Positions 1 through 35,601 of a DNA stretch of 35,601 nucleotides are shown piece after piece (position 1 is the first letter of the stretch; every line of letters starts with the position of its first letter). Origin of the DNA: a virus. The notes under the pieces were generated by a model. It saw nothing but the letters and a program-made list of their open reading frames with translations. It did not search any database and was not told the origin of the DNA. The translations under genes were made by a program, and so were the position numbers. The stretch is from IMG/VR virus record IMGVR_UViG_3300045988_153050, positions 1-35,601 of that record; one strand, written 5' to 3'.

Positions 1-119
1 GCGCCTACAACAAGGCAAACGTGCTACCGGATGACGTGTGCAACGATCTAGGCATTGACCCGACAACATCCGAGCCGAAGGACGCATTTCGGGCGAACGT
101 GGAGTATACCAAAAAAAGC
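1..119. repeat. Terminal overlap copy 1 (identical to 35483-35601)
   Basis: Direct comparison of both ends shows the same 119 nt (gcgcctacaacaaggc...aaaaaaagc). Confidence 0.95.
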
Positions 120-164
120 AAAGAGGCTACATTTCAGAGACTAATGACGGGGAGGTTCATCTAA
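1..164 (+). CDS. C-terminal part of the junction-spanning tail-fibre-region protein (starts at 35368; 92 aa in the circular molecule)
   Basis: The frame from 35368 continues through the repeat to a TAA at 162-164. TAATG overlap with the next gene. Confidence 0.7.
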   Translation, partial: AYNKANVLPDDVCNDLGIDPTTSEPKDAFRANVEYTKKSKEATFQRLMTGRFI

Positions 165-976
165 TGGGAATGGTAATTTTCGAGGAAAGCGGCGTGTTCA
201 ACCCTGCAACGTATGGCCTGAAAGCTGGTGACGTGATTCAGGGCGTCTGCGTCGGTGGCGGTGGTGGCGGCGGTGCCGGGTCCGTCTCAATCTATAATAG
301 CGGTGCAGGTGACGGGGGAAACGCAGGACGGGCATCGGGCAGAGGCGGCGGTGGTGGCGGCGGATACGGGGCCGGTGGCGGCGGTGGTACCGGAGTGTGC
401 GCGCAAGGTGGTGGAGGGGGCGGTAGTGGGTACATTAAATTTTTTTCTGTTCCTCTTCCGTCTTCCGATACTCTTGCTGTCACGGTGGGCGCGGCTGGTG
501 TCGGCGGGTCTGGACAGATTTCAACTGATTCGAGTATTAATTACGGAAATTCGGGTACCTCTGGCGGAACTAGCTCCGTCGGGAATTTAGTCTCTGCCGC
601 TGGTGGTGCCGGGGGGTCTGGATACGGTTCCGGCGGGGCTGGCTACAGTAGAGGCGGAAACGGGACAGCCTCCTGGTCGTGGAGCTCTAGTGTGCAAAAT
701 GATGGGGCCGGCGGAGGCGGCGCAGGTGGATATGTTATCGGAAGCCCGGTAATCGGTGGGTCTGGCGGAAACGGGATGCCGGTTTCTGTTGACTCTTCCG
801 TCCCGATGATGCACCCCCAAACGTGCGACGGTCGGGGAAATGGAGGGGCAGGTGCCGTTGTACTCGGAGGTAGCTCGGTTTACCCGTTGTTTGGCCTTGG
901 TGCTGGTGCGGGTGGTAACAGCGGGCAAGACGGTTCCTCTGGCAAGGGTTCCGGTGTCGTAGTCATCACCTGGTAA
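164..976 (+). CDS. Glycine-rich tail-fibre-associated protein (270 aa)
   Basis: Long poly-Gly and GxG tracts, C-terminal GVVVITW. It sits in the fibre cluster and is translationally coupled upstream. Confidence 0.7.
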   Translation: MGMVIFEESGVFNPATYGLKAGDVIQGVCVGGGGGGGAGSVSIYNSGAGDGGNAGRASGRGGGGGGGYGAGGGGGTGVCAQGGGGGGSGYIKFFSVPLPSSDTLAVTVGAAGVGGSGQISTDSSINYGNSGTSGGTSSVGNLVSAAGGAGGSGYGSGGAGYSRGGNGTASWSWSSSVQNDGAGGGGAGGYVIGSPVIGGSGGNGMPVSVDSSVPMMHPQTCDGRGNGGAGAVVLGGSSVYPLFGLGAGAGGNSGQDGSSGKGSGVVVITW

Positions 977-1004
977 CGCCACCTAGAAAGGAGACTATCT
1001 ATCA

Positions 1005-1298
1005 ATGTATATCTTACTCTCAGAATCTAATTATGTCGCGGAACTTATTCCAGACGAAGACCCCATTTTTCCGGGTATCCCCATCGAGCAACGCTACGCC
1101 CCCGATTTCGTGGTGAAACTGCTGCACGTTGCAGACGATACAGCAGTAAAACAGAATCAGGTGTATGACCCTGAGACCGGCACGTTCTCTGACCCGCCCG
1201 TCCCTGAGCCGGTCGAGCCGCCCGTCCCTGAGCCGGGGTATATCTCTACCGCCGACTTAGACGCGGCATACGTGGAAGGGGTGAACGGCGTTGACTGA
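1005..1298 (+). CDS. Hypothetical protein with a Pro/Glu-rich linker (VPEPVEPPVPEP)
   Basis: ORF with a GGAG RBS (aaaggagac) upstream, located between the fibre and lysis genes. Confidence 0.6.
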   Translation: MYILLSESNYVAELIPDEDPIFPGIPIEQRYAPDFVVKLLHVADDTAVKQNQVYDPETGTFSDPPVPEPVEPPVPEPGYISTADLDAAYVEGVNGVD

Positions 1299-1740
1299 AT
1301 CTATTTATTTTACCGCAATGCGCGAGAAGGGCCTTGCAGACGCTAAAGATCTGCAAGGCCGGGCCTCTGGGCTGACTGGTACGGAGTTGTACGCTGAGAC
1401 AGATAAAATCCCGGCCTTTAAGAGCGCCGTAGCCCTGAAAAATATGTCTACCCGTTCCGCCGGGTTTGTCTGTCGTTCCACCGCTGGGCGTGTTGTTGTT
1501 CTGTTGCAGCCCTACGACAGCAGCGTATACACACAGGAGCCGGAAGAGCTACCCGCTCAGTGGGGGTTTAAGTGGTCCACTGACCCCGCGAAAGCCCTGC
1601 CCTTCGTAGCCCTGTCTACCAGCCCCTACGGCATTGGGGACTGTTGTACCTACTCCGGCAAGACCTACCGGTCAAAAATTGCCAATAACGTCTATGCCCC
1701 GGATGCCTACCCCGCCGGGTGGGAAGAGGTACAGACCTAA
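1291..1740 (+). CDS. Hypothetical protein with a C-terminal CBM5/12-like carbohydrate-binding motif
   Basis: The C-terminus reads YSGKTYRSKIANNVYAPDAYPAGWEEV, an aromatic-rich pattern like chitin-binding CBM5/12. Overlaps the upstream stop. Confidence 0.5.
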   Translation: MTESIYFTAMREKGLADAKDLQGRASGLTGTELYAETDKIPAFKSAVALKNMSTRSAGFVCRSTAGRVVVLLQPYDSSVYTQEPEELPAQWGFKWSTDPAKALPFVALSTSPYGIGDCCTYSGKTYRSKIANNVYAPDAYPAGWEEVQT

Positions 1741-1770
1741 CACAGAACATTAGATAGAGAGGTATTCCGT

Positions 1771-2091
1771 TTGGATATTACCGCACAAATCATTGTAGCC
1801 GCGTTCGGCGGCGGTGGGCTGTCTGCGATCATCGTAGCCCTGCTAAACCGGTATTGGACAAAGAAGGACAGGGAGGATGACCGCTTAACCGCGTTAGTAA
1901 GCGCCCAGAAAATTATGATGGTTGACCGTGTGCGCTATTTGGGGCAGTGTTATATCAATAAGGGCAGTATTAGTCTTGCAGACAAAGAAACCTTACTTGA
2001 AATGCACAAAAATTACAAGGCTCTGGGTGGTAACGGCCACCTTGACACTGTAATTTCTGAAATCGAAGAACTTCCGATAGATAGGAGGTAA
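1771..2091 (+). CDS. Membrane-anchored lysis-cassette protein (one N-terminal TM helix)
   Basis: TTG start with a GAGAGG RBS. Hydrophobic N-terminus IIVAAFGGGGLSAIIVALL. Located immediately upstream of the holin. Confidence 0.5.
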   Translation: MDITAQIIVAAFGGGGLSAIIVALLNRYWTKKDREDDRLTALVSAQKIMMVDRVRYLGQCYINKGSISLADKETLLEMHKNYKALGGNGHLDTVISEIEELPIDRR

Positions 2092-2096
2092 TACCT

Positions 2097-2303
2097 ATGA
2101 TTAACAAGGTTTGGTTAAAAGCTGCGCTTGTTCGGGCTGTGCGGACTATGGCACAGACTGCAATCGCCTGCATCGGCTCGTCTGTGGTGCTGTCCGCCGT
2201 AGACTGGCCCGTTGTACTGTCTGCAACGGTGTTGTCCGGTATCATTTCCCTGCTTACCAGTATCAACGGCCTACCAGAGGTGAAACAGTATGAGCAACAG
2301 TAA
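2097..2303 (+). CDS. Holin (68 aa, two TM segments)
   Basis: Small protein with two hydrophobic helices and a charged C-terminus. Directly precedes and overlaps the endolysin gene. Confidence 0.7.
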   Translation: MINKVWLKAALVRAVRTMAQTAIACIGSSVVLSAVDWPVVLSATVLSGIISLLTSINGLPEVKQYEQQ

Positions 2304-3075
2304 ACTCGTAACCTATACCAGAATCTCCCCGAACAGAACCAGCCCCCGGAACGGCGCTATCCGGGGCGTGGCTATCCACTGCACCGCAGGCGGACGGAAC
2401 AAGACGGCACGGGCCACGGCGGACTTGGGCCGGTTTACCACCTATGATCGGAAAAATGGTGCGTCCTGCAACTACGCTGTCGGCGGGGACGGGTCCATTG
2501 CGTTAGTCGTGCCGGAATCAGATCGGGCATGGTGTACGTCAAACCCGATTGACCATCAAATAGTATCTATTGAGGTGGCAAGCGACATTGACGCACCGAA
2601 CCGGGTAACCGACGCCGCCCTGTCCGCCCTGCTCGACCTGCTGACCGATATTTGCCGCCGGAACGGTATCCCGGCCCTGCTGTGGCTGGGTAGCAAAACC
2701 TACATGGGGCAATGGGACCGGCAGAACATGGTGGTACACCGCTGGACGCGGACAGACAAGGTGTGTCCGGGGGATTACCTGTACAACCTGCATCCGTGGA
2801 TTGCCGGGCAGGTCAACGCCCGCCTTGCGGGCAGAGAGGATGATGATATGGATATTAAGACGATCATCGAACAGCTGACGCCTGAGATGTGCTATGGTAT
2901 CATGGCTGAGGCTATGGCCTATGCGGCCACCTTGCCGGAACCGGAGTGGAGCCAGAGACAAGGACACTGGCAGGCGGCCACGTTGAAAGGTGTCGTTGAC
3001 GGGCAGGAGCCGGAGCGCCCTGTCAAACGGGATGAGCTGGCCGCTGTGCTGGGCCGGTTAGGCCTGCTCAAGTGA
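2290..3075 (+). CDS. Endolysin: N-acetylmuramoyl-L-alanine amidase (Amidase_2/PGRP type) with a C-terminal non-catalytic domain
   Basis: N-terminus ISPNRTSPRNGAIRGVAIHCTAG, plus WCTSNP and VCPG, is typical of amidase_2 endolysins. Located downstream of the holin. Confidence 0.8.
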   Translation: MSNSKLVTYTRISPNRTSPRNGAIRGVAIHCTAGGRNKTARATADLGRFTTYDRKNGASCNYAVGGDGSIALVVPESDRAWCTSNPIDHQIVSIEVASDIDAPNRVTDAALSALLDLLTDICRRNGIPALLWLGSKTYMGQWDRQNMVVHRWTRTDKVCPGDYLYNLHPWIAGQVNARLAGREDDDMDIKTIIEQLTPEMCYGIMAEAMAYAATLPEPEWSQRQGHWQAATLKGVVDGQEPERPVKRDELAAVLGRLGLLK

Positions 3076-3089
3076 GGCCTTGCTTTTTT
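3060..3089 (+). terminator. Weak hairpin plus T-tract at the end of the lysis operon
   Basis: AGGCCT (3060-3065) pairs with AGGCCT (3075-3080), followed by tgctttttt. Confidence 0.4.
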
Positions 3090-3108
3090 GTCCCCCGTGT
3101 GGTATCCT
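3080..3108 (+). promoter_or_regulatory. Putative sigma-70-type promoter of the repeat-like small RNA
   Basis: TTGCTT (3080-3085), a 17-nt spacer ending in TGg, then TATCCT (3103-3108). Confidence 0.45.
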
Positions 3109-3114
3109 TAGCCT

Positions 3115-3143
3115 GTCTCCCGGAAACGGGTGCGGATTGAAAC
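3115..3143 (+). repeat. Solitary CRISPR-repeat-like unit (type I-C-like)
   Basis: Sequence GTCTCCCGGAAACGGGTGCGGATTGAAAC. It has a 5' GTC, a CCCG/CGGG stem with a GAAA loop, and a 3' GGATTGAAAC as in the I-C repeat consensus recalled from memory. Single copy; no cas genes in the window. Confidence 0.5.
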
Positions 3144-3168
3144 ATTTTGAAGAACGCTGTTAAGCTAA

Positions 3169-3211
3169 CCCCCTTGGTGCTTTTTGTAGTACCGAGGGGG
3201 CGCTTCTTTTT
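3169..3211 (+). terminator. Rho-independent terminator
   Basis: CCCCCTTGGT (3169-3178) pairs with ACCGAGGGGG (3191-3200), a 10-bp stem with one G-U pair, followed by cgcttcttttt. Confidence 0.75.
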
Positions 3212-3470
3212 AACTGTTCAAAAACTCGACGAGATTAAAAATCTCCACGTTGTCCCAATCCTCATTGGGTGCATTTCCGCTTTCTTGGCTTTCCTTCTCT
3301 TTATTCAGGAGCCAGTACAGCTTTTCTTCCCCTGTTTCCGGACTTAGCAGGCCGTTAAGCCCCGGATATTTAGCCTGATACATGGGGTTCTCGGTTTCTT
3401 CTTCGCCAAATGGCACGGCGTTCAAATAGCTTCTTTCGCCGATTTCGGTCTCATATACCTTGATTTTCAT
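3210..3470 (-). CDS. Small, strongly acidic hypothetical protein (86 aa)
   Basis: AGGAGGG RBS. Many Glu/Asp and few basic residues. Second gene of the leftward cassette-driven operon. Confidence 0.65.
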   Translation of the reverse strand: MKIKVYETEIGERSYLNAVPFGEEETENPMYQAKYPGLNGLLSPETGEEKLYWLLNKEKESQESGNAPNEDWDNVEIFNLVEFLNS

Positions 3471-3484
3471 TGTATTCCCTCCTG

Positions 3485-3781
3485 TCAGGCAGCGACAAAC
3501 TCGCCGCTCAAGTTGTCCACGAAGCCCAGCTTGATCTCACGCTTGAGGTTCCATTTGTTGGTGTAGATGCGAGTAGCTACATAAGTACGATTTTTGCCGC
3601 CCTTAGCCCAGTTGTTGGCGGTTACACGGTAGTTCCAGCCGGAATCCTCACCGATAACCTCAGCCTCATTCACGGCCTTGGCCAGTGCCCAGGAAGCCCG
3701 AAGAGCGGTGCTCATGTCAACGTGGGCAGTGCGGCGGATGTTCCAAGCGTTTCTCATAATCTCGGACTTGTTGTACTTCAT
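3485..3781 (-). CDS. Hypothetical protein (98 aa; start refined to MKYNKSEIMRNAW)
   Basis: The ATG at 3781 is preceded by the conserved leader GGAAAGGAAGATCACC. The longer ORF-track start would run through the promoter. Confidence 0.65.
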   Translation of the reverse strand: MKYNKSEIMRNAWNIRRTAHVDMSTALRASWALAKAVNEAEVIGEDSGWNYRVTANNWAKGGKNRTYVATRIYTNKWNLKREIKLGFVDNLSGEFVAA

Positions 3782-3893
3782 GGTGATCTTCCTTTCCGCC
3801 CTCTGGGCTGTCCGTTCCTTTACTGTGATTACATTGTACACCTGTTTGTACAATAATGCAATAGGCAAAGCGTACAAATAAGAGTACGGTAAT
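3782..3893 (-). promoter_or_regulatory. Promoter, operator and leader cassette, copy a (leftward)
   Basis: On the minus strand: TTGCAT (3856-3861), 17 nt, TACAAT (3833-3838). The spacer carries TTGTACAA and there are upstream GTAC..TTGTAC half-sites. The leader has a GCCC/GGGC hairpin and an AAAGGAA RBS. Near-identical to copies b and c. Confidence 0.7.
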
Positions 3894-3929
3894 TTAGGCA
3901 CAACGCCAATAACTTGACAGTCCGGGTGC

Positions 3930-3958
3930 TTGACGATTCGAGCGCCTTATACTATAAT
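3930..3958 (+). promoter_or_regulatory. Near-consensus sigma-70 promoter of the orphan small RNA
   Basis: TTGACG (3930-3935), exactly 17 nt, TATAAT (3953-3958). Confidence 0.7.
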
Positions 3959-3964
3959 AAAAGA

Positions 3965-4040
3965 CGGAACGTACCACTCGAAAATTCCGCTTTCAAACAA
4001 AAGAAAACCCACCGGATTTAGCCGGTGGGTTTTTTCTTTT
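3965..4040 (+). ncRNA. Orphan small RNA of about 70-75 nt (two stem-loops)
   Basis: The predicted start lies a few nt after the -10. First hairpin is CGGAA (3965-3969) with TTCCG (3986-3990), then an A-rich linker and a terminator hairpin. There is no ATG or RBS. Confidence 0.55.
4004..4040 (+). terminator. Rho-independent terminator (A-tract upstream, so potentially bidirectional)
   Basis: CCCACCGG (4008-4015) pairs with CCGGTGGG (4022-4029), followed by tttttt ctttt. Confidence 0.8.
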
Positions 4041-4054
4041 CAGGTTGCACAAAG

Positions 4055-4166
4055 TGTTGTACTTGTTTTTGTACAGTCTGCCTATTGCGTTATTGTACAA
4101 ACTGGTATACAATAAAGGCACAGTAAAGGAAACAGACAGCCCGACAGGGTAGAAAGGAAGATAACC
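4055..4166 (+). promoter_or_regulatory. Promoter, operator and leader cassette, copy b (rightward)
   Basis: TTGCGT (4085-4090), 17 nt, TACAAT (4108-4113). TTGTACAA in the spacer and an upstream TTGTAC..TTGTACA. The leader is as in copies a and c. Confidence 0.7.
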
Positions 4167-4490
4167 ATGAAAAAGACTATTAACGGAAAAACATACAACA
4201 CAGAAACGGCTAGAGAGTTGGCCTGTTGGACGAACACCATCCACAGCAGGAATTTTGATCACTACACGGAGACACTGTACCAGCGTCGTGATGGTAGCTT
4301 GTTTATCCACGGTATCGGGGGGCCGGACAGCAAGTACGCAGTGCGGGTAGGAAACGGTTACTCCGGCGGCCAGGACCTCCGTCCAGTATCTAAGGCGGAA
4401 GCCATTGCATCCGTGCGGGAGTATGCAAACACCAGTGAAATCCCGTCAATCCTGGAAGAAATCGAGGGCACAGAGGCGGTGAACGAATGA
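4167..4490 (+). CDS. Hypothetical protein (107 aa), first gene of the acr-aca-like operon
   Basis: ATG directly after the conserved leader. No motif recognised. ATGA overlap with the downstream HTH gene. Confidence 0.65.
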   Translation: MKKTINGKTYNTETARELACWTNTIHSRNFDHYTETLYQRRDGSLFIHGIGGPDSKYAVRVGNGYSGGQDLRPVSKAEAIASVREYANTSEIPSILEEIEGTEAVNE

Positions 4491-4699
4491 TTACCTACAA
4501 CGGATTCAAGGCGAAGCTCGAAGAGCGAGGGGCCAAATACCGGCTGAGAAAAGCCGGTATCAGCCCGACCATCATAGCAAAAGCGTTGAACGGCACAGGC
4601 GGGTTTGAGACCGTGACCATCGACAAACTCTGTAAACTGCTGGGCTGTCAGCCCGGTGACCTAATGGAATATGTGGACGAAGAAGAGGCCGGGGAGTAA
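4487..4699 (+). CDS. Small HTH DNA-binding protein (XRE/Cro-like, 70 aa); candidate regulator of the TTGTACAA cassettes
   Basis: AGISPTIIAKALNGTGGFETVTIDKLCKLLGCQPGDL fits a helix-turn-helix followed by the LCxxLxCxxxDL tail typical of short XRE proteins. Confidence 0.7.
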   Translation: MITYNGFKAKLEERGAKYRLRKAGISPTIIAKALNGTGGFETVTIDKLCKLLGCQPGDLMEYVDEEEAGE

Positions 4700-4719
4700 T
4701 CCCCGGCCTTTGGCTTTTT
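4686..4719. terminator. Terminator shared by convergent genes
   Basis: AGGCCGGGG (4686-4694) pairs with CCCCGGCCT (4701-4709), followed by ttggcttttta. Confidence 0.7.
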
Positions 4720-5071
4720 ATTTCTCTGTACCTGCTTCCCAGTTCAGTGCCATTTGTGCGATTTCCCGCTGTTCGTTTCCGATAGCCCACAAGATACACA
4801 GGTAGTTTATCGTATCCTTACACTTCTCCAGAAAATCCTCTCGATCATCAAACCGGTTGAGAATCACCATATCGTGTAGGGCTACGAGATGTTTAGCCAT
4901 ATAGCCCCAGCAGGTTTGTGCCGTGGTATCCCCGGTAAACGCTGCGCCCTCCCGGAAATTGTGGAGTGCATCACCCGAATAGCCCGCGTATTTCGCATTT
5001 TTCGCGGCCAGCGTGTCGATGCTGGCGGTTCTGAGTTCGTCCACCAGGGAGTTAAATTTTTTGTTGTCCAT
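4718..5071 (-). CDS. All-alpha NTP-pyrophosphohydrolase-like protein (MazG/DUF1599-like), tentative
   Basis: AGGAGG RBS. Pattern KNAKYAG..GDALHNF..G....W.YMAKHL...DTINYL resembles phage MazG-like or DUF1599 families, recalled from memory. Confidence 0.4.
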   Translation of the reverse strand: MDNKKFNSLVDELRTASIDTLAAKNAKYAGYSGDALHNFREGAAFTGDTTAQTCWGYMAKHLVALHDMVILNRFDDREDFLEKCKDTINYLCILWAIGNEQREIAQMALNWEAGTEK

Positions 5072-5084
5072 GCCGTACCTCCTA

Positions 5085-5417
5085 TTACATATAATCTACT
5101 GCCACATAACCAATGCTATCCACCAGCCCTTTAATGTCCTTCCAGCGTGTGCGGGGCTGACTGAATAGCGCACGGATTTTCTCCACAGTGTCATAGATTT
5201 CCCGGAACGCTCCGGAGTTCAGCCCCAATTCCTCCATCATATAGTCTACGTCTGCCTGTACCATCTCCCGCTCCTGGGCGGATTTCTCTCCCAACTGCAC
5301 ATAAAAGCGGCGGAAATAGTCTGCTGCATCGTCCCCCATGCACTCACGGAGTAGTACCTCAAAATCTTCCGGGCGGTACACCGTGCGTACCCATCCGTTA
5401 ATAGTCAACAGCTCCAC
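5085..5417 (-). CDS. Hypothetical protein (110 aa, GTG start)
   Basis: ORF with a GGAGG RBS (caggaggtgtgagct GTG), within the leftward operon. Confidence 0.55.
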   Translation of the reverse strand: MELLTINGWVRTVYRPEDFEVLLRECMGDDAADYFRRFYVQLGEKSAQEREMVQADVDYMMEELGLNSGAFREIYDTVEKIRALFSQPRTRWKDIKGLVDSIGYVAVDYM

Positions 5418-5420
5418 AGC

Positions 5421-5561
5421 TCACACCTCCTGTGTCCGCCGCTCCCGGCGGGCTTTCCAGTCGCAGACGGGGCAGATATACACCCGTTCACCTGGTTCCA
5501 GCGCAGACACGTTCCAGCGCTGGCCACATTTACGGCACAGCCGATACCTAGCGCCTTGCAT
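5421..5561 (-). CDS. Small zinc-ribbon protein (46 aa; not in the ORF track)
   Basis: Manual translation gives MQGARYRLCRKCGQRWNVSALEPGERVYICPVCDWKARRERRTQEV, with CxxC...CxxC. TAATG overlap with the dcd stop. Confidence 0.55.
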   Translation of the reverse strand: MQGARYRLCRKCGQRWNVSALEPGERVYICPVCDWKARRERRTQEV

Positions 5562-6091
5562 TAGTCCAGCCCCCATTCTCGATCTCGATACGCCCGGCTT
5601 GCGGTTGCACCTGCCTGGTTTTGGTATTTCCCGGCGTACTGTTGCAGTACCTCTCCATCCGGGCGGTAGAACGACAGCTGCCCGATACGCATACCGGCGT
5701 ACACTCGCACGGGCTGGACTACTGCCAACTCTAACGTCCAGCGGCCCCGGAAGCCCACGTCCCCGAATCCGGCGGTAATGTGGCTAAACAGCCCCAACCG
5801 CCCCATGCTCGACCGGCCCTCATACATAGGGATTAACTCGTGACACTCCGTATGCTCCACCGTAGCGCCCAGGTACAGCGTTCCGGGTTGGAGTACAAGC
5901 CCCTCATCCGGGATACGGAACGATCTGCCCCGGTTCTCCCGGCGGGTATCAAGCACCGGCTCCCGGTAGACAAACATGTCGGGGGCAAGGTGTACGTCGT
6001 AGCTGTTCGGGCCGATACAGGCCTGGTCAAACGGCTCGATCACGAGCCGTTTAGCCTCCACCTGCAATCTAATTTCGTTCCCTGTGAGCAT
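5561..6091 (-). CDS. dcd: dCTP deaminase (dUTPase superfamily)
   Basis: N-terminus MLTGNEI...IEPF....IGPNSYDVHL and GRSSMGRLGLFSH.TAGFGDVGFRG.WTLEL match Dcd signatures. Confidence 0.85.
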   Translation of the reverse strand: MLTGNEIRLQVEAKRLVIEPFDQACIGPNSYDVHLAPDMFVYREPVLDTRRENRGRSFRIPDEGLVLQPGTLYLGATVEHTECHELIPMYEGRSSMGRLGLFSHITAGFGDVGFRGRWTLELAVVQPVRVYAGMRIGQLSFYRPDGEVLQQYAGKYQNQAGATASRAYRDREWGLD

Positions 6092-6366
6092 TATAAATCT
6101 CCATCCTTTCTGTAATAGCCGAAGCCGTGGTCCTGCATGTAATAGTATTCAATGGGGAATAGCGTCTCACTGATAGCCTTAATGTCGGCCTGTAACGTGG
6201 TCCGTTTTGCACCCCTACCGTATGCCGTGTCGAGTACGTCCAACAACTCCGTCAACGTCACGGGGTTGTCCTTGTCGGTCTCCTTGTATAGGATTTTTGC
6301 TAGTAGCAATATCCGCTCCCGGTAGGGGATGATAGTATCCCGGTCCCGGCGTGGTTTCTGCCTCAT
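6091..6366 (-). CDS. Winged-helix (DeoR/YafY-N-terminal-like) DNA-binding protein, tentative
   Basis: Start refined to MRQKPRR (ATGA overlap with the upstream stop). Pattern RERILLLAKIL....VTLTELLDVL....KRTTLQADIKAI. Confidence 0.4.
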   Translation of the reverse strand: MRQKPRRDRDTIIPYRERILLLAKILYKETDKDNPVTLTELLDVLDTAYGRGAKRTTLQADIKAISETLFPIEYYYMQDHGFGYYRKDGDL

Positions 6367-6644
6367 GGTGCCACCCCTTTCATTTTTGCGCCGCAGTTGG
6401 GGCAGTAAGTTGTACAATTCCGGTGGGTCAATTTACAGCTAGAACACGGATACCCATTACAAATGGGTTTGTAACAACCCCATTCTCCCCGTCTCACCGG
6501 TGCCACATCGACGGCAGGCTGCTCGTCGATATCTCGCATTATCGCTCTAACGTCGTCGGAGTACACGTTATACCCCCGCCACGTCCCAGCCGGATGGTCC
6601 TCCAATATTTTAAGCACGGTTTTTCGATCTAGGTATTCACTCAT
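6363..6644 (-). CDS. Hypothetical protein with a C-terminal Cys-rich zinc ribbon
   Basis: Start refined to MSEYLDRK (ATGA overlap). C-terminus reads CNGYPCSSC......CPNCGAKM. Confidence 0.55.
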   Translation of the reverse strand: MSEYLDRKTVLKILEDHPAGTWRGYNVYSDDVRAIMRDIDEQPAVDVAPVRRGEWGCYKPICNGYPCSSCKLTHRNCTTYCPNCGAKMKGVAP

Positions 6645-7153
6645 TTTTCGCAAGGCTCCATTTCGTGGCACTGCCCGCCGTGGTAGCCGCACATAGGCAC
6701 CAGCAGGCCCTTAAATTCGGGGCATTTTGCCAGAACCGCCTTGCACATTTTTAGTACAACCGCACGGGTCTCAGGGGCGGCTTTTGTGCAGAGACGCTTG
6801 TTAGCAATAGTCATAAGCTCCTCTGCGTTCATGTCCCAAATCATGCTCACCGGGGCATCCTGCGGGGCGCTGTTCCGGTCGTAGGCGTCCTGTCTGTCGT
6901 TGCGCTGAGATTTTACATAGGGCTGTGCATGGATATGCCGGGCCAGGTGGACAGACAACCAGTAGGGCATATCCGTTGACAGGAATGAGAAACGCAGGTA
7001 CCGGATAGGGCTGTGCCGCGCTTCCAGGATTTTCCGCCGCCACTCCATCGAGGGCGGGCTGACGGGGTTAAGCCCCACCGTCACCAGCGCCCGACGTTTT
7101 ACCTCCCACCAGTCCCGTTCCTGGGGCCACTCTAACAGATGGATACTACTCAT
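6641..7153 (-). CDS. Short ThyX-like (flavin-dependent thymidylate synthase fold) protein, 170 aa
   Basis: ARHSPIRYLRFSF....HLARHIHAQPYVKSQRN aligns with the ThyX GHxSxxEH..F.F....RHRxxxxxxxSxRY core, with RHR changed to RHI. The MIWDMNAEELMTIANKRL segment also aligns. AGGAGG RBS. Confidence 0.65.
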   Translation of the reverse strand: MSSIHLLEWPQERDWWEVKRRALVTVGLNPVSPPSMEWRRKILEARHSPIRYLRFSFLSTDMPYWLSVHLARHIHAQPYVKSQRNDRQDAYDRNSAPQDAPVSMIWDMNAEELMTIANKRLCTKAAPETRAVVLKMCKAVLAKCPEFKGLLVPMCGYHGGQCHEMEPCEK

Positions 7154-8511
7154 ACCTGTTTACCTCCTGTTACCTCTAATTTCAGGGCGTTAATCGCGCC
7201 TGTCTGCCCAAAATCCTTGTCCCGCAGTGCTTTTAGTACCCGGCTGTCGTGTGTACCGGCTAGCATTAGGTGGTACACATGGCACACGTTCTGCTGTCCT
7301 GGGCGGTTTAACCGTTCGTTGGCCTGCTGGTACAGCTCTAGGCTCCAGGGCAGACCAAACCAGATAATGATATGCCCGCCGTATTGCAGATTTAGCCCGT
7401 GCCCGATGCTGGCCGGGTGGGCCAGGGCTACGGGGATTTCCCCCCGGTTCCATGCCTCTATATCCGCCGGAGTGTCGAGCGCCCGGCACGGTATGCGCCG
7501 CCGGATACGTTCGGCATCGTGTTTATAGCTGTACAGCACTAGCACGCTGTCCCCACCGGCCCGCTCTACCAGCTCCTCCAGGGCTTCCAGTTTTAGCGAG
7601 TGGATGCTGTGGGTCTGGCCGTCGGTGTCATAGATTGCACCGTTCGCAAACTGTAACAACTTGTTACTAAGTGCAGCGGCGGACGTGGCCACGATCTGCC
7701 CGTCTCCGTCCATGCACTCCATCACCTGCTCCCGCTCAAACTGTCTGTATTGCCTCATTAGATCGGGCGGGGCGGGTAGCAGAATGTCATGGTAGGTTTG
7801 GCCTGGAAGGGAAATCACGTCTTCCTTTTTTATCGACATACATATATCAGAAATAAGGCCGTAGACCTCTTCTTCCGCCCCAGGCCTGGGCCGGTAGCTG
7901 TACACGATAGGCCCGTTGGACTTGTCGGGCAGCAGGTAGTCCCGCCGGAACTGGGTGAGTGTGCGGCCCAGTCTCCGGCCACCGTCCAGCAGGTACAGTT
8001 CCGGCCACAGGTCAGCTAGGCCGTTCGGGCGGGGTGTACCAGTCAGCCCGATAACGCGGCGCATACGCCGCCGAACCTGTTTCAACGCTTTCCAACGCTT
8101 GGCCTGGGCCGATTTGAAGCTAGAGAGTTCGTCAATAACAACTATCGGGAACTTCCAGACTTTGGACTGCTCACACAACCAAACCACGTTTTCCCGGTTG
8201 GTAACGTAAATATCAGCGGGGCGGGCCAGAGCGTCGAGCCGTTCACGGGCCGAACCGGTGACACGGGATACTCGCAGGTGTCGCAGATGCTCCCATTTTG
8301 CGCACTCGGTAGACCAGGTATTTTCTGCCACCCGTTTAGGGGCTATCACCAGCGCGGGGCCATCCTCCATTAGATCATAGAGGATTTCGTTCAGGGCGGT
8401 TAGCGTGGTGACGGTTTTCCCGCTGCCCATGCCCCAAAACAGGGCACAGGCAGGGCGGGAAACTACCCAATCAATTCCGGCGCGTTGGTGGGGGTAGGGA
8501 GTAAATTTCAT
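7150..8511 (-). CDS. SNF2-family DEAD/H helicase
   Basis: Start refined to MKFTPYPHQ (ATGA overlap). Walker A GMGSGKT, DELS box, and C-terminal helicase motifs (GLNLQ). Confidence 0.85.
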   Translation of the reverse strand: MKFTPYPHQRAGIDWVVSRPACALFWGMGSGKTVTTLTALNEILYDLMEDGPALVIAPKRVAENTWSTECAKWEHLRHLRVSRVTGSARERLDALARPADIYVTNRENVVWLCEQSKVWKFPIVVIDELSSFKSAQAKRWKALKQVRRRMRRVIGLTGTPRPNGLADLWPELYLLDGGRRLGRTLTQFRRDYLLPDKSNGPIVYSYRPRPGAEEEVYGLISDICMSIKKEDVISLPGQTYHDILLPAPPDLMRQYRQFEREQVMECMDGDGQIVATSAAALSNKLLQFANGAIYDTDGQTHSIHSLKLEALEELVERAGGDSVLVLYSYKHDAERIRRRIPCRALDTPADIEAWNRGEIPVALAHPASIGHGLNLQYGGHIIIWFGLPWSLELYQQANERLNRPGQQNVCHVYHLMLAGTHDSRVLKALRDKDFGQTGAINALKLEVTGGKQV

Positions 8512-8801
8512 GTGCTGTTTCCCCCCAACTTGTACTTCACAAAATCCTGCAAATCCTGTTCTGTCCAGATGCACCAGTAATCAAACTCCATGGCGATTAG
8601 GGTAGAGGCCCACCAGCGCTGTAAGGCGGACCGTCGCCCGCCCTTGGGCCGTTTCATCTCAACAAAAATCACACGGCCGCCGGGCAATAGTACGATTCGG
8701 TCCGGCACTCCCGCCGCGCCGGGGCTGGTCCATTTGAGACAATACCCCCCGGCGGCTTTTACCTGGCGTGTGAGCCGTGCTTCCAACTCGCGTTCTAACA
8801 T
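8508..8801 (-). CDS. VRR-NUC domain nuclease
   Basis: Start refined to MLERELE (TAATG overlap with the primase stop). GVPDRIVLLPGGRVIFVEMKRPKG matches the PD-(D/E)xK VRR-NUC core. Confidence 0.8.
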   Translation of the reverse strand: MLERELEARLTRQVKAAGGYCLKWTSPGAAGVPDRIVLLPGGRVIFVEMKRPKGGRRSALQRWWASTLIAMEFDYWCIWTEQDLQDFVKYKLGGNST

Positions 8802-11185
8802 TACAGCGCCCCCTTCCGCTTGAAATACCGCTGTCTCCCGTAGGGTTTCACTGTGATCTTCAGGTTCCCGCAGGCCCGCCAACCCGGAATTTTGCCCATG
8901 ATAGCCCGAACTTTCATACCAGCGTAGCGGTCGAACTTCCGGGGGTCTCCGTCCAGGGCTTCCGCCCAGATTTCGGCGGTGCAGACTGTCTCACGGCGGA
9001 CGGTTCCCTCCGCGCTCGATTCCAGCCATTGACGGCGATCAAACAGGTCTTTCTCTTCCCAATCTGTGGGGAGTAGGCGCTCCAAAAACTCAGCCACAAG
9101 GCCAACGTGGGGGTCTTCTTCCTCAAACCCTTCCTGTACCTGTCGGGCCTGCTCTTCCAGCTCGCGGGACAGGTACAGCGTCTCTCCCGCCTGGTAGTAG
9201 TGGCGGGCTTCCGCCCATACCTGTTTTACCGTCTCAGCGTCCAGGTCTACCCACATGTCACGGGCCGGGTCGTTGGGTGTTGCTACCACCCAGAAACGAC
9301 GATTACCTGTGCTGTCCCGGAGAAACTGCATCTCGTTGGTAGTACCTATAAAAATGCACTGCCTGGGGAAATCCTGGATGCGTCGCCCGTAGGCTGGGCG
9401 GTACCGGTCTGAGGCCTTGGAGATAAACTGCTTTACGGCGTTGCTCTCTGCGATACGCATACCGGCCAACTCTCCGACCTCCATAATCCACACGCCCACC
9501 AGCTGCTCATAGGCCTCTTTACCCGTTACCGTGGTAAGCGTGTCGGAGTACCACGGCCCGCCTAGTTTGGCGATAATGGCGGATTTGCCCAGGCCTTGCC
9601 GCCCCTGTAAGGTCAGCATGTAATCAAATTTACAGCCAGGGTTGTAGATTCGGGCCACAGCTGCAACCAAGGTCTTGCGGGTCACGGCGCGGGTATACTC
9701 GGTATCCTCTGCGCCCAGGTAGTCCACTAACAGGGTGTCCGCACGGGGCACGCCGTCCCAACTGCACCCGGCCAGGTAGTCCCGGATGGGGTGGAACCGG
9801 TTGACCTGTGCGACTACGTTCACCGCGTCAAAAATCCGGTCTTTGCTGGTCAGCCCGTACAACTGCTCTAGGTAGAGCCTCAGCTGTGCATCGTCTGCGT
9901 CTACCCAGGGGCTTTCTTTGCCCACGTCCCGCCACGGGAGACGTTTTACCGCGACGATGTTGTTTTGCAGTTCGTTCAGGGCGATACAGCCCACTAGATC
10001 GGGGTCGTTGGACAACACCGTTACGGCATTCTCGATGGACTGCACCAGAACACCCTTATCCGTCATTTTCAGCTTGTCCGTCCAGTTCGGGGCGGTCGAG
10101 CTGTCGGGGGCGGGTGAGCTGTCCAGCGTGTCGAACACGTCCGCCTCTGTCCGCCGGTCTTCCAGGATTTGGGCCTTTACCCGGCTATCGTCGCTTGCAT
10201 AGCTGCACATGGCTTTGTAGCTGGGCCGTTGGTTGGCCGGGGTGTCTGGGTCTGTGTCATCGTCCAGCGGGCCGTATTTGTGGATGCGTACCAGGTCCCA
10301 GGCGTTGCACAGCTGGCCGCTGGCCGGGTCTGTGGCGTGGTGGGAGAACGAAAACTTATCATCGTAGACGATCACACCCGCCGCCGTCGAACCGCCTGCG
10401 TAGGTGTACCGGTCCGGCACGTCACAGGGGACGTACTCAGGCACAAACGCCGCGATTGCGTCCCGGATACTATACGCCCTGCAAAATGCACCGACTAGGC
10501 CGGGTTTGTCGAGCGGGTCAGCCTGCTTCTTAGCGGCCCGGCGGACTATACCCGCCTGCCTACTAGACATAGGCCATGCGGACACGTCGCGCCAATCCCG
10601 ATACAGGGCTAATATATTGTCAGGGTTGAGAAACAGGGCGTCATAGCTGTAAAATATGTACTCTCCATCCCGGCTAGTGCTAGGCCAGTACATAAGGCGC
10701 TCAGGCTGGTATGTGGTATCGTCAAACTTGTCGATGCCTAAAATATCAGCTATCTTCCGGCCTATGGCCTGGTACTCATCCGGGGACACGTCACGGGCCA
10801 GAGGAATCACCAGGCGCAGGCGGGGGTTTTCGGGGGTGTGCTTGTGTGTGCTGTACACCGCCCCGGCGCAGGCGATCTGATTGCAATAATCGCCCCACAG
10901 AGTAGTATCTGCATAATCAGCATCCAGGCACAGCACAGAGCGGCTTTCCACGTCCGAACGCCGCCCGTTCGGGCAGTACCCACCGACAAACCCGCCAACA
11001 TCCTTGATCTCGGCCTGCCTGTCCCGGCTGGCCGCCTTGTACTCTGCTACGGTCTCAGGTGTGCGGACGGTGTCGGACAGGCGGGACAATAACTCGCTCC
11101 ACGGTATGGTGATATTCTTCCATTTTTTGGTTTTCCGGCTGCTACCTGTCGCAATAGCAAGAAGCCAATCATGTGCTAGTCCCAT
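8801..11185 (-). CDS. DNA primase/helicase (VirE-N-like primase domain plus VirE P-loop NTPase), 794 aa
   Basis: Walker A GRQGLGKS in a VirE-like C-terminal half. Sits in the conserved DUF2800/DUF2815/PolA/VirE/VRR-NUC/SNF2 replication module. Confidence 0.75.
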   Translation of the reverse strand: MGLAHDWLLAIATGSSRKTKKWKNITIPWSELLSRLSDTVRTPETVAEYKAASRDRQAEIKDVGGFVGGYCPNGRRSDVESRSVLCLDADYADTTLWGDYCNQIACAGAVYSTHKHTPENPRLRLVIPLARDVSPDEYQAIGRKIADILGIDKFDDTTYQPERLMYWPSTSRDGEYIFYSYDALFLNPDNILALYRDWRDVSAWPMSSRQAGIVRRAAKKQADPLDKPGLVGAFCRAYSIRDAIAAFVPEYVPCDVPDRYTYAGGSTAAGVIVYDDKFSFSHHATDPASGQLCNAWDLVRIHKYGPLDDDTDPDTPANQRPSYKAMCSYASDDSRVKAQILEDRRTEADVFDTLDSSPAPDSSTAPNWTDKLKMTDKGVLVQSIENAVTVLSNDPDLVGCIALNELQNNIVAVKRLPWRDVGKESPWVDADDAQLRLYLEQLYGLTSKDRIFDAVNVVAQVNRFHPIRDYLAGCSWDGVPRADTLLVDYLGAEDTEYTRAVTRKTLVAAVARIYNPGCKFDYMLTLQGRQGLGKSAIIAKLGGPWYSDTLTTVTGKEAYEQLVGVWIMEVGELAGMRIAESNAVKQFISKASDRYRPAYGRRIQDFPRQCIFIGTTNEMQFLRDSTGNRRFWVVATPNDPARDMWVDLDAETVKQVWAEARHYYQAGETLYLSRELEEQARQVQEGFEEEDPHVGLVAEFLERLLPTDWEEKDLFDRRQWLESSAEGTVRRETVCTAEIWAEALDGDPRKFDRYAGMKVRAIMGKIPGWRACGNLKITVKPYGRQRYFKRKGAL

Positions 11186-11189
11186 TTAA

Positions 11190-13148
11190 TCAGTCCTTCA
11201 TATAGAATGGTGTTTCATACCCGTCACCGCGCAATAATAGGCCGGGTGCCCAGTCAATGGGTTGGCCCATGATCTCGGCCACGTCCTGCCACGTCCGCCA
11301 CCCTACCGGTTCCTCCACTATCACCTCATCGTGGACGGTGAATAGCGTTTGAAAACCAGCATCATCAAGCCGAAGCAGTGCAATGGCCAGACAGTCACGG
11401 GCCACGGCCTGGACGATATTCTCTACCAGTTTGCCGCCCCATGTCTCCGTCCGCTCCCATTTCCGTGTAGTCTGGTTCTGACCCATGTAGTACAGGTGTC
11501 CGTCTGGGCCTATGTTCGCACCCCAGTAGGACAGGATACGGCCACTAGGCAGTTTGCACCGCAGCGCGTCCGCGTCCCGACGATATTTCACCCCGCAGGG
11601 CTGGACGGAAAACGTTTTGCCGGGGTGGGCCAGCGCAGACCGGGCGGCCCGCTCGGTCGCGGACCAGAAACGGGGGATAGTGGGGGATGCCCGCCGCCAA
11701 TGCTGGACGATGGTTTGCATCTCATCCTCCGACAAGCCCATTTTGTCCGCCCCAAACGCTTTCAATGCCCCCACGCCGCCGCCATAACCGCAAGCCAGTT
11801 CAGCGATCTTTCCCTTTTGGCGCAGGTGACCGTTTACGCCGTGCTTGACAACCGGCACATGGAACATCTGAGAGGCAGAACTGCAATAGATGTCCCCACC
11901 TTGGGCGAAAACATCCATCCGCCATTGCTCCCCGGCCATCCACGCCACGACGCGGGCCTCAATCGCTGAATAGTCGGCCACCAGGAACGTATGCCCCGGT
12001 TTAGCTATCAGGGCCGTGCGGATGAGCTGGGACAACACGTCTGGCACGCTGTCATAGGCCAACTCTAACGTCTCCAGGTCACGGGCACGGACTAACTCTC
12101 TCACAGTGCCGATATTGTCCAGGTGGTTCTGTGCCAGGTTTTGCAGCTGTACCCGCCGCCCGGCCCATCGGCCAGTCCGGGCCGCTCCGTAGTATTGGAG
12201 CAAGCCCCGGATTCGATGGTCCGCACAGGCCGCGTCTAAGATTGCCTGGTATTTTTTGGTAGAGGTTTTGCCTGTCAGCTGTCGCAGTTCCAGCACCCGG
12301 CGGGTGCTTGGGTCTGTCACAGTGCCCAACAGTTCGGACACGGTGGCCTTGTTCAGGCTGTCCACGTTGACATTTTTAGCCGCAAGCCACGCCTTGAGCT
12401 GGGCCACGCTTCCGGGGTTGTCCAGCCCGGTGATCTCCTGCATTTCTGCCACGTTTTGAGCGCGGGACCGTTCGTCGATTGCTACGGCGGACTCAGCTAG
12501 TTCCATGTCCACCAGTACGCCCCTTTCGTTTATGTGGGCGTCCAACGCCTCTAACCGGTGCTCCCATTCCGGGACGGGAAACGACGCTAACCGGTCATAG
12601 ATCGTCTGCTCGACGGCGGTATCACGGACGCAGTACTCTTTGAACAACTCCCACTTGTCGGGGGCGTGTTCGGGAAGGTTCCGCGTCCGCCCCCCGTTGG
12701 AGATGGTGGGCTTGCAAGGCATACAGAAATACCTGATAAGCGCTTTACCTGTTGCAAGCTTCTGTTCGCTGAGTTGCAGGGCCGCGCCCGCCGCGTCGAG
12801 CGACATAGGCAGGCCGTTCATGGCGGCGATAGTCATAGCGTCCCGCCACTGTTCGGGCGGGGTGTAGATGCCCAAGGCCGCGTTGAGACAGTTCCGCTCA
12901 AATGATACATTCCAGGCGATTTTAGTAATCGCATGGTCTGTCAGCGCGTGGGCTAACCAGTCCGGGGGGCCGCTCTGGGTAAAATCCCAGAGCTGGACCG
13001 GCCCACCGTCCCAAGCGTAGGACATAAGCAGAATCTCAAAGTCCGGCGCTTCGGTGTACTTTTTTACCCCGCCACGGGGCAGGTCAGCACTGGAAAACGT
13101 CTCTAAGTCCAGCACTAACCGAGAATGCGGCTCATTTCGTGAAATCAT
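11190..13148 (-). CDS. polA: Family A DNA polymerase with a 3'-5' exonuclease domain
   Basis: Exo I LVLDLETFS; pol motif A DYSAIEARV, motif B RQKGKIAELACGYGGG, motif C VHDEV. Start at 13148 is preferred (GGAAGGTG RBS); 13166 is also possible. Confidence 0.85.
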   Translation of the reverse strand: MISRNEPHSRLVLDLETFSSADLPRGGVKKYTEAPDFEILLMSYAWDGGPVQLWDFTQSGPPDWLAHALTDHAITKIAWNVSFERNCLNAALGIYTPPEQWRDAMTIAAMNGLPMSLDAAGAALQLSEQKLATGKALIRYFCMPCKPTISNGGRTRNLPEHAPDKWELFKEYCVRDTAVEQTIYDRLASFPVPEWEHRLEALDAHINERGVLVDMELAESAVAIDERSRAQNVAEMQEITGLDNPGSVAQLKAWLAAKNVNVDSLNKATVSELLGTVTDPSTRRVLELRQLTGKTSTKKYQAILDAACADHRIRGLLQYYGAARTGRWAGRRVQLQNLAQNHLDNIGTVRELVRARDLETLELAYDSVPDVLSQLIRTALIAKPGHTFLVADYSAIEARVVAWMAGEQWRMDVFAQGGDIYCSSASQMFHVPVVKHGVNGHLRQKGKIAELACGYGGGVGALKAFGADKMGLSEDEMQTIVQHWRRASPTIPRFWSATERAARSALAHPGKTFSVQPCGVKYRRDADALRCKLPSGRILSYWGANIGPDGHLYYMGQNQTTRKWERTETWGGKLVENIVQAVARDCLAIALLRLDDAGFQTLFTVHDEVIVEEPVGWRTWQDVAEIMGQPIDWAPGLLLRGDGYETPFYMKD

Positions 13149-13695
13149 CGTCACCTTCCAGGTCATCGAAGTCGCTCAAGGCGTCGGTTCCGAAGCGTTC
13201 ACCATCTTTCACGAACTGCACCCCGTTCAAGTAGGCTTTCACACCGCGCTTGACTTTGCCGTACTCGTAGGGGGCGGCGGCCAGGGATGCGTTGACATAG
13301 CAGCCGGAATAGATCACTCCATCCTCGGCGGTCAGCGCTTCCTTCCGACGGCCCACGACAACGGGGCGGCGGGTGCTGTTGGCTTCCAGAATATAGCAGC
13401 CTGCATAGGCAGGATTTTTCTCTGCCAGGACCTCACCCATGCTGTCGGTCTGCACGTCGGCGTCCTTGAGACTGCAAGTAAAGCCCTTGGGCCACTCGGT
13501 GCCCTTGAAGGAATTGGGGTACTTCTCGGTCCCCGCCGCACGGAAAGCAGCCTTGACCTTGTCAAGGTCCGCGTGATGCTTGGAAATGATGAACGTGGCG
13601 GAATACTTTGCATCCTGACTGTCGTCAAACGCGGTGGGGGTGAAGATGTGCTCATAGCTCAGGCGCACGTTACGCAGCATAATTTTTACACTCAT
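13132..13695 (-). CDS. DUF2815-family protein (T7 gp2.5-like single-strand DNA-binding protein)
   Basis: Start refined to MSVKIMLRNVRLSY (GGAGAC RBS). Acidic C-terminal tail DFDDLEGDDDF is typical of phage SSBs. Module context supports the call. Confidence 0.7.
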   Translation of the reverse strand: MSVKIMLRNVRLSYEHIFTPTAFDDSQDAKYSATFIISKHHADLDKVKAAFRAAGTEKYPNSFKGTEWPKGFTCSLKDADVQTDSMGEVLAEKNPAYAGCYILEANSTRRPVVVGRRKEALTAEDGVIYSGCYVNASLAAAPYEYGKVKRGVKAYLNGVQFVKDGERFGTDALSDFDDLEGDDDFTK

Positions 13696-13708
13696 GGTAT
13701 AGTCTCCT

Positions 13709-14815
13709 TTAGTCAATATTGTCGAAGTCGTTCGCGGGGTCATAGGGCGGGCGTTTGTCGCTTTCCGGTACCAGAATAGGCGCACCGGGGGACCGCTCGA
13801 TCTGGCCCGCCAACAGTTCAGCGGCCTTTCTCTTGCCCACCAGTTTGTCAACACCGGCGGGGCTGAGTAGGTGGGTCTCCGTGGTCTCTGCCCGGTCGTA
13901 GCCCGCCGCGTCCAGGATGTGCAGGGCCTCCATCTCATCTTTCCATTTGCGATTGCCCTGTCTACCCTCAACGGCTTTCCATCCGGGGGCGGGCTTACCA
14001 TCTAATGCCATGGCCAGGGCACGGGTTTTTACCCGTCTGAGCCACAGAGAGATAAGCGGCTCCTGCTCCAGGATTTGGGCCACCTCTTGCGGGGCCAAAA
14101 CGGGTATCTCTACGTCGTACCCGTCCACCAACCGCGTACAGGTCTGGGTCAGCTCCCGGCACTCTCCCGCGTGGGGACAGAATTTGCACCAGTCCCCGGC
14201 GTGGTACTCCCCGCCGCCCTGAGCGGCAACAGCGGCAATCTCTCGCACACTGTCCGCCCATTTGAGCAGGTCTTGGGTTGGTACCTCACACACGCTGACA
14301 TTGTTAATCCTGGGCTGATAGATGTGCAGGCGCACGGTCTGCACGTCCACGGCTAGGCCGTAGTCGTTCAGAGCACCCAGGCCGTACAACATGAGTTGCG
14401 GGTTGCACACCGCATTAACAGGTACTCCCTTACCGTATTTGTAGTCGATCACGTCCAGGGTATCGCCCTGCAACAGGATACAGTCGCAGGTACCAAACCC
14501 GCCGGGGACCCAGTCGGAGAAATCCACTCTCTGCTCTAGCAGCAGGTGGTAATCCTCCCCGTTGGTCTGCTCCCAAATATAGCCCTTGTACCCAGCGGCA
14601 CAGTCTAGCATCTCTTGGGTAATCTCAGGGTTATCCTCCGGGGGGATGCCCCGTGCTACCGCCTCTGCCACCTCATGGGCCAGTGTACCCTCAGCGGCAA
14701 ACTCGCTTGTCTCGCGGGGGTACAACTCAGCGGCCACGGCGGACGGCGGACAGTTGAGCCACCGGTGGGCGCTGGATGCCGACAGTAATGCGTGCGCCCG
14801 TTCTGCGTGTCCCAT
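13709..14815 (-). CDS. DUF2800-family PD-(D/E)xK (Cas4-like) nuclease
   Basis: Start refined to MGHAERAHALLSASSAHRWLNCP. Conserved N-terminal SxxxRWxxCP and a C-terminal Cys cluster CKFCPHAGEC. Confidence 0.75.
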   Translation of the reverse strand: MGHAERAHALLSASSAHRWLNCPPSAVAAELYPRETSEFAAEGTLAHEVAEAVARGIPPEDNPEITQEMLDCAAGYKGYIWEQTNGEDYHLLLEQRVDFSDWVPGGFGTCDCILLQGDTLDVIDYKYGKGVPVNAVCNPQLMLYGLGALNDYGLAVDVQTVRLHIYQPRINNVSVCEVPTQDLLKWADSVREIAAVAAQGGGEYHAGDWCKFCPHAGECRELTQTCTRLVDGYDVEIPVLAPQEVAQILEQEPLISLWLRRVKTRALAMALDGKPAPGWKAVEGRQGNRKWKDEMEALHILDAAGYDRAETTETHLLSPAGVDKLVGKRKAAELLAGQIERSPGAPILVPESDKRPPYDPANDFDNID

Positions 14816-14816
14816 G

Positions 14817-15239
14817 TCAATTTCCCCCCTCATGCGTCCGGCGTACTGCATCGAGCGCGGTAAACACGGCGTCCAGGTCTGCGTCCGGGATAGCTGAGAC
14901 ACGCGGGGCGTATCGCTGGACGATCTCGCGGGCCTCTGCCTTGTGGCCCTGCGAGGCCAAAGTGATTACCAGGTCCTGCACCATGCCATGTGTGGCGTGT
15001 TGCGTCTCTGCGCCGTCCTGCGTCTCTGCGCTGTCCTGCGTGTCCTGTGCGGGCTGTTCCGTCTCAGGGCCACTGGTTACAGGTGTGGGCGCGTCGTGCG
15101 TCTCAGGGTCCTTCTTGCCGGGCTGGGCGAGTTCGGGCGGGTTGAACGGTGTCCCGACGGCTTGTAGGGCCGTGAGAATCGCGTCCAGCCGGGCGCGGTC
15201 TTCCGCGCACAGCTCAATAGTGAGATTCAGATTATTCAT
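14817..15239 (-). CDS. Hypothetical acidic protein with a tandem ETQD(S/G)A linker
   Basis: ATGA overlap with the methyltransferase stop. An 18-bp tandem repeat at 15001-15045 encodes the linker. Confidence 0.6.
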   Translation of the reverse strand: MNNLNLTIELCAEDRARLDAILTALQAVGTPFNPPELAQPGKKDPETHDAPTPVTSGPETEQPAQDTQDSAETQDGAETQHATHGMVQDLVITLASQGHKAEAREIVQRYAPRVSAIPDADLDAVFTALDAVRRTHEGGN

Positions 15240-16684
15240 GTGGTTCTACCTCCTAGATGGGGGCCTAGGCAGTTCTCGATTCCCTGCATCACATACAGGG
15301 CGGTAGGGAGAGCTATGCCGTTGCCCCACATTTTGTATTCTGCGCTGTCCGTGTGCAGCTTGCTGTACCAGGCTAACATTTGCGCCCTGGTGTAGGTTTT
15401 GACTGTCTTACCGTTTATATAGGCGTGTGTATTGCGAACGCCAATCCAAAACCGATATTCTTCACCGGTAAGGTTGCTTTTCGCGTCGATGTCGCCCCAC
15501 CAATCGGGGAATCCTTGCAACCGGGCGCACTCGGTCGGAGTGAGGCGTCGCACAATGTAGCCGATACACGCAATCGGTTGCTCATGGTTGCAATTCAGGG
15601 TTGGAGAGATATTTTCCAGAATTTCTGCATTGGCCTGACCATGAGCCATGCAAATTACATGGGGTATTTCCACCACGAACGGCTGATTATTTCCGCCTGT
15701 GCCAAGTTGAGCTGGCAACATTGGGCAGACGTCAAGCGGACCACGATATCTTGAATCCTGACTATGGTTCTCGAATAGGTATTGCCTTTTGCTTCCAACG
15801 GCATCCCATACGACAGGCTGGAATAGGTACTGATCGTTCAGCGTGGATAGCGTGGCTGTTTTGTTTTTCTGAATCAAGGCACCCTTTCCGCCACCAGCGC
15901 AACCAGAACGAATTTTCAGGGTATACGGAATCACCCTGTCTGTCTCTCCATCTGTTGCTCTAGCGCTACCCGCAACATCTCCGGCAGTGGTTTCCCACGG
16001 CGTCCTGCCCTCCGTAAAATACCCTCGCAGGCCCTCGCGCTCAAATAATATTTTTCCGGCGCGTCCACCTGCAAAATCTGCGACAAGGTAGATTCTACGG
16101 CGGCGTTGGGGGACTCCCCAGTATTGAGCGTCAAGAGTTCTGTAAGCAAGGCTCCATCCGTCTCCACGGTAACAGTCCGCCCTTGCCCATCCGCCTTGCG
16201 GAACGTCAGGCATAACGGCTTCCGGTTCGACGATTTTGATAAGCTCTTCGAGGACAGATCGAAAGTCTTCGCCTTTGTTACTGCTAAAGGCTCCCGGAAC
16301 ATTCTCCCAGAGAGCAAACCTTGGATATCTCCCATTAGTTGCACACCTCATTTCCCTGATAACGCGGACAGCCTCTATAAAAAGGCCGCTCCGTGTTGTC
16401 TCTTCGTCTCCGTTGGCCTCATGCTTCAGTCCAGCGCGTTTCCCGGCGATGGACAGGTCCTGACAGGGAGAACCAAACGTGATAACATCGACAGGCTCGA
16501 TCTCTGCACCGTTTACCCGGCTGATATCGCCCAGGTGTTTCATCGTCGGGAACCGGCTCCGTGTGACGGCTATCGGATACGGCTCGACCTCGCTAGCCCA
16601 CACGGGGGCTATCCCGCACATGCTGGCGGCTAACGGAAAACCGCCTGACCCATCGAACAGGCTGCCTAGTTTTATGCTCCCCAT
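15236..16684 (-). CDS. dcm: DNA (cytosine-5) methyltransferase
   Basis: Motif I LFDGSGG, IV GSPCQDLS, VI ENVPG, VIII QRRRRIY, X GNGIALP. Confidence 0.9.
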   Translation of the reverse strand: MGSIKLGSLFDGSGGFPLAASMCGIAPVWASEVEPYPIAVTRSRFPTMKHLGDISRVNGAEIEPVDVITFGSPCQDLSIAGKRAGLKHEANGDEETTRSGLFIEAVRVIREMRCATNGRYPRFALWENVPGAFSSNKGEDFRSVLEELIKIVEPEAVMPDVPQGGWARADCYRGDGWSLAYRTLDAQYWGVPQRRRRIYLVADFAGGRAGKILFEREGLRGYFTEGRTPWETTAGDVAGSARATDGETDRVIPYTLKIRSGCAGGGKGALIQKNKTATLSTLNDQYLFQPVVWDAVGSKRQYLFENHSQDSRYRGPLDVCPMLPAQLGTGGNNQPFVVEIPHVICMAHGQANAEILENISPTLNCNHEQPIACIGYIVRRLTPTECARLQGFPDWWGDIDAKSNLTGEEYRFWIGVRNTHAYINGKTVKTYTRAQMLAWYSKLHTDSAEYKMWGNGIALPTALYVMQGIENCLGPHLGGRTT

Positions 16685-16696
16685 CTCGGCACCGCC

Positions 16697-16948
16697 TCAC
16701 GCCAACCATGCGGCCAGGAACATCCACACGCCGGACAGGGCAACGGTAGAGCTGGCCGTAACCTCCATGCGGCGGGTGGCGCGGGCCTGCTCAACGGCCC
16801 GGTGCTGTCTGGCCCGCTCTGCCTGAGCCTGGGCCTCTTTCACGGCCTGGGCCTTTGCCTTAGCGCGGGCGATATGTGCCGGGTCCGCGGCCAGCATGTC
16901 CACGAACAGGTCAAGGTCGTGGAACTGTCTAATCTGTGTTGCAGTCAT
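16697..16948 (-). CDS. Hypothetical protein with a C-terminal TM helix (83 aa)
   Basis: Start refined to MTATQIRQF (GGGAGG RBS). Coiled AKAKAQAVKEAQAQAERA segment, then a hydrophobic tail. Confidence 0.55.
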   Translation of the reverse strand: MTATQIRQFHDLDLFVDMLAADPAHIARAKAKAQAVKEAQAQAERARQHRAVEQARATRRMEVTASSTVALSGVWMFLAAWLA

Positions 16949-16962
16949 TGGTATTTCCTCCC

Positions 16963-17160
16963 TTATAATTCGGCCAGTTTCCGGGCCAGTGTGGGGACGG
17001 ACACACCCGCGCGGGGTTTGATGTCCAGGTGTACTTTTACCCACCGTCTATCGTGCCCGGTGTACCGGCAAACGTCTGTGATGGTCAGGATGCGTTTCCC
17101 GTCGAAAAACTCCAACAGGTCAGCTAGATTCTCACGGTAACCGGGTATTTCCAGTGCCAT
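16963..17160 (-). CDS. Small DNA-binding protein (excisionase/MerR-like HTH), 65 aa
   Basis: Start refined to MALEIPGY. ILTITDVCRYTGHDRRWVKVHL resembles Xis-type HTH proteins. Confidence 0.45.
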   Translation of the reverse strand: MALEIPGYRENLADLLEFFDGKRILTITDVCRYTGHDRRWVKVHLDIKPRAGVSVPTLARKLAEL

Positions 17161-17293
17161 TGTCTGCCTCCCTCCGTGCGGCCATAGCCGCGACGCCCTC
17201 AGCGTAGCCCAGCAGAAACTCTTTCTTGCTGTCGGGCAACAGCTCAAGCGCCGTAGCCAAACTCTCAGCGATTCGACGCTCAACATCTGTCAT
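17132..17293 (-). CDS. First gene of the lytic operon (Cro position), 53 aa; not in the ORF track
   Basis: Manual translation gives MTDVERRIAESLATALELLPDSKKEFLLGYAEGVAAMAARREADNGTGNTRLP. GGAGGTG RBS 6 nt upstream. Confidence 0.55.
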   Translation of the reverse strand: MTDVERRIAESLATALELLPDSKKEFLLGYAEGVAAMAARREADNGTGNTRLP

Positions 17294-17311
17294 CGTTGTT
17301 CACCTCCCCTG

Positions 17312-17415
17312 CTAACTCTGTGAGACCATAATAACACATAGGGCTAACTATGTCAACCCCAGAAACAAAATTTTTTGAAATAAAAGTTGACACAGTTAGA
17401 GAGCTGTGCTATTAT
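17312..17415. promoter_or_regulatory. Genetic switch: divergent promoters with three CTAACTnTGTnA operators
   Basis: Rightward TTGACA (17387-17392), 17 nt, TATTAT (17410-17415). Leftward TTGACA (complement of 17351-17356), 17 nt, TATTAT (complement of 17328-17333). Operators at 17312-17323, 17344-17355 and inverted at 17388-17399. Confidence 0.7.
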
Positions 17416-17446
17416 ATATGTGTACCCAAGGGAAAGGGGTGAGAGT

Positions 17447-17824
17447 TTGGAAAAACTAAGCGAACGAATAGCACAGACCCGCAAAACGAATAACCTAACG
17501 CAAGAGGCGTTCGGGGCTAGAATCGGCGGGCTATCTAGGAATTACGTCTGGATGCTGGAAAAGGGCGAACGCGTCCCAAGTGATCGAACCATTGCGGACA
17601 TTTGCCGCGAGTTCGACGTGAGCGAGGAATGGTTACGAAATGGTACCGGCCCGATGTTTGTCGAGAAGACCCGCGACGAAGAGCTAGCTGAGTTTTTCGG
17701 CCATGTGCTGGCCCGTGACGATTTCAAGCAGCGGTTACTAGCTGCGCTGTCCCGGCTGGATGAATCAGAGTGGGCCATGCTAGAGCAAGTAGCCCGGAAG
17801 CTGCTGGACGAGCTAAAAGGGTAA
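17447..17824 (+). CDS. XRE-family (CI-like) repressor, 125 aa, TTG start
   Basis: LTQEAFGARIGGLSRNYVWMLEKGERVPS is a classic XRE HTH. The ORF-track start at 17387 is itself the -35 box, so the start is moved to the TTG at 17447 after the AGGGGTGAG RBS. Confidence 0.8.
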   Translation: MEKLSERIAQTRKTNNLTQEAFGARIGGLSRNYVWMLEKGERVPSDRTIADICREFDVSEEWLRNGTGPMFVEKTRDEELAEFFGHVLARDDFKQRLLAALSRLDESEWAMLEQVARKLLDELKG

Positions 17825-17866
17825 AGAAGACACCCCGGCCCTATCACGGGGCCGGGGTGTCTTCTT
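17824..17866. terminator. 17-bp perfect hairpin between convergent genes
   Basis: AAGAAGACACCCCGGCC (17824-17840) pairs with GGCCGGGGTGTCTTCTT (17850-17866). Confidence 0.65.
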
Positions 17867-17973
17867 CACTGTGCGGACAGGCCGCGCAGGAACAGGTATA
17901 CCAGGCGTAATTGTTTACTGTTTAAGGTGCCCAGCATGTGCAAAATAGCGCGCAGGGTTTGCCTATCATCCAT
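17866..17973 (-). CDS. Possible 35-aa peptide gene (not in the ORF track)
   Basis: GGAGG RBS 6 nt before the ATG. Sequence MDDRQTLRAILHMLGTLNSKQLRLVYLFLRGLSAQ. The stop lies at the hairpin. Confidence 0.35.
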   Translation of the reverse strand: MDDRQTLRAILHMLGTLNSKQLRLVYLFLRGLSAQ

Positions 17974-18141
17974 TATTTACCTCCGTTTCCATCTTATGCG
18001 GCAAGGCCAGTATATCACTCCACACCGACAAAAGGGCGGCTTTTTTGTTGGTGTACTATGCCGAATTATTGGAGAATCAGGGGAAAAACGAACTTTTAGC
18101 AAACAAAACCTAACAATTTTGTTTATTTTAGGGGTGAGAAC

Positions 18142-19215
18142 ATGATAAAACGGAAAGACGGACGCTGGCAGGAACAAATCAAGCTCCCCGGTATGGAGAA
18201 GCCCAAATACTTTTACGGGCGGACACAGCGCGAGGTGCAACGGAAACTAGCCGCGTGGAGCGTAGAGCGAGAGCAGGAGCAGGCGCAGGCTGTACAGCTG
18301 TGTACCATCGTCGAGCAGTGGGCAGAACGGCACAGGGACGAGGTAGAGGCCACGTCATGGGGGAACTATGAACCCGCCGTGCGGGACGTGTTACAGTGGT
18401 TCCAGGGCCGGGAGATAGGGGACATATACCCGGATGAGATCACGGAGTTCTTACAGGCTATCGCGGCCCGTGGATACACCCGTTGGACAGTCCAGCGGCG
18501 GCGCGATGTACTAACTCAGACATGGGACTACGCAATCGGAAAAAGGCTAGTGCGGTACAACGTGGCCCGGCAATCCAAAATGCCCAAGGGCCTACCAGCT
18601 GGGACCAGAGAGCCGCCCACGCCTGAGCAGCTAGCGATGATCGGGGCCGGGTTCCGGCTACCGTTCGGGCTGTTCGCGGCGCTGGAAGGGTATACAGGCA
18701 TGCGCCGGGGAGAGATACTAGCCCTCCAATGGGACGATATTGACCGGGCCGCGGGAGTGATACACGTTCGGCGGGCCGTGCAGTTTATCGGTGAGGCCCC
18801 GCACACCAAGCCGCCCAAAACGGCGCAGGGAGTGCGAGACGTAGTTATTCCTGCCCCGCTGGACGCCCTGCTAGGAGACCGGAAACAGGGACTAGTATTC
18901 CCTGGCCCTACCGGGGAACTGTTACGCCTGAGCCAATTTAAGAGCGCGTGGCGGACGTGGTGCATATCGGTAGGCGTAGGTACACGGGGCCGGGGTACGG
19001 CAGTAACTACCCACCAGCTGAGGCACTTCTATGCAACCGTGCTATATGATGCAGGTGTCGGGGTAAAGGAAATGCAAACGCTGCTAGGGCACTCCGATAT
19101 ACGGACCACGATGAACATATACACCCACATCATGCTAAGCCGCAAGCAGGCTACCGCTGACAGGCTAAACAAGTATTTGTGTCAAAATCCGGTCAGCGGC
19201 GAAAAAGACGAATAA
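18142..19215 (+). CDS. int: Tyrosine recombinase (phage integrase)
   Basis: C-terminal catalytic signature: R (GMRRGE), HQLRH, LLGHSDIRTTMNIYTH. N-terminal SAM-like domain. Confidence 0.9.
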   Translation: MIKRKDGRWQEQIKLPGMEKPKYFYGRTQREVQRKLAAWSVEREQEQAQAVQLCTIVEQWAERHRDEVEATSWGNYEPAVRDVLQWFQGREIGDIYPDEITEFLQAIAARGYTRWTVQRRRDVLTQTWDYAIGKRLVRYNVARQSKMPKGLPAGTREPPTPEQLAMIGAGFRLPFGLFAALEGYTGMRRGEILALQWDDIDRAAGVIHVRRAVQFIGEAPHTKPPKTAQGVRDVVIPAPLDALLGDRKQGLVFPGPTGELLRLSQFKSAWRTWCISVGVGTRGRGTAVTTHQLRHFYATVLYDAGVGVKEMQTLLGHSDIRTTMNIYTHIMLSRKQATADRLNKYLCQNPVSGEKDE

Positions 19216-19275
19216 TATCAACGGTTCCTTCCACCTCTGGCAGGTGGGGGTAAAAATCTGATAAATGGGTACAGT

Positions 19276-19321
19276 AAATCCCGTGAAACCGTTGAACGCC
19301 AATGGTTTCACGGGATTTTTG
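19276..19321 (+). terminator. Rho-independent terminator after int
   Basis: AAATCCCGTGAAACC (19276-19290) pairs with GGTTTCACGGGATTT (19304-19318), then tt. Confidence 0.75.
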
Positions 19322-19350
19322 CGTAGGTATACGGGGATTCCGAGGTAACA

Positions 19351-19380
19351 GGTTTTAGCATATTTTAGCATGTTTTAGCT
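19351..19380. repeat. Three tandem 10-bp repeats (nnTTTTAGCa)
   Basis: ggttttagca tattttagca tgttttagct, followed by tgtcaaa repeated twice (19391-19408). One helical turn per unit. Confidence 0.7.
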
Positions 19381-19419
19381 GTTATTAGCCTGTCAAATCT
19401 CTGTCAAAGCGCACAGGAA

Positions 19420-19448
19420 ATAGTACACCTGTTTGTACAATGTGTCAA
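19420..19448 (-). promoter_or_regulatory. Strong leftward promoter inside cassette c
   Basis: On the minus strand: TTGACA (complement of 19443-19448), 17 nt, TACTAT (complement of 19420-19425). Confidence 0.6.
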
Positions 19449-19530
19449 TTGCTTTATTGTACAAACAGGTGTACAATGTAGGTACAGTAAAGGAAACGGA
19501 CAGCCCGACAGGGCGGAAAGGAAAATAACT
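19423..19530 (+). promoter_or_regulatory. Promoter, operator and leader cassette, copy c (rightward), with a perfect 19-bp inverted repeat
   Basis: GTACACCTGTTTGTACAAT (19424-19442) and ATTGTACAAACAGGTGTAC (19457-19475). TTGCTT (19449-19454), 17 nt, TACAAT (19472-19477). Conserved leader runs up to the ATG. Confidence 0.7.
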
Positions 19531-19773
19531 ATGAAAAAGAGTGCAGAGACCATGACAAGACAGGCAGAAAGAAGAGTAAGGGCCATGAGCGACAACCTAC
19601 TTCTGGCCGCTTGGGAAAGCACCGAGGACCAGAGAACCAAGGAAAGCGTTATCATTCGCGGGTGGCTGATGGATGAAATCGAGCGTCGGTATCCCGAAGC
19701 GTTTAATGCCTGGCTTGACAACGACGCCTATGATGGAGAACTGAGAGCCTACGTCAACAACAACGCAGAGTGA
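19531..19773 (+). CDS. Hypothetical protein (80 aa)
   Basis: ATG directly after the conserved leader. No recognisable motif. Confidence 0.6.
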   Translation: MKKSAETMTRQAERRVRAMSDNLLLAAWESTEDQRTKESVIIRGWLMDEIERRYPEAFNAWLDNDAYDGELRAYVNNNAE

Positions 19774-19837
19774 CGGCCCACACCGGGCCGGTAATGCGGC
19801 AGGCCGGTCACAAGCCCGGCCAGAAAGGAAAATAGCT

Positions 19838-20086
19838 ATGAAGAAGTTTGAAGGGCTGCTGAGAAGCGAGATTAAGAAGGTTGAGAAGTTCGCGCAGAAA
19901 CGCGACGGCAAGGATTCCAGACTCACCGGCTACGGCTACCATGAGACAGAGGGCGCGATTGACTTCATCACGGTCAGGTGCGAAATCTGCTCCAACGATA
20001 TGCGAGACAGAGAGCGTGACGTTACCCTTTTCGTTTACATCCCGGACCGGCGAAGATCTTTTATCTGTGCGGCACTGAGCCGGTAA
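19838..20086 (+). CDS. Hypothetical protein (82 aa)
   Basis: Preceded by a fourth, partial copy of the leader end (GAAAGGAAAATAGCT, 19823-19837). Confidence 0.6.
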   Translation: MKKFEGLLRSEIKKVEKFAQKRDGKDSRLTGYGYHETEGAIDFITVRCEICSNDMRDRERDVTLFVYIPDRRRSFICAALSR

Positions 20087-20098
20087 CAGCCCAGCAGG

Positions 20099-20165
20099 GC
20101 ACATGAAACGGGGTCGAAGGGTGGGACGAAGCACCCCATTGCAGGCGCATGAAACGGGGTCGAAG
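20099..20165 (+). repeat. Two copies of GC(A/G)CATGAAACGGGGTCGAAG, 46 nt apart
   Basis: 20099-20119 and 20145-20165 differ at one base. Confidence 0.8.
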
Positions 20166-20228
20166 ATTGGAACGATGAACAGGGACAGGAGCCGGGAACA
20201 AGCCGGGTCTGTCCCCGTTCCCTGTTTC

Positions 20229-20483
20229 CTGTTCCATTCCGGTTCCTTCCAGAATCGGGGCATCGTTCCTTTGGTGCCTTGTTCCGGTGTGTTTGTTCCC
20301 TATCGGGTCTGTCGGCAAACCGTTGGCGCTCAACGGTTTTAGCTATTACTGTACCAATAGGAACAATAGGAACAAATAAATAAATAAATAGGTAAATAGG
20401 GCATATAGTATGAATATAGACTAATATACCGCCTTATATAGGGGTTTATATAGAACCCTTGTGCCTTTTGTCCGTTTTGTTCC
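20229..20483. repeat. Dispersed (T)TGTTCC motifs in both orientations around an AT-rich block
   Basis: Direct copies at 20229, 20279, 20293 and 20477; inverted copies (GGAACAA) at 20360 and 20369. AATAGG and aaataaataaataaata tract at 20355-20400. Confidence 0.6.
20317..20341 (+). terminator. Probable terminator of the accessory operon
   Basis: AAACCGTTG (20317-20325) pairs with CAACGGTTT (20331-20339). The GC core CCGTTG/CAACGG is followed by TTTT. Confidence 0.5.
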
Positions 20484-20514
20484 ACCCGGCCCGGACTGGC
20501 CCGGAAGGTCTGGA

Positions 20515-20608
20515 CTGGACTGGTGTGAGTTGGTGTATGAGTTGGTGTATGGGCTGGTCTGGGTTGGTGTACCGGTTGGTGTATGGGATGGACTGGGTTG
20601 GTGTGTGA
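20515..20608. repeat. Iteron-like array with 12-bp period (core GTTGGTGTA)
   Basis: GAGTTGGTGTAT appears twice in perfect tandem (20527-20550), followed by gggctggtctgg, gttggtgtaccg, gttggtgtatgg, gatggactggg and ttggtgtgtga. Confidence 0.8.
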
Positions 20609-20645
20609 TGCTCCAAACTAATTCAATAGTTTGGTACATGAGATT

Positions 20646-20673
20646 TTGTTTACCGTTCACAGTATGGTATAAT
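20646..20673 (+). promoter_or_regulatory. Putative late-operon promoter with extended -10
   Basis: TTGTTT (20646-20651), 16 nt ending in TGg, TATAAT (20668-20673). About 180 nt upstream of the HNH gene. Confidence 0.5.
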
Positions 20674-20856
20674 ATACATGGGTTCCATAGTGTGCAGTCT
20701 CGTGGGATTCTTCCATTTCTATCTCCTCCATTCCTTTACCGGGGCAGGGCCGGGGGGGCCTTGCCCCACATGCGCGGCGGGGTGTAGCCCCTATGGTTGG
20801 TGCAAGTCCAGCGCCGGGCACGATGAACGGGGGAGAGGGTAAGGGTGGTGTGATCT

Positions 20857-21135
20857 ATGTTCGATTACAAGGCAAGGCGCTGGGAACGTTTACGCGCACA
20901 GGTAATGAGGCGCGACGGGTACCGGTGTCAGCTGTCCAAAAGATTTGGAAAAGCTGTGCCCGCTGATCTGGTGCATCATATCTACCCAGTGGATGAGTTT
21001 CCAGAGTATGCGTTCGAGCCGTGGAACCTGATCTCGGTTAGCCGGGCTGCTCACAACAAACTGCACGACAGGGATAGCGATAAATTAACAGCGGAAGGTG
21101 TCGCGTTAATGCGTCGGACGATTCCGCCGAAGTAA
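20857..21135 (+). CDS. HNH endonuclease (packaging-associated)
   Basis: Motifs CQLS....VHHI.P.......NL..VS...HNKLH. Located directly upstream of the terminase genes. Confidence 0.85.
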   Translation: MFDYKARRWERLRAQVMRRDGYRCQLSKRFGKAVPADLVHHIYPVDEFPEYAFEPWNLISVSRAAHNKLHDRDSDKLTAEGVALMRRTIPPK

Positions 21136-21288
21136 AAATTTTTTGCATCCCCCCCCATGCTTGTTTACGATTAACGTTTGTTGGCTCGGTGGCTTGGTGA
21201 GGTTTTTCCCATTCTGACACACTGTCAGAAACCGGTATGACCCTTTTTGCTCGTTTTTAGGGCAAAACTGAACTTTTAGGAGCTAGAA
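21136..21288. other. Candidate cos region between HNH and terS
   Basis: Non-coding. GCAT-C7-ATGC at 21145-21159 and the palindrome TTCTGACA-cac-TGTCAGAA at 21212-21230. In HK97-like cos phages the cos site lies between the HNH and terS genes. Confidence 0.35.
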
Positions 21289-21642
21289 ATGGATAAAGAG
21301 ACTTGGTTTCAGAGTATTTCTGAACAATTAGAGCGTTTAGGTACTGACCCGGTACCCTACGCCCCACAAATCGACGCGCTGGCCGGTATCCTGGCCCAAC
21401 GCGACGCGACCCGTGCAGAGTTTGACGCTGAGGGGGCTAGCTCGCTCAGTGAGCCGACGGCTAGCGGGGTGACACGGAAAAACCCCCTGCTTGTGGCATG
21501 GGATGACCTGAATAAAACCGCTTTGGCGTATTGGCGGGAGATGGGCCTGACCCCGGCCAGCTATAAAAAGGTGGCTGGGGACGAAAACCGAAAGGATAAG
21601 AAGCTGCCACCGCTTGCGGCGGCGCTGGCATCCCTTGAGTAA
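21289..21642 (+). CDS. terS: Terminase small subunit (P27 family-like)
   Basis: 117 aa. [11 protein letters not shown] resembles the P27-family GLTPxSR motif. Position also supports the call. Confidence 0.7.
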
Positions 21643-23401
21643 GCGCGAGAACAAACCGGGCCGCAACTGGCCCGCGGTGCTGGAATACGCCGACTCCATC
21701 CGGGATGGGCGGAAAATCGCCTGTGACGAACTGAAACAGACGGTCGAGCGGTTTTTCCGGGATTTGGAAAATCCTGATTACTGGATGGATTACAAAGCAC
21801 CTGAGTTTTGCATTGGCATCATCGAAAAAACGATGTGCCACCAGCAGGGCGAACGGCTGGACGGTGAGCCGCTGAGAGGTAAGCCGTTCCTGTTAGAGCC
21901 GTTTCACAAATTCATCATTTACAACCTGGTTGGTTTCAAGCTGACTGGAACGAAGATCGTCAGATACCATGAAGCATTGATATATATCCCACGCAAAAAT
22001 ATCAAAACTTCTTTTGCTGCTTCTCTTGCCTGGGCGCTGTCCTTGTTGTATCGGCGTTCCGGCTCGAAAATGTACATTGCGTCCGCTGCGCTCATGCAGT
22101 CTATGGAGTCCTACAATTTCCTAGCCTACAACATTCGGCGGCTGGGTGAGGATTCTAAGGACGGCGGGAGTGTTCGGATTGTGGACAACCACAATGAGCA
22201 TAGCTTGTCCGCCGATTTGGGGGACGGTTCGTTTTTCATCCGGGCGCTGGCCGCAAACCCAGACAGTCAGGACTCGTTGAACGCGAACATTGCAATCTGT
22301 GATGAGATTCATGCGTTCAAACAGCCCAAGCAATACAACCTGTTCAAGGAAGCCATGAAAGCCTATACAAATAAACTGCTGATCGGCATTTCCACAGCAG
22401 GCGATAATGAGCAGGCCTTTCTTGGACAGCGCTTGAAATACTGTCGGAAGGTCCTGGACGGTACGGTTTCCGATGAACAGTATTTTATCTTTATGTGCTG
22501 CGCCCCGGATGGTGTGCGTGACGGCTCGGTAGATTTTACGGACCCGAAAATTCACGAAATGGCTAACCCTGCCTATGGGGTGAGCATCCGTCCGGAGGAA
22601 ATTCTGAACGACAGTTTACAGGCCCAGAACGACCCGCAACAGCGAAAAGATTTTTTTGCAAAATCGCTGAACGTGTACACCAACGCAATGCGGGCATATT
22701 TCGACGTAGACGAATTCCGGGCCAGTGACAACGAATATAAGTGGACGCTGGAAGAGCTGGCAAAGCTCCCGATTGACTGGTACGGCGGGGCTGACCTGTC
22801 CAAGCTGCACGATCTGACCGCGGCGGCTCTGTTCGGCCACTATAAGGGCGTTGACATCGTGATTACTCACGCATTTTTCCCTGTTGTGGCCGCCCACCTG
22901 AAAGCAGACCAAGACAATATTCCGCTGTTTGGCTGGGCCGAGGATGGTTGGCTGACACTGTGCAACAGTCCCACGGTAAATCACCAGGACGTGGTAGCAT
23001 GGTTTGATGGTATGCGGCAGATGGGCTTCCGTATCCGGCAGGTTGGGCACGACCGGAAATTTTGCCGTGAGTATTTTCTGGGCATGAAAGAGGCCGGGTT
23101 TAAGATCATCGACCAACCGCAATACTACTACAAAAAATCTGAGGGCTTCCGGTATCTGGAACATTCCGCGAAAAACGGCAAACTGTACTACCTGCACTCT
23201 GAGGCGTTTGAGTATTGCGTGGAGAATGTCGCGGCGGTCGAGAAAACCGACGATATGATTCAGTACGAAAAAGTGCAGCCTGAGCATAGAATCGACCTGT
23301 TTGATGCCTCAGTTTTTGCCTGCATCCGGTACCTGGAGAACATGGACAAACGACAGAAAGCAAGCGCCTGGTGGGGCGCTCATAGGGGTGATGACGATTG
23401 A
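21614..23401 (+). CDS. terL: Terminase large subunit
   Basis: About 590 aa. The ATPase region has the acidic box [10 protein letters not shown], and a C-terminal nuclease domain is present. The start is uncertain (TTG at 21614 or 21635). Confidence 0.85.
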
Positions 23402-24582
23402 GCAAACGCAGACAGAAAGCGCGGGCTGAGCCTACGCAGAGACGGAGCGCCGCCGCGTGGCTGTGCGATGCGTCGCAATACGATAATCTGGCCTGTCGGG
23501 GCTATGTCAGCCTGGCGCACAACCCGGAAATCGCGGCGGGCGTGGACACAATCGCCCGGTTGGTGGGCAGTATGACTATCAATCTCATGCAGAACACCGA
23601 CGCGGGAGATGTGCGTATCCGCAACGAACTGGCCCGGAAGATCGACATTAACCCGAACAGTTACACCACGCGGGCCGGGTTCATCCATTGGATTGTCCGC
23701 ACGATGTACCTGGAGGGACACGGGAACGCGGTGGTCTGGCCGAACACCAGAGCCGGAATCATCCGCGACCTAAACCCGGTCCCGCCTGCTTTCGTGGCAT
23801 TTATCCCCGACGGGTGGGGGTATCATGCAGTAATCAGCGGGCAGACCTACCAGCCCGATAAAATCCTGCATTTTGCCCTCAACCCGGATAGCCTGTATCC
23901 GTGGCTTGGTACCGGGTACCGCGTGTCTCTGGCCGCTGTTGCGGACAACCTGAAACAGGCGTCGGCAACGCAGCGGGGATTTATGGCCAGCAAATGGAAA
24001 CCGTCTCTCGTGGTGAAGGTCGATGGTTTGATCGACGAATTTTCCAGCCCGGAGGGCCGGAAAAACCTGTTGGATTCCTACGCTGCGAGTGGTGAGGCCG
24101 GGGAACCGTGGCTCATCCCGTCCGACCAGTTCAGCGTTGAGCAAATCAAACCGCTCACTCTGTCTGACCTGGCCCTTGACGCAATGGTCACGCTGGACAA
24201 ACGGACCGTTGCGGCGGTGCTGGGTATCCCGCCGTTTGTGCTGGGTGTGGGCGATTTCAATCGCGATGCCTGGAACAATTTCGTAAATACAACCATTATG
24301 CCCCTGGCCCGTTGTATCGAGCAGGAGTTGACCCGGAAACTGCTGTATTCCCCTGACCTTTTTTTCAGGTTCAACAGCTGGAGCTTGTACAGCTACAACA
24401 TTACCGAGCTGGTGAGCGCGGGCGCTGAGATGGTGGACAGAATGGCGTTGCGGCGCAATGAGTGGCGCGGGTGGTTGAACTTACCGCCTGACCCAGACAT
24501 GAATGAACTACTTGCCCTTGAGAACTACATTCCGGCTGACCGGCTGGGGGACCAAGGCAAGCTGACCCAGGGAGGTGAATAA
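23398..24582 (+). CDS. Portal protein (HK97 family)
   Basis: About 394 aa, following terL (TTG start overlapping the terL stop). The order terL, portal, protease, capsid is conserved. Confidence 0.8.
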
Positions 24583-24584
24583 AC

Positions 24585-25172
24585 GTGGAACATAGAAGTA
24601 TGTTAATGCAGGACATGAAAACCCGTGAAGACGGGGATGACCTTTACCTTGAGGGTTACTTCGTGGTTTACAACTCCCCATACGAACTGTGGCCCGGTGC
24701 GACTGAGAGCGTAGCACCCGGCGCATTTTCCGAAAGCCTGACCGGGGACGTTCGGGCGCTGTTCAACCATAATCAGGACATTGTGTTAGGCCGCACGACC
24801 AACGGCACGTTGGAGTTGAGCGACGATGCGCGGGGACTGTATGGCCGGGTTAAGATCAATCGAAACGACACCGACGCTATGAACGCCTACCAGCGTATCG
24901 CACGGGGCGATGTTACCGGTTGTTCGTTTGGTTTCGACGTGGAGAAACAGACCGAGGAGTTCCGTGACGACGGGACGATTCACTGGACACTGGAGAAAAT
25001 CGCCCCGCTGTACGAGGTATCACCCTGTACGTTCCCGGCCTATGAGGCTACGAGTATTTCCGCCCGTAAGCGGGATTTTGAGGATGCAAAGCGCCGCCGG
25101 GCCGATGCCTGGAAAAAGCGCACGATGGAGCGGCTGAGAAAGGCCGCTGGAAAGGAGACTAAGGATGCTTAA
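24585..25172 (+). CDS. Prohead maturation protease (HK97 family, S78)
   Basis: LEGYFVVYNSPY....PGAF..SL.....ALFNHN.D.VLGR...GTLELSDD..GL matches the HK97 protease pattern. Confidence 0.8.
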   Translation: MEHRSMLMQDMKTREDGDDLYLEGYFVVYNSPYELWPGATESVAPGAFSESLTGDVRALFNHNQDIVLGRTTNGTLELSDDARGLYGRVKINRNDTDAMNAYQRIARGDVTGCSFGFDVEKQTEEFRDDGTIHWTLEKIAPLYEVSPCTFPAYEATSISARKRDFEDAKRRRADAWKKRTMERLRKAAGKETKDA

Positions 25173-26847
25173 AGCCCTTATGCTGAAGCGCTCCCTGGAC
25201 GGGAAGCGCAACGAACTGGCCGAGCTGGAAAGAGCCGCCGAGCAGTTTGCTACTCGCGAGGCCGAGCTTGAGGCCGCAATTGCCGAGGTTGAGCCCGGCA
25301 ACACCGAGCAGGAGCAGGCCGTAAACGCCGAGATCGAGAAGTTCGAGGCCGACAAAGCCGCGCACGATGAGCAGGTTGAGACCCTGCGTGCTGGTATTGC
25401 GGCCCTTGAGACTGAGCTTGAGGAGCTGGAACGTTCCGCCCCCAAGCCCGCCGCCCCTGCTGAACCCAAAACCGAGCCTGAGAAGAGAGGTGCTATTATG
25501 CCGAATACTATCAACCTGCGCTCCCTGCCCATGAACCGCCGGGCTTTTGATGCCCTGCCTACTGAGCAGAGAAGCGCTATCATCGCACAGCCCGACGTCA
25601 AGGACTTTCTGGCCCGCGTCCGTGACATGCGCGGCCAGACCCGCGCCGTGACCGGTGCTGAGCTGACTATCCCCGTCACCTTCCTGGAGCTGGTGGCGGA
25701 AAACATGTACCGCTACTCCAAACTGATGAACCGCGTCCGTGTGCGGAACGTGACCGGTGAGGCCAGACAGACCATCGCTGGTACCATCCCCGAAGCCGTA
25801 TGGACTGAGATGTGCGGTGCTATCAATGAGCTGTCGTTCGGTTTCAACCAGATCACCACCGACGGCTACAAGGTGGCGGGCTTTATCCCTGTCTGTAACT
25901 CCCTGCTGGAGGACAACGACATTAACCTTGCCTCTTATATCGTCGAGGCGCTGTCTGAGGCTATCGGTCTGGCCGCCGACAAGGCCATTCTGTACGGCAA
26001 GGGCGGCGCAAGCAAGATGCCCCTGGGCATTGTTACCAGACTGGCACAGTCCAGCCAGCCCAGCGACTACCCCGCCAACGCTCCCGCTTGGGAGGACCTG
26101 CACGTCTCCAACATCAAGAAGATCGGCGGCGATTCTGTGACCGGCGCACAGTTCTGGGCGCAGCTCATGGAGGCAACCGGCGCGACCTACACCAGATACA
26201 GCCGGGGCAATCAGTTCTGGGCGATGAATTCCAAGACCTATGCAAAGCTCAAGTCCAAGCTGATCTCTTTTACTGCCACCGGTGACATCGTGGCCAACCT
26301 GTTCGGCGTCCTGCCTATCATCAACGGTGACATCGACGTTCTGGAGTTCATTCCCGACGGTGACATCATCGGCGGCTACGGTGACCTGTACCTGCTGACC
26401 CAGCGCTCCGGCATGACTATCGAAAGCTCTACCGAGGTGCAGTTCATTCAGGACAACACTGTTTTCAAGGGCAAGCAGCGTATGGATGGTACTCCTATCA
26501 TTCCCGGCGCTTTTGTGGCGGTCAATATCAACAACGTTGACGTTACCACTACTGCGACCTTCGCCGCCGACACTGCCAACGACGCAGACCTGACCGGTAT
26601 CGACGGCCTGACCCTGTCTCCCGCGTTCAGCGCAGACGTGACGGCTTACACTGCCACCGCTTCCACCGCGGCCAATGTTACCGCCACCCCCGCCAACGCC
26701 AACGCCGCCGTTGCACTGTCCTACAACGGCAAGAACGTCGTGAACGGCGCGAGTGTTACCCCCGTGACCGGTACTAAGGACCTGGTTATCACCGTTAAGA
26801 ACGGCAACAAGACCAAGGTCTACACCGTGGCCGTCACCAAGTCTTAA
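25165..26847 (+). CDS. Major capsid protein (HK97 fold) with an N-terminal coiled-coil delta domain and a C-terminal cadherin-like/Ig-like extension
   Basis: N-terminal scaffold-like coiled coil, then the capsid core. The last 85 aa or so (from about 26587) fit the cadherin-like beta-sandwich pattern (L.LSPAF....T.YTATA....VT.T......V.....G.......V.......L.ITV...N.TKVYTV.V). Confidence 0.8.
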   Translation: MLKALMLKRSLDGKRNELAELERAAEQFATREAELEAAIAEVEPGNTEQEQAVNAEIEKFEADKAAHDEQVETLRAGIAALETELEELERSAPKPAAPAEPKTEPEKRGAIMPNTINLRSLPMNRRAFDALPTEQRSAIIAQPDVKDFLARVRDMRGQTRAVTGAELTIPVTFLELVAENMYRYSKLMNRVRVRNVTGEARQTIAGTIPEAVWTEMCGAINELSFGFNQITTDGYKVAGFIPVCNSLLEDNDINLASYIVEALSEAIGLAADKAILYGKGGASKMPLGIVTRLAQSSQPSDYPANAPAWEDLHVSNIKKIGGDSVTGAQFWAQLMEATGATYTRYSRGNQFWAMNSKTYAKLKSKLISFTATGDIVANLFGVLPIINGDIDVLEFIPDGDIIGGYGDLYLLTQRSGMTIESSTEVQFIQDNTVFKGKQRMDGTPIIPGAFVAVNINNVDVTTTATFAADTANDADLTGIDGLTLSPAFSADVTAYTATASTAANVTATPANANAAVALSYNGKNVVNGASVTPVTGTKDLVITVKNGNKTKVYTVAVTKS

Positions 26848-26849
26848 CC

Positions 26850-27125
26850 ATGACGGCGGCTAATGTGTTGCCGCTGTTGCAGGTCGATCTTGGGGAACTG
26901 TACCCCACGGATGAACGGAAAAACTACCTCTCGCAGGTGATAGACGCGGCCATTGCGTTTATCACCCGCGAGGGTATCACCCTGGAGGATACCGTCGAGG
27001 ACCTGCAACTGGTGGAGATGTACGCGGCCTATCTGGTGCGTAAACGCAACACCACCGAGGCAATGCCGCGTATGCTGCGGTGGGCACTAAACAACCGGCT
27101 TTTTAGTCAGAAATCGGGGGGCTGA
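26850..27125 (+). CDS. Head-tail connector (gp6-like)
   Basis: 91 aa, in the position and with the pattern typical of Phage_connect_1 proteins. Confidence 0.6.
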   Translation: MTAANVLPLLQVDLGELYPTDERKNYLSQVIDAAIAFITREGITLEDTVEDLQLVEMYAAYLVRKRNTTEAMPRMLRWALNNRLFSQKSGG

Positions 27126-27127
27126 AC

Positions 27128-27481
27128 ATGTACGACAGCGGGGTAATGTTTTTGCACCGGGGCGCGAACGTCGCAGAACCGGGAGAGGCCCCGGAGCTGG
27201 TGTACGTTCAGGTCTGGGGCGCGAACTACGAAAACAGGACGGTAGGCATCCAGCGGTATTATACCGCGCTGGAACACGCAAACCGGGCCGATTTGCTGAT
27301 ACGTGTGCCCAGATATTACGCGATCTCACCCACCACCGACCGGGTGAAACTGTCCCCGGTGGACCATCTGGATGATGGGACGTATAGGGTGGCACAGGTG
27401 CAACAGGTTACAGATTCGGACGGCCTACCGGCTACGGATATTACATTAGAGAGGATGGATGCGCTGGATGGAAACCATTAA
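27128..27481 (+). CDS. Head closure / head-tail adaptor protein
   Basis: 117 aa. Call is based on gene order in the HK97-like neck module. Confidence 0.55.
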   Translation: MYDSGVMFLHRGANVAEPGEAPELVYVQVWGANYENRTVGIQRYYTALEHANRADLLIRVPRYYAISPTTDRVKLSPVDHLDDGTYRVAQVQQVTDSDGLPATDITLERMDALDGNH

Positions 27482-27779
27482 ACAGGCACTATTAGCGTTG
27501 ACCTCTAATGTATTTCAGTTTGTTTCCGCTCCTAGCACCGTGCCGCCCTATATCATCTATCAGCAGGACGGGGACAATGATCTCTGCGCCGGGAACCGCC
27601 ACGCAGAGACAGCGGCGGTTGTAATCGTTGACCTGTTCACCAAAAAAGCGAAAGACCCGTTAGTAGCAAGTATCCCGGCGGCGTTGGAGGGTGCGGGCGC
27701 GTCCTGGTATCTAAACTCTACGCAGTACGAGAACGAAACGGGGCTGTATCATTTTGAGTGGTACGCTGAGGTGGTGTAA
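27459..27779 (+). CDS. Neck / tail-completion protein (DUF3168-like), tentative
   Basis: 106 aa. VSAPSTVPPYIIYQQDG is reminiscent of DUF3168. Call also rests on gene order. Confidence 0.45.
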   Translation: MRWMETIKQALLALTSNVFQFVSAPSTVPPYIIYQQDGDNDLCAGNRHAETAAVVIVDLFTKKAKDPLVASIPAALEGAGASWYLNSTQYENETGLYHFEWYAEVV

Positions 27780-27781
27780 AA

Positions 27782-28234
27782 ATGCCCAGTATCAAAATCA
27801 CCGGGGCCGATGAGCTAGTGATGGTGTTAAACCGTCTGTCCGAGGAATCAGAGGGCGCGATTAAAAAAGCCGTGTTCGACGGCGCGGCTGTAATCGCCGA
27901 TGCCGTGCGCTCTAACATTAACGGCCTGCGCGTTGACGGTCCTAGCGCGTGGGAGACCCGACGCAGAACTGAGCAGAAAGCCGGACTGCAAGCCGGATTG
28001 ACCACCTACCAGATAGAGGACAAGGGCGGCAAGATCGAGGGCGGCGTCGGGTTTTCCGGCACAAACAGCCGGGGCCAGTCAAACCGGATGATTGCCCGTG
28101 CTTTTAATTCTGGTACATCATTCAATAGCAAGCAACCTTTTTTTGAGAGGGCTGTTCGCTCCAGCCGTGGCGCGGCGCAAGCCGCCGTCAAGGCTACACT
28201 TGAGGAAGAAATTCAAAAAATCGTGAAAGGATGA
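27782..28234 (+). CDS. HK97 gp10-family neck protein
   Basis: N-terminus MPSIKITGADEL...LNRLSE......KAV..GA.VIADAVRSN is typical of the gp10 family. Confidence 0.65.
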   Translation: MPSIKITGADELVMVLNRLSEESEGAIKKAVFDGAAVIADAVRSNINGLRVDGPSAWETRRRTEQKAGLQAGLTTYQIEDKGGKIEGGVGFSGTNSRGQSNRMIARAFNSGTSFNSKQPFFERAVRSSRGAAQAAVKATLEEEIQKIVKG

Positions 28235-28243
28235 GTGTAATCT

Positions 28244-28846
28244 ATGGCAACTATTGGTCTTTCCAAGCCCTATTACGCCCTGTACAGCGCTACCGGCAAC
28301 ACCGTCACCTACTCCGGCGGCGGTCTGCTGGGCAAGGCAACCGAGCTGTCCCTTGAGTTGGAAGGTGCCGACACTAATGTACTGTACGCAGACAACGCCC
28401 CCGCTGAGAGTGACAACCAGTTTGCAGGCGGTACCCTGAACATCACCACCGACGATCTGCTCCCCGAGCCTATGAAGGCCATTCTGGGCATCACCGAGAA
28501 AGTCCTGGATGAGGCCGCTTCCGGCTCTTCCGACAAATGGCTTGTTTTCGATGATACCCAGGCCATTCCTTACGTTGGTTTCGGCGGCATCATCAAGGCC
28601 AAACAGGGCGGCACGGTGAAGTGGATTGCTTTGGTACTTACCAAGGTACAGTTTACCAACCCCGGTGTGGCCGCCACCACCCAGGGCGAAACCATCGAGT
28701 GGCAGACCAAGAGCTTGAGCGCCACCGTAATGCGTGATGACAGCACTAATCACGTTTGGCAGATGCAGAGCACTCCGCTGGCAACCGAGGCGGCGGCTGA
28801 GGCAGCCATTAAAAAGGCGCTGGGTATTACCGACGTGGCAGCTTAA
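28244..28846 (+). CDS. Major tail protein (phi13-family-like)
   Basis: 200 aa, immediately upstream of the chaperone and tape-measure genes. N-terminus MATIGLSKPYYALY. Confidence 0.7.
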   Translation: MATIGLSKPYYALYSATGNTVTYSGGGLLGKATELSLELEGADTNVLYADNAPAESDNQFAGGTLNITTDDLLPEPMKAILGITEKVLDEAASGSSDKWLVFDDTQAIPYVGFGGIIKAKQGGTVKWIALVLTKVQFTNPGVAATTQGETIEWQTKSLSATVMRDDSTNHVWQMQSTPLATEAAAEAAIKKALGITDVAA

Positions 28847-28861
28847 CAGGAGGGCTGAGGT

Positions 28862-29242
28862 GTGAGAACTGGAAAAATCACTGTGAACGGGCTGGACTAT
28901 ATCACCTGCCTGTCTACCCGTGTACTTGTGGCGCTGGAAGAGCGCGGCGGGGATGCGGACAAGGAATTAGCCCGCATTATGAAATCAGCCAAACTGTCTG
29001 ACCTGTTTTGGCTGCTGGCCCAGATGATCGACGCGGGCAACCGGTACGCCAAACTTGAGGGCCTGGAAAACCCCGGCACTCTGTCGCTTGACGAACTCAT
29101 GGATACCATGGGGCCGGACGATTACGAGGGCATGACTACGGCAATGACTGAGACGGTGCGGGCCGGTACGACCCCCACCGTGGAGGCCAAACCCGGCAAG
29201 GGTAGCCGAAAAAACGCAGAAACCAGTCAAGCGGACGGGTAA
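28862..29242 (+). CDS. Tail assembly chaperone (G-like)
   Basis: 126 aa, upstream of the tape-measure gene. Contains a slippery heptamer near its 3' end. Confidence 0.7.
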   Translation: MRTGKITVNGLDYITCLSTRVLVALEERGGDADKELARIMKSAKLSDLFWLLAQMIDAGNRYAKLEGLENPGTLSLDELMDTMGPDDYEGMTTAMTETVRAGTTPTVEAKPGKGSRKNAETSQADG

Positions 29243-29427
29243 CGCCTGCCTGGTATATCTGGTACGGTCTCCAGGTGGGATTAACCCGCCTGGAGACCTT
29301 TGATTTACCCGTGTCCTGCCTGTTAGATTTGATTGCGGTGCATCAAATCAAAACAGAGGGGGCAGAACCGAAACCCACTAGGGAAGACGAAGCGCGGGAG
29401 TTTATGCGCTTGCTAACCTACCAGTAA
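28862..29427 (+). CDS. Tail assembly chaperone -1 frameshift product (GT-like)
   Basis: A_AAA_AAC at 29209-29215 in the G frame. The -1 frame is open from there to the TAA at 29425-29427 (..RRNQSSGRVTPAWYIWYGLQVGLTRLETFDLP..). Confidence 0.6.
29209..29215 (+). promoter_or_regulatory. Programmed -1 ribosomal frameshift slippery site
   Basis: X_XXY_YYZ heptamer A_AAA_AAC in the zero frame (cgA AAA AAC). Confidence 0.6.
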
Positions 29428-29439
29428 AGGGGTGTATCA

Positions 29440-32400
29440 ATGGCAACAGACGTATCTATTAAGTTGGGCGTCACCGGTGAGAGCGACTTAACGTCTGCCT
29501 TAAAGGGCGTAGAAAGCCGAATTAAGAACCTCAACTCAGAGATGAAAGCCGCCGTTTCGTCTATGTCTGGACTTGAGAACGCAGAACAGCAGGCGGCTAA
29601 AAAATCGGACATTCTCACCCGGTCCATCGACGCAACGAAAGACAAGATCGGTATTCTGTCGCAGCAGTACGACAAGGCAAAAGCCAAACTGGACGAACTG
29701 GGCGCAGAGTTGGAAAACGCCCGGCAACAGTTCGGGGAAAACTCAGCCGAAGCTCTGAGAGCCGAAGCCGCCTATAATAGACAGGCTGTAACGGTGAACA
29801 ACCTGGGTACCAAGATCAATAACGCAACCGCCGACATGAACAAAATGGAGGCAGAGCTGCGGGACCTGGGAAACGATGCCAACCGCGCCGGGGATGGTAT
29901 GGACCGGCTGGGTGATGATGCGGACCAGGCGGGAAATGCTTTTCAGCAGTTGGGCAATAAAATTTCCCGGCAGGAGGCGGAGCTGAACAGGCTGAAATCC
30001 GCGTATAGTAGCGCCGTGCTGTCCTTTGGTAAAGGTTCCCGCGAGGCGCGAGACCTTGAGAATCAGATTGACCGGCTGTCTACGGAGCTAAAACAGAGTA
30101 AAACCGCGTTCCGGCAGGCGGCAGACGCGGCGGACGATTTTGATAACTCTATGGACGATGCGGGGGACGGCGCAGGCGGGCTAATGGACAAGCTCGGCGG
30201 CATCAAGGGTTCGCTTGTTGGCGGCGCTATTGGCGGCGCAATATCTGGATTGGTTCAATCCGCCGTCTCTGGCATAAAATCTCTCGTGGAGGAAACCGCC
30301 GAATATCAAAAAATCATGGGCGTGCTGGAGGTGTCCAGCCAAAAGGCCGGGTACACGGCGGAACAGACCGGGCAGAGTTACAGGCAGTTATACGCCATTA
30401 TCGGCGAAGACCAGGCAAGCGCCACCGCACTGGCTAACCTGCAAGCCCTTGGTTTGTCCCAGTCTGAGCTAACAACACTTATTGACGGGTGCATTGGTGC
30501 ATGGGCAACGTATGGTGATAGCATCCCTATTGATTCCTTGGCGGAGGCGATAAACGAGACCATAAAGACGGGCACTGTGACCTCGTCATTCGCCGATGTA
30601 CTTAATTGGGCGGGAACCAGCGAGGATGATTTTAACAAAAAATTAGAGGCCACAAAAGACCCCGCCGAACGCGCCCGGCTGGTGCTGGACGAACTAGCAA
30701 GGCAGGGCTTACCGCAACTAGCCGATGCTTTCCGGGAGGCAAACCCGGAAGTCGTGGCCATGAACGAAGCGCAGGCGCAAATGCAGGATGCTATGGCTGG
30801 CCTTGGGGCTGCTTTTGCCCCCGTTGTTGCTGGGGTGACAGAGGCTCTTGCGGGGCTTATGGCGGCCTTGACCCCTGTCGGGGAGGCTATTTCTACGGTA
30901 TTTCTCAAGGCGTTTGAGCTGTTACAGCCCGTCATAGACGGGTTGAAAGAGCGGTTTCAGGATGTCAAGAACGCGATAAACGAGGCCTTCACCCCCGAAC
31001 AGCAGGCCGCGATCTCTAAGTTTTTCAGTACGCTTGCTACACTAGTCGTTGCTGCCCCGTTTGCTGCGCTGGCCGCAGTGATTAACATCGTGGTAACGGC
31101 GGTAGAGCTATTGATCAATGTGATCGGTGCGTTGGTGGGGTTTTTCAGCGAGACACTGCCTAGCGCGATTCAAACCGCAGTGAGCTGGATAGCACAGCTT
31201 CCGGGGAAAATAAGCTCTTTCTTCTCGACGGTGATAGCCAATGTATCCGCCTGGGCCTCAGAGATGGTTTCTAAGGCCGTGGACGTTGGCGGGCGGTTTT
31301 TGTCTTCCATCGGCAACTTTTTCGGACAGTTACCCGGAAAAATCGCCTCTTTCCTTGCCGGTGCGCTCAGTGCAATCGCCGGATGGGCTTCCAACGCGAT
31401 AGCTAAAGCGGCGGAAGCCGGGAATGGTGTTCTTTCTGCTATCGGCAACTTTTTCGGGCAGATACCCGGAAAAATAGCATCCCTTCTTGCCGGTGCGCTG
31501 TCCGCGTTGGCTTCCTGGGCCGCAAATATGGCGGCTAAGGCGCGGGCTGGAATGGCTAACGTGCGAAACGCTATTGTAAGCACCTTGCAGGCTATCCCTG
31601 GACAGGTTGCGTCCGTCGGTAGAAATATCGTGCAGGGTCTATGGAACGGTATCCAGGGCGCGGCGGGCTGGTTGCTTGGGCGGATTAAGGGCTGGTGCAG
31701 CAACATACTGAACGGTATAAAGGGATTTTTCGGTATCCATTCCCCGTCGCGAGTGATGCGTGATGAGGTAGGCGTGCAGTTGGCTAAAGGCATGGCCTTG
31801 GGTATCCGGGACGGTGAGAGCTACGTTATCCGGGCGGAAAAATCCCAGGCTGCCAAAGTCGTAGCTGTTGCGGCGGGTGCAGCGGATGAGGTGGAAGATA
31901 CCTGGAAAGAAACCAACCAGAGACTGCTTGACGATACCGCAAAGCGGCTTAATGTCAGCGTTGACACTTACAAGAAGTCCTATAACCAGGTCGTCGACCT
32001 CACAAGTGAGCTTAATAACCGCCTAGTGGCGAAAGAGGAAGAGCTTACTAAGCGTCTAGAGGATACGGGGCTTGACGATGCGACCAAGGAAGCACTTAAT
32101 GCACAGTTAAGCGCGGTAAAAGAGTTCCGCACGGAGTACGAAGCGGCGCTGTCTGAGATTGAAAAAGCTCAGGAAAGCATGGCCGACAAACTGCGGGACT
32201 ACGGCGAACTGTTCCAGTCCGTGAAAGACGAAACCGGGGAATTTTTGGAGCTGTCCGACCTGCAAGAGCAGATTGACGGCATCGAGCGATACGGGGACGC
32301 GCTGGAAAGCCTCAAAAACCGGGGCGTATCCGATAGCCTGCTAGATGAAATCATCGGTATGGACGTAGATAAGGCAACCGCCTACACCGAGAAGCTGTTG

Positions 32401-33009
32401 TCCATGACAGACGATGAGTACAGCGACTATATTGCCCTGTGGGAGAAAAAACAGACAGAGGCCCAGGCCGTCGCGCAGAAATTTTATGCGGATGAACTGC
32501 AACTGCTGGGCTACGAGTTTGTCGATAAACTCCCCGGTGAGCTGGACGGCATGAAACAGGAGCTGCGGAACCTGGGTATCCAGAGTATTCAGGGCTTGAT
32601 CGACGGTATGAACAACCGAAGCGGGGCGCTCTACGCAACCGCGCAACGTATCGTGTCCAGCGCTATCGCCGCTATGCGTGCGGCGGCTGACATCCACTCC
32701 CCGTCGCGGGTGACGCGGAACATGGTGGGCAAACCGTTGGCCCAGGGTATTGGGGCCGGGTTTATGGCTGAGATGGAACGTATCAATCGACAAATCGCGG
32801 AAACCGTACTGTCCCCGTTTGAATCCCTGTCCCGTGGGGACCTCATGGACGCGGCGGCTGGTGTGGTAAACGGTAACGCTGGCCTAGCTATGGCCGGGGC
32901 CGGTGGGGTGCAAACCGTGGTAATCCCTGTAAACCTGAATGGCAAACAGATTGCAGAGGTAGTCTACGACCCGTTGAAACAGGTGGGACGGCAAAGGGGG
33001 CAATACTAA
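29440..33009 (+). CDS. Tape measure protein (1189 aa)
   Basis: Long coiled-coil N-terminus, hydrophobic Gly/Ala-rich middle with 44-aa repeats, and two IHSPSRV(M/T)R motifs. Located after the chaperone genes. Confidence 0.9.
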   Translation: MATDVSIKLGVTGESDLTSALKGVESRIKNLNSEMKAAVSSMSGLENAEQQAAKKSDILTRSIDATKDKIGILSQQYDKAKAKLDELGAELENARQQFGENSAEALRAEAAYNRQAVTVNNLGTKINNATADMNKMEAELRDLGNDANRAGDGMDRLGDDADQAGNAFQQLGNKISRQEAELNRLKSAYSSAVLSFGKGSREARDLENQIDRLSTELKQSKTAFRQAADAADDFDNSMDDAGDGAGGLMDKLGGIKGSLVGGAIGGAISGLVQSAVSGIKSLVEETAEYQKIMGVLEVSSQKAGYTAEQTGQSYRQLYAIIGEDQASATALANLQALGLSQSELTTLIDGCIGAWATYGDSIPIDSLAEAINETIKTGTVTSSFADVLNWAGTSEDDFNKKLEATKDPAERARLVLDELARQGLPQLADAFREANPEVVAMNEAQAQMQDAMAGLGAAFAPVVAGVTEALAGLMAALTPVGEAISTVFLKAFELLQPVIDGLKERFQDVKNAINEAFTPEQQAAISKFFSTLATLVVAAPFAALAAVINIVVTAVELLINVIGALVGFFSETLPSAIQTAVSWIAQLPGKISSFFSTVIANVSAWASEMVSKAVDVGGRFLSSIGNFFGQLPGKIASFLAGALSAIAGWASNAIAKAAEAGNGVLSAIGNFFGQIPGKIASLLAGALSALASWAANMAAKARAGMANVRNAIVSTLQAIPGQVASVGRNIVQGLWNGIQGAAGWLLGRIKGWCSNILNGIKGFFGIHSPSRVMRDEVGVQLAKGMALGIRDGESYVIRAEKSQAAKVVAVAAGAADEVEDTWKETNQRLLDDTAKRLNVSVDTYKKSYNQVVDLTSELNNRLVAKEEELTKRLEDTGLDDATKEALNAQLSAVKEFRTEYEAALSEIEKAQESMADKLRDYGELFQSVKDETGEFLELSDLQEQIDGIERYGDALESLKNRGVSDSLLDEIIGMDVDKATAYTEKLLSMTDDEYSDYIALWEKKQTEAQAVAQKFYADELQLLGYEFVDKLPGELDGMKQELRNLGIQSIQGLIDGMNNRSGALYATAQRIVSSAIAAMRAAADIHSPSRVTRNMVGKPLAQGIGAGFMAEMERINRQIAETVLSPFESLSRGDLMDAAAGVVNGNAGLAMAGAGGVQTVVIPVNLNGKQIAEVVYDPLKQVGRQRGQY

Positions 33010-33011
33010 TA

Positions 33012-33371
33012 ATGGCAAATATTACTATTGCAGGGCTTGAGATGCCCAGAACTAAAACCTTAGAGGTGGGCGGCGGCTATGAGAGCCAGGAGGCTACTAT
33101 GGCGTCCGGTAAGATCGTCCGCGATGTGCTGGGGTGGCGGACTGAGCTGTCTGCAACGTGGGAGTGGGTACCGGCTGACTTGTTGGCCCAAATCGTACAG
33201 CTGGCCCGTTCGGGCCGGTTTGTGACGATTTCCTACCCGGACCCCACGGGGCAGACCGTCTCCGGCGCGTTTACCATCGAGATCGGCAGTCAGAAAATTT
33301 TCAAGTTTCTCAACGGTGTGCCGGTGTGGTACAACGTCGAGTTGACCGCTACGGCGCAGGGGGTGGCATGA
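33012..33371 (+). CDS. Small distal-tail-position protein (119 aa)
   Basis: Follows the tape-measure gene immediately. Function assigned from position only. Confidence 0.45.
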   Translation: MANITIAGLEMPRTKTLEVGGGYESQEATMASGKIVRDVLGWRTELSATWEWVPADLLAQIVQLARSGRFVTISYPDPTGQTVSGAFTIEIGSQKIFKFLNGVPVWYNVELTATAQGVA

Positions 33372-34897
33372 TGATTTCGGTCCCAACCGGTTACAATCCG
33401 TACACCGATACCCGTCGGGTCGAGCTGTCATTTTCGTTCGGTGTTGTGGCCCCGGAAGCGGCTGAGTTGGCCGTCCCTGCATCGTCCGCCCAGTCCACCG
33501 TCTCCGTTATCGGGCAGACGGTGGACGGGGTGGAGCAGATGAGCGGGAACTACACCAGCCTGGAAAAAAATATGTGGGTGCTGGACGGCTCCCGTGAGTT
33601 GTACCCTGGTGAGCAAACCGGATGGAACAGCGCCGTACTATCTGGGGATGATGGAGTATACAGTTCCGCGCCCTACCTAGAGTTTACGTTCCCGGAGAAT
33701 CAGGACAGCTACGGGTTTACCCTGATTTTTGATGATACCCAGCCGGAAAACCACCCGGCGGAAATCGTCACTACGACATGGAACGCGAACGGGGTACAAC
33801 TTGGTACAACTACCACACACCCGACGGACTATACCCACGTTGTCAGTCTGCCCACGCAGGACTACCGACGTGTGCGGTTTACGTTTACAAAATCCGCTAT
33901 TCCACACCGACGGGTACGGGTGTGCGGTGTTCGCTTCGGCGTCCGTTACGACTACAACGCGGACACTATCGAGGGAGTGGAAATCAGGCAGTCCATCTCT
34001 CCATTTGCTGAGAGCCTGCCTTCTGCTGAGGTAGAGGCTACGGTAGATAACAGTGAGCAGCTGTACAACATGGTCAACCCGTCCGGCCTATATGCCTACC
34101 TGCAAGATGGGCAGTTTATGGACTGGACGATAACCGTCAACGGTGACGCTGTGTACATGGGTAGAGCCTATTTCACCACCGCCGAAAGCGAGGATGGGGG
34201 ACTGACTGCCAGTATCACGTTTAACGATTGGCTGTATGTGCTGGACAACGTGGAGTACACGGGGGCCGGTTCCGGGACGTGGACGCTAAAGGCGGCTGTC
34301 ACCGCCCTGCTTGCTAAGGTGTCCAACAAGTTTACCGCTGTGTACGACGCTGGTCTTGACGGGGTGGTGATCGGTAACACCGTCCCGGAAAATACTAGCA
34401 TCCGGGAAGCCCTGCGCCTATGCGCTCAGGCGGCTATGTGTACCTGCTACATTGATAGGACTAACGCCCTGCATTTCACCCGGCCCGCCCTATCCGCCCC
34501 GTCGGATGAATGGACGCTCGACGTGCAGCACAGCGCCGCACAAATTAAGGTGGGACAGCTCTACAATTCCATTAAATTGACAGCCGGACAGAGCGCAGAC
34601 GGCGAAGATGTGGTATACTTTAGTAGGAACATTGTAAGCGATGACATAGAGCGGGTTTATGAGGTCTCCAACCCGTGTGTCACGCCTGCACTTGGTCAGC
34701 AGGTAGCTAACTGGTTGCTTGCGTGGGTACAACGGCGTGTGTCCTATGAGCTGACCACGCGGGGAAATCCGGCTCTTGACCTGCTGGACACGGCTAAAAT
34801 CGACGATGTGTACGGTGTCAACGGGGACGCGATCGTCACACAGCTGGATTATAGTTACGACGGGGGGCTAACATGTGATGCCGAGGCAATTAGATAA
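33368..34897 (+). CDS. Tail tip / baseplate protein (509 aa; start refined to MMISVPTGY)
   Basis: ATGA overlap with the upstream stop. Size and position match a siphovirus tail-tip protein. Confidence 0.55.
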   Translation: MMISVPTGYNPYTDTRRVELSFSFGVVAPEAAELAVPASSAQSTVSVIGQTVDGVEQMSGNYTSLEKNMWVLDGSRELYPGEQTGWNSAVLSGDDGVYSSAPYLEFTFPENQDSYGFTLIFDDTQPENHPAEIVTTTWNANGVQLGTTTTHPTDYTHVVSLPTQDYRRVRFTFTKSAIPHRRVRVCGVRFGVRYDYNADTIEGVEIRQSISPFAESLPSAEVEATVDNSEQLYNMVNPSGLYAYLQDGQFMDWTITVNGDAVYMGRAYFTTAESEDGGLTASITFNDWLYVLDNVEYTGAGSGTWTLKAAVTALLAKVSNKFTAVYDAGLDGVVIGNTVPENTSIREALRLCAQAAMCTCYIDRTNALHFTRPALSAPSDEWTLDVQHSAAQIKVGQLYNSIKLTAGQSADGEDVVYFSRNIVSDDIERVYEVSNPCVTPALGQQVANWLLAWVQRRVSYELTTRGNPALDLLDTAKIDDVYGVNGDAIVTQLDYSYDGGLTCDAEAIR

Positions 34898-35375
34898 CCT
34901 AGTTTTCGACCGCACACAGTCCGACGTTGAGCGAGTAAAACGGCTGACAGCCGCCCTAGTAGCAGGGACGGCTACGGCGGCGGAACGGGCTGAGTTTGTA
35001 GCCGGGCTGAAAGGCGCATATAACGCGACGGACCTAAACCGTGTCGGCGCGGCGGTGGAGTACCTGACCGGCGTACTGCACGGCATGGGGTACACCGTGC
35101 CCACCGTCCCGGTGACAGACTGGGCAGAGGATAGCATACAGGACACCGAGCAAATGGCCGTGTACCTGGACAACATTCATAAATTGCGTGACTGCCTGCC
35201 CTACGTCGCGCCTGACGCGCCCGACAGTATGGGCGCGTTGACGTGGCAACAGGCCAACGCGATAGAAGAAATCTTGTACAAACTAGAAATTATCTTGCAG
35301 GAAATACAGGCCGGGTATCTCATCCGGCAGGCGGCTACTCCGTTTATGATAGCTGGGGGTGTTTTTAATGTTTGA
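34875..35375 (+). CDS. Tail-fibre-region protein (166 aa)
   Basis: Overlaps the upstream stop (GTG at 34875 or ATG at 34878). Lies within the fibre cluster. Confidence 0.55.
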   Translation: MMPRQLDNLVFDRTQSDVERVKRLTAALVAGTATAAERAEFVAGLKGAYNATDLNRVGAAVEYLTGVLHGMGYTVPTVPVTDWAEDSIQDTEQMAVYLDNIHKLRDCLPYVAPDAPDSMGALTWQQANAIEEILYKLEIILQEIQAGYLIRQAATPFMIAGGVFNV

Positions 35376-35601
35376 TAGGGTACCCGCGCCCGGTAAGGCC
35401 AACCGGGTAAAGATTACTCTGGACAATGGGCAGGTGGTAGAGGGTGTGTTGTCCTATGCGGACGATGCCACCCAGGAGGGCAGCGCCTACAACAAGGCAA
35501 ACGTGCTACCGGATGACGTGTGCAACGATCTAGGCATTGACCCGACAACATCCGAGCCGAAGGACGCATTTCGGGCGAACGTGGAGTATACCAAAAAAAG
35601 C
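35368..35601 (+). CDS. N-terminal part of the junction-spanning tail-fibre-region protein (continues at 1-164)
   Basis: ATG at 35368 overlaps the upstream stop. The frame is open to the window end and continues through the terminal repeat. Confidence 0.7.
   Translation, partial: MFDRVPAPGKANRVKITLDNGQVVEGVLSYADDATQEGSAYNKANVLPDDVCNDLGIDPTTSEPKDAFRANVEYTKKS
35483..35601. repeat. Terminal overlap copy 2 (identical to 1-119)
   Basis: Same as copy 1. It lies inside a coding frame, so it is most likely a circular-assembly overlap. Confidence 0.95.

Follow-up and report, generated by a model that had tools for sequence, protein, structure and literature searches.

A small-RNA gene in a human gut phage that most likely mimics a single type I-C CRISPR repeat

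A phage of the human gut most likely carries a small-RNA gene that mimics one type I-C CRISPR repeat. We analysed the whole 35,601-nt stretch of IMG/VR virus record IMGVR_UViG_3300045988_153050 (the window), in which positions 3080-3211 appear to constitute a gene for a small non-coding RNA of ~95 nt whose first 29 nt imitate a type I-C repeat, and we place the probability that this solitary repeat unit acts as an RNA anti-CRISPR (Racr) at roughly 0.6. On the sequence evidence, such a Racr would most likely be a crRNA-like decoy directed against the host type I-C system. The anatomy of the locus, its likeness to type I-C repeats, its conservation and covariation, the mobility of the cassette that carries it and its setting in an anti-defence-like island were observed directly. 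This kind of counter-defence has already been described, since both RacrIC1, a validated type I-C Racr, and many type I-C solitary repeats of gut viruses have been published, and the element at 3080-3211 joins them; a full-text literature search returned no paper containing the repeat strings. What the present locus offers is a comparatively well-supported type I-C Racr candidate with defined boundaries (promoter, repeat, tail and terminator), carried by phages whose host is an uncultured member of the human-gut Oscillospiraceae. The features are as follows.

3080-3085, plus strand: −35 element TTGCTT; its TTG (3080-3082; columns T11, T12 and G13 of alignment A1) is invariant in all variants.
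3100-3108, plus strand: extended −10 element TGgTATCCT; TG and TAT..T are invariant (A1 columns T31, G32, T34, A35, T36 and T39), the middle two bases being CC, CT, AC, AG or AT.
3109-3114, plus strand: gap between the −10 element and the repeat, always 6 nt; TAGCCT in the window, otherwise TAGTTT, GAGCCT, ACAGAT or GTTTTC.
3115-3143, plus strand: solitary type I-C-like repeat unit GTCTCCCGGAAACGGGTGCGGATTGAAAC, 29 nt; a single copy, matched by covariance model R1, with stem covariation.
3144-3168, plus strand: tail ATTTTGAAGAACGCTGTTAAGCTAA, 25 nt, from alignment A1; the first five bases, ATTTT, are invariant and about one-third of the columns vary.
3169-3211, plus strand: intrinsic terminator, in which a 6-nt loop caps a 13-bp stem and the T-tract is CGCTTCTTTTT; the convergent 86-aa gene ends immediately before it.
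3077-3926, no strand assigned: accessory cassette of ~850 bp, comprising the repeat-RNA gene and a convergent two-gene operon, between the endolysin stop and a conserved island promoter.
3210-3470, minus strand: gene tail-to-tail with the repeat unit; its 86-aa product is acidic (pI 4.2, charge −11.5) and an anti-defence candidate.
3485-3781, minus strand: called gene that opens the convergent operon and encodes a basic protein of 98 aa (pI 10).
3770-3912, minus strand: promoter and 5′ UTR of the 98aa-86aa operon, from alignment A4 and blastn.
4036-4699, plus strand: acr-aca-like operon with its promoter region, a 107-aa ORF (4167-4490) and a 70-aa HTH_26 regulator (4487-4699).

The repeat unit begins with a GU overhang (3115-3116), continues with a 6-bp stem (3117-3122 paired with 3127-3132) whose loop is GAAA (3123-3126), and finishes with the handle CGGAUUGAAAC of 11 nt (3133-3143), giving a total layout of 2 + 16 + 11 nt. 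The original prediction had described these 29 nt correctly, including the CCCG and CGGG that flank the loop and the 3′ end GGATTGAAAC, and it was equally right that the repeat is solitary and that no cas gene accompanies it. No further copy was found in the window at ≤3 mismatches (0 of 100 shuffles gave any), the best local alignments in the 100-nt flanks reached 12-14 of 29 positions, the type I-C model made no second match in the window, and no cas gene was present among the ORFs scanned. The unit is intergenic, between the endolysin stop at 3075 and the stop of the 86-aa gene at 3210, with neither a repeat within 100 bp nor a cas gene, as in a solitary repeat unit (SRU); being a single copy with no second repeat and no cas, it lacks the array membership of a CRISPR repeat. 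It resembles a repeat in sequence and is not part of a CRISPR locus.

Nine variants of the unit were compared. GTCTC and GGATTGAAAC were invariant, and the outer stem and handle were fixed, while the loop varied freely (GAAA, GATA, TTTC, GAGA or CAAA) and the 6-bp stem covaried, with AU, GC and GU at one inner pair and a change from CG to UA at another. This pattern would fit what Cas5c reportedly reads. The window copy was the most degenerate, with a U.U mismatch at 3118/3131, beside the stem base, and a C at the first handle base, so that its handle starts C-G-G, compared with U-G-G in 8 of the 9 variants. The U.U form was present in all nine loci fetched through P0045 (a variant indexed in 91 blocks); the L251 variant has a perfect stem and a U handle. 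Both the mismatch and the C count against the Racr reading, although CGGATTGAAAC handles are common among real arrays. A U22G change at the first handle base nearly abolishes cleavage by Bacillus halodurans Cas5c, and Streptococcus mutans Cas5c is not blocked (PMC8524198).

In type I-C repeats the stem-loop stands between 2 unpaired nt at the 5′ end and an 11-nt 3′ overhang (PMC8524198). This overhang becomes the crRNA 5′ handle and is expected to end in AUUGAAAC/U. The same arrangement was found in the unit, whose 11-nt overhang ends GGAUUGAAAC. In size the unit departs from the type, with 29 nt, a 6-bp stem and a 4-nt loop versus the usual 31-33 nt, 7-8-bp stem and 4-5-nt loop. Every real type I-C array that we fetched had repeats of 31-33 nt, and shortened-hairpin mimics of 27-29 nt were seen only as solitary units in viral contigs. 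That the unit is shorter than all of these real repeats counts against the Racr reading.

Covariance model R1 was trained on 25 repeats of real type I-C arrays with no solitary unit included, the training arrays having been fetched by patterns from the unit's own ends, a caveat on its score. R1 matched 3115-3143 with a score of 30.4 bits and, over 150 kb, E 1.4e-5, the sole significant match in the window, with the next-best match at 9.7 bits (E 6); on the same scale, left-out real repeats scored 40-47 bits and degenerate terminal repeats of real arrays 23-28 bits. Rfam gave no match at the locus at gathering thresholds, and the sub-threshold CRISPR-DR9 match, in a search of 301 nt, had E 0.12 and 18.6 bits, where the gathering score is 45. 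By itself the Rfam score would be unconvincing for repeat identity; the R1 match appears to lie beyond chance. Together with the shared layout (PMC8524198), the R1 match bore out the prediction of a type I-C-like unit; the closest real family reads GTCTCC...GGGAGTGGATTGAAAC/T and not GTCGC...GCGTGG, the consensus given with that prediction. Arrays of the GTCTCC...GGGAGTGGATTGAAAC family adjoin cas3-cas5d-csd1-cas7-cas4-cas1-cas2, and one type I-C locus of the GTCTCC...GGGAGTGGATTGAAAC/T type is very abundant in the human gut (Cas7 90% cluster, n=2525).

The elements on either side of the unit suggest a self-contained gene, as had been proposed. The promoter-like sequence lies exactly where it was predicted, with TTGCTT, a 17-nt spacer ending TGG, TATCCT (3103-3108) and a 6-nt gap, and, judged by the spacing from the −10 element, transcription is predicted to begin at G3115 or an adjacent base. 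A simple sigma-70 scan did not call a promoter at 3080-3108, because TTGCTT fits only 3 of 6 positions. Comparative support came from the nine variants, in which TTG, the TG extension and TAnnnT were invariant and the neighbouring bases varied, and in which the key promoter positions, their spacing and the terminator stem were all conserved. In two variants, L246 and L253, the upstream sequence is wholly different, yet a promoter still sets the predicted start at repeat base 1; in L149-type phages a terminator lies upstream, and the bases of TTGCTT double as its T-tract. Three unrelated viral contigs (L024, L027 and L258) likewise have a solitary I-C-like repeat behind a promoter. At the other end, the terminator scan confirmed the predicted hairpin and T-tract as one of only two terminator-like sites called within 2500-4500; its fold energy was −41 kcal/mol (z −4.05), and its stem was present in all variants, with G-U to G-C changes.

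The cassette appears to be a mobile insert in an acr-aca-like island. By blastn, homology to four close relatives (L002, L003, L004 and L015) ends at 3076 and resumes at 3927/3928, and another relative has a different insert at this position. The unit and the 86-aa gene were linked tail-to-tail in 20 of 20 other contigs fetched through the 86-aa gene, spanning at least two phage lineages. The 86-aa protein belongs to a narrow family (83-93% identical) with no match in Pfam, PHROG or NCBIfam, and a Foldseek search with its AlphaFold model (pLDDT 84) gave nothing better than E 1 and no PDB fold match; this acidic, strictly linked protein, for which no fold relative is known, is a candidate partner of the RNA. 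The 98-aa protein weakly matched phrog_28198 (unknown function) and, in its N-terminal part, AcrIIA3_fam (E 0.0046, 17 bits versus a cut-off of 70), the sole NCBIfam match among the neighbouring proteins. These proteins did not resemble known Acrs, a point against the Racr reading, and a PDB sequence search with them was empty. Region 3770-3912 duplicates, in inverted orientation and at 86% identity, the promoter region of the acr-aca-like operon together with its TTGTAC/GTACAA repeats. The architecture of the island is acr-aca-like, as predicted, in its duplicated promoter, in the HTH_26 regulator (Pfam, E 6.6e-12) and in the variable small gene upstream of it; in L251 a different small gene (65 aa) takes that place and precedes an HTH_26 gene of similar sequence (72 aa). 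The INPHARED phage collection contained no DNA relative of 2290-4200. This context of a mobile insert, a linked small acidic protein gene and a copied acr-aca-like promoter would fit the Racr reading.

A prophage relative, L158, placed the host near Evtepia (Oscillospiraceae). The chromosomal flanks of the abundant gut I-C locus, whose repeat is of the GTCTCC family, have 59.5-61.6% GC versus 61.7% for the host flank, and no identity link between that locus and the phage host was found. None of its 77 unique spacers, and none of ~4,700 spacers from the fetched arrays, matched the phage family, and the host CRISPR system was not found among these arrays; both results count against the Racr reading. 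A metagenome scan for GTCTCC...GGATTGAAAC arrays gave 85 loci; a genome scan for arrays ending GCGGATTGAAAC pointed mostly to environmental bacteria among the matches listed. Cas1 neighbours of L239 pointed to Lachnospiraceae-like organisms (one named Eisenbergiella) rather than to the inferred host.

The tail bears most directly on whether the RNA might be a single-repeat guide, in which, once Cas5c has processed it, handle and tail form a working short crRNA, its 3′ repeat replaced by the terminator hairpin, that steers host Cascade to a fixed target, a reading that we consider unlikely. The target would be either a competing phage, by mini-array logic, or a host or phage promoter repressed without cleavage, by CreA-like logic, and this too seems improbable. 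A processed product would retain the whole 11-nt 5′ handle, the segment bound by Cas5c within Cascade (PMC8524198), about two-thirds of the tail columns, beginning with ATTTT, are fixed while the repeat loop changes freely, and some repeat-like RNAs do mediate Cas-dependent repression (PMC10651486). Against this, the tail is conserved about as much as the whole cassette (83-93% identical), with modest variation across lineages and no spacer-like turnover; it spans 25-26 nt before the hairpin, compared with 33-36 nt for spacers in the real arrays fetched, and one variant carries a 1-nt insertion. Nor did a target emerge. Neither the tail nor the 35 nt after the handle (3144-3178), proposed earlier as a protospacer query, matched anything beyond chance in 50,697 phage records or 72,556 plasmids; the best match in the window and relatives, 16 of 25, equalled the mean of shuffled queries; and in IMG/VR identity ended at the searched 19-mer, with no match next to a TTC PAM, the exact 25-mer of the window copy being absent. 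The original prediction had offered an RNA anti-CRISPR and a one-repeat mini-array as options, and the lack of a second repeat, of spacer-like turnover in the tail and of a target beyond chance in the phage, plasmid and IMG/VR sequences searched favours the former over the latter. It is quite unlikely that the RNA is a working one-repeat guide turning host Cascade, shortened and perhaps without Cas3 recruitment, into a phage-programmed repressor at a conserved host or rival site.

Two further readings concern the surrounding transcripts and the DNA itself. The unit could be a cis-acting processing or stability site in the late (endolysin) 3′ UTR, or the source of an anti-repeat RNA that pairs with host pre-crRNA repeats, which we regard as very unlikely; the odds are similarly poor for the anti-repeat form arising through read-through of the convergent 98aa-86aa operon. 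Read-through into the unit is likely in the window, where it is not separated from the endolysin stop by a strong terminator; on the minus strand TTAGCTT, instead of a T-tract, comes after the hairpin, so the convergent operon may read into the unit in antisense. These observations are set against selection on the plus-strand promoter positions, an orientation that in every variant agrees with the sense strand of I-C repeats, and the strong terminator that precedes the unit in L149-type phages as well as the divergent gene upstream of it in L246 and L253, which indicate that the unit is independent of the late transcript. Highly improbable is a non-functional relic or DNA site, either a decaying captured host repeat or a repeat-like site at which the phage would integrate into CRISPR arrays. 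Phages are known to enter such arrays via repeat-like sites (cited in PMC10651486), and the window copy is the most degenerate one. Against this reading stand the presence of the unit in all 20 further loci, its compensatory stem changes and conserved promoter and terminator, the sharing of the U.U form by all nine P0045-fetched loci, and the position of the integrase gene (18142-19215), 15 kb away. In prophage relative L158 the integrase gene is directly followed by a serine recombinase gene and then by host genes, so the unit is not at the prophage end. An attP mimic was ruled out, as both the integrase and the prophage junction lie 15 kb from the unit.

The Racr reading can be set out as a sequence of proposed steps. 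A sigma-A-type promoter (TTGCTT, 17 nt, TGgTATCCT) would drive transcription from repeat base 1, and read-through from the endolysin gene may contribute repeat RNA. Host Cas5c would recognise the short hairpin and the adjoining 11-nt handle, and the product would comprise the handle, the 25-nt tail and the terminator hairpin, resembling a crRNA with the terminator in place of the 3′ repeat hairpin. This product could nucleate Cas7, Cas8c and Cas11 into a shortened Cascade-like complex with no target, and an excess of the decoy RNA would compete with host crRNAs for Cas proteins, lessening interference against the phage or prophage. We infer the transcription of the 3080-3211 RNA, its binding and cleavage by Cas5c, the assembly of the decoy and the existence of a cognate host type I-C system. 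A non-targeting crRNA alone reduced type I-F interference by competition (PMC10651486). Partial conservation of the tail is unaccounted for by a pure decoy model.

Compared with real repeats of the GTCTCC family, the unit has the same 2-nt and 11-nt overhangs, but its loop is unrelated and the inner one or two stem pairs are missing. Stems of 7-8 bp, a length of 31-33 nt and a place in arrays beside cas genes characterise the real repeats, whereas the unit stands alone, and the window copy has two substitutions beside the cut site. The gut I-C repeat GTCTCCCCTCGCATGAGGGGAGTGGATTGAAAT (L301-L323) shares the unit's 5′ GTCTCCC and, in 6 of the 9 variants, an identical 3′ GGGAGTGGATTGAAA in the same register, while the window and L149/L245 units read GGGTG and share at most 12 nt at the 3′ end. 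The natural variants reveal tolerated positions and offer a ready table from which to design minimal type I-C inhibitor RNAs and to probe the specificity of Cas5c.

Viral CRISPR mini-arrays, as in the Saccharolobus portogloboviruses SPV1 and SPV2 (PMC11656645), are likewise phage-borne CRISPR fragments with no cas genes that rely on host Cas proteins. They contain two or more repeats identical to those of the host and spacers matching related viruses; the unit has one repeat, and no target was found for its tail. The catalogued viral solitary repeat units (Faure et al. 2019; SRUFinder, PMC10651486) are, like it, intergenic, lone and cas-free and often located just downstream of a predicted promoter (PMC10651486). 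The SRUFinder table holds at least ~680 repeat-like strings ending GGATTGAAA, and many of the rows listed are gut-virus type I-C units (PMC10651486); among the rows listed, none belongs to the subfamily GTCTCC..., 6-bp stem, ...GGGAG/GGGTG-YGGATTGAAAC. SRUFinder requires 90% coverage and 41.1 bits against a catalogued repeat, cut-offs that the unit would probably miss, because the longest exact stretch it shares with any real repeat fetched is ~15 nt. Identity-based searches such as SRUFinder probably miss shortened-hairpin mimics, and the number of RNA anti-CRISPRs may therefore be underestimated.

The nearest validated counterpart is RacrIC1 of a Bifidobacterium pseudocatenulatum prophage (Camara-Wilpert et al. 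2023, PMC10651486), likewise a solitary I-C-like repeat in a prophage or phage, intergenic, beside a small anti-defence-type gene and imperfectly matched to real repeats. RacrIC1 works despite matching the tested repeat at 29 of 34 positions with one change inside the handle, and Racr candidates cluster with acr genes, RacrIC1 itself lying 11 nt downstream of an AcrIC5 homologue (PMC10651486). It is 34 nt long with a full-length stem and is co-transcribed with acrIC5; in contrast, the 29-nt unit, with its 6-bp stem and 4-nt loop, has its own predicted promoter, which places the repeat at the RNA 5′ end, is convergent with its neighbour gene and has a dedicated tail and terminator, and its neighbour is, as far as testable, not an AcrIC5 homologue. 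RacrIF1 of type I-F (PMC10651486) is a small-RNA repeat mimic with its own promoter that competes for Cas proteins, as is predicted for the unit's RNA. In that system Cas6f remains bound to the hairpin, and inhibition comes from the 70-76 nt lying upstream of the cut, which carry a Cas7f filament without Cas5f or Cas8f (PMC10651486); in type I-C, Cas5c remains on the downstream handle (PMC8524198). Because the own-promoter RNA has nothing upstream of the repeat, its mechanism must differ in detail from that of RacrIF1, and the active product should be the downstream, crRNA-like piece. The locus thereby poses a mechanistic question for type I-C, in which the active product would lie downstream of the cut, unlike in RacrIF1.

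The endolysin gene (Amidase_2, by domain match and gene call) ends at position 3075, and a minus-strand gene call of 86 aa has its end at 3210. Re-reading of the intervening sequence recovered the promoter, repeat unit, tail and hairpin of the original prediction at exactly the same positions.

Elements of the repeat-RNA gene (window positions, strand, element, basis)
3080-3085, plus, −35 element TTGCTT, sequence reading
between 3085 and 3103, plus, 17-nt spacer ending in TGG, sequence reading
3103-3108, plus, −10 element TATCCT, sequence reading
between the −10 element and the unit, plus, six bases TAGCCT, sequence reading
3115-3143, plus, 29-nt unit GTCTCCCGGAAACGGGTGCGGATTGAAAC, sequence reading
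3144-3168, plus, 25-nt tail, sequence reading
3169-3211, plus, 13-bp hairpin and T-tract, terminator scan

A scan of 2500-4500 called two terminator-like sites; the hairpin was one of these, and it was the main contributor to the fold energy of −41 kcal/mol (z −4.05) calculated for RNA 3110-3215. As predicted, the unit was solitary: no second copy with up to three mismatches was present in the window, the best repeat-like match in the 100-nt flanks of the unit reached only 12–14 of 29 positions, and neither cas genes nor tRNA genes were found in the window.

The CRISPR-DR9 family of Rfam aligned exactly to 3115-3143, with 18.6 bits compared to a gathering score of 45. This result was not decisive, and we therefore gathered real arrays for comparison. 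Scanning genomes for arrays whose repeats end in GCGGATTGAAAC gave at least 120 loci, with repeats of 31–33 nt (GTCGC-stem-loop-GCGCGGATTGAAAC) or 37 nt. A further 85 loci came from a metagenome scan for GTCTCC...GGATTGAAAC repeats (for example, GTCTCCCTTCTTGCGAAGGGAGTGGATTGAAAC and GTCTCCCTCTGCGTGAGGGAGTGGATTGAAAC), and two of these 85 adjoined csd1(cas8c)-cas7-cas4-cas1-cas2 and cas3-cas5d-csd1-cas7 genes, identifying them as type I-C. R1, a covariance model trained on 25 repeats of such arrays with solitary units left out, matched the full 29 nt of the unit, including the stem-loop register, at 30.4 bits (E 1.4e-5 over 150 kb), a score to which the ends of the unit contributed circularly because the training arrays were retrieved by patterns taken from these ends, while the position and register of the stem-loop were free of circularity. 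No other R1 match in the window exceeded 9.7 bits; real repeats outside the training set scored 40–47 bits and degenerate terminal repeats 23–28 bits.

In published type I-C repeats, a 7-bp stem with a 5-nt loop stands between a 2-nt 5′ overhang and an 11-nt 3′ overhang (PMC8524198). The unit (2 nt, 6 bp, 4 nt and 11 nt) has identical overhangs but a shortened hairpin, and this layout, together with the R1 match, upheld its reading as a type I-C-like repeat. The repeat length was 31–33 nt in every real I-C array fetched, and the shortened versions of 27–29 nt were confined to solitary units of viral contigs (the unit's own family, L027, L275, L296, and L299 with L300). Recognition by B. halodurans Cas5c involves the stem base and the three bases U-G-G that follow the cut, but neither the loop nor the 5′ overhang (PMC8524198). 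The window copy carries two changes beside the cut site, a U.U at the second stem pair and a C at the first handle base. C-initial handles are normal in many real arrays, and the U.U form was present in all nine loci fetched through protein P0045, a variant indexed in 91 blocks.

Solitary type I-C-like units were also seen in unrelated viral contigs: L024 (7959-7991 and 9268-9299, 1.3 kb apart), L027 (2074-2101), L258 (595-625), L275 (8744-8770), L296 (1417-1444) and L299 (417-444). Several had a near-consensus promoter 5–13 nt upstream and several had shortened hairpins of 27–28 nt units; L258 shared the plan of the window unit, with promoter, unit, ~20-nt tail and terminator.

The unit is absent from four closely related phages (L002, L003, L004 and L015; endolysin 85–86% identical), whose homology to the window ends at 3076 and restarts at 3927. 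This marks 3077-3926 as an inserted cassette; besides the unit, it contains two minus-strand genes, one of 98 aa and one of 86 aa. The 86-aa protein and its relatives, which are few and form a narrow family (83–93% identity), served to fetch further contigs. The unit lay tail-to-tail with the 86-aa gene in 20 of 20 further loci, including a second phage lineage of 40–47 kb with a different lysis module, and was also found on three IMG/VR contigs, L017 (fetched again as L289), L245 and L295. Seven distinct 29-mers were obtained.

Variants of the 29-nt unit (locus, sequence)
window, GTCTCCCGGAAACGGGTGCGGATTGAAAC
L149 and L245, GTCTCCCGGAAACGGGTGTGGATTGAAAC
L248, GTCTCCCGGATATGGGAGTGGATTGAAAC
L254, GTCTCCCAGAGATGGGAGTGGATTGAAAC
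L251, GTCTCCCGTTTCCGGGAGTGGATTGAAAC
L253, GTCTCCTACAAATAGGAGTGGATTGAAAC
L246 and L017, GTCTCTCAGAGATGGGAGTGGATTGAAAC

Alignment of nine 150-nt units (A1) showed invariant TTG (−35) and TG and TAT..T (extended −10) positions in the promoter, and invariant GTCTC and GGATTGAAAC in the repeat, the latter together with the next five bases, ATTTT. The gap before the repeat was constant at 6 nt and variable in sequence, and the loop was unconstrained. The six stem pairs were paired in 94% of cells, with compensatory changes at two of them (AU/GC/GU at one, CG to UA at the other), a one-sided change at a third, and a break to U.U in the group of the window, L149 and L245. Sliding the stem partners lowered pairing to 42–63%, and only 1 of 500 shuffles reached the observed covariation score. 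In L246 and L253 the upstream DNA was unrelated (a divergent gene), and the promoter was nonetheless present, in L253 as TTGCAT, 17 nt and TATAGT, six bases before GTCTC. This pattern is the trace expected of selection on an RNA that would be both expressed and structured, and it supports the self-contained small-RNA gene originally proposed. We put the probability that 3080-3211 is a selected, repeat-derived small-RNA gene at about 0.85.

The window represents a temperate Bacillota phage of ~35.6 kb recovered from human-gut metagenomes, with identifiable terminase, portal, prohead protease and capsid genes, an integrase (18142-19215), DNA polymerase A, a VapE-like primase and a C5 methylase. 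The C-5 cytosine DNA methylase of the early region (15236-16684, minus strand; Pfam E 1.3e-38) probably has an anti-restriction function. The only Rfam match at gathering level in the window was a type-P5 twister ribozyme (RF02684; 19764-19819, plus strand; 63.9 bits versus 37.6, E 3.2e-11), ~550 nt downstream of the integrase gene and near the expected attachment site. In the second lineage (L149, L150, L153 and L154), a reverse transcriptase gene (RVT_1; ~5800 to the locus end, minus strand) lies near the tail and lysis genes, one possibility being that it is part of a diversity-generating retroelement.

L158, a prophage relative on a 79-kb contig, carries an integrase in one 90% cluster with that of the window and adjoins pho and pst genes. 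Its flanking PhoU belongs to a cluster labelled Clostridiales bacterium and the closest named relatives of its flanking histidine kinase are from Evtepia (71–72% identity), pointing therefore to an uncultured Oscillospiraceae-like gut bacterium as host. A type I-C locus very abundant in human gut (L301-L323; for example, L301 890-10870) has the unusual order cas4-cas1-cas2-cas3-cas5d-csd1-cas7-array, adjoins pyrimidine-synthesis genes, and has the repeat GTCTCCCCTCGCATGAGGGGAGTGGATTGAAAT and a Cas7 in a 90% cluster of 2525 members. The GC content of its flanks (59.5–61.6%) and of the L158 host flank (~62%) is compatible with its presence in the host of the phage and proves nothing. None of ~4,700 spacers tested matched the phage family.

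The promoter and 5′ UTR of the 98aa-86aa operon (3770-3912, minus strand) are an inverted copy, 86% identical, of 4036-4180 (plus strand), the region preceding an operon at 4167-4699. The products of that operon are a 107-aa protein and an HTH_26 regulator of 70 aa, and its promoter region contains TTGTAC/GTACAA repeats. The duplication suggests that the same regulator may control both operons. In L251, the gene upstream of the HTH gene is replaced by a 65-aa one, a swap typical of acr-aca loci, and these features are in keeping with the acr-aca-like operon placed in this island by the original prediction. None of the neighbour proteins matched a known Acr, the sole Acr trace being the N-terminus of the 98-aa protein against AcrIIA3_fam (17 bits, far under the cut-off of 70). 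The 86-aa protein (3210-3470, minus strand) is very acidic (pI 4.2) and was modelled confidently (pLDDT 84) as three strands followed by helices; no PDB relative was found by sequence or fold (best Foldseek E 1.0). It is predicted to be an orphan fold of very narrow distribution, strictly linked to the repeat RNA.

Within 3930-4040 (plus strand), a short unit of ~75 nt with a strong terminator at its end (4004-4033) lies behind a near-consensus promoter (TTGACG, 17 nt, TATAAT); the unit is located directly after the endolysin in L002-L004 and L015 and ~700 nt downstream in the phage contig L001. GGAAC..TTCC is changed to GGAC..GTCC, and a TTCGAG/CTCGAA inverted repeat spans the −10 element. 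It looks like a second small-RNA gene; no Rfam family matched it at threshold.

Solitary viral repeat units were described by Faure et al. (2019), and their action as RNA anti-CRISPRs (Racrs) by Camara-Wilpert et al. (PMC10651486), who found them frequently just 3′ of a promoter and clustered with acr genes. Nine Racr candidates were validated, among them RacrIC1, which shares 29 of 34 positions with the tested repeat, and a non-targeting crRNA alone reduced interference through competition (PMC10651486). In the part of their solitary-unit table considered here, ~680 repeat-like strings have GGATTGAAA at their end; many are type I-C units of gut viruses. The unit's subfamily was not found in this part of the table. 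The original prediction had left two roles side by side, RNA anti-CRISPR and mini-array. A mini-array or guide RNA using the tail as spacer has no support, since a second repeat is absent, the tail lacks spacer-like turnover, and a protospacer query with the tail found no target in phages, plasmids, IMG/VR or the phage family itself; a guide aimed at a site in the host chromosome is a less likely alternative. By analogy with the validated Racrs, we favour anti-CRISPR action, with the repeat RNA rather likely serving as a decoy against type I-C CRISPR. The observation itself was confirmed, and its interpretation is supported by anatomy and evolution; the function we infer.

At the tail of Cascade, Cas5c stays attached to the 5′ handle (PMC8524198). 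If the RNA begins at the repeat and Cas5c keeps hold of the downstream handle, the active product would comprise the handle, the tail and the terminator hairpin and so resemble a crRNA. In RacrIF1, the active piece lies upstream of the cut, with its hairpin on Cas6f, whereas the proposed active piece of the window RNA is the downstream one, with its handle on Cas5c. This kind of element is already known, and the present one is somewhat divergent in its shortened hairpin, the repeat at the RNA 5′ end and the fixed tail.

Follow-up and report, generated by a model that had tools for sequence, protein, structure and literature searches.

Organization of the repeated cassettes

The window, i.e., the whole stretch of 35,601 nucleotides analyzed here, contained three copies of a cassette of approximately 110 bp, designated A (3782-3893, minus strand), B (4055-4166, plus strand, with its parts starting from 4057), and C (19421-19530, plus strand). 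Alignment and repeat listings placed all three copies where the initial annotation had reported them. The cassettes shared the promoter TTGCNT-17-TACAAT and two operators of the TTGTAC-N8-GTACAA type, which lay 36 bp apart from start to start. The layout, with one operator (O1) overlapping the spacer and the -10 element, was identical in 3/3 copies. The upstream element, previously described as a GTAC-N8-TTGTAC half-site, actually reads GTAC-N8-GTAC (i.e., GTAC-N6-TTGTAC) and is a second full operator (O2) 36 bp away.

In cassette C, O2 (19421-19440) reads TAGTAC-N8-GTACAA with one mismatch and is centered at about -53.5. The promoter (19449-19477) consists of the -35 element TTGCTT (19449-19454), a 17-nt spacer, and the -10 element TACAAT (19472-19477), and O1 (19457-19476), a perfect TTGTAC-N8-GTACAA palindrome centered at about -17.5, covers the spacer and the -10 element. 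From the inferred start site, a leader of 47 nt (19484-19530) carries AAAGGAAAC near its 5' end, the hairpin GCCC-GACA-GGGC (19503-19514), and the Shine-Dalgarno (SD) sequence GAAAGGA (19516-19522), and is followed by the ATG at 19531. Cassette A comprises, on the minus strand, an O2 conserved in its GTAC cores only (3889-3870), the -35 element (3861-3856), a perfect O1 (3853-3834), the -10 element (3838-3833), and a leader (3826-3782) with the hairpin GCCC-AGA-GGGC (3808-3798) before the ATG at 3781. In cassette B, O2 (4057-4076) and O1 (4093-4112) each have one mismatch, the promoter consists of TTGCGT (4085-4090) and TACAAT (4108-4113), and the leader (4120-4166), which precedes the ATG at 4167, contains the hairpin GCCC-GACA-GGGT (4139-4150) with a G-U closing pair.

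With at most one mismatch, the 20-bp palindrome TTGTAC-N8-GTACAA occurred at five sites in the window (3834, 4057, 4093, 19421, and 19457), all inside the three cassettes. Each cassette has this inverted-repeat operator over its promoter, and the rest of the window has none. With up to three mismatches, 22 matches were found, compared with 10.7 ± 2.9 in shuffled sequences.

Identity between the window copies was 38-44% far upstream of the cassettes, 65-70% in the O2 segment, 75-88% in the -35 region, 90-100% in O1 with the -10 element, 43-57% in the 7 nt preceding the predicted start site, 85-89% in the leader, and 35-43% in the initial 60 nt of coding sequence. Leader conservation starts exactly at ACAG, 6 nt past the -10 element, and cassette similarity ends at codon 2. 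These values therefore delimit a bounded conserved block ending at ATG AA(A/G). The downstream genes are unrelated. The -35 elements match the consensus in TTG alone (3/6), which is why a simple promoter scan omits the cassette promoters. This weak -35 may reflect dependence on an activator.

Between cassettes A and B lies a candidate sRNA unit (3930-4040, plus strand), with a promoter TTGACG-17-TATAAT (3930-3958) agreeing with the consensus at 11/12 positions, a predicted transcript of about 3965-4040, and a strong terminator hairpin (4004-4033; fold z -4.5). This locus was found beside a B-type cassette in five lineages, in which the first-stem sequence differs and the pairing is kept. An action of the sRNA on the leader was rejected, as the RNAduplex energies of four variants against their cognate leaders did not consistently surpass those of shuffled sequences (z from +1.3 to -2.4), with p below 0.05 in 2/11 cases. 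The conserved loop ACCACTCGAA had no complementary site in the window.

Cargo genes, operon ends, and ribozymes

The A operon encodes, on the minus strand, proteins of 98 aa (3781-3485), of which the N-terminal 35 residues match phrog_28198, and 86 aa (3470-3210). On the plus strand, cassette B is followed by a gene for a 107-aa protein without a family match (4167-4490), whose homologs are all unnamed and whose position is hypervariable in relatives. The last gene of this operon encodes a 70-aa HTH_26 protein (4487-4699, plus strand; Pfam HTH_26, E 6.6e-12). The C operon, also on the plus strand, starts with a gene for an 80-aa protein without a family match (19531-19773), replaced by other genes in relatives, and continues with a gene for an 82-aa protein (19838-20086), which all related lineages retain, some of them as a fusion with the upstream gene. 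Neither Pfam nor PHROG assigned a function to any cargo protein of the window or its relatives, and no known anti-CRISPR or anti-defence gene was found by these scans.

A full-length twister-P5 self-cleaving ribozyme (19764-19819, plus strand) was identified between the 80-aa and 82-aa genes of the C operon, with its 3' end abutting AGAAAGGAAAATAGCTATG (Rfam RF02684; score 63.9 bits, gathering score 37.6; match to positions 1-58 of the 58-position model). The initial annotation had overlooked the ribozyme and taken its Shine-Dalgarno 3' flank for a fourth, partial cassette copy before 19838. Homologous twister-P5 sites were present in seven relatives (L007, L008, L052, L154, L156, L159, and L183), and twister-P5 and hammerhead II ribozymes occupied equivalent intercistronic positions in the window and its relatives. 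A fifth copy, consisting of the hairpin only (GCCC-AGCA-GGGC after ACA; 20089-20100, plus strand), lies directly 3' of the stop codon of the 82-aa gene.

A bidirectional terminator (4684-4711, both strands) is common to the B operon and the convergent early (replication) operon, and the same layout was found in L052 and L185. The probable end of the C operon is a terminator-like hairpin (20317-20345, plus strand), AAACCGTTG-GCGCT-CAACGGTTT followed by TTTAGC; a second terminator-like site lies at 20437-20473, and a hairpin similar to the first follows the integrase gene (19286-19308). The 23-nt inverted repeat 19286-19308/20317-20339 is better explained by two similar palindromic terminator hairpins than by the borders of an invertible or mobile segment.

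These positions bear on whether cassette C could be a late (morphogenesis) promoter, with HTH_26 as a late-gene repressor or timer and the A and B operons co-expressed late. The cassette lies between the integrase gene and the genes for HNH, the small and large terminase, portal, and onward on the same strand, and in L052 it is likewise upstream of the terminase genes. Moreover, the HTH gene and the end of the early operon converge in every case, so that early transcription could hinder repressor expression and time late onset. However, the hairpins at 20317-20345 and 20437-20473 and a 770-nt non-coding region part the small C genes from HNH, and this region holds its own TG-extended -10 promoter-like site near 20647-20675. 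Furthermore, the same cassette in L159 and L160 drives small accessory genes alone, with no terminase genes downstream, and L052 encodes a separate sigma/RinA-like candidate late activator of 135 aa, of which no homolog was found in the window. A late role is thus unlikely, and the operon behind cassette C is probably a short accessory one, terminating at the terminator-like hairpins before the packaging genes, and not a large cargo operon.

Exchange of operators, regulators, and cargo among relatives

In every relative, TTGTAC operators were accompanied by a 70-aa HTH_26 protein, encoded either at the end of the B operon or divergently beside the operators. Copies with 97-100% identity close the B-type operon in four related contigs, as does a 79% homolog in L185, which has three cassettes. 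In L007/L052, a 48% homolog is divergent and directly beside a three-operator TTGTAC cassette. The B-type O1 sites had 1, 1, 0, and 3 mismatches, and the A- and C-type O1 sites had none in 8/8 cases.

The promoter/leader scaffold bore at least 10 other operator sequences in relatives, each with its own adjacent HTH_26 or RHH-like protein. For example, the -35, -10, and leader elements were combined with TACGTTNNAACGTA, TACGGTAATACGGTA, ATGAGTTAACTCAT, or CATGGTTTAACCATG, and each type had its own divergent small protein. A profile of four of these proteins weakly matched the RHH proteins AvtR (E 0.007), omega, Arc, and ParG, as well as SvtR and PutA, and a Pfam search at E up to 0.05 gave one TacA1-like match (E 0.015) and none for the others. 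Pairing of operator type and adjacent regulator was also traced for four types in a low-GC phage family. There, two different HTH_26 proteins accompanied the ACATTAATAAATAATG palindrome, a distinct RHH-like protein went with each of the remaining three types, and 15 loci with the same regulator had the same operator.

The cargo was exchanged as well. A 75-aa MSIHEAI gene and an MK(K/Q)FEIGKTYTM gene were each found behind three operator types, and one operator type preceded at least three different first genes. Since first genes reassort behind differing operator types, the leader acts as a recombination junction. Close relatives show an insertion/deletion polymorphism at cassette A, which three of them lack together with its cargo. 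The search of relatives proposed by the initial annotation thus found the cassette flanking variable cargo, and its idea of a recombination handle is borne out by the leader, where cargo and operator type reassort. Judged from these arrangements, the operator/regulator pair and the conserved hairpin-SD leader appear to be two separable units.

A contig scan with the pattern ACAGTAAAGGAA-N2-6-GACAGCC was swamped by unrelated Blautia coding sequence (ACAGTAAAGGAAATGACAGCCACC), and L052 was its sole true hit. Among deposited phages, no close annotated relative was found; the matches were limited to a terminase 65% identical to that of Geobacillus phage GBSV1 and to short stretches of methyltransferase similarity with phages of gut Oscillospiraceae and Ruminococcus. 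The phage is a temperate gut phage, and its host is presumably a gut member of the Clostridia.

A comparable shuffling is known for the promoter-early stem-loops (PeSLs) of T4-type phages, which are mobile regulatory cassettes of a sigma-70-like promoter and a stem-loop (Arbiol et al. 2010, PMC2839356; Comeau et al. 2014, PMC4122927). In both cases, repeated short cassettes flank non-essential or variable ORFans and mark the boundaries of indels and replacements, and inter-cassette recombination shuffles genes. In contrast, the PeSL stem-loop is a transcription terminator, whereas the hairpin described here has 4 bp (about -6 to -8 kcal/mol) and no U tract, lies inside the leader by the RBS, and was missing from the terminator scan output. 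PeSLs also lack repressor operators, and their hosts are enterobacteria. The cassettes could nevertheless be selfish or neutral mobile promoter cassettes of this type, and their similarity would then reflect recent recombination or gene conversion instead of shared regulation. The indel polymorphism of cassette A with its cargo, the reassortment at the leader, and the similar behavior of PeSLs (PMC2839356) all fit such an origin. However, in every copy the operator palindromes hold fixed positions relative to the -10 and -35 elements, while sequence drifts in their N8 centre and in the 7 nt ahead of the start site. The promoter of the repressor itself also departs systematically from the others in operator quality, and the hairpin is not a terminator. 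An origin of this kind, to the exclusion of shared regulation, is decidedly unlikely; it is compatible with shared regulation and hence no true alternative to it.

The leader as a proposed RNA element

The leader, in which a GCCC-loop-GGGC hairpin adjoins the Shine-Dalgarno sequence, remained recognizable behind unrelated operators in relatives. Operator and leader do not form the single unit that the initial annotation had assumed, as the leader persists while operators and regulators swap, and this persistence argues for a role of its own at the RNA level. The hairpin-SD leader was conserved and widespread in phage contigs, and promoter-less copies were found between genes. Among 43 unique contexts of the motif ACAGCCC-loop-GGGC-N-GA-N-AGGA, 39 were followed, at a distance of 4-11 nt, by an ATG starting an ORF of 40 codons or more, compared with 4% at random positions.

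The hairpin is the sole structure in the leader fold, and its energy was like that of shuffled sequences (z -0.2 to -1.5). By-eye inspection revealed stem variants in which pairing is kept (GCC/GGC, GCCCC/GGGGC, GCCCA/TGGGC, GCCAC/GTGGC, GGGGCGGC/GCCGCCCC, CCCC/GGGG, and U-G wobbles) and loops that are free in sequence. These variants are what supports the structure, since formal covariation was absent among 14 promoter-linked leaders and weak, with one double-sided change, among 90 distinct covariance-model hits. Most stems were invariant GCCC/GGGC, and sequence-specific recognition explains this invariance equally well.

The leader had no match in Rfam at the gathering score, and the E-value mode returned sub-threshold unrelated families located off the leader; a known RNA family or a degenerate ribozyme was thus rejected, and the element has no matching Rfam family. 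The CGGACAGCCCG segment of the leader resembles the twister 3' segment CGGUCACAAGCCCGG, and a twister/hairpin chimera was observed at L183 3292-3332.

We tentatively propose, as one possibility among others, that the leader contains a widespread cis-acting RNA element, in which ACAG is followed by a short GC hairpin of unconstrained loop sequence, by (A/G)GAAAGGA, and by the start codon, and that it is functionally interchangeable with twister and hammerhead ribozymes in accessory operons of gut Firmicutes phages. The hairpin and the ribozymes would produce, or imitate, a processed and structured 5' terminus immediately ahead of the ribosome-binding site, so that every small gene would become a portable unit with autonomous expression. 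A host endoribonuclease or another dedicated factor may be needed for the hairpin version.

Alternatively, the hairpin could be a second, RNA-level site of the same regulator, which would then repress translation too, in a dual DNA and RNA control as for Aca2/Aca1. The arrangement is indeed like that of published Aca operons, with a DNA motif over the promoter, an RNA hairpin near the start site and RBS, and intergenic copies (PMC13551039). However, neither the hairpin nor its flanks change across at least 10 unrelated operator types, under both HTH_26 and RHH-like regulators, and the hairpin sequence is unlike the TTGTAC operator. Because the hairpin is, in contrast to Aca systems, independent of regulator type, it is probably not the regulator's RNA site, and dual control by one protein is highly improbable.

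Candidate regulators of the three operons

The initial annotation had suggested that one regulator controls at least three operons and named both the 70-aa HTH protein and the CI-like repressor as possible binders. Comparative evidence indicates that a single small DNA-binding protein is most likely, and it favors the HTH_26 protein, a proposed repressor acting at O1 and O2 of all cassettes, over the CI-like repressor. The HTH_26 protein is a small DNA-binding candidate regulator encoded in one of the operons that it would control. Its AlphaFold2 model, built from a 7-sequence alignment, had a pLDDT of 49, which was too poor for a fold search.

If the CI-like repressor (17447-17824) bound the TTGTAC palindromes, the operons would belong to the main immunity regulon, silent in the lysogen and freed by CI inactivation. 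This protein is an XRE-type HTH repressor adjoining the integrase gene and is 97-98% identical in two relatives that also bear TTGTAC cassettes, and single immunity repressors with dispersed operators occur in other phages, such as P1 C1 and mycobacteriophage L5 gp71. However, the switch region between CI and the early operon (17294-17446) has no TTGTAC-N8-GTACAA and contains three copies of CTAACTNTGT instead. L007/L052 have TTGTAC operators and an adjacent HTH_26 homolog, and the CI homolog is absent from the 14.8 kb compared. In other lineages, the operator type changes along with the adjacent small regulator. The switch region and the L007/L052 lineage in particular disfavor the CI-like repressor, to which we assign very little probability as the binder. 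A host LexA-type box was rejected by sequence inspection, as such boxes read CTGT-N8-ACAG or GAAC-N4-GTTC and the site is TTGT-N12-ACAA.

Comparison with known systems

Anti-CRISPR-associated (Aca) autorepressor operons include cases of multi-operon control and of the RHH regulator Aca14 (Feussner et al. 2026, PMC13551039; Birkholz et al. 2019, PMC6765145; Shehreen et al. 2022, PMC9410906). Their regulators recognize a DNA inverted repeat over the promoter, often with a second one upstream, and an RNA hairpin just past the transcription start. Motifs also occur in intergenic regions, up to three neighbouring operons are controlled, and RHH proteins substitute for HTH proteins (PMC13551039). 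The cassettes share with these systems a strong promoter with an inverted-repeat operator over the -10 element and spacer and a second site upstream, a small HTH regulator encoded last in an operon of small hypervariable genes, a motif before up to three operons, hairpins in the 5' UTR and between genes, and replacement of HTH by RHH proteins. They differ in that Pfam and PHROG scans of the phage gave no known Acr or other anti-defence gene, the HTH_26 regulator has no detectable sequence similarity to solved Aca proteins (PDB sequence search, E up to 1), the third operon is not adjacent and lies 15 kb away by the integrase/attP end, and self-cleaving ribozymes sit within the operons.

The start-associated sequences (SAS) and extended SAS of Cluster K mycobacteriophages have a presumed translational or regulatory function (Pope et al. 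2011, PMC3203893). Both the SAS and the leader are conserved RBS-containing sequences immediately upstream of the start codons of a gene subset, and about half of the SAS are accompanied by an upstream imperfect inverted repeat. However, SAS have another sequence, occur in phages of another host phylum at no fewer than 10 copies per genome, and lack a defined promoter/operator architecture or cognate regulator.

Lambdoid immunity regions combine PL/PR operators with nut sites (boxA/boxB), and P22 immI comprises Mnt/Arc, Pant, and sar RNA. Similar to the cassettes, lambdoid phages have divergent promoters with related operators, swaps of operator/repressor specificity with a conserved downstream leader, and a small hairpin just past the promoter, and P22 encodes a small RNA and RHH proteins in a secondary repressor region. 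The GC stem, whose G-N-N-A loop lies just past divergent promoters under repressor control, bears a resemblance, and no more, to lambda nut; Pfam scans of the neighbouring genes revealed no evident N-like protein, and no boxA was evident. Unlike in these systems, the hairpin described here abuts the SD and is not in a long leader, and the small RNA is not antisense to an operon. Insulators and 5' stabilisers, such as the synthetic RiboJ and the STAB-SD and 5' stem-loops of Bacillus, provide a functional analogy only, namely a ribozyme or hairpin directly before the RBS and an SD-like sequence near the 5' end.

Proposed regulation and its implications

Taken together, the layout of the cassettes, the co-occurrence of regulator and operator, and the reassortment among relatives suggest that the window probably encodes an Aca-like autorepressor regulon, in which three small accessory, possibly anti-defence operons with a portable leader would be controlled by the HTH_26 protein. 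The three cassettes would be host sigma-A-type promoters, and an HTH_26 dimer would bind TTGTAC-N8-GTACAA and repress all of them, with O1 over the spacer and -10 element occluding RNA polymerase and the second operator 36 bp upstream. As the last gene of the B operon, the repressor would regulate itself. On entry into a repressor-free cell, all three operons would fire; as the HTH protein builds up, A and C, with their perfect O1, would be shut first, and B, which has the weakest operators, would come to rest at a low, constant level, also in the prophage. By analogy with Aca control of several neighbouring anti-defence operons, early accessory or anti-defence functions are the most likely ones for the small, unrelated cargo genes.

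In the same model, the leader is a separate, portable element that combines an unstructured, purine-rich 5' part carrying an SD-like AAAGGA with a short GC hairpin 1-2 nt before the true SD. It would protect the 5' end of the mRNA and let any gene behind it start translation equally strongly, whatever the context; at junctions inside operons, self-cleaving ribozymes would take over this task. Because its sequence is shared across cassettes and across phages, the leader also serves as a homologous-recombination junction for cargo and operator specificity. Several points count against the model. The -35 elements are weak, the cargo proteins match no characterised family, the HTH protein is unlike solved Aca proteins in sequence, and covariation in the hairpin is weak. 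Moreover, the distances between half-site centres (14 bp) and between operators (36 bp) are not whole helical turns, and the model does not account for the lifting of repression after prophage induction.

If this model holds, Aca-type multi-operon control would extend to HTH_26 proteins and to a dispersed regulon with one operon 15 kb away, and the cassettes would offer a clear natural case of repressor/operator specificity being exchanged modularly on a fixed promoter/leader scaffold. Self-cleaving ribozymes would be given a defined slot, at small-gene junctions directly before the RBS, and their long-debated biological role in phages would become testable. If the leader also contains the RNA element tentatively proposed above, it would, together with a scaffold that takes at least 10 operator/regulator pairs, represent a natural plug-and-play expression system for phage counter-defence genes. 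To our knowledge, almost no anti-defence genes of Clostridia phages have been described. The combination of an operator-bearing promoter with a hairpin-SD leader or ribozyme would be a signature of early accessory, probably counter-defence genes, and its occurrence in many uncultured gut relatives would allow it to be used for mining the anti-defence genes of Clostridia phages.

Cassette structure and genome setting

Alignment and independent repeat detection (repeats D2, I1, I2, I4 and I5) confirmed three copies of a promoter, operator and leader cassette at the positions reported in the initial annotation, namely cassettes A (3782-3893, minus strand), B (4055-4166, plus strand) and C (19423-19530, plus strand; from 19421 with the whole of O2). 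In cassette C, whose set of parts recurs in the other two copies, operator O2 (19421-19440) is followed by the -35 hexamer TTGCTT (19449-19454), operator O1 (19457-19476), which overlaps the 17-nt spacer and the -10, the -10 hexamer TACAAT itself (19472-19477), and, beyond a variable stretch of 6-7 nt, a conserved leader running from ACAG at 19484 to the ATG at 19531, all on the plus strand. O1 and O2 are variants of one 20-bp palindrome, TTGTAC-N8-GTACAA, lying 36 bp apart in all three copies, and a scan of the window found this site with at most one mismatch only inside the cassettes. Identity between copies is 38-44% far upstream, 65-70% in O2, 75-88% in the -35 region, 90-100% in O1, 43-57% just before the start site, 85-89% in the leader, and 35-43% in the first 60 coding bases, and the downstream proteins are mutually unrelated. 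Since coding-sequence identity is low and the conserved block is bounded, the copies are not a duplication taking in coding sequence. The cassette is a real, non-random regulatory element. Transcription would start at 19484 (C), 4120 (B), and 3826 (A), because sequence conservation resumes 6 nt beyond the -10.

With positions 1-119 repeated at 35483-35601, the window represents the whole genome, about 35.48 kb, of a temperate siphovirus-like phage, and no close annotated relative was found by database comparison. The plus strand encodes a CI-like repressor (17447-17824), an integrase (18142-19215), and the genes from HNH, small terminase, large terminase, and portal to lysis (20857 across the ends to 3075). 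The divergent early/replication operon extends on the minus strand from 17293 down to 4718 (methyltransferase, exonuclease, DNA polymerase, primase, SNF2, ThyX-like, and dCTP deaminase genes). Additionally, a 270-aa protein encoded downstream of the tail genes (164-976) is extremely glycine-rich with GGGGG runs and is probably structural, either a tail fibre or a collagen-like protein.

Operators and their probable regulators

Viral contigs were scanned for patterns and retrieved through protein anchors, and contigs that encode homologs were looked up, which together yielded many related loci. Every retrieved locus bearing TTGTAC operators encodes HTH_26, the 70-aa protein of window positions 4487-4699. 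It is 97-100% identical and last in a B-type operon in four contigs, 79% identical in contig L185, which carries three cassettes around the sRNA locus, and 48% identical in contigs L007 and L052, where its gene diverges from a three-operator cassette driving a 75-aa gene, a twister ribozyme, and a homolog of the 82-aa gene of the C operon. More distant phages carry other operators (TACGTTNNAACGTA, TACGGTAATACGGTA, ATGAGTTAACTCAT or CATGGTTTAACCATG) on the same -35/-10 scaffold with a homologous leader, each type being paired with its own divergent small protein, which may be RHH-like. In a low-GC contig family (roughly 45-85 kb), the promoter is the consensus TTGACA-17-TATAAT, the homologous leader reads AGTTAAAGAAAAAC...ACAGCCCCAGGAGGGCGGACAGGAGG, and no fewer than six additional operator types occur. 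The adjacent regulator was recovered for four of these: a palindromic type is accompanied by two different HTH_26 proteins and three others by an RHH-like protein of their own, and the same regulator goes with the same operator at 15 loci of this family. The simplest reading of these pairings is that the adjacent small protein binds the cognate operator, which would be HTH_26 in the window.

The initial annotation had named both HTH_26 and the CI-like repressor as candidate binders; HTH_26 is the likely one, as it accompanies TTGTAC loci, and CI is disfavoured by the absence of a TTGTAC site from the switch region between its gene and the early operon (17294-17446). This region instead contains CTAACTNTGT three times (two direct, one inverted) and the repressor promoter TTGACA-17-TATTAT, whose -35 hexamer had been listed as an ORF start at 17387; the repressor likely starts at the TTG at 17447.

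A promoter-like site, TTGACA-17-TACTAT (10/12), overlaps O2 on the minus strand (19448-19420) and is directed away from cassette C. The HTH_26 gene of L052 is transcribed divergently at the matching position, and nothing plausible is encoded downstream of this site in the window, where it may be a relic or the source of an antisense transcript towards the integrase gene.

O1 is imperfect in the B-type cassettes of three of four lineages (degenerate in L185) and perfect in all eight A- and C-type sites. All layouts observed have the HTH gene converging on the 3' end of the early operon, and the two share a bidirectional terminator. In the mechanism proposed, with which the O1 pattern is consistent, HTH_26 on O1 would cover the -10 and spacer and, with O2 assisting, repress all three promoters, and its production from cassette B would limit its own synthesis. 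Because O1 is imperfect in B-type and perfect in A- and C-type cassettes, the targets would be silenced at repressor levels still permitting some B expression. When a phage genome enters a cell that lacks the repressor, all three operons would be expressed in a burst and then shut off. More speculatively, the convergent arrangement with its common terminator could couple repressor supply to early transcription.

Leader element, ribozymes and other RNAs

Operator and leader form one cassette in the three window copies, as the initial annotation described; this unit does not hold in relatives, where a homologous leader is kept behind all operator types found, indicating that the leader is a separate RNA element independent of the operator. 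The motif ACAGCCC-loop-GGGC-N-GA-N-AGGA was found in 105 stretches of viral contigs. An ATG that starts an ORF of 40 codons or more follows at 4-11 nt in 39 of the 43 unique contexts (4% at random positions), an enrichment explained in part simply by the Shine-Dalgarno sequence. Fourteen of the 43 contexts lie just downstream of a promoter-like site, and many others are 3' of stop codons and therefore intercistronic; a hairpin-only copy in the window (20089-20100, plus strand) lies 3' of the 82-aa gene stop. The 4-bp hairpin is the sole structure predicted in the leader and is not significant by itself. A covariance model built from 41 instances recovered copies whose stems vary with pairing kept (GCC/GGC, GCCCC/GGGGC, GCCCA/TGGGC, GCCCG/CGGGC, GCCAC/GTGGC, GGGGCGGC/GCCGCCCC, CCCC/GGGG, and U-G wobbles) around loops of 3-6 nt of any sequence. 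Formal covariation statistics are weak, and the structure is likely real.

The supposed fourth partial copy before 19838 is the ribosome-binding sequence flanking a twister-P5 ribozyme. This ribozyme is full-length (19764-19819, plus strand) and lies between two small genes of the C operon; it overlaps the upstream stop codon and ends 18 nt before the next ATG. Equivalent junctions in related contigs hold one or two twisters and/or hammerhead II (L007, L008, L052, L154, L156, L159, and L183) or hammerhead ribozymes (L176, L182, and L183), and the twister-P5 and hammerhead II of relatives directly precede a GAAAGGA ribosome-binding site in the same operons. Three features, namely the SD-like AAAGGA near the 5' end, the position of the hairpin against the true Shine-Dalgarno, and the apparent interchange with ribozymes, suggest that the leader would protect the 5' end and provide translation starts that are uniform and insulated.

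At L183 3253-3332, the twister-P5 3' strand continues into a leader-type hairpin (CCGGTCACAAGCCCGACAGGGCGGAAAGG), and the leader segment CGGACAGCCCG resembles CGGUCACAAGCCCGG, a conserved twister 3' segment; twister and leader hairpin may be linked by evolution or recombination. Rfam searches also identified two skipping-rope RNAs in L007 (6238-6464) and gut-2 RNA adjoining a tRNA in L176 (4237-4545) and L183 (771-1079).

A candidate sRNA of about 75 nt (3930-4040, plus strand) has a near-consensus promoter and a strong terminator, and its locus is kept beside the B-type cassette in five lineages. Its first stem varies by lineage (CGGAA/UUCCG, GGAC/GUCC, or GGAGA/UCUCC) around a conserved loop, ACCACUC(G)AA. 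A search of the phage found no target, and sRNA-leader pairing was unsupported.

Cargo exchange and the C operon

Among close relatives with the same operator, the first C gene may be a member of the 80-aa family, a 185-aa fusion, or a 75-aa gene, and the first B genes encode 107, 65+127, 120, or 67 aa; the first A genes of close relatives encode 98 and 167 aa, with the N-terminus alone in common. One first gene was also found behind different operator types. These replacements show that cargo is exchanged at the leader, and comparative genomics gives good support to the initial proposal of one regulator controlling several cargo operons through a cassette that flanks variable cargo and serves as a recombination handle. 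Cassette A and its cargo are wholly missing in three close relatives, where the sRNA locus and cassette B come directly after the lysin gene. The close relative L006 has a 153-aa gene between cassettes A and B (4871-5332), absent from the window, that is convergent with the sRNA and shares its terminator; weak Pfam matches of its product suggest that the N-terminus is AP2-like and the C-terminus RHH-like, with a zinc ribbon as well. At L208 5482-5661 and about 30 similar low-GC loci, the cassette precedes a gene for a very acidic 59-aa protein with a C-terminal glutamate run, reminiscent of DNA-mimic anti-restriction proteins.

Between the small C genes and HNH, about 770 nt are non-coding (20090-20856), and two hairpins there resemble terminators; therefore, cassette C most likely drives a short operon and not the morphogenesis genes. 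These hairpins, the twister, the hairpin-only copy, and the CI-switch repeat had been missed initially. The non-coding region contains a pair of 37-nt direct repeats at 20098-20134 and 20144-20180, GGTTGGTGTA-like repeats in tandem at 20516-20583, AT-rich sequence, a promoter-like site with a TG-extended -10 (about 20647-20675), and, next to HNH, GC-rich sequence. No Rfam family matches this region, which might hold a late promoter, an origin or a cos/pac site, or else encode an unknown RNA. Cassette C and its genes lie between two similar palindromic hairpins (AAACCGTTG...CAAYGGTTT) at 19286-19308 and 20317-20339, and TTTTAGC occurs three times 3' of the integrase gene (19349-19385) and once 3' of the second hairpin. 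These elements could be integrase arm sites (attP) or cassette-insertion footprints.

Comparison with known systems

The closest known system is Aca-type control of anti-defence operons, whose architecture the window matches. In Aca operons the promoter is covered by an inverted repeat, often joined by another one further upstream, and transcription begins 10-15 nt downstream; the 5' UTR opens with an RNA hairpin, and motifs also lie between genes. One regulator governs up to three neighbouring operons, and in Aca14 an RHH regulator replaces the usual HTH (PMC13551039). Unlike these operons, the window regulon is dispersed, has HTH_26 as its regulator, keeps its RNA hairpin unchanged when the regulator changes, and has ribozymes embedded in its operons. 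A PDB sequence search with HTH_26 at E up to 1 found no Aca protein, and Pfam and PHROG searches gave the cargo of the window and its relatives no match to a known anti-defence gene. PeSL cassettes (PMC2839356) share with the window the idea of a mobile promoter cassette, and mycobacteriophage SAS/ESAS (PMC3203893) that of a start-associated sequence, but neither shares its anatomy. Of most interest is the hairpin-SD element, with its apparent equivalence to self-cleaving ribozymes. As for the window regulon, it is best presented as one that works in the manner of Aca regulons and not as a member of that group.

Follow-up and report, generated by a model that had tools for sequence, protein, structure and literature searches.

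What does a phage gain from a short operon in which a small protein without recognisable domain precedes an HTH protein, and does such an operon belong with the acr-aca operons whose layout it shares? Positions 4167–4699 of the DNA stretch analysed here (35,601 nucleotides, hereafter the window) raise this question. This is the complete genome, ~35.5 kb long, of a temperate, gut-type phage that belongs with the gut Clostridia (Oscillospiraceae-type) phages. Isolated phages gave just short matches to it, at ~75–85% identity, from Oscillospiraceae and Ruminococcus phages and in a methyltransferase region only. A first-pass annotation of the sequence had called the layout acr-aca-like, and every element that it named is present: an inverted-repeat promoter, a small gene without known domain, a coupled HTH gene, a terminator and a lysis-gene neighbour. 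Acr-aca operons with Aca or AcrIIA1-type autorepressors were reportedly treated by Stanley et al. in 2019, and the acr loci of Listeria prophages sit beside lysis genes. On the comparative evidence presented below, the operon is part of a real, probably autoregulated accessory regulon of three cassettes and is an acr-aca-like candidate.

Architecture of the operon

The gene for the 107-aa protein (4167–4490, plus strand), a member of a large unnamed mobile-element family, and the gene for a 70-aa HTH_26 (XRE-type) protein (4487–4699, plus strand), the proposed autorepressor of all three cassette promoters, share 4 nt (ATGA), which bears out the translational coupling described at first pass; GAGG lies 10 nt ahead of the ATG of the HTH gene. 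The HTH gene stands downstream of the small gene, with one promoter and one terminator for both, in the co-transcribed arrangement of acr-aca operons. The terminator is a bidirectional intrinsic one, a hairpin with a T-rich tail, common to the early operon that converges on this operon (cassette B) and ends at 4718. Its hairpin had been recognised before, and its coordinates are now 4684–4711 instead of 4686–4719. An endolysin gene (Amidase_2, 2290–3075) adjoins the cassette region, as the claimed adjacency to lysis genes requires, and in syntenic relatives the locus is flanked by the endolysin gene and, at its opposite end, by the dCTP deaminase/SNF2 early operon.

The core promoter of cassette B (4085–4113, plus strand), read from the sequence, has the -35 element TTGCGT at 4085–4090 (3/6), a 17-nt spacer and the -10 element TACAAT at 4108–4113 (5/6), and transcription is predicted to start at ~4120. 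A consensus promoter scan did not call it. The description of a good promoter with inverted repeats thus held for the inverted repeats but not, by consensus, for the promoter, with its -35 of 3/6. We nevertheless accepted this promoter because over 20 copies of the module keep it in place and because it lines up with the TTGACA-17-TACAAT promoters of locus L024, which are followed by the same leader. The inverted repeats follow the 20-bp palindrome TTGTAC-N8-GTACAA (written out, TTGTACAAACAGGTGTACAA). The predicted proximal operator (4093–4112; TTGTACAAACTGGTATACAA), of the form TTGTAC-N8-(G/A)TACAA with one mismatch to the palindrome, spans the spacer and the -10 element, and the predicted distal operator (4057–4076; TTGTACTTGTTTTTGTACAG), of the form GTAC-N8-GTAC, is centred at about -54 from the predicted start and has an equivalent in all module copies. 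Acr-aca operons are marked by an inverted repeat of this kind within the core promoter, to which a second one is often added (PMC9410906). The weak -35 element makes an activating role conceivable for the distal site, which may be an activator site. The conserved 5' leader (4120–4166, plus strand) contains a hairpin, GCCC-GACA-GGGT at 4139–4150, and then the Shine-Dalgarno sequence AAAGGAAG at 4153–4160; relatives keep the stem and have altered loops (GCC-GAAA-GGC, GCCC-GGAA-GGGC).

A promoter module in three copies

The first-pass annotation had placed the same operator at two other loci, and the likeness proved to extend further. A promoter/operator/leader module of ~120 nt occurs three times, at cassette A (3900→3210, minus strand), cassette B and cassette C (19420–20086). 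It is apparent from a 118-nt direct repeat (4059–4176 and 19423–19540, 84%) and an 86-nt inverted repeat (3815–3900 and 4046–4131), and the repeats at the three loci span promoter, operators, leader and ribosome-binding site, that is, more than the operator. The cassette A promoter (3833–3889, minus strand) has its -10 element TACAAT at 3838→3833 and its -35 element TTGCAT at 3861→3856, with a perfect proximal palindrome at 3834–3853 and a distal site at 3870–3889. The cassette C promoter (19421–19477, plus strand) has the -35 element TTGCTT at 19449–19454 and the -10 element TACAAT at 19472–19477, with the distal palindrome at 19421–19440 and a perfect proximal one at 19457–19476. Scanning the window for TTGTACA-N6-TGTACAA with up to three mismatches gave nine matches against 0.85 expected, a number reached by none of 100 shuffles, and six of the nine lie at the three cassette loci. 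Outside the cassettes, GTAC-N8-GTAC recurs at a single further site, 28634, which looks like chance. The half-sites are conserved and the central 8 nt variable (AAACAGGT, AAGCTGGT, GCTATCGT, TATCTTTA), the pattern expected of a site bound by a dimer. A single metagenome scan for the module brought up roughly a dozen distinct small genes as cargo.

The HTH protein and its probable operator

The 70-aa protein belongs to HTH_26 (PF13443; E 6.6e-12, 45.9 bits where the cut-off is 22), the family of the regulatory, N-terminal domain of AcrIIA1 (PMC9410906), and this Pfam family is all that the two proteins share. Neither its PDB sequence matches nor its top 50 fold matches include an Aca or AcrIIA1 chain. 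It falls into none of the Aca families with which a comparison could be made, and structure gave no case for Aca membership: the model, of moderate confidence (pLDDT 71) and with five helices, had generic XRE fold neighbours. The profile and structure searches that had been advised for both proteins therefore placed the HTH protein in HTH_26 and related the 107-aa protein to no known Acr and no solved fold.

Comparison of related loci was more informative. In syntenic relatives the HTH protein is 79–100% identical and always encoded by the last gene, whereas the genes ahead of it encode proteins of 107 or 108 aa (window, L001, L012), 67 aa (L009), 64 and 109 aa (L011), 65 and 123 aa (L022), 121 aa (L023, L025) or 65 aa alone (L026). 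At least five cargo arrangements thus occur at the same locus, the constant-regulator, variable-upstream-gene pattern of acr-aca operons, and the HTH protein is partnered with at least four unrelated upstream proteins, the 121-aa cargo having the same ATGA overlap. The 67-aa cargo is found in two places, at position B of L009 and at position C of L021.

The palindrome accompanies the HTH gene well beyond these close relatives. Homologues of 49–58% identity have GTAC-N8-GTAC 50–130 nt upstream of their start (L113, L114, L121–L128, L131), another of this group has it at -224 (L115), and a homologue of 39% identity has it at both -144 and -109 (L165). The HTH gene is divergent from a module-driven cassette in L018, L113 and L131 and stands alone in the L114 group, and the same palindrome site thus occurs with three gene arrangements. 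The motif was counted 27 times per 360 kb at HTH loci against nine times per 433 kb at unrelated loci, and 22 of the 27 precede the HTH gene by less than 500 nt. Distant homologues have other palindromes upstream, for example GCACCG-TTTC-CGGTGC in L129, which is consistent with autoregulators that co-evolve with their sites. The suggestion that the HTH protein regulates all three promoters in trans therefore gains support both from its invariant last position and from the palindrome that tracks its diverged homologues. Judged from this comparison, the HTH protein is likely to bind the TTGTAC-N8-GTACAA sites and probably switches off its own promoter and the two look-alikes, and the regulator half of an Aca-like reading is well supported at the level of sequence.

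Alternatively, the palindromes might be bound by another factor, such as CI or a host regulator, or by none, with the HTH protein regulating something unrelated. The right half-site overlaps the -10 element and would be conserved anyway, and the proximal operator of the HTH operon is degenerate in several relatives (TTGTAG, TTGTAT, CCGTAT), its left half-site being lost in L009; both observations suit this explanation. However, the left half-site lies in the spacer, a stretch otherwise free of constraint, and still reads TTGTAC in 13 of the 22 distinct copies, the distal site is beyond the core promoter altogether, and the motif follows the HTH gene over 39–100% identity and three gene arrangements. 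Between CI and cro there is another repeat and no TTGTAC site; control of the cassettes by CI is thus not obvious, and CI was rejected as the operator-binding factor. We therefore regard a factor other than the HTH protein as improbable.

Controller (C) proteins of restriction-modification systems, such as C.AhdI and C.BclI, resemble the HTH protein in being XRE HTH proteins of 70–80 aa with a distal and a core-promoter palindrome upstream of their own operon. Such C proteins are structural neighbours of the HTH model (TM ~0.55), and the weak -35 element of cassette B would fit an activate-then-repress switch. On the other hand, no restriction or modification genes adjoin the window operon, operator sequence and spacing differ, and the similarity is one of generic fold only. 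The acr-aca operons (Aca1–Aca13, AcrIIA1-type) share with the window small genes without known function followed by a short HTH gene in one operon, an inverted repeat in the core promoter with a second nearby, a constant HTH gene with variable upstream genes, a position on the side of the lysis genes and, as in the AcrIIA1 N-terminal domain, HTH_26. The window departs from them in that none of its cargoes is a known Acr, that PDB sequences of Aca proteins or AcrIIA1 gave no match to the HTH protein, and that a single HTH protein appears to act beyond its own operon, on three scattered promoters with the whole ~120-nt module in common.

The 107-aa protein and its family

The description of the 107-aa protein as having no recognisable domain was borne out by the absence of matches in Pfam, NCBIfam and PADLOC; the PDB likewise gave no sequence match, and the PHROG match was weak (0.094). 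No resemblance to a known Acr or anti-defence protein was found in NCBIfam or the PDB. The AlphaFold model (pLDDT 87.9) has eight strands and two helices. A Foldseek search with this model gave no PDB match better than E 0.33, and a BFVD search returned uncharacterised phage proteins only. A word-index search had suggested a small family of 14 relatives, a reading overturned by an exhaustive profile search that yielded 4,366 clusters at 50% identity. The family, with the N-terminus MKKxINGKxYNTETA, ranges over phages, plasmids and bacterial and archaeal genomes, and an HTH gene beside its members is occasional and usually absent.

Many family members are fused to DNA-binding domains. About two thirds of the 150 best representatives have extra sequence, and the C-terminal extensions are RHH-like in at least 32 of the 54 examined and XRE-HTH in others; the extension profile matches AvtR, Rv0298, MazE7, CopG, VapB26 and Arc at 3.5e-4 to 7e-3. 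These fusions might suggest that the 107-aa protein, instead of being a cargo, works together with the HTH protein as a split version of the fused proteins, which would be antitoxin-like or ligand-sensing, with the 107-aa subunit modulating operator binding. The ATGA coupling, which suggests matched stoichiometry, would suit such a partnership, as would a member on a Methylobacterium plasmid whose annotation is HicB-family antitoxin and which is followed, after 9 nt, by a PemK/MazF toxin gene. Against it, the HTH protein pairs with unrelated upstream proteins and occurs alone or divergently in other phages. No similarity was found, either, between the HTH protein and the DNA-binding parts of the fused proteins, and an origin of the HTH protein as a domain split off from them was rejected. 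Moreover, 51 of 85 family genes at 80 genome loci encode proteins of ~100 aa, inspection of their neighbours by eye showed a mixed set in which no toxin recurs, and the HicAB pair near a family gene in L189–L192 is separate from it. A split regulator is in our view very unlikely.

The family resembles type II antitoxins of the HicB-like kind in often joining its N-domain to RHH or XRE-HTH and in the one HicB-annotated member beside MazF, but differs from them in that the window operon has no toxin gene, no toxin is consistently near family members, and the 107-aa N-domain has neither a Pfam HicB match nor a HicB fold match. The operon consists of the 107-aa protein and the HTH protein, neither of which matches a toxin family; a type II toxin-antitoxin pair would call for a toxin gene alongside an antitoxin with a DNA-binding domain. 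Toxin-antitoxin function as a general explanation was rejected on the neighbours of the 85 family genes, judged by eye, and on two prophage contexts.

Cargoes of the three cassettes

Cassette A (cargo at 3210–3781, minus strand) encodes a 98-aa protein (3485–3781) and an acidic 86-aa protein (3210–3470). Cassette C (cargo at 19531–20086, plus strand) contains an 80-aa open reading frame (19531–19773), a Twister-P5 ribozyme (19764–19819) and an 82-aa open reading frame (19838–20086), and is located between the integrase and the packaging/att region. The sole direct link to anti-CRISPRs in the regulon, a sub-threshold one in sequence, connects the cassette A family to AcrIIA3 of Listeria prophages. 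The 98-aa protein matches the NCBIfam AcrIIA3 model (NF033948) at 0.0046 and 17 bits over its first 21 positions, below the curated cut-off of 70 bits that defines the family. Four of six cassette A family members match this model, in its N-terminal part only, and the best of them is a 131-aa protein of L009 (3e-7, 30.5 bits, model positions 1–60), whose match takes in the N-terminal half of the model at most. The likeness lies in an N-terminal helical motif, xSEIMxxAWxxxR ... SW, whereas the scores of the family (17–30 bits against 70) and its different C-terminal half set it apart from AcrIIA3. PADLOC defence models gave no match to the six cassette proteins or to two 107-aa family members, and the charge and pI of the cargoes were uninformative as a hint of DNA mimicry.

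The same circuit could also serve cargoes of another kind, namely morons expressed in lysogeny (superinfection exclusion, prophage-encoded defence or another fitness factor), whose expression in the prophage the HTH protein would keep low and steady. The positions are classical for morons, on the side of the lysis genes and, for cassette C, between integrase and att/packaging, each cassette comes with a promoter and a terminator that do not depend on the CI operators, and 107-aa homologues are found at the edges of prophages and mobile elements in bacterial chromosomes. Yet the cargoes match no defence model, are very small and soluble-looking without enzymatic or membrane signatures, and have their single weak family link to an anti-CRISPR. 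We consider moron cargoes an appreciable but lesser possibility. An anti-defence function of the 107-aa protein itself seems less likely than not.

A model for the regulon and its implications

We infer DNA binding, the sign and timing of regulation and any anti-defence role from the arrangements described above, and propose the following model. The last gene of the two-gene accessory operon at 4167–4699 would encode a small XRE/HTH_26 repressor that acts, presumably as a dimer, on the 20-bp TTGTAC-N8-GTACAA palindromes. Each promoter would offer it two sites (cassette A, minus strand, ~3890–3790; cassette B, 4057–4113; cassette C, 19421–19477), one upstream of the -35 element and the other across the spacer and the -10 element, where occupancy should block RNA polymerase. 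Because the paired sites recur at three promoters, the HTH protein would both regulate the operon that encodes it and, in trans, repress the two remaining cassettes, and six small cargo proteins might be expressed either in a burst that is then shut off or at a low steady level. The ~120-nt module would also act as a homology 'socket', through which cargo genes could be swapped from one phage, or one position, to another. These cargoes, the 107-aa protein among them, would most likely target the host or host defences, by anti-defence or exclusion. We lean, if cautiously, towards this proposal as a whole, comprising the HTH repressor, the three promoters, the exchange socket and the host-directed cargoes.

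A broader reading would see the socket under one HTH protein in trans as a counter-defence exchange platform and the 107-aa superfamily as a widespread anti-defence family. Some cargoes would then be separated by self-cleaving twister ribozymes, and superfamily members, self-regulated via a fused RHH or HTH domain or a separate HTH protein, might be inhibitors or sponges of host immunity. We think this broader reading rather unlikely; if true, it would add a new and widespread anti-defence family of bacteria, archaea and viruses.

If the HTH protein is the repressor, the palindrome and leader could guide the search for cargo genes in the poorly studied phages of gut Clostridia (Oscillospiraceae-type), as aca genes did for anti-CRISPRs. 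If the cargoes are ordinary morons, the locus would still be a tidy small trans-acting phage regulon. The 107-aa protein would offer the first experimental entry to a very large family without name, Pfam model or solved fold, and one repeatedly wired to DNA-binding domains.

A candidate small RNA

A candidate small RNA unit lies between cassettes A and B (3930–4039, plus strand). No Rfam family was matched, and a complementarity search for its target in the phage gave matches of at most 10 nt, which is chance level. The unit comprises a promoter of the form TTGACG-17-TATAAT (3930–3958), a predicted transcript of ~40 nt and a terminator hairpin at 4004–4033.

Genome setting and anatomy of the cassette B operon

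The same 119 bases were found at both window ends, and the window is therefore a complete, circularly closed phage genome of ~35.5 kb with 56% G+C. The nearest isolated phages, infecting Oscillospiraceae and Ruminococcus, are distant relatives only. Structural genes are followed by a holin-like gene, an Amidase_2 endolysin (2290-3075), a short accessory region (3200-4700), and a long leftward early operon (4718 to ~17293) containing dCTP deaminase, a ThyX fragment, SNF2 helicase, primase/helicase, Enc34-type ssDNA-binding protein, and C5 methyltransferase. Beyond these lie a CI-like HTH_3 repressor (17387-17824) and the integrase (18142-19215). The integrase is followed by another accessory region (19420-20090), an AT-rich region of repeats, and the HNH and terminase genes.

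Cassette B, one of three small-gene units (A, B, and C), consists of two coupled genes of 107 aa (4167-4490) and 70 aa (4487-4699) with an ATGA overlap and a GAGG 10 nt ahead of the second start. The 70-aa protein, which we refer to as the HTH, contains an unambiguous HTH_26 domain, scoring 45.9 bits where the cut-off is 22. The 107-aa protein has no recognisable domain in Pfam, NCBIfam, or PADLOC, and its only PHROG match is at 0.094. A strong hairpin with a T-rich tail (4684-4711) would terminate the operon, is bidirectional, and is common to cassette B and the convergent early operon. All features from which the first-pass annotation had proposed an acr-aca-like operon were found in the window, and the operon anatomy is real and non-random. 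That annotation also described a good promoter with inverted repeats. Two 20-bp palindromic sites are indeed there, a distal one (4057-4076) and a proximal one (4093-4112) covering the spacer and the -10, but "good" was an overstatement. The promoter read from the sequence (-35 TTGCGT, 4085-4090; 17-nt spacer; -10 TACAAT, 4108-4113) has a -35 matching the consensus at just three of six positions, which is why a consensus scan made no call. Its position is kept in every module copy found, and in a different phage, L024 (L-numbers denote loci or contigs of related or compared genomes), the same -10 and leader stand with a consensus TTGACA, likewise at 17-nt spacing.

A promoter module shared by three cassettes

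The palindrome TTGTACA-N6-TGTACAA, with up to three mismatches, has nine matches in the window against 0.85 expected, and six of the nine lie at cassettes A, B, and C, in agreement with the earlier claim that the operator recurs at two other loci. Far more than the operator is common to them: a module of ~120 nt, with 82% identity among copies, comprises in order the distal site, the -35, the proximal site with the -10, a ~47-nt leader with a small hairpin, and a Shine-Dalgarno sequence. Copy A (3900 to 3782, minus strand) precedes genes for 98 aa (3485-3781) and 86 aa (3210-3470); copy B (4046-4166) heads the operon described here; copy C (19420-19530) precedes an 80-aa gene, a ribozyme, and an 82-aa gene.

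In the larger phage contig L024 (JAAGKN010001035.1), the -10 and the start of the leader (TACAAT...ACAGTAAAGGAAA) recur in at least five promoters between 3343 and 8531, where the -35 is a consensus TTGACA and the repeat upstream is another one (TTTGTGCAA). The 10 kb of L024 examined contained no HTH homologue, which suggests that the leader is more widely shared than the operator.

The HTH as the probable regulator of the module

The HTH has few close homologues. Eight loci (L001, L009, L011, L012, L022, L023, L025, and L026) are syntenic with cassette B, flanked by the endolysin on one side and by 117-aa, 110-aa, and dCTP-deaminase early genes on the other. In all eight, the last gene of the rightward cassette is the HTH, with 79-100% identity. 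The cargo ahead of it varies: a 107/108-aa protein (the window, L001, L012), a 67-aa protein (L009), 64 and 109 aa (L011), 65 and 123 aa (L022), a 121-aa protein whose gene likewise overlaps the HTH gene by ATGA (L023, L025), or a single 65-aa protein (L026). In L021 the 67-aa cargo known from L009 stands behind a C-type promoter, and cargoes therefore move between modules.

Scanning IMG/VR with an HTH alignment gave 80 loci. Homologues with 49-58% identity have GTAC-N8-GTAC 50-130 nt 5' of the HTH start (L113, L114, L121-L128, L131); in L115 the motif lies at -224 with an insertion intervening, and a 39%-identity homologue (L165) has it at -144 and -109. In L018, L113, and L131 the HTH and a module-driven cassette diverge from an intergenic region containing three palindromes, and in the L114 group a solitary HTH has its own TATAAT promoter with a palindrome over the -35 region. 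The HTH loci contain 27 motifs per 360 kb, 22 of them less than 500 nt upstream of the HTH, against a background of nine per 433 kb of unrelated loci. Among the copies the half-sites are constant and the central 8 nt vary. More distant HTH homologues have other palindromes upstream, and the window's CI/cro intergenic region has no TTGTAC site and an unrelated CTAACT/AGTTAG repeat.

These data are good comparative evidence that the HTH clade would recognise TTGTAC-N8-GTACAA and autoregulate, in which case the HTH should act on cassettes A and C too. The invariant HTH with varied cargo and the co-occurring palindrome thus favour the first-pass suggestion of a trans-acting regulator of three promoters, and support a role that would extend to a three-promoter regulon on a common, exchangeable module. 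Repression is the likely sign, judging from a site lying over the -10. An activate-then-repress switch, by analogy with C proteins, would also be compatible with the weak -35 and with a distal site centred at about -54. The proximal sites of cassettes A and C are perfect palindromes; that of cassette B (TATACAA) is weaker than either. Among relatives, the proximal site of the HTH operon is often degenerate (TTGTAG, TTGTAT, CCGTAT), and it is lost in L009. This is the main internal weakness of the regulator model; a weak site of its own would fit an autoregulator that silences its targets ahead of itself.

Both its sequence and its modelled structure make the HTH a generic XRE domain. Its closest PDB sequence is VanUg (3tyr, 8.3e-7); Xre antitoxins, lambda cI, C.AhdI, and SaPI2 Stl are among its fold neighbours; and no Aca or AcrIIA1 entries were among its PDB sequence matches or its top 50 fold matches. 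The AcrIIA1 regulatory domain belongs to the same Pfam family, HTH_26 (PMC9410906).

A large family related to the 107-aa protein

An indexed search found 14 relatives of the 107-aa protein; an exhaustive profile search raised this to 4,366 clusters at 50% identity (E<=1e-3), or 2,431 at E<=1e-10, and a profile built from longer members matched 5,546 clusters at 90% identity. Two features are near-invariant, the N-terminus MKKxINGKxYNTETA and a GxGG loop. The confident AlphaFold model (pLDDT 87.9) predicts eight strands followed by two helices. The PDB has no neighbour of this fold (best E 0.33), and the BFVD matches are all phage proteins that are uncharacterised. The family is represented in Clostridia, Bacilli, Fibrobacter, Planctomycetota, and Proteobacteria, and members were also found in a haloarchaeal plasmid, a Methanomicrobiales virus, and phages of Lactobacillus and Paracoccus. 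In phages and at the borders of integrated elements, the genes sit in rows of small unknown genes, in some contexts as tandem paralogues; pairing with the HTH is limited to the closest relatives of the window protein.

About one third of the best 150 representatives are stand-alone ~100-aa proteins, and most of the others have a C-terminal DNA-binding domain. At least 32 of the 54 extensions examined are RHH domains, with a profile matching AvtR, Rv0298, MazE7, CopG, VapB26, and Arc (3.5e-4 to 7e-3), and several others are XRE-type HTHs. Such repeated fusions indicate a domain that would be habitually wired to its own transcriptional control, as are several Acr-Aca fusions such as AcrIIA1 (PMC9410906). 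The same architecture is equally that of antitoxins and ligand-sensing regulators. A single member, on a plasmid, has the annotation HicB-family antitoxin and lies directly beside a MazF toxin gene; inspection by eye of the neighbours of 85 family genes revealed no recurring toxin. The 107-aa protein and the HTH might also be the separated halves of a fused regulator, which we rank low because the HTH is unrelated to the DNA-binding domains of the fused members and serves unrelated cargoes.

The family (proteins P0024-P0328; loci L029-L108) is very large and unnamed. Pfam and NCBIfam have no model for its ~4,400 clusters at 50% identity, and it would be a candidate for a domain family entry of its own.

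Other cargoes and a possible anti-defence role

The cargoes of the window and its relatives had no matches in PADLOC, Pfam, and NCBIfam, with two exceptions only. One is a 153-aa AP2/zinc-ribbon/RHH protein in L026. The other is the cassette A family (3485-3781, minus strand, in the window), whose N-terminal helical motif matches the NCBIfam AcrIIA3 model in four of six members, all below the 70-bit cut-off. The best match is a 131-aa relative in L009 (3317-3712, minus strand; 3e-7, 30.5 bits, model positions 1-60), and the window protein scores 0.0046 (17 bits). Proteins of this family are encoded directly 5' of 107-aa family genes in the unrelated genomes L094, L106, and L107. We regard the sub-threshold similarity as a possible lead towards an anti-CRISPR-type locus, not as membership.

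A possible anti-defence role of the cassette cargoes is suggested by layout, position, and this one similarity; the main rival is that they are morons expressed in lysogeny. The arrangement is of the known acr-aca-like kind; its proteins are unclassified, and its multi-locus, module-sharing design is unusual.

RNA elements and the surroundings of cassette C

A full-length Twister-P5 ribozyme (RF02684; 19764-19819, plus strand; 63.9 bits, gathering threshold 37.6, E 3.2e-11) separates the two ORFs of cassette C, overlapping the first ORF's stop codon, and also occurs in L017 (two copies), L018, L021, L027, L113, and L131. Because related phages keep it (64-70 bits) between the cargo ORFs of their C-type cassettes, it seems to be an integral site of intercistronic processing.

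Between the divergent promoters of cassettes A and B, in a unit at 3930-4039 (plus strand), a near-consensus promoter (TTGACG-17-TATAAT, 11/12) is followed after ~40 nt by a strong bidirectional terminator (4004-4033), marking a candidate small RNA of 65-75 nt. No Rfam family covers it, and a search of the phage for targets gave none that was convincing. The unit is missing from L001; related phages keep it as nine sequence variants that have the core ACCACTC(G)AA in common.

Downstream of cassette C, the non-coding stretch 20098-20600 contains a 37-nt direct repeat (20098-20134 and 20144-20180), an AT-rich segment (20340-20460), and tandem GGTTGGTGTA-like repeats (20516-20583). An attP and/or a packaging site is suggested by its location between the integrase and terminase genes. 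Cassette C is bracketed, at 19286-19308 and 20317-20339, by two near-identical sequences of 23 nt that form hairpins (AAACCGTTG...CAAYGGTTT, 91% mutual complementarity); they are probably the terminators of the integrase gene and of cassette C, and may be the boundaries of an exchangeable unit.
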